UHGV virus genome: UHGV-2005300
DNA length: 38,727 nucleotides
Reading direction: 5' to 3' (one strand)
Source: a virus
This document shows, in pieces, positions 1 through 38,727 of this stretch. The position numbers were made by a program, and so were the translations under genes. The stretch's first letter is position 1. The number at the start of each line of letters is the position of its first letter. Below the pieces are notes generated by a model. That model was not told where the DNA came from, ran no database searches, and was given only the letters and a program-made list of their open reading frames with translations.

Positions 1-105
1 TGCTGAGATTTCAACCTGTTGCAGTAAAAATGAGTAGATATAGGGCAAGTGTGCTGCCAAACCCATCTTTTACGGGGCGAAGGTAGATATTGTTAGAAGG
101 GTATC

Positions 106-120
106 TGGTGTCCCCTGCAG
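106..120. repeat. attL core TGGTGTCCCCTGCAG (displaced copy of the tRNA 3' end)
   Basis: Exact 15-bp match to 38652-38666; sequence diverges immediately on both sides. Confidence 0.8.
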
Positions 121-193
121 ACATCTACTTGAGGCGGCAGGGGATTGATTGGAATGGTGTTTTTTAGATGTGAAAAATATTTTACCCGCTATT

Positions 194-394
194 TTACCCA
201 TTGGCGCGGCTTAAGAGCTTATTTTTGAATTCACAATGGTCACGATATAACCATCTTGCTCGTCCGTGGATAACTTTGGCTTTAGGCAGGTCGCCGGACT
301 TAATCCGGTCATAGATGAAGGTCTTACCGAAGCCAGTATCAGCCATGATGAATTTCAAATCAACCAGTGAATCAGGTTGTAGTTCGTGTTGCAT
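194..394 (-). CDS. AlpA-family excisionase / small DNA-binding regulator
   Basis: 66 aa; motif MADTGFGKTFIYDRIKSGDLPKAKV resembles AlpA/Xis-type helix-turn-helix; GGAGA ribosome-binding site; last gene before attL. Confidence 0.6.
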   Translation of the reverse strand: MQHELQPDSLVDLKFIMADTGFGKTFIYDRIKSGDLPKAKVIHGRARWLYRDHCEFKNKLLSRANG

Positions 395-436
395 GAGTGC
401 TATCTCCGAATATGGAATCGAACCTGCAAATCAGGT

Positions 437-460
437 AATAAAAAAACCGCATTGATGCGG
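437..460 (-). terminator. Intrinsic terminator upstream of xis
   Basis: Minus-strand RNA CCGCAUcaAUGCGG followed by U7. Confidence 0.5.
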
Positions 461-517
461 CGATGGTAGGTCTGGATATCTTGATAAATGAAAATGCCTC
501 ATCGAGTGTGAGGCGGG

Positions 518-862
518 TTAGTCCTTGCGTAGCTCGCTGATTCTTCTGTAAGTCTCTGGTGCTTTGTTTCCGTGTATCTTCATTTCAGACTTCAACAGAG
601 CAACGAGAGAATCCCATTCGTTGAGGATGCCTTTGAATGCCGGAACGCGCTTTGCAACCTTGTCGAATGAATCTCTGATTTCTGGAATCTGCTCAACAAG
701 TGCAACGCATCGCCGGAAATCGGCTGCGTCATGTGGAGCACCGAAGCTATGACCATAGATATTCTTTTTCAGTCCACATGCGATTGAGGCAAGAGTTGCG
801 CTACTGATGCCGACATCGCCAGTCGATTGCCATTTCAAAACCTTCATAGCCAAATCTGACAT
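518..862 (-). CDS. Hypothetical protein (114 aa)
   Basis: ORF-track ORF 518-889 trimmed to the ATG at 862 (MSDLAMK...), because the upstream ATG lies inside the terminator hairpin. Confidence 0.5.
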   Translation of the reverse strand: MSDLAMKVLKWQSTGDVGISSATLASIACGLKKNIYGHSFGAPHDAADFRRCVALVEQIPEIRDSFDKVAKRVPAFKGILNEWDSLVALLKSEMKIHGNKAPETYRRISELRKD

Positions 863-874
863 TTCTTGTCTACA

Positions 875-897
875 ATAAAAAACCGCCATCAGGCGGC
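875..897 (-). terminator. Intrinsic terminator
   Basis: Minus-strand hairpin CCGCC-UGAU-GGCGG followed by U6; overlaps the stop of the 55-aa gene. Confidence 0.5.
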
Positions 898-1056
898 ATG
901 GTGTTCTTTCAGTTCTTCAATTCGAATATTGGTTACGTCTGCATGCGCTATCTGCGCCCATATCATCCAGTGGTTATAGCAGTCGTTGATGTTCTCTGCT
1001 TCGATAACTCTGTTGAATGGTTCTCCATTCCATTCACCTGTGACTCGGAAGTGCAT
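889..1056 (-). CDS. Hypothetical small protein (55 aa, MHFRVTGEWNGEPF...)
   Basis: Not in the ORF track (under 60 aa); ATG with GGAG ribosome-binding site 7 nt upstream; translated by hand. Confidence 0.4.
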   Translation of the reverse strand: MHFRVTGEWNGEPFNRVIEAENINDCYNHWMIWAQIAHADVTNIRIEELKEHHAA

Positions 1057-1068
1057 TTATCATCTCCA

Positions 1069-1094
1069 TAAAACAAAACTCGCCGTAGCGAGTT
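1069..1094 (-). terminator. Intrinsic terminator
   Basis: Minus-strand hairpin AACUCGC-uacg-GCGAGUU followed by a U-rich tract. Confidence 0.45.
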
Positions 1095-1139
1095 CAGATA
1101 TAATTTCCACCAAAGGCAGTAGTTGCTTGATGCTAAGAA

Positions 1140-1568
1140 TTATTCAATATCTATTCCTGTAATATCTTTTATCTTTTTCCTTGCAAAGCCTTTTGCTAGT
1201 GATTTTGAAACACTCATAAGTGTACTAATTCCCTCATCCTTAAAGTTTGTTTTTATAGCTTGCCAGACATCCTTTTGACGTAAGTCAGCAATAAAATCAT
1301 GCCCTCTTGCTGTCAACCTCAGTGGTACTTCGATCCAACTATATCCAACACCTTCCCCTAACGCTTTGGACATTATATGACCGAACCCAGGTTTTCCATC
1401 AACCCTGACTATTAATTCGTAGTCATATAATAATCGCATATGGAAAATAAAATCTTGGTCATATCTATTAAAGCCATTATCCTCTAGTTCACTAAGCATC
1501 GTGTCAGGGCCACGAGTTTTTTCGAATGCGATAAGTAGATCTTTTAGATATTGCTGGTCTAATTTCAT
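1140..1568 (-). CDS. Hypothetical protein (142 aa), AT-rich accessory gene
   Basis: Intact ORF with GGAGG ribosome-binding site 5 nt before the ATG; GC content visibly lower than neighbours; the motif LRLTARGHDFIADLRQKDVWQ may match a small phage DUF family (uncertain). Confidence 0.65.
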   Translation of the reverse strand: MKLDQQYLKDLLIAFEKTRGPDTMLSELEDNGFNRYDQDFIFHMRLLYDYELIVRVDGKPGFGHIMSKALGEGVGYSWIEVPLRLTARGHDFIADLRQKDVWQAIKTNFKDEGISTLMSVSKSLAKGFARKKIKDITGIDIE

Positions 1569-1578
1569 TGCCGCCTCC

Positions 1579-1590
1579 GTGACATGTCAC
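1579..1590. promoter_or_regulatory. Perfect 12-bp palindrome GTGACATGTCAC, candidate operator
   Basis: Sits immediately upstream of the ribosome-binding site of the 1140-1568 gene. Confidence 0.3.
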
Positions 1591-1757
1591 AGAGATTTAT
1601 ATCATTAATTTTGTTTCGTGCCAGCCTTTGGTCACCCAGCATTGTGAGTCACCATTACACGGGCATGAATTAACAGGAACTCTCTCGCCGCACTTACCGC
1701 AACGTTTTCTGCTGATCGATTTTATACGCCAGCGCACATGTGCATCATCCTGGCGGC

Positions 1758-2213
1758 TCAGTAACGCGATGTACTCACCAAACTCGCAAGGCGAATGCCT
1801 GAAGCGGCGCGTGGCTCAGTTACGATCCAGCATTTCAATTTCCTGAGCATCAAGTACAAGCTCCAGCTTACGCATACCGGATGATGCTTGCTTGGCTCTC
1901 TGATCGGCTTTGCGCTCTGCTGATGATTTAGCCATTCTGCTTTTCCTGCATTAGGAGAAAGACAATCATGGCGGCGCGGATACTTCCGGTATCTTTTTAC
2001 GCGATATTCCCCATCCAGAGCACATACAAGAAGAGATCCATCAACAGGAGTGAGTGATGAATCGACCACCAGCAATGCACCCTGCAATATTCCCTCACGA
2101 TGATGGCTACCAGCTGCCCTCAAGAAGTAGGTCGCTGAAGGATGTCTAATTATCTGCTGATCAAGAGAAATACGGCTCTCAGCATAATCCGCCGCAGGAG
2201 AAGGGAAGCCCAT
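1758..2213 (-). CDS. UmuD'-like S24-fold protein (HumD-like, no cleavable N-terminal arm), divergent C-terminus
   Basis: Starts M-GFPSPAADYAESRISLDQQIIRHPSATYF, closely matching E. coli UmuD from its Cys24/Gly25 cleavage site; the reading frame after VKRY no longer resembles UmuD. Confidence 0.6.
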   Translation of the reverse strand: MGFPSPAADYAESRISLDQQIIRHPSATYFLRAAGSHHREGILQGALLVVDSSLTPVDGSLLVCALDGEYRVKRYRKYPRRHDCLSPNAGKAEWLNHQQSAKPIREPSKHHPVCVSWSLYLMLRKLKCWIVTEPRAASGIRLASLVSTSRY

Positions 2214-2231
2214 AATACTCGCCTCTTAATG

Positions 2232-2274
2232 CTGTGTATATATACAGTATATGTTGAAGCTATATATTTTTGAA
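2232..2274 (-). promoter_or_regulatory. SOS promoter: LexA box CTGTGTATATATACAG overlapping -10 TATACT, with -35 TTCAAA
   Basis: CTGT-N8-ACAG consensus at 2232-2247, 19 bp upstream of the UmuD'-like ATG; 17-bp spacer between -35 and -10 (read on the minus strand). Confidence 0.7.
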
Positions 2275-2544
2275 CTCTATCTCTTAAAAAAGATGTTAAT
2301 AAGATGCTAACTATTGAAAGGCATAAATATATACTATTCCAACAAACGTTATTTTTAACAAATTTTTTCTCTCCGTTGACTTTTGCGAAAGCCTTGTCTG
2401 GCCTAAATTGCGCGGAAGCTACTTTTTCCTTCCTGAGTTATCCACAGAGTTATGCACTTGCATGTATAACCTATACACACTATCTTAATTCGCAAGACAT
2501 TGATGTTGCGGTATTGAAGGTTCATTGGGTTAAAAATAGACATT

Positions 2545-2575
2545 AAAAAGCCCAGTTGACTAGGCTGGGCTTTTT
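2545..2575. terminator. Bidirectional intrinsic terminator
   Basis: AAAAAGCCCAG-ttgactag-GCTGGGCTTTTT, with an A-run on one side and a T-run on the other. Confidence 0.55.
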
Positions 2576-2612
2576 AAAAGGAAACAGAGTTTGCGGCTCT
2601 GTTCCTGAGCCA

Positions 2613-2801
2613 TAAGTATCTGGCGACTGAATTAAGATTAACCGAATGTACTGGATTCATCAAGAAACGTTGAGTGGTCATACCAGGTAATAATGACCAT
2701 TTACTAAACATCGTTGTTCTCAAAGAAGATTTAAGTCCAGGTTTTTGGTGACTCTAAAACCTTACCTTAACTCGAAATCGTGCCGTAAGTATCTGGCGAC
2801 T
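2613..2801. repeat. Direct repeats TAAGTATCTGGCGACT (2613-2628, 2786-2801), part of a degenerate tandem duplication
   Basis: Two 16-bp copies; the 2771-2790 segment also resembles the 5' end of the small ORF at 2876. Confidence 0.5.
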
Positions 2802-2875
2802 ACAGATATTGCAACTGCAAAGGCAAGCCCAAAGGTATTTGCAGCTAGGCGCGATAAAACTAAGTGAGGCCTGTT

Positions 2876-2959
2876 ATGGTTAACTTACTGTTCAAAATCG
2901 TGCCGCCGATGTTCGCGATTATCAAAGCGATCATTGAGTACGTAAACCAGCGTCCATAA
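2876..2959 (+). CDS. Small hydrophobic peptide (27 aa, MVNLLFKIVPPMFAIIKAIIEYVNQRP)
   Basis: GAGG ribosome-binding site 6 nt upstream; followed by a GC-rich 8-bp stem hairpin at 2973-2997; opposite strand to the surrounding operon; under the ORF-track length cutoff. Confidence 0.35.
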   Translation: MVNLLFKIVPPMFAIIKAIIEYVNQRP

Positions 2960-3014
2960 CGCTAGTTGCTACAGGCCCCATCAAGAGCATGGGGCCTCTT
3001 TATCGTACTATTGC

Positions 3015-3680
3015 TTATTTTTTACGGACTGAGTTGTTCACTGCTCTGGCAATCTTCTCCCGCAATTGCTGCGTTCCGTGGTACTGAACCGCAATATCCC
3101 TCAACTCGTTCACCAGTTCTCGAATCTGGTGATCTTTAAGCTCATTATTTGGGTGATTGGTAACAACTCTGGTTAATTCACCCTTGTCTTTTGCTCTTAC
3201 GTATGCAGCTCTTGTGCATTCGACCCATGTATTACCGCCTACATTAACTTCGTAGATTAGGCTGGACTTATCTGTCAATTCGGAACAAATACGGGCCGTG
3301 GTCTGGCAACTAGAGCATTCGCAGTTATCGCGGAAACCGTGGTCTACTGGCTTCGGTTTCACATCATCAACTTTTTCTACCCTATTGGAATTTAAATACT
3401 TCGAAGCCTTGCTATGCCAATCGCTGGTTTTAGGATCTTGTCCATCCATCAAACGCCAGGCTTCAGCGATTAACTCATAACTAGTGACTGTAGCTTCCTG
3501 CGCATCACCAATAAGTCGTGTAATCTCTCTTTCAAGCCGACCGCCTAGCTCTGTTTTAGTGCAATGTTCTGACCAATCGCCAGCCTCAAGCAGCGCGAGA
3601 ATGCTTAAAATATCGTCCAATAGAACGGTAGTATTATCGACTTCCTTCTGAAACTCACCGGCTACTGATTTATGCATCAT
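3015..3680 (-). CDS. Hypothetical early protein (221 aa)
   Basis: Long intact ORF coupled (ATGA) to the upstream gene; contains a cysteine cluster DNCECSSCQTTARIC; no family recognised by eye. Confidence 0.7.
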   Translation of the reverse strand: MMHKSVAGEFQKEVDNTTVLLDDILSILALLEAGDWSEHCTKTELGGRLEREITRLIGDAQEATVTSYELIAEAWRLMDGQDPKTSDWHSKASKYLNSNRVEKVDDVKPKPVDHGFRDNCECSSCQTTARICSELTDKSSLIYEVNVGGNTWVECTRAAYVRAKDKGELTRVVTNHPNNELKDHQIRELVNELRDIAVQYHGTQQLREKIARAVNNSVRKK

Positions 3681-3898
3681 TCGTCATCCTCATCCGAGTC
3701 ATCCTCATCACAGGATGAGAGTAGTGGGTTAGTCATTCGCCCTACTTGAGTGGCGTAGCCACGCCGACAGAGATTGCGCAGCACACTGTATATTTCGAAC
3801 ATCTCGGTTCGTTCATCGCCAACATCAAGCTCAGATGCTATAGCGTGGCATTCAGTCGCGAGAGCCGATATTTTCTGAAATAACTCTGCTTTATTCAC
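3677..3898 (-). CDS. Hypothetical acidic small protein (73 aa, GTG start)
   Basis: Trimmed from ORF 3677-4075; proposed GTG start overlaps the stop of the upstream gene with GGAG 7 nt upstream; acidic C-terminal tail. Confidence 0.4.
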   Translation of the reverse strand: MNKAELFQKISALATECHAIASELDVGDERTEMFEIYSVLRNLCRRGYATQVGRMTNPLLSSCDEDDSDEDDE

Positions 3899-4187
3899 TC
3901 TTCGACTCCTGTGGCGGTTCTGGTAGTGGCATCCAGTGAGTTGCTTGCTCAATAATGAGTTGCTCTTCGCTTTTCTCCAGTTCAGCAATGCGCTTACTCC
4001 CATCCGAGATAACACCTTCGTAATACTCACGCTGCTCGTTGAGTTTTGATTCAAGTTCACCGAACTTACGGACAAGATATTCAGCGTTTGTTTCGTTAAC
4101 CTTTAAATCTCGTGGGATGCATTTACCTTTCAGAAATCCATCCATCTCAATTAGTGACATTTGTTTCATTTCTTCCCACTCCGCCAC
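3891..4187 (-). CDS. Hypothetical coiled-coil protein (98 aa)
   Basis: ORF-track ORF with protein-like charged/helical composition. Confidence 0.6.
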
Positions 4188-4348
4188 ATCGCATTCAGAT
4201 ATTTGTTTTGATTTACTGATGGAAAAGAATTTCTCTTAAGCAATTCCTCTCTCGATGGCATTGGCTTTACGCGTTGGCGAATAATCATTTCTGCCGGAAG
4301 AATGCCGGGATTGTATGCAAGTCCTCTCATGGTAAATTCCTCAGTCAT
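4166..4348 (-). CDS. Hypothetical small protein (60 aa)
   Basis: Internal ATG of ORF 4166-4480 that overlaps the stop of the upstream 97-aa gene. Confidence 0.35.
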
Positions 4349-4634
4349 TACTGATAGCGCCATAGCGTGAGCGGTAATTACGCAGGCGCGGGTCAATTTC
4401 AGGGAAGTGGGTATATGTGGCTTTGCGGAATGGTCGGATTGATGTCTGGTAAATTCGCTCGCGTTCTTCTTTCTCTGCAAGCCATATACAGTGGCGAAAT
4501 TCCTTTTCCTCTTTCGTTTCCTGCGGTAGAGCCATTATTCGATCGTAGTTTTTTCTGAATTTATCCAGCACCTCCGATACGGAATTGCCGGAACAGCGGC
4601 GTGGGTCATCCGCACCATACAGAGGCGCTGGCAT
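4341..4634 (-). CDS. Hypothetical early protein (97 aa), possibly Abc2-like anti-RecBCD
   Basis: Position downstream of erf and size match my recollection of P22 Abc2; not verified. Confidence 0.55.
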
Positions 4635-4657
4635 AATTAAATCCTTATTTTTCTAAA

Positions 4658-5041
4658 TCAGAATGGGATGGAATCGTCGTATACAGGAGTGTTCTGCTGG
4701 TTACTACTTTGCTGCTGCGGGCCATTTCCTGAAGCTGCAAATCCAATTTTTGCATTCAGTAATTCAAGAGTGATTGATTGACCATTTTGCCCCTGATAAA
4801 CATCAACCCTGATGTTTTCTCCGGTAATTTCCACAATGCCACCTTCAACAAGAACACTACGGTAGTAATCCGCTTGCGCTCCCGGCTTGGCAAATACAAC
4901 GGCGCTGTAGTTTGTCCATTCTTTCTTTTTTGTCTGGCGATCGTAATACTGAACGCCAGCACGGATGTTGAATCCGATATTTTCCCCGGCCTGAAACTCT
5001 CTTGCGGGCTTGTTTAGTCTTACAGTAATCGAATGTGCCAT
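4658..5041 (-). CDS. SSB-like protein (127 aa) with SSB-type C-terminal tip
   Basis: Gln/Gly-rich linker and C-terminus PVYDDSIPF, resembling the bacterial SSB DDDIPF tip; ATG overlaps the erf stop (TAATG). Confidence 0.65.
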   Translation of the reverse strand: MAHSITVRLNKPAREFQAGENIGFNIRAGVQYYDRQTKKKEWTNYSAVVFAKPGAQADYYRSVLVEGGIVEITGENIRVDVYQGQNGQSITLELLNAKIGFAASGNGPQQQSSNQQNTPVYDDSIPF

Positions 5042-5646
5042 TAAGCAGCCGCTCCTTCTAATTCGTCTCGTCTGATGTTGTAAACGCCCTGCGCTTTGTG
5101 CTGCTCCGGTGTGCCTTCGAGCATCTTCCACGCTTTGGCGAACGCCTGTTTAAGCTCTTCTACGGTGTTTTTCTGCATTGCTGCGTCAGTGAATGCTTTT
5201 AGAACCTGTTCAGGTGTAGGTGATGGCTTTGATTGCTTTGCTGCTGCGTTCTGCTGATGTTTATGCTCGTCGGTATCTGCATCTTTCGCATCATCAATGC
5301 CGAATAAACCATTGAGGCAATACTTGCGTGCATAAGAGCTTGTAGCTCCAGTAACTTGTGCAGAATCCATTCCTTTCTTGCTTTCTTCCTCTCGTGCAAG
5401 AGCGGTTGCCGTATGACTGTTTTCGCCATCGGTAATAGTTGCCGTGGCTTTCACGTAATACCGATCACCAATCAACACAACTTCATCGCTGATTGATAAA
5501 AACAGGCCATTCAGTAACGGCTTAACGCCTTCAAGAATGTCTTCGCAGCTTCTGTATTTATATTTGCCGAATGAGTTGTACTGATTCTTTGGCGCGTTCA
5601 GATTCTCCTGAATAGCTGCCAGTCTTGCGTAAAATTCTTTGCTCAT
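5041..5646 (-). CDS. erf: Erf-family single-strand annealing recombinase
   Basis: MSKEFYARLAAIQENLNAPKNQYNSFGKYKYRSCEDILEG matches P22 Erf from memory; first ATG of the ORF. Confidence 0.85.
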   Translation of the reverse strand: MSKEFYARLAAIQENLNAPKNQYNSFGKYKYRSCEDILEGVKPLLNGLFLSISDEVVLIGDRYYVKATATITDGENSHTATALAREEESKKGMDSAQVTGATSSYARKYCLNGLFGIDDAKDADTDEHKHQQNAAAKQSKPSPTPEQVLKAFTDAAMQKNTVEELKQAFAKAWKMLEGTPEQHKAQGVYNIRRDELEGAAA

Positions 5647-5747
5647 ATTATTGTTCTCAGAATGGACACGGCCCAAGGAAATAACGCTGATTTAATACTT
5701 CGACTCGGGACAAATTAAGGCATACCCGCATCCCTTCGCGGTCACCA

Positions 5748-5906
5748 TTATGGCGATACCAGAGAGCTTTCTGCGTGTACATGCGTCTCTGTAACTTGCT
5801 CTCCTTCACTGTGGTTGCAAGTGACATGAATATCTCCTTCGTTACCGATTAAATCTTTCATCTGACGAATGAATTCTTCGTCTGACCAGTTATCTGTAAA
5901 ACTCAT
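5748..5906 (-). CDS. Hypothetical small protein (52 aa, MSFTDNWSDEEF...)
   Basis: ATG overlaps the kil-like stop (ATGA); a competing overlapping 56-aa ORF exists at 5657-5827. Confidence 0.3.
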   Translation of the reverse strand: MSFTDNWSDEEFIRQMKDLIGNEGDIHVTCNHSEGEQVTETHVHAESSLVSP

Positions 5907-6055
5907 TTCCTGCGATACCACGGAAGGTTGATAGCTGATTTCATCGCTTTATTTGCTTCAAGCCACATTTTTGAATCACCAATAAATCTGGCTATTACTG
6001 CTTTGTTCTGTGCAGCACGAAGCATCTGGTGATTAATGGCTATTTCATTGCGCAT
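5903..6055 (-). CDS. kil: Kil-like small protein (50 aa)
   Basis: Segment IARFIGDSKMWLEA resembles lambda Kil as I recall it; GGAGG ribosome-binding site; position after cIII as in lambda. Confidence 0.45.
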   Translation of the reverse strand: MRNEIAINHQMLRAAQNKAVIARFIGDSKMWLEANKAMKSAINLPWYRRK

Positions 6056-6174
6056 AACGCCTCCAGTTGTTTCTTTGCTGCTCTGATTAATTGTTTAACT
6101 CGGCGTGATAATTCAGATTCGTGCGGGTAGAAAGCGGACATGACGCCGCTACCCGCGAGCTGAAAGTGCATCAT
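6040..6174 (-). CDS. cIII: cIII-like small protein (44 aa)
   Basis: MMHFQLAGSGVMSAFYPHESELSRRVKQLIR resembles the lambda CIII core; AAGGAG ribosome-binding site before ATGATG. Confidence 0.5.
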   Translation of the reverse strand: MMHFQLAGSGVMSAFYPHESELSRRVKQLIRAAKKQLEALCAMK

Positions 6175-6257
6175 GGGTAACTCCTTATATTTGATTGCAT
6201 AACGAAAATGCCTCTCGTGAAGCATTATTGGTATGCGGTAAAGCCGCGCTCAGGCGG

Positions 6258-6506
6258 CTACTCTATTTCTTCTTCGAATGATTTTATTAGTCGGTCAATA
6301 ACATCATCCGTTTCAATATCATTTCCGTCTGATTGCTTTAATACATCTATTGATTCTGCAGCGGTAAATTCCATCGCTGTGAGAAACTCGACAATTGTAC
6401 ACTCAACGACATATCGTTCTTCATCTGTACGACATGAGATAAAAGAGCATTTAATTGCTGTTATTACTTTTTGTTTAAGCTCTGCAGGGTAATCAGTTTT
6501 TATCAT
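6258..6506 (-). CDS. Hypothetical acidic protein (82 aa)
   Basis: Intact ORF with GGAG ribosome-binding site; first gene after the terminator at 6519-6548. Confidence 0.6.
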   Translation of the reverse strand: MIKTDYPAELKQKVITAIKCSFISCRTDEERYVVECTIVEFLTAMEFTAAESIDVLKQSDGNDIETDDVIDRLIKSFEEEIE

Positions 6507-6518
6507 CGTTTACTCCGT

Positions 6519-6548
6519 CAAAAAAAACTGCCCTCACATTGGAGGGCA
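6519..6548 (-). terminator. Intrinsic terminator in the leftward early operon (tL-like)
   Basis: Minus-strand hairpin GCCCUC-caaugu-GAGGGC followed by U8. Confidence 0.55.
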
Positions 6549-6670
6549 AAGAAGATTTCCAATAATCAGAACAAGTCGGCTCCTGTTTAGTTACGAGCGA
6601 CATTGCTCCGTGTATTCACTCGTTGGAATGAATACACAGTGCAGTGTTTATTAGTATGCCTGTCTTTTAA

Positions 6671-7568
<898 letters not shown>

Positions 7569-7836
7569 CTGGATTCTCCTGTCAGTTAGCTTTGGTGGTG
7601 TGGTGGCTGGTAGTCTAGCTCCAGCTTGTTGAGTCTCATTCGGAGGGGTATAACCGGCACCCCAGCGATTTTTCCATGCGACAACGTGCGCGTTATGGCG
7701 GCCTTATCGCCCGCGGCTCCCCATCTCGTCCACGCTATTGCTAGCGTTGGGAGCGCTTCACCGCTCAACAGTAGGTAAGCACTTGCCAGTGACTAGCTGG
7801 CTTCACCACACCCCAAAGCCTTCTGCTTTGAATGCT

Positions 7837-7867
7837 GCCCTTCTTCAGGGCTTAATTTTTAAGAGCC
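7837..7867 (-). promoter_or_regulatory. nutL (boxA GGCTCTTAA, boxB GCCCTGAAGAAGGGC)
   Basis: Read on the minus strand; boxB identical to lambda nutL; lies between the candidate pL and N. Confidence 0.8.
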
Positions 7868-7906
7868 TCACCTTCATGGTGGTCAGTGCGTCCTGCTGAT
7901 GGCTAA

Positions 7907-7935
7907 ATAGTACGATTTGTACTTTATCGAGTCAA
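7907..7935 (-). promoter_or_regulatory. Candidate pL (-35 TTGACT, -10 TACTAT) with overlapping dyad AGTACgatttGTACT
   Basis: 17-bp spacer; located between the cI terminator and nutL; dyad at 7909-7923. Confidence 0.45.
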
Positions 7936-7999
7936 TACAAAATGTTCTAAATATAATTAGTTTTTTATAACGCTTTGTATTTAATGGGTTTATATTTTG

Positions 8000-8030
8000 G
8001 AAAAAGAAAACCCGACGCTAAGGTCGGGTT
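8000..8030 (-). terminator. Intrinsic terminator downstream of the repressor gene
   Basis: Minus-strand hairpin AACCCGAC-cuuagc-GUCGGGUU followed by UUUUCUUUUU. Confidence 0.55.
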
Positions 8031-8060
8031 ATTGTTGTGTGTTTTAGAGTTGTGAGGCTG

Positions 8061-8714
8061 TTAACTAAATGTCTCTTCAGGCCACTGGCTGGCGATAACT
8101 TTCCCTACTACGGAACAGCTATCATTGCATGGAATCATTGGATATTGCGGGTTTAGTGGCTGTAGGAACACCTGACCGCTATCCCTGATCAGTTTCTTGA
8201 AGGTAAACTCGTCACCACCAAGTCTGGCTATGCAGAAATCACCTGGCTCAACAGCCTGCTCAGGGTCAACGAGAATTAACATCCCGTCAGGAAAGCTTGG
8301 CTTGGATCCTGTTGGCGCGGTCATGGAATTACCTTCAACTTCAAGCCAGAACGCACAATCACTGGCTTTTTTGGTTGTGCTGACCCATCTCTCCGCATCA
8401 CCTTTGGTAAAGGTTCTAAGCTCAGGCGAGAACATCCCGGCCTGAACATGAGAAAAAACAGGGTACTCATATTGTTTTTTAACGGGGGCAGATGAGTATT
8501 CGCCAACAGGTGAAAATGTACCGTCGTGGTTGAATGAGACGTTATCAATACCAAGGTATTTAAACACCACACCAATCTCGTCAAGAGATGGATGACGAGA
8601 TCCGCGCAACCAGTGACCAATTCCACCCTGCGTCATACCAAGCTCTTCAGCTAACTTCTCTTGAGTTATGCCGAGCTCTTTCATTCTGGATCTAGCCAGT
8701 TCATACCATTTCAT
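8061..8714 (-). CDS. cI: CI/C2-type prophage repressor (HTH plus S24 autopeptidase domain)
   Basis: C-terminal [13 protein letters not shown]...FKKL...LNPQYPMI matches P22 C2 / LexA-like domain; N-terminal [23 protein letters not shown]; start chosen for RBS spacing, alternatives at 8720 and 8762. Confidence 0.85.
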
Positions 8715-8775
8715 TTTCATACCCTTATTATTACGCTCTGTACTAAAACCATCCATGCACAAGATGTATTTTTTG

Positions 8776-8805
8776 TTTGCATTCTAAAAGTACATATCGT
8801 ATTAT
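8776..8805 (+). promoter_or_regulatory. Candidate pR (-35 TTTGCA, -10 TATTAT)
   Basis: About 27 nt upstream of the cro ATG; 18-bp spacer; operators not confidently resolved. Confidence 0.4.
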
Positions 8806-8831
8806 TGTTTCATGGTTACTATGGAGGGCAT

Positions 8832-9047
8832 ATGAGCAACCTACGAAAATATCGAGAGTCACTGAATATCTCTCAAACAACACTTGCTAAGGCAGTTGGA
8901 TGCACACAGGGAGCTATCGGACATTGGGAATCTGGTCGTCGCTTCCCAGACCTTAAAACATGCCGTGCTCTTGTTGAGTGCCTAAACAAGTTGGGCGCAA
9001 AAGTCAGTCTTGATGACGTGTTCCCGCCGGAACACAAAGCCGCTTAA
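8832..9047 (+). CDS. cro: Cro-type HTH repressor (71 aa)
   Basis: GGAGGG ribosome-binding site; HTH LNISQTTLAKAVGCTQGAIGHWESG; divergent from cI; ORF-track ORF trimmed to the RBS-supported ATG. Confidence 0.8.
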   Translation: MSNLRKYRESLNISQTTLAKAVGCTQGAIGHWESGRRFPDLKTCRALVECLNKLGAKVSLDDVFPPEHKAA

Positions 9048-9055
9048 GACATTCC

Positions 9056-9087
9056 CGCTCTTACACATCCCAGCCCTGAAAAAGGGC
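9056..9087 (+). promoter_or_regulatory. nutR (boxA CGCTCTTAC, boxB GCCCTGAAAAAGGGC)
   Basis: Exact lambda-type boxA and boxB just after the cro stop. Confidence 0.8.
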
Positions 9088-9150
9088 ATCAAATTAAACC
9101 ACACCTATGGTGTATGCATTTATTTGCATACATTCAATCAATTGTTATCT
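9088..9150 (+). terminator. tR1-like region (Rho-dependent in lambda)
   Basis: Sequence ATCAAATTAAACCACACCTATGGTGTATGCATTTATTTGCATACATTC matches lambda tR1 from memory. Confidence 0.35.
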
Positions 9151-9166
9151 AAGGAAATACTTACAT

Positions 9167-9460
9167 ATGGTTCGTGCAAACAAACGCAACGAGGCTCTAC
9201 GAATCGAGAGTGCGTTGCTTAACAAAATCGCAATGCTTGGAACTGAGAAGACAGCGGAAGCTGTGGGAGTTGATAAGTCGCAGATCAGCAGGTGGAAGAG
9301 GGACTGGATTCCAAAGTTCTCAATGCTGCTTGCTGTTCTTGAATGGGGCGTCGTTGACGACGACATGGCTCGATTGGCACGACAAGTTGCTTCGATTCTC
9401 ACCAATAAAAAACGCCCGGCGGCAACCGAGCGTTCTGATCAAATCCAGATGGAGTTCTGA
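9167..9460 (+). CDS. cII: Transcriptional activator CII
   Basis: 97 aa [47 protein letters not shown]... essentially lambda CII from memory. Confidence 0.9.
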
Positions 9461-9492
9461 GGTCATTACTGGATCTATCAACAGGAGTAATT

Positions 9493-9637
9493 ATGACAAA
9501 ACAACTCAGTCCTTACCAGGACAAAATTCACAAACACATACTACGTGATCGCTTCCTGTCCAGCTTCAAGCAGCCTGGTCGATTCCGGGCTGAGTTGGAA
9601 AAAGTGAAGCTGATGCAGAAGGAGAAAGGTCATGAGT
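9493..9637 (+). CDS. Hypothetical small protein (48 aa) between cII and O
   Basis: AGGAG ribosome-binding site 5 nt upstream; stop overlaps the O start; under the ORF-track cutoff. Confidence 0.4.
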
Positions 9638-10492
9638 AATCTTGCAACCGTAACACATTTAAGGCCTTCACAACGGCCTGTGGAGCGTCGTGTGGCAGAA
9701 GTTGAAGATGGTTATACCCGTCTTGCAAATGCCCTGTATGAAGAGCTTATCGGCGCAGATTTAACGAAAAATCAGAGCAAGGTTGCCCACGCCATATGCC
9801 GTAAAACATACGGCTACGGTAAAAAGATGGATCGCATCTCTGATAGTCAGTTAGCTCAAATTACCAGGCTGCCAAGACAGAAGGTAAACAAGGCCAAGAA
9901 TGAGCTTATCGCGATGAAGGTAATCCTTCGCGAAGGCCAGCAAATCGGGCCTAACAAGAACATCGAGGAATGGCAAATCGAAGGGTGTCACTACTCTGGT
10001 GATAATGTCACTGCATTGGTGACAAAAAGTGTCACCAAAACGGTGACAGCGCTGTCACCAAAACAGGGACACACAAAAGAAACTATTACAAAAGAAAAAA
10101 GAAATAATAAAAACACTATGTCCGAAAGTGTTCGGACGGAGTGTGAAAAATCATCTGACCGTCACGAAGAAACCGACAAGGCATTCGAGGAAATATTCTG
10201 GTGTGCAGGCATGCGGAAAGCCGGGAAGAAAAACGCAGCTTCAGCATTCAGAACACAGTTCAGGGAATGGCGTAAAACTACCAAGGGTACGGCAAGCGAG
10301 TTTGCCACGATGCTGGCAGAAGACATCGCATGCAGGAATGGTAAGCAGTTCGGATTCGACAGGTTGTTACCATCGAGCTACCTGAACGGTCAGCGCTGGA
10401 ACGACGAGAAGCCAGAAACTATTCAACCACAATCCAAACCATCATCCGCAATCACCGTATCGAAAACTGGCTACGTGTTTTTCGACAGGTGA
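9632..10492 (+). CDS. O: Replication initiator O (lambda-O-like N-terminal domain, different C-terminal domain)
   Basis: N-terminal segments [13 protein letters not shown] and [20 protein letters not shown]...[16 protein letters not shown] parallel lambda O; iterons inside the gene. Confidence 0.85.
9980..10115. repeat. Replication origin: GTGACA/TGTCAC iterons followed by an AT-rich tract
   Basis: Repeated TGGTGACA / TGTCACCA units at about 9984-10066, then an A-rich stretch to about 10115, inside O as in lambda ori. Confidence 0.6.
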
Positions 10493-10495
10493 ACC

Positions 10496-10603
10496 ATGAA
10501 ATCAAAAATCAAATCGCTACTGGTCGCTGGTTATAACCACGGCTGGTTAAGTATTTCGTTTGTCGATTTCTGGTTTAAAAATCTCAATCTGAGGGAATCA
10601 TGA
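10496..10603 (+). CDS. Hypothetical small protein (35 aa) coupled between O and the helicase
   Basis: Starts 4 nt after the O stop; its stop overlaps the next ATG (ATGA); under the ORF-track cutoff. Confidence 0.3.
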   Translation: MKSKIKSLLVAGYNHGWLSISFVDFWFKNLNLRES

Positions 10604-12480
10604 CGCCAAGTGAACTCAGTGACCTGCTTTGGGCGCAGGTTGACAGGGTGGCTCCGCACCTGTTGCCAAACGGCAAGAAAGAGGGGCATGAGTGGGTTGC
10701 CGGTAACGTCAACGGTGACAAGGGAAACAGCCTTAAGGTCAACCTTAGCGGCAAGAAAAAATGGGCTGATTTCGCTGAGGGAGACGGCGGTGACATGCTT
10801 GATTTGTGGATGGCATGTCGTGGAATTAACCTGCATCAGGCTATGCAGGAAGCGAAAGCCTTTCTCGGAATCAAGGATGACGATCACCATTTCGATGCCA
10901 AACGTGAGAAGAAATTCTCCAGACCTGACCGCAAGAAAATCGCCCGCTACGTTACCAGAACAGAATCCCATCTTGAGTACCTGCAATCGCGTGGCATATC
11001 GCCAGAAGTCGTAAAGCGCTACGAGGTTGTCAGCGGCAAGGTGTGGAATGGAGAACGAGAACTTGATGCACTGGTGCTTCCGTACAAGCGCGATGGTGAG
11101 TTGTTGCAGGTCAAGCGAATCAGCACTGAGCGCCCGGACGGGAAGAAAGTCATTATGGCAGAAGGTGATTGCGAACCTTGTCTGTTCGGATGGCAGGCTC
11201 TGGACGCTGGCGTGAGGGCGGTTGTACTTTGCGAAGGCGAAATTGATTGTATGAGCTATGCGCAATACGGCATCTCGGCGTTATCCGTGCCGTTTGGTGG
11301 CGGGAAAGGCGCTAAGCAACAGTGGATTGAGTTTGAGTATCACAACCTCGACAGGTTTGAGGAAATATTCATCTCGATGGACGTTGATGATGTTGGTCGT
11401 GAGGCCGCAAGGGAAATCGCAAGCCGACTCGGTGAACATCGTTGCCGTCTTGTTACTCTGCCGTACAAAGACATCAACGAATGCCTGATGAACGGTGTTA
11501 CCGAGGATGAAATCTGGCAGTACATCGGCACGGCATCCTACTTCGACCCTGAAGAACTCTACAGCGCGCGAGAGTTTTACCAGGACACTATCAACGCTTT
11601 CTACGGCAAGCAGCAGTATCTGTTTAATCCACCGTGGGAATCTCTGGCAGATAAATTCCAGTTCCGTGAGGCCGAGTTGACGCTGGTCAATGGTGTGAAC
11701 GGTCACGGAAAAACGGAGGTTGTCGGGCATATGGCACTTGAGGCAATGCGTCAGGGTGTGAAGACGTGCATCGCGTCACTTGAGCTGAAGCCTGGTATTC
11801 TCCTTAAGCGCCTTACCCGTCAGGCGACGTGCTGCAAGATGCCGCCAGTGCTGGAAATTGACTCTGCATTTAAATTTTATGACGAAAGACTTTGGGTGTT
11901 TGGCCTGACCGGAACGGCGAAAGCCGACAGGCTGATCGAAATATTCGACTACGCTCGCCGCCGATACGGGATCCAGTTATTCATCATCGACAGCCTGATG
12001 AAATGTGGCATAGGCGACGATGACTATAACGGGCAGAAGGCGTTTGTTGACTCGATTTGCGACTTCAAAAACAAAACAAACTCCCACGTCATTCTCGTTA
12101 CTCACTCGCGAAAAGGAGACAGCGAAGAAAAACCAACCGGGAAAATGGACGTAAAAGGCTCTGGAGCGATAACAGACCTGACAGACAACCTTTTCATCAT
12201 CTGGCGTAACAAGGCTCGCGAGAGAGCGTTACAGAGAGTTCAGAGTGGTGAAAAGATGTCAGAGAAGGACGAACAGCTACTGGCATCTCCGGCATCTGTT
12301 TTGATGCTTGAAAAACAACGTAACGGCGAAGGTTGGGAGGGTGGTGTCCCGTTGTTCCTTGACGAGCAATCGCACCAGTTCCTGCAACTTGAATCAGGAT
12401 CGCCATATAGCTACATCGCCAATATGCCGAAATCGGAATATGACGAGGCGTGGCGACAGGAAAACGTGACGGAGTATTAA
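10600..12480 (+). CDS. Replicative primase/helicase fusion (primase-like N-terminus plus DnaB/RecA-fold helicase)
   Basis: 626 aa; Walker A GVNGHGKT and Walker B-like LFIIDSL in the C-terminal half; occupies the lambda P position. Confidence 0.85.
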   Translation: MTPSELSDLLWAQVDRVAPHLLPNGKKEGHEWVAGNVNGDKGNSLKVNLSGKKKWADFAEGDGGDMLDLWMACRGINLHQAMQEAKAFLGIKDDDHHFDAKREKKFSRPDRKKIARYVTRTESHLEYLQSRGISPEVVKRYEVVSGKVWNGERELDALVLPYKRDGELLQVKRISTERPDGKKVIMAEGDCEPCLFGWQALDAGVRAVVLCEGEIDCMSYAQYGISALSVPFGGGKGAKQQWIEFEYHNLDRFEEIFISMDVDDVGREAAREIASRLGEHRCRLVTLPYKDINECLMNGVTEDEIWQYIGTASYFDPEELYSAREFYQDTINAFYGKQQYLFNPPWESLADKFQFREAELTLVNGVNGHGKTEVVGHMALEAMRQGVKTCIASLELKPGILLKRLTRQATCCKMPPVLEIDSAFKFYDERLWVFGLTGTAKADRLIEIFDYARRRYGIQLFIIDSLMKCGIGDDDYNGQKAFVDSICDFKNKTNSHVILVTHSRKGDSEEKPTGKMDVKGSGAITDLTDNLFIIWRNKARERALQRVQSGEKMSEKDEQLLASPASVLMLEKQRNGEGWEGGVPLFLDEQSHQFLQLESGSPYSYIANMPKSEYDEAWRQENVTEY

Positions 12481-12509
12481 ATGACCATCTACATCACTGA
12501 GCTAATAAC

Positions 12510-12540
12510 AGGCCTGCTGGTAATCGCAGGCCTTTTTATT
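12510..12540 (+). terminator. Intrinsic terminator after the replication genes (tR2-like)
   Basis: AGGCCTGC-tggtaatc-GCAGGCCT followed by TTTTATT. Confidence 0.55.
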
Positions 12541-12557
12541 TGGGGGAGAGGGAAGTC

Positions 12558-12998
12558 ATGAAAAAACTAACCTTTGAAATTCGATCTCCAGCACATCAGC
12601 AAAACGCTATTCACGCAGTACAGCAAATTCTTCCAGACCCAACCAAACCAATCGTAGTGACCATCCAGGAACGCAACCGCAGCTTAGACCAAAACAGGAA
12701 GCTATGGGCCTGCTTAGGTGACGTCTCTCGTCAGGTTGAATGGCATGGTCGCTGGCTGGATGCAGAAAGCTGGAAGTGTGTGTTTACCGCAGCATTAAAG
12801 CAGCAGGATGTTGTTCCTAACCTTGCCGGGAATGGCTTTGTGGTAATAGGCCAGTCAACCAGCAGGATGCGTGTAAGCGAATTTGCGGAGCTATTAGAGC
12901 TTATACAGGCATTCGGTACAGAGCGTGGCGTTAAGTGGTCAGACGAAGCGCGACTGGCTCTGGAGTGGAAAGCGAGATGGGGAGATCGGGCAGCATGA
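12558..12998 (+). CDS. ninB: NinB (Orf-family recombination mediator)
   Basis: [53 protein letters not shown]... as lambda NinB from memory. Confidence 0.85.
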
Positions 12999-13168
12999 TG
13001 CGATGTTATCGGTGCGGTGAATGCAAAGAAGATAACCGCTTCCGACCAAATCAACCTTACTGGAATCGATGGTGTCTCCGGTGTGAAAGAACACCAATAT
13101 GGGTGTTACCACTACCGCAGGAAAAGGAGGACGTGTGGCGAGACAGCGACGAAGTATCACCGACATAA
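12995..13168 (+). CDS. ninD: NinD-like zinc-ribbon protein (57 aa)
   Basis: [16 protein letters not shown]...CLRCE; ATG overlaps the ninB stop. Confidence 0.7.
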
Positions 13169-13311
13169 TCTGTGAAAACTGCAAATACCTTCCAACGAAA
13201 CGCTCCAGAAACAAACGCAAGCCAATCCCAAAAGAATCTGACGTAAAAACCTTCAACTACACGGCTCACCTGTGGGATATCCGGTGGCTAAGACATCGTG
13301 CGAGGAAATGA
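13135..13311 (+). CDS. ninE: NinE-like protein (58 aa, GTG start)
   Basis: (V)[50 protein letters not shown] matches lambda NinE from memory; AAGGAGG 5 nt before the GTG. Confidence 0.6.
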
Positions 13312-13715
13312 CAATGCTTTTAATTCAACCTGGATTTGGCCTTAGCATCAAAAAAGGGCACATGTTTGGCGAGAAAGAGTCTCAACGAAAAATGGTGTCG
13401 ATACAGTTGCCATTTATCAGTATTTATTGGCTAAACAGGGAGGCAACAAATTATTGGTATACATGCGCCAGAGCAGCATTTAACGACCCTGACTGGTTTG
13501 TGAATAACCACCACGCAGTTCGTCAGGCAAAGAGAAAGGCCAATACGACATACATGAAGGCGTATCGAAAAGCATGGAAAGAACACCGCGATCGATACCA
13601 GCAAGACATGGAAAAGCTTGAATCAGAAAACATGGAATTAAGACGAAAGCTTGGTGAAGCAAAACGAGACATTGATGCTTACAAGCGACTTTTTAATGGT
13701 GAAAGCCATGCTTAG
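13308..13715 (+). CDS. Hypothetical nin-region protein (135 aa)
   Basis: ATG overlaps the ninE stop; basic C-terminal coiled coil; not a lambda nin product that I recognise. Confidence 0.6.
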
Positions 13716-13884
13716 TCCATCCCAATCTCTTCAATACCAGAAAGAAAGCGTCGAGCGGGCTTTAACGTGCGCTAACTGCGGTCAGAAGCTGCATGTGCTG
13801 GAAGTTCACGTGTGCTCCGATTGCTGCGCAGAACTGATGAGCGATCCGAATAGCTCAATGTACGAGGAAGAAGACGATGAATGA
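13708..13884 (+). CDS. ninF: NinF-like protein (58 aa)
   Basis: [36 protein letters not shown]... matches lambda NinF from memory. Confidence 0.7.
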   Translation: MLSPSQSLQYQKESVERALTCANCGQKLHVLEVHVCSDCCAELMSDPNSSMYEEEDDE

Positions 13885-14599
13885 GTTAATAAATGGCAAT
13901 GCCATCAAAATGACAAGCATTGAAATCGCTGAGTTGGTGGGAAGTCGTCATGACAAGGTGAAACAATCTATTGAACGACTGGCGGCTCGAGGTGTGATCC
14001 GAAATCCCCCAATGGTGGTTTTCGAAAAAATCAATAACTTAGGATTACTTCGTGGCGTAGAGGCTTACGTTTTTGAGGGAGAACAAGGTAAGCGCGACAG
14101 CATTATTGTCGTCGCTCAGTTGTCGCCGGAATTCACCGCTCGTCTTGTTGACCGTTGGCGAGAGCTTGAAGAAACTGCGGTTAATATTCCCAAAACGCTA
14201 CCAGAAGCGTTGCGCCTTGCTGCTGATCTTGCTGAGCAGAAAATGCAACTGGAAAACCAGCTCGCAATTGCCGCACCTAAAGTTGAGTTTGCCGATCGCG
14301 TTGGCGAGGCCAGCGGAATTTTGATCGGAAACTTTGCAAAGGTTGTTGGAATTGGTCCAAACAAACTGTTTGCGTGGATGCGCGATCACAAAATCCTTAT
14401 TGCTTCAGGTTCCCGGCGCAATGTGCCAATGCAGGAATATATGGATCGCGGCTATTTCACAGTGAAAGAAACAGCGGTCAACACAAATCACGGAATACAG
14501 ATATCGTTCACCACAAAAATCACCGGGCGTGGTCAACAGTGGCTGACCAGAAAGCTTCTCGATATCGGAATGCTGAAAGTAACCGGGGAGGCTGCTTAA
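13877..14599 (+). CDS. Phage antirepressor-like regulator (Rha/Bro-N-type N-terminus, antirepressor C-terminal domain)
   Basis: N-terminal MTSIEIAELVGSRHDKVKQSIERL typical of Rha/ORF6N proteins; 240 aa. Confidence 0.7.
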   Translation: MNELINGNAIKMTSIEIAELVGSRHDKVKQSIERLAARGVIRNPPMVVFEKINNLGLLRGVEAYVFEGEQGKRDSIIVVAQLSPEFTARLVDRWRELEETAVNIPKTLPEALRLAADLAEQKMQLENQLAIAAPKVEFADRVGEASGILIGNFAKVVGIGPNKLFAWMRDHKILIASGSRRNVPMQEYMDRGYFTVKETAVNTNHGIQISFTTKITGRGQQWLTRKLLDIGMLKVTGEAA

Positions 14600-14889
14600 T
14601 GGCTAACCTACGCAAAGAAGCACGCGGCAGAGAATGCCAGGTACGTATTTACGGCATATGCAATGGCAATCCTGAAACTACAGTTCTGGCACATTACCGG
14701 ATGGCTGGAATTTGCGGAACGGGAATGAAGCCTGACGACCTGATCGGCGCATGGGCTTGTAGCGCGTGTCACGATGAAATCGACCGACGCACCCATAATA
14801 TCGACAACAAAGACGCCAGACTTTACCACCTCGAAGGCGTGATCAGGACGCAGGCGATACTACTGAAGGAGGGAAAGATTAAGCCATGA
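14599..14889 (+). CDS. YbcO-like DUF1364 protein (putative nuclease, 96 aa)
   Basis: Cys/His-rich; sits immediately upstream of rusA as ybcO does in E. coli DLP12; GGGGAG ribosome-binding site. Confidence 0.7.
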   Translation: MANLRKEARGRECQVRIYGICNGNPETTVLAHYRMAGICGTGMKPDDLIGAWACSACHDEIDRRTHNIDNKDARLYHLEGVIRTQAILLKEGKIKP

Positions 14890-15248
14890 ACGAATATCAG
14901 TTTGTGCTTCCATACCCGCCGTCGGTGAATACCTACTGGCGAAGACGGGGAAGCCAATACTACATCAGCGATAAAGGCCAGAAATACCGAAAAGACGTTC
15001 AGCAAATCATCCACCAACTCAAGTTAGATATTTTCACCAAATCACGACTCCGCATCAAAGTCATCGCAGACGTTCCAGACTCCCGCCGCCGCGACCTCGA
15101 TAACATCCTGAAGGGTTTACTCGACTCCCTTATCCACGCCGGATTTGCGGAAGACGACGAGCAATTCGATGACATTCGCGTAATTCGTGGTGTGAAAGTA
15201 CCAGGCGGAAGGCTTGGAATAAAAATCACCGAACTGGAGAACGTATGA
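14886..15248 (+). CDS. rusA: Holliday junction resolvase RusA
   Basis: 120 aa with the RusA signature RRRDLDN and C-terminal GGRLGIKITE. Confidence 0.9.
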   Translation: MNEYQFVLPYPPSVNTYWRRRGSQYYISDKGQKYRKDVQQIIHQLKLDIFTKSRLRIKVIADVPDSRRRDLDNILKGLLDSLIHAGFAEDDEQFDDIRVIRGVKVPGGRLGIKITELENV

Positions 15249-15433
15249 ACGCCACAATTCAAACGATACCAGAGCTTCTTATCCAGACACGAGGCAATCA
15301 GACCGAAGTGGCGAGGATGCTTTCCTGCGCAAGAGGAACAGTGCTCAAGTACAACCGAGACAGCAAAGGCGAGCGTCACGTAATAGTTAACGGCGTCCTG
15401 ATGGTCAAACAGGGCAAGAGGGGAAGACGATGA
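15245..15433 (+). CDS. ninH: NinH-like protein (62 aa)
   Basis: GNQTEVARMLSCARGTVLKY matches the lambda NinH motif. Confidence 0.8.
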   Translation: MNATIQTIPELLIQTRGNQTEVARMLSCARGTVLKYNRDSKGERHVIVNGVLMVKQGKRGRR

Positions 15434-16053
15434 GACTCGAAAGCGTAGCTAAATTTCATTCGCCAAAAAGCCCGATGATGAGTGACTCACCACGGGCCAC
15501 GGCTTCTGACTCTCTTTCCGGTACTGATGTGATGGCTGCTATGGGGATGGCGCAATCACAAGCCGGATTCGGAATGGCTGCATTCTGTGGTAAGCACGAA
15601 CTCAGCCAGAATGACAAACAAAAGGCTATCAACTATCTGATGCAATTTGCACACAAGGTATCGGGGAAATACCGTGGTGTGGCAAAGCTCGAAGGAAATA
15701 CTAAGGCAAAGGTACTGCAAGTGCTCGCAACATTCGCTTATGCGGATTATTGCCGTAGTGCCGCGACGCCGGGCGCAAGATGCAGAGATTGCCACGGTAC
15801 TGGCCGGGCCGTTGATATTGCCAAAACAGAGCAGTGGGGGAGAGTTGTCGAGAAAGAGTGCGGAAGATGCAAAGGCGTCGGCTATTCTAGGATGCCAGCA
15901 AGCGCCGCATATCGCGCTGTAACGATGCTAATCCCCAACCTTACCCAACCCACCTGGTCACGCACTGTTAAGCCTCTGTATGACGCTCTGGTGGTGCAAT
16001 GCCACAAGGAAGAGTCAATCGCAGACAACATTTTGAACGCGGTCACACGTTAG
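15430..16053 (+). CDS. Q: Late antiterminator Q
   Basis: 207 aa MRLESVAKFHSPKSPMMSDSPRATASDSL... with zinc finger CRDCHGTGR...CGRCKG, essentially lambda Q. Confidence 0.9.
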   Translation: MRLESVAKFHSPKSPMMSDSPRATASDSLSGTDVMAAMGMAQSQAGFGMAAFCGKHELSQNDKQKAINYLMQFAHKVSGKYRGVAKLEGNTKAKVLQVLATFAYADYCRSAATPGARCRDCHGTGRAVDIAKTEQWGRVVEKECGRCKGVGYSRMPASAAYRAVTMLIPNLTQPTWSRTVKPLYDALVVQCHKEESIADNILNAVTR

Positions 16054-16095
16054 CAGCATGATTGCCACGGATGGCAACATATTAACGGCATGATA

Positions 16096-16124
16096 TTGAC
16101 TTTTTGAATAAAGTTGGGTAAATT
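16096..16124 (+). promoter_or_regulatory. Late promoter pR' (-35 TTGACT, -10 TAAATT) with the qut region
   Basis: 17-bp spacer; sequence context matches lambda pR'/qut. Confidence 0.6.
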
Positions 16125-16130
16125 TGACCC

Positions 16131-16326
16131 AACGATGGGTTAATTCGCTCGTTGTGGTAGTGAGATAAAAAGAGGCGGCGATTACTACCGATTCCGCCTA
16201 GTTGGTCACTTCGACGTATCGTCTGGAACTCCAACCATTGCAGGCTGAGAGGTCTGCAAAATGCAATCCCGAAACAGTTCGCAGGTAATAGTTAGAGCCT
16301 GCATAACGGTTTCGGGATTTTTTATA
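16131..16326 (+). ncRNA. pR'-to-tR' leader transcript (homolog of lambda 6S RNA)
   Basis: Runs from the inferred start after pR' to the tR' hairpin; no ORF expected. Confidence 0.4.
16265..16326 (+). terminator. tR' intrinsic terminator
   Basis: 11-bp stem AATCCCGAAAC / GTTTCGGGATT with an internal structured loop, followed by TTTTTTAT. Confidence 0.7.
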
Positions 16327-16328
16327 TC

Positions 16329-16660
16329 TGTGCAACAGGTAAGAGCATTCTCCCTTATGGGGCTTGGCTTAAATGCACCGAGTGCTCTTATCGTTGTGGC
16401 AGCACAACGATAGTTTTCGTCAGAGTTGGCGACTTTGCGGTTTTTTAGAAACTGACCACAAAGATAAATGCAAACGATGATGTTGTTCTGATGGCGGCGT
16501 AATAGCCTGTAAGTCAGCAAGGTCTTCCGACTCCTTGTAAACAAATTCGGCGCACTGGCCCGGTGTGATTAATAATGGGCACACAACAGGTAAGAGCATT
16601 GAACCCGCAGACCTCGCGGAATTGGTGAAAGGTGCCGCGCAGTGCTCTTATCGTTGTGGT
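16329..16660 (+). repeat. Two copies of a structured element closed by GGTAAGAGCA...TGCTCTTATC stems
   Basis: Shared flanks ACAACAGGTAAGAGCATT and AGTGCTCTTATCGTTGTGG at 16333-16400 and 16575-16660, with different interiors. Confidence 0.4.
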
Positions 16661-17025
16661 GAAGCTCAATGGCGAGCTAGCAGATAGGCGACAGTGAAAA
16701 TACTAGTCATGTAGCTGACCGCCGCGCGTACTGCAATCGGCAGCGCACCGATGGAAGCCGGTTCGATTCCGGCCGCCACAACCCAAACTGATCCGTAGCC
16801 ACTGGCTATCCTGAATTCATCAGTGATAGTTACGCTGCGGCCTTCTACACATGACCTCGTGAAAGCGGGTGGCAAGAGGTTGCGCTAACAACCTCCTGCC
16901 GTTTTGCCCGTGCATATCGGTCACGAACAAATCTGATTACTAAACACAGTAGCCTGGATTTGTTCTATCAGTAATCGACCTTATTCCTAATTAAATAGAG
17001 CAAATCCCCTTATTGGGGGTAAGAC

Positions 17026-17349
17026 ATGAAGATGCCAGAAAAACATGACCTGTTAGCCGCTATTCTCGCGGCAAAGGAACAAGGCATCGGGGCAATCCTT
17101 GCGTTTGCAATGGCGTACCTTCGCGGCAGATATAATGGCGGTGCGTTTACAAAAACAGTAATCGACGCAACGATGTGCGCCATTATCGCCTGGTTCATTC
17201 GTGACCTTCTCGACTTCGCCGGACTAAGTAGCAATCTCGCTTATATAACGAGCGTGTTTATCGGCTACATCGGTACTGACTCGATTGGTTCGCTTATCAA
17301 ACGCTTCGCTGCTAAAAAAGCCGGAGTAGAAGATGGTGGAAATCAATAA
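17026..17349 (+). CDS. S: Holin S (dual-start MKM motif)
   Basis: 107 aa [39 protein letters not shown]... essentially lambda S. Confidence 0.9.
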
Positions 17350-17809
17350 TCAACGTAAGGCGTTCCTCGATATGCTGGCGTGGTCGGAGGGAACTGATAA
17401 CGGACGTCAGAAAACCAGAAATCATGGTTATGACGTCATTGTTGGCGGAGAGCTATTCACTGATTACTCCGATCACCCTCGCAAACTTGTCACGCTAAAC
17501 CCCAAACTCAAATCAACAGCTGCAGGCCGTTACCAGCTTCTTTCCCGTTGGTGGGATGCCTATCGTAAGCAGCTTGGCCTGAAAGACTTCTCTCCGAAAA
17601 GCCAGGACGCTGTGGCACTGCAACAGATTAAAGAGCGTGGCGCTTTACCGATGATTGATCGCGGTGATATTCGTCAGGCTATCGACCGTTGCAGCAATAT
17701 CTGGGCTTCACTGCCGGGCGCTGGTTATGGCCAGTTCGAGCATAAGGCTGACAGCCTGATTGCAAAATTCAAAGAGGCTGGCGGAACGGTCAGAGAGATT
17801 GAGGTATGA
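17333..17809 (+). CDS. R: Endolysin R (lytic transglycosylase)
   Basis: 158 aa [39 protein letters not shown]... essentially lambda R. Confidence 0.9.
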
Positions 17810-18243
17810 GCAGAGTCACCGCGATTATCTCCGCTCTGATTATCTGCATCATCGTCTGTCTGTCATGGGCTGTTAATCATTACCGTGATAACGCCATTAC
17901 CTATAAAGAACAGCGCGATAAAGCCACATCCATCATCGCTGACATGCAGAAGCGTCAACGTGATGTAGCAGAACTCGACGCCAGATACACAAAGGAGCTT
18001 GCTGATGCTAACGCGACTATCGAAAGTCTCCGTGCTGATGTTTCTGCTGGTCGTAAGCGCCTGCAAGTCGCCGCCACCTGTGCAAAGTCAACGACCGGAG
18101 CCAGCAGCATGGGCGATGGAGAAAGCCCAAGACTTACAGCAGATGCTGAACTCAATTATTACCGTCTCCGAAGTGGAATCGACAGGATAACCGCGCAGGT
18201 TAACTACTTGCAGGAATACATCAGGACGCAATGCCTTCGATGA
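17806..18243 (+). CDS. Rz: Spanin inner-membrane subunit Rz
   Basis: [34 protein letters not shown]... lambda-Rz-like N-terminus with a divergent periplasmic part. Confidence 0.85.
17999..18190 (+). CDS. Rz1: Spanin outer-membrane lipoprotein Rz1, embedded in Rz in the +1 frame
   Basis: Signal peptide ending in lipobox VVSAC, then a proline-rich segment. Confidence 0.7.
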
Positions 18244-18416
18244 TAGCGATAATTTTACTCATCATCCTTCACATCTGGCTCTGTAGACAGGGTGGTGATC
18301 ACTTCTGGAGTGAATCCAGATTAAACATCTCATTGCTGATGCTTGAAGTTGAGCATATGGCACGCGGTAAGGGGCTGCGTTGAGATAAGAGCCAGTCATT
18401 ACAAATACCAGGATTT

Positions 18417-18441
18417 AGCCTCGCATTTGCGGGGCTTTTTT
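18417..18441 (+). terminator. Intrinsic terminator after the lysis cassette
   Basis: Hairpin GCCTCGCA-ttt-GCGGGGCT followed by TTTTTT. Confidence 0.5.
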
Positions 18442-18587
18442 ACATCTGCAGTAAACCGCGCATCGCAGCGCGTAACAATCCCGAGTCTTTCAGAAAGCTG
18501 AGCCTGAGAACTGCCGTATATGGTGGCGACCATCTCGGGGCGGCTTTTCTGTGCGAACAGGCTCATCTTTCTAAAAGGTAAGACGCT

Positions 18588-19112
18588 ATGAATAATCATT
18601 CAGTTATTCCAGCCTTCGACTTCCGAGAAATGGTGCAAGCCAAAAACGGAGAGGTCGTTACCACATCCAGAAAAATTGCCAAGTACTTCGGCAAGCGACA
18701 CGGTGATGTTCTCAGGAAAATCGAGCAGGTTAAGGCTGATTGCTCGAGTGAGTTTAGCCAACGCAATTTTGCGTCGGCTGATTATATCGATGAGCAGGGT
18801 AAGGTTCGCCCGATGTACAGCCTGACGAAAGATGGCTGGATCATGGTTGTGATGGGGTTCACCGGGAAAGCTGCTGCGGCAATCAAGGAGAGCTATATCG
18901 CAGCATTCAACTGGATGGCAGAGCAACTGAGCCGCCGCATGGCAATTGGCGAAGAAATGCAGCACCGCTACGCCATCAAAGAAACACGCTCAAAGCTGAA
19001 AGGTACGATCGGCAGTCGGTTAATGAACGAACGGAAGAAAGAGAAGCGTGTCCTTGCTGTCGAGCATGAATACATCTTGCAGGTGACACAGCCTGAACTG
19101 CTGATTAATTGA
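18588..19112 (+). CDS. rha: Rha-family phage regulatory protein
   Basis: N-terminal VVTTSRKIAKYFGKRHGDVLRKIE typical of Rha; 174 aa. Confidence 0.8.
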   Translation: MNNHSVIPAFDFREMVQAKNGEVVTTSRKIAKYFGKRHGDVLRKIEQVKADCSSEFSQRNFASADYIDEQGKVRPMYSLTKDGWIMVVMGFTGKAAAAIKESYIAAFNWMAEQLSRRMAIGEEMQHRYAIKETRSKLKGTIGSRLMNERKKEKRVLAVEHEYILQVTQPELLIN

Positions 19113-19411
19113 AGATGCCATTACAAAGCCTATCTGCGGGTGGGCTTGATAATGAAACCGGAATTTATTCTGGGCAACCAGTTACGGCAGTACAGCGAAA
19201 CAACCCAAGCCAGTAAGTGGGGAAATAACACTGGCAGCCACTGAAAGATGAACCTCCAGCCTTATGGCAAAAAAGATTCTTTGTGGTGGCGGACTGATGG
19301 AAAGACATCGGTTATTGCAGAGGCCATTCAATGAGTGGTCTCGACAATGGCTTATACCCTACACGGGATAACTTAACTGATATCCCTTTTAACGGATAAA
19401 CGGAGCCAACA

Positions 19412-19654
19412 ATGGCAGAGATTATTCCCATGACTGAAGAACAGAAATTCCAGTTAGAGATTTACAAACTGGTCATGAACCAGAACGCAGCCGCAGAAGA
19501 AGCATTTCAGTTCATTGGCACTGACGAGCTGAAGCTTGAGCTATTCAAAATTCACTTCCAGTCAGGTGGCGCTAATTCAGATATCACGACCCGCACTATC
19601 GAAGCGGTGCGTAAATCGAAGGAAGCGTTAGACCTGTTCACTACCGGAGTGTAA
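19412..19654 (+). CDS. Hypothetical protein (80 aa)
   Basis: ORF-track ORF with GGAG ribosome-binding site. Confidence 0.5.
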   Translation: MAEIIPMTEEQKFQLEIYKLVMNQNAAAEEAFQFIGTDELKLELFKIHFQSGGANSDITTRTIEAVRKSKEALDLFTTGV

Positions 19655-19657
19655 GAG

Positions 19658-19945
19658 ATGACTGAACAAGAAATGCCGAGATACCAGTGCCACAAAAAAG
19701 TTCGCGCCCTGAAGATTGGCTCTATAGAACATAAGCCAAACCCAGATCAGCCTGGTAAGTCTGGCTCTTCTAGTTATGGGGCAATTATTCATCCGGATGA
19801 TAAGAAATACGCAGCATTTGATGTTAGCGCGGAATATATCTGTAAGCACCGACCAATGCCTGGAGGCTATTACGTTGTCTATGAGGATGGATATGAATCA
19901 TATTCTCCTGCTGAGGTATTTGAGTCTGGATATTCAAAATTATAG
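19658..19945 (+). CDS. Hypothetical protein (95 aa)
   Basis: ORF-track ORF immediately following the previous gene. Confidence 0.55.
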   Translation: MTEQEMPRYQCHKKVRALKIGSIEHKPNPDQPGKSGSSSYGAIIHPDDKKYAAFDVSAEYICKHRPMPGGYYVVYEDGYESYSPAEVFESGYSKL

Positions 19946-19954
19946 GAATCCTCT

Positions 19955-20133
19955 ATGACAATCGTCGTTGATCTTGGTAAGGAGAAGAAATTCCCAATTA
20001 CTCAAGAGCTATACGAGCGACTTGAAAGCGTCATCCATGATTACGATGGTGAAATCAGTTTATGCGAGGCGATTGGCACACTCGAATTGCTGAAGCAGTC
20101 ACTGATTGAAGGCGCGAAAGAGTCCTCAGCCTG
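19955..20133 (+). CDS. Hypothetical small protein (59 aa, MTIVVDLGKEKKF...)
   Basis: Under the ORF-track cutoff; fills the gap before the terminase genes. Confidence 0.35.
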
Positions 20134-20157
20134 AAATAACAACTAAGTGAGATGAAT

Positions 20158-20646
20158 ATGGCAGCACCAAAGGGCAACCGATTTTGGGAGGCCCGCAGTA
20201 GTCATGGGAGAAACCCTAAATTCGAATCGCCTGAGGCGCTGTGGGCTGCTTGTTGTGAATACTTCGAGTGGGCTGATGATAACCCGCTATGGGAGGGTAA
20301 GGTATTTTCATATCAGGGAGAAATAATTAAGGCTAATGTCCCTAAGATGCGAGCCATGACTATTTCAGGATTGTGTACCTTCCTTGATATCACCAGGCAA
20401 ACATGGGGAACCTTCCGGTCAATGGAAGGTTTTTCTGACGTCACATCACGAGCGGAAGACATCATCTACGACCAGAAATTCTCTGGCGCAGCCGCTGACC
20501 TTCTCAACGCTAACATCATCGCCCGTGATTTGGGCCTCAAAGAGCAGTCGCAAGTTGAAGACGTGACACCTGATAAGGGAGATCGCGATAAGCGACGCTC
20601 TCGTATCAAGGAGCTATTCAACCGTGGAACTGGACGCGATTCTTGA
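20158..20646 (+). CDS. Terminase small subunit (P22 gp3-like)
   Basis: 162 aa starting [23 protein letters not shown]22-gp3-like; start at the second ATG. Confidence 0.85.
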
Positions 20647-22123
20647 TAACCTGAGCGACGAAGAGCAAATCGAATTGCTCGAGCTACTAGAAGAAGAAGA
20701 GAACTACCGGAACACACACCTGCTATATGAATTTACGCCATACAGCAAACAGCGTGAGTTCATCGACGCCGGACATGACTATCCAGAGCGATGTTTTATG
20801 GCTGGTAACCAGCTTGGTAAGTCATTTACTGGCGCTGCTGAAGTCGCGTTTCACCTTACCGGGCGTTATCCGGGCACAAAAGGCTATCCTGCTGATGGTA
20901 AATATGGCGGTGAGTGGAAAGGTAAGCGTTTCTATGAGCCTGTTGTCTTCTGGATTGGTGGCGAGACAAACGAGACGGTAACCAAAACGACTCAACGCAT
21001 CCTGTGCGGTCGTATTGAAGAGAATGATGAGCCGGGCTACGGTTCCATACCGAAAGAAGACATCATTAGCTGGAAGAAGTCTCCTTTCTTTCCGAACCTT
21101 GTTGATCATCTTCTGGTTAAGCATCACACGGCTGATGGCGTTGAAGATGGCATTTCAATCTGCTACTTCAAACCATACTCGCAAGGCCGTGCTCGCTGGC
21201 AGGGTGACACAATCCACGGCGTGTGGTTTGACGAAGAGCCACCATACAGCATTTATGGCGAAGGTCTTACCCGTACCAACAAATACGGGCAATTCTCAAT
21301 CCTGACGTTTACCCCGCTGATGGGGATGTCTGACGTTGTTACCAAGTTCCTGAAGAATCCCAGCAAGTCGCAGAAAGTGGTCAACATGACCATCTATGAC
21401 GCTGAGCACTATACCGACGAGCAGAAAGAGCAAATCATCGCATCCTATCCAGAGCATGAGAGAGAGGCTCGAGCTCGCGGTATTCCTACGATGGGTAGTG
21501 GTCGAATCTTCCAGATACCGGAAGAGACGATTAAGTGTCAGCCGTTCGAGTGTCCTGATCACTTCTACGTAATTGGCGGTATGGATTTCGGATGGGATCA
21601 CCCGCAGGCGCAGGTTCAGCTTTGGTGGGATAAGGACGCAGACATAATCTACCTTTCACGCGTTTGGAAGGCGAAAGAAAAGACAGCCGTTCAGGCGTGG
21701 GGAGCTGTTAAACCATGGGCGCATAAAGTGCCAACCGCATGGCCTCATGACGGAAACCAGCACGAGAAGGGCGGCGGTGAGCAGCTCAAAGGGCAGTATG
21801 CGGACGCTGGATTTATGATGTTGCAGGAGCATGCGACATGGCCTGATGGCGGTAACGCTGTTGAGCCTGGCATCACTGAATTGCGAGACATGATGCTCGA
21901 CGGTCGCTTCAAAGTATTCAACACCTGTGAGCCATTCTTTGAGGAGTTCCGCCTCTATCACCGTGATGAAAACGGGAAAATCGTCAAGCTTAACGACGAC
22001 GTTCTCTCAGCCGTTCGCTATGCATACATGATGCGCCGCTTCGCCAAAATGATGCGCGACATCAAAAAACCAAAAGAGAAAAAGATACCAGCCCCAATCA
22101 GGCCCATCGCACGGAGAACTTAA
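20624..22123 (+). CDS. Terminase large subunit (P22 gp2-like)
   Basis: 499 aa; GTG start overlapping the terS 3' end; followed directly by portal. Confidence 0.9.
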
Positions 22124-24289
22124 ATGGCCGACGAAAACAGACTCAATTCCATTCTGTGTAAGTTTGACGCGGACTGGATGGCGAGCGATGAAGCCAGAAC
22201 CGAGGCGACAAATGACCTGTATTTTAGCCGAGTGTCGCAATGGGATGACTGGCTATCAAACTACACTACCCTGCAATATCGCGGACAATTCGATGTTGTT
22301 CGCCCGGTGGTCAGGAAACTGGTCGCAGAGATGCGCCGGAACCCTATCGACGTTCTATTCAGACCAAAAGACGGCGCTAATCCTGATGCTGCCGATGTGT
22401 TGATGGGAATGTATCGTACTGATATGCGCCATAACACGGCAAAGATTGCCGTTAACGTTGGAGTTCGTGAGCAGATAGAGTCCGGCGTTGGTGCATGGCG
22501 TCTGGTCACCCAGTACGAAGACAACGACCCAACAAGCAACAATCAGGTAATCCGACGCCTGCCAATCCATGAAGCTTGCTCACACGTTATATGGGACGCC
22601 AACAGCAAGCAGATGGATAAGAGCGACGCTAAGCATTGCACGGTGATTAACGCCTTGTCGCGCAATGGCTGGAAAGAGTTCGCAGAGGATTACGGTATTG
22701 ACCCGGATACCTTGCCATCTTTCCAGAATCCTAACGATACATGGCTATTCCCGTGGGTGTCGAATGATGTCGTCTACGTCGCTGAGTATTACGAGGTAGA
22801 AGAGAAGAAGGAGAAGGTCTTCATCTACCGCGACCCGCTGACAGGTGAGCCGGTCAGCTATTACCAGCAGGATATCAAAGACGTCATCGACGACCTGGCT
22901 AATCGTGGATTCATTAAGGTAGCAGAGCGCAAGTTGAAGCGTCGGCGTGTGTATAAGTCGATCATCACCTGCACGCAGATACTGAAAGACCGCGAGAAGA
23001 TAGCCGGAGAGCATATTCCAATCGTTCCAGTGTATGGCGAATGGTCATTCGCTGGTGACAAGGAGTGCTACGAAGGAGTGGTAAGGCTGACGAAAGACGG
23101 TCAACGCCTTCGTAACATGATCATGTCGTTCAACGCCGATATTGTTGCTCGTTCACCGAAGAAGAAACCTACCTTCTTCCCTGAGCAAATCGAAGGCTAC
23201 GAATACATGTACGGTGGAAATGATGACTATCCGTACTATCTGCAGAACAGGACCGATGAAAACGGTAACGACCTGCCGATAGGTCCAATCTCCTACATGG
23301 AAAACCCTGAAGTGCCGCAAGCCAACGCTTACATGCTTGAGGCTGCCACCAACGCAGTGAAAGAGGTGGCTAGTCTTGGCGTTGATGCGCAGGCGGCAAA
23401 TGGTCAGGTCGCTTTCGATACCGTCAATCAACTGAACATGCGGGCAGACCTTGAGACATACGTGTTTCAGGATAACCTGGCTACCGCAATGCGACGTGAT
23501 GGCGAGATTTATGCCTCAATGGTCAACGATATTTATGACGTTCCTCGTCATGTAACGCTGACACTTGAAGATGGAAGCGAGAAAGACATTCAACTCTATG
23601 CGCAAGTTGTAGATTACCAGTCTGGCAATGTGGTCACACTCAACGACATTCGCGGTCGCTATGAGTGCTATACAGACGTTGGACCATCCTTCCAGAGTAT
23701 GAAGGAACAGAACCGCGCAGAGATTCAGGAGTTACTCACCAAGGTTCCGCAAGGTACTCCAGAGTTCCAGATGCTGATGCTGCAATACTTCACGCTGCTT
23801 GACGGTAAAGGCGTCGAGATGATGCGAGAGTACGCGAACAAGCAACTGGTGATGATGGGGCTGAAGAAACCAGAAACACCTGAAGAGATGGAGATGGTGC
23901 AGCAGGCACAACAACAGCCGCAGCAGCCATCAGCAGAGCAAATTCAGGCGCAGGGTATCCTTCTGCAAGGTCAGGCTGAATTGCTCAAGGCAGAGAACCA
24001 ACAGGCGCAGATTCAGGTTGAAGCTGCCAAGGTTGAAGCCCAAAACCAACTCAACGCCGCGAAGATTGCAGAAATCTTCAACAATATGGACCTCGACAAG
24101 CAGGCAGAACTGCGTGAGTACCTCAAGCTCGTAGGTCAATTCCAGCAACAGCGCAGCAAAGATGCTCGTGCTAACGCTGAGCTGCTTCTTAAAGATGCAG
24201 ACCAGACTCATTCACAACGCATGGATTTCGCGAATCTTATGCGTCAAGTTCAAATCCCCTCCGGCGGAGTAGCCGAGACACCTCAATAA
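22124..24289 (+). CDS. Portal protein (P22 gp1-like)
   Basis: 721 aa with a Gln-rich coiled-coil C-terminal barrel region typical of P22-like portals. Confidence 0.9.
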
Positions 24290-24302
24290 GAGAGAGTTAA
24301 TC

Positions 24303-25214
24303 ATGGACCAAACCACCGACATTCAGGCTTCTGAAGAATTAACCCTGCCCGGCAATCATGCAGCGGCATCTGCTGATGGCTTAGTTGTCGATAATGCCAA
24401 CGACAACGCAGGTCAGGAAGAAGGCTTCGAGATTGTCCTGAAAGACGATGAGAAACCAAAACAAGACCCGGCAACTAATGCTGAATTTGCCCGTCGCCGC
24501 ATCGAACGCAAACGCCAGCGTGAGCTTGAGCAGCAGATGGAAGCGGTTAAGCGTGGAGAGTTGCCGGAGCACCTGCGGGTGAACCCTGAGTTACCAAAAC
24601 AACCAGACCCTAACGATTATCTTTCCGAAGACGCACTGGCTAAGTACGACTATGACCAGAGCCGCGCACTGGCTGCCTTCCAGCAGGCAAACAGTGAATG
24701 GCAGATCAAGGCTATGGACGCACGAAGCCAGGCTGTCGCCGAGCAGGGTCGCAAAACTCAGGAGTTCACCCAGCAATCAGCGCAATACGTCGAGGCAGCC
24801 CGTAAGCACTACGACGCAGCGGAAAAGCTCAATATCCCTGACTATCAGGAGAAAGAGGATGCATTCATGCAACTGGTGCCGCCAGCAGTCGGTGCCGACA
24901 TCATGCGCCTCTTCCCGGAGAAATCCGCTGCTCTCATGTATCACCTTGGTGCTAATCCTGAGAAAACACGCCAGTTGCTGGCGATGGACGGGCAATCCGC
25001 GTTGATTGAACTCACTCGACTGTCAGAACGTTTAACTCTCAAGCCTCGAGCCAAGCCTGTTTCAGAAGCCCCGTTACCTGATGAACCCATTCAGGGACAC
25101 GCTGTTGCTGCAAATATCTCTGCGATTGAAAAGCAGATGGAAGCGGCAGCAAACAAAGGGGATGTAGAGACGTACCGCAAGCTCAAGGCGCAACTGAATA
25201 AAGGAATTCGATAA
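24303..25214 (+). CDS. Scaffolding protein (P22 gp8-like)
   Basis: 303 aa, helical and charged; between portal and coat. Confidence 0.85.
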
Positions 25215-26509
25215 TGGCATTAAATGAAGGTCAACTGGTCACGTATGCTCTGGATGAAATCATCGAAACCGTCCAGAACCTGACGCCAATGGCGTCCAAA
25301 GTGACAAAATACACCCCTCCGGCAGAATCCATGCAGCGTTCAAGCAACACCGTGTGGATGCCTGTTGAGCAGGAAGCGCCAACCCAGACTGGCTGGGATT
25401 TAACTGGCAACGCAACCGGGATTCTGGAACTCTCCGTGAAATGCAACATGGGCGACCCGGATAACGATTTTTTCGAGCTTCGTGCAGATGACCTGCGTGA
25501 TGAGCGTTCTTACCGTCGCCGCATCCAGGCATCCGCCAAAAAACTGGCGAATAACATTGAGTCAGCGATTGCCAAACAGGCAACTGAAATGGGCTCGCTT
25601 GTTGTTCACGATACCCGCGCAATTGGTCCATCTACTGGCCTGTCTGGCTGGGATTTTGTGTCTGATGCAGAGCGCCTGATGTTCTCCCGTGAGCTAAACC
25701 GCGATATGGGCATCAGTTACTTCCTGAACCCTGACGATTACCGCAAAGCAGGCCGCAACCTGGTAGATGGTGACATCTTTGGGCGCGTTCCTGAAGAAGC
25801 GTATCGTAACGGTACTATTCAGCGTCAGATTGCTGGATTTGATGAAATTCTTCGCTCACCGAAACTTCCGGCAGTTACCAAGTCAACCGCTACTGGTGTA
25901 ACTGTTTCTGGTGCGCAGAAGTTTAAGCCGCAGGCATACACCCTTGATACCGATGGTAACAAAGAGAACGTCGACAACCGTGTTGCAACGGTGACCGTAT
26001 CATCTACCACCGGATTTAAGCGCGGCGACAAAATCAGCTTCACTGGTGTGAAATTCCTATCTCAGATGGCGAAGAACGTGCTGACTGATGATGCTACTTT
26101 CTCAATCACCCGTGTGATCGATGGTACTCACATCGAAATCACGCCGAAGCCGATTGCGCTGGATGACGCGTCACTGACAAAAGAAGAGAAGGCTTACGCT
26201 AATGTAAACACCTCTCTTGCTGATTCCACTCCGGTAAACGTTCTGAACGTGGCAACAACCACCGCTAACGTGTTCTGGGCTGATGACTCAATCCGTCTGC
26301 TGTCTCAGCCGATCCCGGTAACCCATGAACTGTTTGCTGGCATGAAAACGTCTTCCTTCAGCATTCCTGGTATTGGTGTTAACGGCATCTTCGCAACGCA
26401 GGGTGATATCAACACTCTGTCTGGTAAGTGCCGTATTGCTGTGTGGTATTCAGCATGTGCTGTACGACCAGAGGCAATTGGTGTTGGTCTGCCTAACCAG
26501 ACCGCGTGA
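25214..26509 (+). CDS. Major coat protein (P22 gp5-like)
   Basis: 431 aa starting [16 protein letters not shown]; followed by a strong terminator. Confidence 0.9.
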
Positions 26510-26513
26510 TAAC

Positions 26514-26540
26514 CAGAGGGAGCTTCGGCTCCCTTTTTTA
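26514..26540 (+). terminator. Intrinsic terminator after the coat gene
   Basis: GAGGGAGC-ttcg-GCTCCC followed by TTTTTT. Confidence 0.7.
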
Positions 26541-26553
26541 TCTGGAGACAAGC

Positions 26554-26778
26554 ATGACACACATGATCTTTCGTCATGGCGACATGAAGAAATGGAAAGG
26601 CGTTGGATACGACTTTGAAATCGTGAAAGCCGAAGAGCTTCAGGAATATCTGGATGCTGGCTGGTTTTCACATCCTGATGACCTTTTGAAGGATGTTGCA
26701 GAGCAAGAAGAAAAACAGCGTAAAAAGCCTGGTCGAAAACCTAAGGCGGCAGCAGATGAACCTGACAACGAAGGGTGA
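26554..26778 (+). CDS. Hypothetical protein (74 aa) between coat and gp4
   Basis: GGAGA ribosome-binding site; ORF-track ORF trimmed to the first RBS-supported ATG. Confidence 0.5.
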
Positions 26779-27256
26779 TTTAGTTCTTGCGGCATTACGT
26801 AAGCTCGGTGTGGCATCAAATGCCACGTTAACCGATGTCGAACCTCAGTCCATGGAAGATGGTGTCAACGACCTTGAAATGATGATGGCGGAATGGCTTG
26901 GCGGTGATGCGTCACCTGGTATCAACGTTGGCTACATTTTTGCTGATGCAGATGTCGCTCCGGATCCTGGCGATGAGCACGGTTTGTCAAATAACGCTAT
27001 CAATGCCGTCATTTTCAACCTTGCCTGCCGCATTGCTCCAGATTATGCGCTGGAAGCGTCTGCAAAACTTATAACCACTGCCAGATACGGGAAAGAGCGA
27101 CTCGTCAAACTGTCTGCAATGGACAGAGCAAAAGCCGCTAAATGTAAGTCCGGTTATCCAAACCGTATGCCTGTTGGTAGCGGTAATCAGTTGGCGAAGT
27201 GGAACGGTTGGAATTACTTCCACCGAAAGGAACCTTGCGATAACGGGAGCGAATAA
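26756..27256 (+). CDS. Head completion / tail adaptor protein (P22 gp4-like)
   Basis: 166 aa from the internal [16 protein letters not shown] region P22-gp4-like. Confidence 0.8.
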
Positions 27257-28675
27257 ATGCCGATTCAGCAACTTCCGCTTATGAAAGGTGTCGGCAAAGA
27301 CTTCCGAAATGCCGACTATATCGACTATCTGCCAGTGAATATGTTGGCTACACCCAAAGAAATCCTGAACAGCAGCGGATATCTTCGCTCATTCCCTGGC
27401 ATTGCAAAACGTTCTGATGTGAACGGTGTATCTCGCGGTGTCGAGTACAACATGGCGCAGAATGCTGTTTATCGCGTGTGTGGTGGCAAACTGTACAAAG
27501 GAGAAAATGCAGTCGGTGATGTTGCCGGAAGTGGTCGCGTATCAATGGCGCATGGTCGGACATCTCAGGCTGTAGGCGTTAATGGTCAACTGGTCGAGTA
27601 TCGCTATGATGGCACGGTTAAAACCGTCTCAAACTGGCCTACAGACAGCGGATTCACTCAGTATGAGTTAGGTTCAGTTCGCGACATTACGCGCTTACGT
27701 GGGCGTTATGCGTGGTCAAAAGACGGAACTGATTCATGGTTTATCACTGACCCTGAAGACGAATCGCACCCTGACCGATACAGTGCACAATATCGCGCAG
27801 AATCGCAGCCGGACGGCATCATCGGTATCGGGACATGGCGAGACTTCATCGTCTGCTTTGGTTCATCGACGATTGAGTATTTTTCCCTGACTGGTGCAAC
27901 CACCGTTGGTGCTGCTTTGTATGTCGCCCAGCCATCGCTGATGGTGCAGAAAGGCATTGCCGGAACCTACTGCAAAACGCCGTTTGCTGACTCGTATGCG
28001 TTCATCAGCAATCCGGCAACAGGTGCGCCGTCTGTGTATATCATCGGCTCCGGTCAGGTATCACCAATCGCCAGCGCGAGCATTGAGAAAATTCTCCGCT
28101 CCTACACTGCTGATGAACTGGCTGAGGGTGTGATGGAGTCTCTGCGATTTGATGCGCATGAGTTGCTGATTATCCACCTTCCTCGCCATGTTCTCGTGTA
28201 CGACGCATCTTCAAGCGCCAATGGTCCGCAATGGTGCGTACTGAAAACAGGACTGTATGACGATGTGTACCGCGCTATTGACTTCATTTACGAAGGCAAT
28301 CAGATAACGTGCGGCGATAAGCTGGAGTCCGTGACCGGGAAATTGCAATTCGATATCAGTAGCCAGTACGACAAGCAACAGGAACACCTTCTGTTTACTC
28401 CGTTGTTCAAAGCAGATAACGCCAGATGCTTTGATCTGGAGGTGGAATCATCGACGGGTGTTGCGCAGTACGCTGACCGCCTGTTTCTGTCTGCAACCAC
28501 TGATGGCATCAATTGGGGTCGTGAGCAGATGATTGAGCAGAATGAACCGTTCGTTTACGACAAACGCGTTTTGTGGAAAAAAGTAGGGCGCATCAGGAAA
28601 AACATTGGCTTCAAATTGCGCGTTATCACTAAGTCACCTGTCACTCTGTCTGGTTGCCAGATAAGGATTGAGTAA
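27257..28675 (+). CDS. Tail hub protein (P22 gp10-like)
   Basis: 472 aa starting [29 protein letters not shown]. Confidence 0.85.
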
Positions 28676-29628
28676 TGGCTGATTCGAATCTCAATGAGCC
28701 GGTAATCATTCAGGCTACACGGCTCGACACATCAGTCCTTCCACGCAATATCTTCTCGCAGTCATATCTGCTGTACGTTATCGCACAGGGTACTGATGTT
28801 GGTAACGTGGCGAACAAGGCCAACGAAGCAGGGAAGGGGGCTTATGATGCACAGGTGAAGAATGATGAGCAGGATGTCACCCTTGCAGACCATGAATCCA
28901 GAATTGAAGCTGCTGAAGCAACTCTCAACAATCATGAACATAGAATCTCAGCAGCGGAAAGCACTCTTGCAGATCATGAAACAAGGATTACGGCTGCTGA
29001 AACAGAGTTGGCTGATCACGAGGCGCGAATTGCTGCTAATGAATCTGAGTTAGCAAACCATGATGTGCGCATTACTCAGAATACAGACGATATCGAAGCA
29101 CTTGATACCAGGCTCACAGCGGCAGATGGAAGTATTTCGACGCTACAAAGCACAGTTGGTGATCACTCAACAAGAATATCTGCGCTTGAGTATGCCACTA
29201 CGCGCAAGAAGTCAGAGGTTGTTTACTCTGGCGTATCTGTCACCATCCCGACAGCGCCGACCAACCTTGTTAGCCTGCTGAAAACGCTCACGCCGTCATC
29301 CGGCACGTTGGCACCATTCTTCGATACCGTTAACAACAAGATGGTTGTGTTCAACGAGAACAAAACCTTGTTCTTCAAGCTGTCGATCGTCGGGACGTGG
29401 CCCAGCGGAACCGCTAACAGATCAATGCAGCTAACCTTTTCCGGCTCTGTTCCTGACACACTGGTTAGCAGTCGTAATGCGGCGACAACAACCGACAACA
29501 TCCTGTTAGCTACGTTCTTCAGCGTGGATAAAGACGGATTTCTTGCCACAAATGGCAGTACGTTAACCATTCAGTCAAATGATGCGGCGTTTACTGCCAC
29601 AACCATCAAGATAATCGCGGAGCAGTAA
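28675..29628 (+). CDS. Tail needle (P22 gp26-like N-terminus and coiled coil, plus a C-terminal knob domain)
   Basis: [43 protein letters not shown] then heptad repeats, then about 140 aa of non-coiled-coil sequence. Confidence 0.85.
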
Positions 29629-30083
29629 TGATTCAGTTCAAACCAACGCGAAACATCGACCTGATCGAAGCAGTCGGAAATCACCCTGACATTATCGCCG
29701 GAAGCAATAACGGTGATGGATACGACTACAAGCCTGAATGCCGTTACTTCGAGGTGAACGTGCACGGGCAGTTCGGCGGCATTGTTTACTATCAGGAGAT
29801 TCAGCCGCTGACATTCGATTGCCACGCCATGTATCTGCCAGAGATTCGCGGCTTCAGCAAGGAAATCGGGCTGGCGTTCTGGCGATACATTCTGACTAAC
29901 ACCACCGTTCAGTGCATCACATCGTTCGCTGCACGCAAATTCCGCCACGGGCAGATGTACTGCGCAATGATTGGCCTTAAGCGTGTAGGAACCATCAAGA
30001 AATACTTCAAAGGCGTGGATGACGTGACGTTTTACAGCGCCACACGCGAAGAACTAATCGACTTCCTGAATCACGGGAGATAG
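29628..30083 (+). CDS. Head-associated protein (P22 gp14-like)
   Basis: 151 aa in the conserved position after the needle. Confidence 0.8.
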   Translation: MIQFKPTRNIDLIEAVGNHPDIIAGSNNGDGYDYKPECRYFEVNVHGQFGGIVYYQEIQPLTFDCHAMYLPEIRGFSKEIGLAFWRYILTNTTVQCITSFAARKFRHGQMYCAMIGLKRVGTIKKYFKGVDDVTFYSATREELIDFLNHGR

Positions 30084-30085
30084 CC

Positions 30086-38727: not shown

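Follow-up and report, generated by a model that had tools for sequence, protein, structure and literature searches.

The interval 16327-16790 of the virus genome UHGV-2005300 (38,727 nucleotides; the window) is a modular array of structured RNAs within a lambda-type late leader. According to our preferred and tentative reading, to which we assign slightly less than an even chance, the core RNA of this array docks on the host tmRNA and probably substitutes a tag template of its own. The core is a central module of ~180 nt (16407-16580) between two scaffold hairpins, which was overlooked by the first-pass annotation. In 5' to 3' order, the interval contains scaffold hairpin copy 1, the tmRNA-like module, scaffold hairpin copy 2 and a tRNA-like domain. 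The features of the region are as follows.

16096-16124, plus strand: late promoter pR' (TTGACT-17-TAAATT), homologous to lambda pR'.
16265-16326, plus strand: tR' terminator (hairpin plus U-run), where the 6S RNA ends; inverted repeat 16265-79 / 16305-19.
16331-16398, plus strand: scaffold hairpin copy 1; outer helix 16331-36/16393-98, inner stem 16338-49/16381-92, insert 16350-80.
16388-16413, plus strand: alternative, terminator-like mini-hairpin TATCGTTGTG-GCAG-CACAACGATA followed by UUUU, overlapping the first bases of the anchor.
16407-16460, plus strand: anti-tmRNA anchor, complementary to E. coli tmRNA nt 54-109.
16461-16469, plus strand: A-rich linker AAGAUAAAU, immediately 5' of the resume codon.
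16470-16502, plus strand: tag reading frame GCA AAC GAT GAT GTT GTT CTG ATG GCG GCG TAA, encoding ANDDVVLMAA.
16488-16517, plus strand: helix-5-like stem, CUGA 16488-91 with UCAG 16514-17, stop codon in the loop.
16518-16550, plus strand: PK2-like pseudoknot, CAAGG 16518-22 with CCUUG 16533-37 and loop CCGA 16527-30 with UCGG 16547-50.
16558-16580, plus strand: terminal hairpin, covarying stem GCCC/GGGC and nearly invariant loop GGUGUGAUUAAUAAU.
16582-16658, plus strand: scaffold hairpin copy 2; outer helix 16582-87/16653-58, inner stem 16589-600/16641-52, insert 16601-40.
16653-16785, plus strand: tRNA-like domain; closing helix 16653-61/16774-82, D-like arm 16663-78, then a long irregular arm 16680-16734.
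16736-52, 16757-73 and 16783-85, plus strand: small hairpin, T arm and CCA, respectively, forming the 3' part of the tRNA-like domain.

The tR' region is 97% identical to lambda 44406-44805. An alignment to lambda, which had been proposed as a check, is not base-for-base across the interval: the window follows lambda through 16349 and again from 16777 onward, and between tR' and S a cargo of 427 nt stands in place of 130 nt of lambda late leader. Past tR', the lambda late leader (lambda 44787-44935) shares a single copy of the scaffold hairpin with the window and has a GUUGUGCUG...CAGCACAAC domain at the position equivalent to the window's 3' domain. In contrast to the window, it has neither a tmRNA-like module nor a second hairpin, and its 3' domain differs and is without a T arm. 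Because the cargo begins directly 3' of tR', transcription from pR' would reach it only when Q lets polymerase pass this terminator.

The earlier suggestion that the Q-to-S slot carries structured RNAs as cargo agrees with the related phages. Other lambdoid phages keep tRNAs or toxin cargo in this slot. It holds tRNA-Thr and tRNA-Asn in mEp506 and Kapi1, and the Hfq-bound Pas and STnc100 sRNAs map to the Q-to-holin interval, such that PasA, PasC, PasD and STnc100 (RF02076) share their genomic slot with the window element (10.64898/2026.05.13.724894). RNA modules are swapped between phages exactly at their closing helices, and the interval is a mosaic.

Three blocks of the anchor, UAGUUUUCGUC (16411-21), GUUGGCGAC (16425-33) and UUUGCGGUUUUUUA (16434-47), are complementary to the part of the host tmRNA that comprises the 3' half of PK1, the linker, the resume codon and codons 1-6. 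The predicted duplex with tmRNA nt 54-109 has a dG of -51.2 kcal/mol, compared to -19.7 +/- 4.0 for shuffles. Against the whole tmRNA, shuffled anchors gave -30.9 +/- 3.6 and 0 of 100 reached the observed value, while the antisense local alignment score was matched by 0 of 2000 shuffles. Complementarity was scored by local alignment and short-segment duplexes; RNAduplex permits huge interior loops when applied to full-length RNAs. All 57 variants scored, including those of P1, Felix-like, Erwinia and Serratia phages, hit the same host site. The copy in the Klebsiella phage-plasmid pJN2-26 has the same anchor blocks by eye, and served as the 58th variant in the energy comparison. In all 58 variants, the computed pairing of the anchor is stronger for the host tmRNA (mean -30.9) than for the homologous segment of the element itself (mean -17.3). 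The element avoids self-pairing yet retains pairing with the host.

The segment of the anchor that varies in length among phages corresponds to a bulge in the duplex, and the host target is near-invariant in ssrA of 120 Enterobacterales species, in parallel with the invariance of the anchor. The shortest anchors have individual z-scores that are modest (0.3-3). The hairpin upstream of the anchor takes up the first 6-8 anchor nt in its base in several lineages; in the window, the anchor start is partly sequestered in the mini-hairpin listed above. The 5' flank of the module is not conserved and consists of a hairpin, a promoter or CACAAC, depending on the lineage. No conserved partner strand adjoins the module, and its only significant complementarity is to the tag region of the host tmRNA; the loop of the terminal hairpin showed no significant complementarity to tmRNA (22 of 200 shuffles were equally good). 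The complementarity of the anchor to a host non-coding RNA is extended, conserved and beyond chance. Anchors matched to other hosts were not found: among GenBank phages, the Proteus query recovered only host ssrA at prophage ends plus a fortuitous match to the sense tag of pJN2-26, and with the Yersinia query unrelated phages were matched weakly and by chance only (E>=1). The Pseudomonas query in IMG/VR returned almost exclusively host ssrA genes at prophage ends.

These data bear on the possibility that the array consists of independent regulatory sRNAs of the Pas/STnc100 type, acting on host or phage mRNAs, with the tmRNA match as a functionless relic of a captured ssrA fragment that was duplicated in inverted orientation. 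Hfq-bound sRNAs do occupy the same Q-to-holin interval (10.64898/2026.05.13.724894), and in Ackermannviridae and P1 the element occurs together with STnc100-like domains that share its closing-helix architecture; among related loci, STnc100 (RF02076) matched L035 with 48.7 bits and P1 with 33.4 bits. A relic would decay, yet the complementarity of the anchor to host tmRNA has persisted in all lineages despite divergence of the sense arm. Moreover, STnc100 has no match at E<=10 in 15900-17200 of the window, and the inserts of the two scaffold hairpins lack significant complementarity to tmRNA, the sole target compared (24 of 200 and 155 of 200 shuffles were equally good). We consider this explanation improbable.

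The sequence that follows the anchor resembles the mRNA-like part of tmRNA. In alignments with ssrA, the linker retains U-A at -5/-4, equivalent to U85-A86 of tmRNA. The tag frame runs from GCA at 16470 to a TAA ending at 16502, without a start codon or Shine-Dalgarno sequence, and comprises 10 codons plus stop in all 26 nucleotide versions. The third codon position is the most variable (entropy 0.57/0.43/1.02 for the three positions in the 26 versions). Synonymous and non-synonymous codon differences numbered 555:1190 in the tag frame, and the two alternative frames gave 39:1631 and 119:1528, such that synonymous changes were 10-14 times commoner in the tag frame; the other frames are interrupted by stops in 24 and 21 of the 26 versions. 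The tag frame behaves as translated.

Two open reading frames exist on the opposite strand, at 16420-16599 (59 aa) and 16206-16544 (112 aa), and several phage records annotate a CDS there. The probability that either is a real gene is negligible. Indels that are not multiples of three fall in the hairpin stems and the 5' region, RNA covariation is present, the promoters face the plus strand, and the third positions of the tag correspond to second positions of the ORF, which is where the substitutions fall. Both the indel pattern and the codon-position pattern led us to reject the 59-aa ORF.

From the 3' part of the tag onward, compensatory changes were observed in each predicted structure of the module, which was aligned in at least 53 distinct versions. 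By eye, the helix-5-like stem covaries as CUGA/UCAG, CUGG/CCAG and UGAU/AUCA, and the second stem of the PK2-like pseudoknot as CCGA/UCGG, CCAG/CUGG, CCAA/UUGG and GUCG/CGAC. Double changes in the first PK2-like stem occur in 13, 9 and 5 sequences, and the stem of the terminal hairpin takes the forms GCCC, UCCCUGA, GGCGGGAG and AUCC. PK1, PK3 and PK4 were not recognised in the module; hairpins occupy their place. Matches of the window to the Rfam tmRNA models are sub-threshold, the best reaching 26.3 and 20.2 bits where the gathering score is 47. Judged from these sequence features, the module appears to be tmRNA-derived, without an acceptor or tRNA-like domain of its own.

It shares with tmRNA (SsrA, RF00023 and its clan) a GCA alanine resume codon without a start codon, a 10-codon tag of the AND....(A/V)A type, the U-A at -5/-4, a stop codon in a helix-5-like loop and a downstream H-type pseudoknot like PK2. 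It differs in its length (~180 nt vs 363), in the absence of the acceptor stem, tRNA-like domain and G3:U70, in its 5' segment antisense to host tmRNA, and in scoring below the Rfam gathering threshold without an ARAGORN call. We found no Rfam family for the module and, in literature searches, no published description of it.

Based on these sequence relationships, we infer pairing and template substitution in vivo. A discrete RNA, with its 5' end at or slightly upstream of UAGUUUUCG, would be expected. Its anchor would base-pair with the host tmRNA, and directly 3' of it would come the linker, the resume codon, the 10-codon tag frame and the helix-5-like and PK2-like structures. The phage RNA would thereby dock on alanyl-tmRNA-SmpB, mask the host tag template and place the phage template next to PK1/P2, and rescued ribosomes would add the phage-specified tag in place of ANDENYALAA. 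We hold more tentatively, as a possibility somewhat short of an even chance, the general claim that a broadly distributed class of phage RNAs reprograms ribosome rescue in trans by annealing to the host tmRNA template and supplying a replacement resume codon and tag frame by PK1. Stalled ribosomes would then be brought onto the phage template by SmpB and the charged tRNA-like domain of the host, and the proteins rescued would end in a C-terminal tag chosen by the phage. This model demands that a ribosome be loaded with an mRNA-like domain that is not covalently joined to the tRNA-like domain, and we know of no precedent for a tag template supplied in trans. In the long-anchor class, PK1 would have to open in its 3' half for the modelled pairing, and this matters for tmRNA function.

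The same antisense evidence fits a pure anti-tmRNA RNA, which would sequester tmRNA or trigger its cleavage (e.g. by RNase III acting on the long duplex) and end tagging late in infection; its tmRNA-like 3' part, undecoded, would help to reach tmRNA-SmpB or the ribosome, or act as a decoy. AgvB and AsxR of EHEC, prophage anti-sRNAs that sponge Hfq-dependent sRNAs, offer a precedent for such an RNA. They too are phage RNAs that base-pair with a host non-coding RNA, whereas the window RNA differs in its tmRNA target and its decodable frame. A further precedent is found in the mycobacteriophage DS6A, whose tmRNA fragment consists of the tRNA-like domain only and is thought to inhibit tmRNA (PMC4131195). 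A pure anti-tmRNA RNA leaves the coding signature unexplained, i.e. the 10 codons plus stop, the synonymous bias and the U-A before the resume codon. We regard it as unlikely.

The first-pass annotation had described two repeated units of ~70 nt, with arms that pair with one G-U and with different interiors, and each of these observations stands. Exact copies of CAACAGGTAAGAGCATT lie at 16333-16349 and 16584-16600, those of AGTGCTCTTATCGTTGTGG at 16381-16399 and 16641-16659; exact repeats of 17 and 19 nt inside 1.1 kb far exceed chance. The arm GGTAAGAGCATT pairs with AGTGCTCTTATC, with one G-U, and an outer 6-bp helix (TGCAAC or CACAAC with GTTGTG) lengthens the stem to ~18 bp with an internal mismatch. 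Among 59 distinct copies from other phages, 13 of the 18 pairs show compensatory changes and 85.9% of cells are paired, a value reached by 0 of 500 shuffles (slid controls 42-56%). The inserts differ in sequence and in length (31 nt at 16350-16380, 40 nt at 16601-16640). They are hypervariable, with 69 different inserts in 75 loci, and the insert of copy 2 also occurs in HK75, HK629, E212, JEP4 and PhiR5_2. What had been described as a duplication is two instances of a modular scaffold, which lambda has once, rather than a local tandem duplication. The hairpins probably help to excise the RNA from the long late transcript, presumably through RNase III, to which their geometry fits, and/or bear extra small-RNA cargo.

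A T-arm-like sequence followed by an acceptor-like 3' strand had also been noted, with coordinates that prove right within a few bases. The T arm consists of GCCGG (16757-61), TTCGATT (16762-68) and CCGGC (16769-73), followed by CGCCACAAC (16774-82) and the CCA. No cloverleaf could be built at first, and ARAGORN indeed calls no tRNA or tmRNA at the element in the window and 13 related loci. In contrast, the MFE fold of 16651-16788 is cloverleaf-like with five arms (-50.8 kcal/mol, z -2.6). In 6 homologues, 94% of cells pair and double changes occur at 5 pairs, two of them in the T stem. The tRNA-like piece is real, while the proposed covariance-model search returned nothing at the element at the Rfam gathering score; in the related loci it returned only ordinary tRNAs and one STnc100. 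A local match of 20 bits connects the domain to the Rfam tmRNA and tRNA clan. Compared to a true tRNA, a 55-nt irregular arm replaces the anticodon arm, and the closing helix has 9 bp instead of the 7 bp of an acceptor. The helix stacked on the T arm and followed by CCA probably aids release by RNase P, to which its geometry likewise fits, and/or carries extra small-RNA cargo.

With a T arm, a D-like arm, a long P2-like arm and a 3' CCA downstream of the tag, in a gene order (tag first, tRNA-like at the 3' end) roughly like that of one-piece tmRNA, the array could be regarded as a self-contained unusual phage tmRNA, in which tag module and aminoacylated tRNA-like domain share one transcript. 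We consider this very improbable. Position 3/70 of the domain is U3-A70 instead of G3:U70, and ARAGORN is negative. The domain forms a closed unit located 3' of the tag module; RNase P would therefore sever it from the module. Furthermore, HK75 has the tRNA-like domain without the tag module, whereas C1, lambda-type, Felix-type and P1 elements have the tag module with different 3' domains or none. Minimal versions, in Felixounavirus fjerdesal and Erwinia phage Omen, consist of their own promoter, anchor, tag, PK2 and a hairpin, with a tRNA gene directly 3'. They have no tRNA-like domain, and hence their RNA cannot itself be charged. A one-piece tmRNA that uses GUUGUGGC (16393-16400) as acceptor 5' strand was rejected as well: siphoviruses carry this box inside the promoter spacer, and other lineages lack it upstream of the module. 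Integron attC, CRISPR-repeat, retron and Y-RNA candidates were dropped after motif inspection and had no Rfam matches.

Of 5426 complete E. coli genomes, 137 carry the module, as do 758 phage records, including P1, lambdoid, Felix-O1-like, N4-like, Ackermannviridae and other phages. Between unrelated phage families in these 758 records, nucleotide conservation amounts to 75-95%. In some GenBank phage records, the homologous stretch is annotated as a hypothetical-protein CDS. The first-pass annotation had suggested decayed tRNAs; the corresponding explanation, decayed tRNA or tmRNA genes and recombination scars, all functionless, would suit the absence of a called tRNA or tmRNA and the mosaic interval with its module swapping. 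Against it, compensatory changes occur in all stems, conservation extends across unrelated families, and lytic phages drive the element from a strong promoter of their own. The scaffold and the tRNA-like domain are under selection, because they are conserved with compensatory changes across unrelated phage families. Decay thus has a very small probability.

Several known systems resemble parts of the array or of the proposed docking mechanism. In the two-piece (circularly permuted) tmRNAs of alpha-proteobacteria and cyanobacteria, function is likewise split over two base-paired RNAs. Both pieces derive from one gene and pair via P1 and P2, whereas the second piece of the phage system would be the complete host tmRNA, paired at the tag template. 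Full phage tmRNAs are known from Bxz1-like phages and Bacillus phage G (PMC4131195). Together with the DS6A fragment, these are likewise phage-borne, partial or complete tmRNAs presumed to interfere with or supplement host trans-translation; the same study reports neither enterobacterial phages nor forms with an mRNA-like domain only (PMC4131195). STnc100 resembles the 3' domains described here in its layout, with a UGGUG/CACCA helix around hairpins, the last of which abuts the 3' strand. The Pas and STnc100 RNAs are described as Hfq-bound mRNA regulators, and no link to tmRNA is described (10.64898/2026.05.13.724894).

Taken together, the sequences suggest that numerous enterobacterial phages interfere with ribosome rescue in bacteria. 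Bacterial cells rely mainly on trans-translation for ribosome rescue and quality control; the pathway is a drug target, and several phages depend on it. If our reading is true, a tmRNA-pairing RNA with its own tag frame would be a new viral control of host proteostasis. We infer the benefit to the phage from sequence: such an RNA could shift the set of rescued proteins that undergo degradation late in infection, or could blunt defences that act by cleaving mRNA or tRNA. It would be the first split tmRNA with one part from a virus and the other from its host, present even in P1 and lambda relatives, and would account for a conserved part of the late leader in lambdoid phages and of the P1 ban operon. 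For annotation, it would define an RNA family spanning 758 phage records and 137 complete E. coli genomes; part of these at present carry an erroneous hypothetical-protein annotation for it. A natural means of retargeting tmRNA tags would come with it.

The array of RNA parts at 16327-16790 lies between tR' and the holin gene S of a lambda-type prophage, which makes up the window. In a direct comparison, the window agrees with lambda as far as 16349 and once more from 16777, and in between 130 nt of lambda are replaced by 427 nt. This swap marks the array as late-leader cargo, and rules out the base-for-base alignment with lambda that the first-pass annotation had named as the outcome speaking against its reading. 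Transcription of the array requires Q-mediated read-through of tR' by RNA polymerase. The features concerned are:

16053: end of the Q gene
16096-16124: pR' promoter (97% identity to lambda)
16265-16326: 6S/tR' hairpin (97% identity to lambda)
16407-16580: tmRNA-like module, with anchor (16407-16460) and tag frame (16470-16502)
16653-16661 with 16774-16782: closing helix of the tRNA-like domain, 9 bp
17026: start of the holin gene S
16206-16544 and 16420-16599, minus strand: spurious ORFs over the RNA array
38652-38726, minus strand: tRNA-Arg(CCU) gene at the extreme end of the window, probably the prophage attachment site

At a relaxed Rfam threshold, all tmRNA matches remained sub-threshold; one of them covers 16448-16502 and reads as the tag frame GCA AAC GAT GAT GTT GTT CTG ATG GCG GCG TAA (ANDDVVLMAA). 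We found 26 nucleotide versions of the tag, each with 10 codons and a stop, which also encode ANDDLMLMAA, ANEEMYLAVA, ANDEQFLAVA, ANDSEVLMAA, ANDNTFLAVA and others. Entropy at the codon positions was 0.57/0.43/1.02. In the tag frame, synonymous and non-synonymous codon differences stood at 555:1190; the other two frames gave 39:1631 and 119:1528, and stops interrupt them in 24 and 21 versions out of 26. The frame has neither a start codon nor a Shine-Dalgarno sequence, and the module retains U-A at -5/-4, equivalent to U85-A86 of tmRNA. These sequence patterns indicate that selection acts on the tag frame as coding sequence, and that the frame behaves as a tmRNA template would. A 59-aa minus-strand ORF was excluded by this coding behaviour. 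The homologous RNA region is mis-annotated as 'hypothetical protein', and even 'polyubiquitin-A', in the GenBank phage records H60, H61, H96 and H99.

Our alignment of 53 distinct module versions, drawn from 75 loci, has an invariant AGUUUUCG near the 5' end, a conserved GCGACUUUGCGG, and a conserved A-rich linker ending in AUAAAU, followed by the tag frame. The stop codon lies in the loop of a conserved stem, as in tmRNA helix 5. An H-type pseudoknot covaries in stem 1 (CAAGG/CCUUG, UGAGG/CCUCA, CGGGG/CCCCG) and in stem 2 (CCGA/UCGG, CCAG/CUGG, CCAA/UUGG, GUCG/CGAC), and the terminal hairpin combines a covarying stem with a near-invariant loop, GGUGUGAUUAAUAA. The 5' flank is variable (hairpin, promoter or CACAAC box). 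The minimal versions (Felix-type and Erwinia) comprise nothing beyond a promoter, the 5' segment, the tag, the pseudoknot and the hairpin before an ordinary tRNA gene directly 3', and phage HK75 has the tRNA-like domain and lacks the module. The module thus lacks the defining part of a tmRNA, a tRNA-like domain of its own, and it reaches none of the detection thresholds; it is therefore no tmRNA.

By BLAST, 16409-16602 has 75-94% identity across hundreds of unrelated phages. In total, the module was present in 758 GenBank records, held by lambdoid and P22-like prophages, P1, N4-like phages, Felixounavirus, Kolesnikvirus and Ackermannviridae; further holders are ~108-122 kb phage records or contigs, Klebsiella phage-plasmids and several siphovirus genera. 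Of 5426 complete E. coli genomes, 137 carry it, always without annotation. In lytic phages it stands under its own consensus promoter, inside or beside tRNA clusters. The copy in H99 (OR544125.1, Acinetobacter phage vB_AbaM_AB4P2), an odd host label, is 90.8% identical to the E. coli prophage copy. P1 (NC_005856, ~68883-69076; locus L157, 2497-2690) carries the module, with tag ANDDLMMVAA, in the leader of the C1-controlled ban operon, directly 3' of the annotated 'dicF-like region' terminator, with trnA and trnT lying further downstream. Two more conserved structured elements share the array's transcript in siphovirus locus L001 (3375-3470), and likewise in L003: between the array and tRNA-Met, close to the latter, come a perfect 13-bp hairpin (CTTAATATCCAGC/GCTGGATATTAAG) and a likely H-type pseudoknot (AAGCACGCTGGCAATGCTTAAACCAGC).

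The anchor is colinear with the reverse complement of nt 54-109 of host tmRNA, with E. coli K-12 ssrA as reference. Within it, UAGUUUUCGUC is complementary to tmRNA codons 3-6 (GAC GAA AAC UA), GUUGGCGAC to the -1 triplet GUC, the resume codon GCA and AAC, and UUUGCGGUUUUUUA to the PK1 3' strand and loop 3. The predicted duplex reaches -51.2 kcal/mol, versus -19.7 ± 4.0 (minimum -34.3) for 500 shuffles; in the whole-tmRNA comparison, shuffles gave -30.9 ± 3.6 and 0 of 100 matched the observed value. The antisense local alignment score was 47.5, versus 24.4 ± 3.9 for shuffles, and none of 2000 scored as high. All 57 variants scored, including those of P1, Felix-type, Erwinia and Serratia phages, share the same host site. 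In 58 of 58 variants, pairing is stronger with nt 73-110 of host tmRNA (mean -30.9) than with the homologous stretch of the variant's own tag region (mean -17.3). Among phages, the anchor differs in length and sequence in one segment only, and this segment forms the duplex bulge. Across 120 Enterobacterales species, the target in host ssrA is near-invariant, in keeping with the invariant anchor; covariation with divergent host tmRNA was not found for Proteus/Yersinia anchors in GenBank phages or for the Pseudomonas pattern in IMG/VR. The rest of the array lacks significant complementarity to tmRNA. In some lineages, parts of the anchor are sequestered in cis. A perfect hairpin of 10-11 bp at 16388-16413, with UUUU behind it, resembles an intrinsic terminator; it would cover the first anchor bases, and hence could be a switch or attenuator.

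Because a decodable tmRNA-type template without an acceptor is joined to predicted anti-tmRNA sequence, these data are most simply read as template docking on host tmRNA. The phage RNA would dock on alanyl-tmRNA-SmpB, its anchor annealing exactly over the host template start and hiding the host resume codon, and would present its own resume codon, resulting in a phage-specified tag. The phage strand would exit the duplex at the PK1/P2 end, with the resume codon 12 nt on in the long-anchor class and ~17 nt on in the Felix class; this spacing is comparable to the 11-nt host linker, a resemblance that fits the docking geometry. In the long-anchor class, however, pairing would partly unfold PK1, which counts against docking, and the alternative is that the phage RNA merely blocks or destroys tmRNA. 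Under template docking, the module would combine the role of the coding piece in a two-piece tmRNA with that of a phage anti-sRNA. To our knowledge, a tag template supplied in trans is without precedent.

The two scaffold hairpins (16331-16398 and 16582-16658) flank the module. The duplicated arms with differing interiors noticed in the first-pass annotation are indeed present, as exact repeats of 17 nt (16333-16349 and 16584-16600) and 19 nt (16381-16399 and 16641-16659) around unrelated interiors of 31 and 40 nt. Lambda itself has one scaffold hairpin (44787-44870), so the window holds two instances of a module rather than a local duplication. Each copy folds into a long hairpin, in which an unpaired A separates the outer helix of 6 bp from an inner stem of 12 bp with a conserved U-U mismatch. 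Among 59 distinct copies gathered from other phages, 13 of the 18 pairs show compensatory changes and 85.9% of cells are paired (0 of 500 shuffles as high; slid controls 42-56%). G-to-A changes give G-U pairs on the plus strand only, identifying the scaffold as a plus-strand RNA structure. The outer helix covaries with sequence 3' of the hairpin (CACAAC/GUUGUG, ACUAUC/GAUAGU, GAAAUCUGG/CCAGUUUUC). The tips are hypervariable, with 69 different inserts of 22-213 nt at 75 loci, some containing T-arm-like hairpins, and may be additional cargo. In other lambdoid prophages, the second tip holds an insert of 172 nt, with a type I hammerhead at its start (L008, 7921-7967, minus strand; also L017, L025, L029, L036 and L039). 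The catalytic core of this hammerhead is perfect, but its Rfam score of 24.7 bits (E 6e-4) stays below the gathering score of 34. In lambda (NC_001416, 44787-44935; L285, 382-530), the hairpin, whose insert type is that of phage C1, and a domain closed by GUUGUGCUG...CAGCACAAC lie just 3' of tR' and overlap the 3' end of the annotated orf-64.

The T-arm sequence reported previously is real (16757-16773), and ARAGORN made no call at this tRNA-like piece. The fold of 16651-16788 has five arms (-50.8 kcal/mol, z -2.6): the closing helix encloses four others, namely a D-like arm whose loop has GG, an arm that is long and irregular, a small hairpin and the T arm, and CCA follows. We compared six homologues, from HK75, PhiR5_2, Akira and three metagenomic phages: 94% of cells are paired, and double changes occur at five pairs, two of them in the T stem (GCCGG/CCGGC, GCAGG/CCUGU, GUAGG/CCUAC, GGUGG/CCACU). 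This contradicts a decayed tRNA; 16653-16785 is a conserved tRNA-like domain, without G3:U70 and without an anticodon arm. HK629, E212 and JEP4 (L281-L283) have an identical hairpin insert, followed by a different domain within the same closing helix. Modules are exchanged exactly at GUUGUGGUGAA and CGCCACAA, suggesting that the conserved helices serve as joints in recombination. Still other 3' domains are present in lambda and phage C1, and one related type resembles the STnc100/PasD prophage sRNAs, a family known from the same genomic slot (10.64898/2026.05.13.724894). An STnc100 match reaches the gathering score in Ackermannviridae locus L035 (2223-2436), and P1 has an STnc100-like sequence below threshold (L157, 3694-3813; 33 bits). 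In L035 and L016, several tRNA-like modules, consisting of closing helix and T arm (e.g. UUGCGGUG...GUCGGUUCGAUUCCGAC-CACCGCAA), lie ~330 nt upstream and 700 nt downstream of the tmRNA-like module; ARAGORN did not call them, and one is precisely deleted in L108. In lambdoid context, the 3' domains have a helix stacked on a hairpin, then CCA. Plausibly, the ~18-bp hairpin stems are RNase III signals and the tRNA-like or minihelix-like 3' domains RNase P signals, which would cut the RNA out of a transcript that must run on into the lysis genes.

Hence, the earlier interpretation holds for structured RNAs in the cargo slot, but not for decayed tRNAs. A 2014 tmRNA census reported phage ssrA in mycobacteriophages and Bacillus phage G only, and just the tRNA-like half of tmRNA in phage DS6A (PMC4131195). 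We found no description of the present element in the literature and no Rfam family, and there is a sizeable chance that the mechanism is genuinely new. It offers a concrete, testable link between common phages, such as P1 and lambda relatives, and host ribosome rescue.
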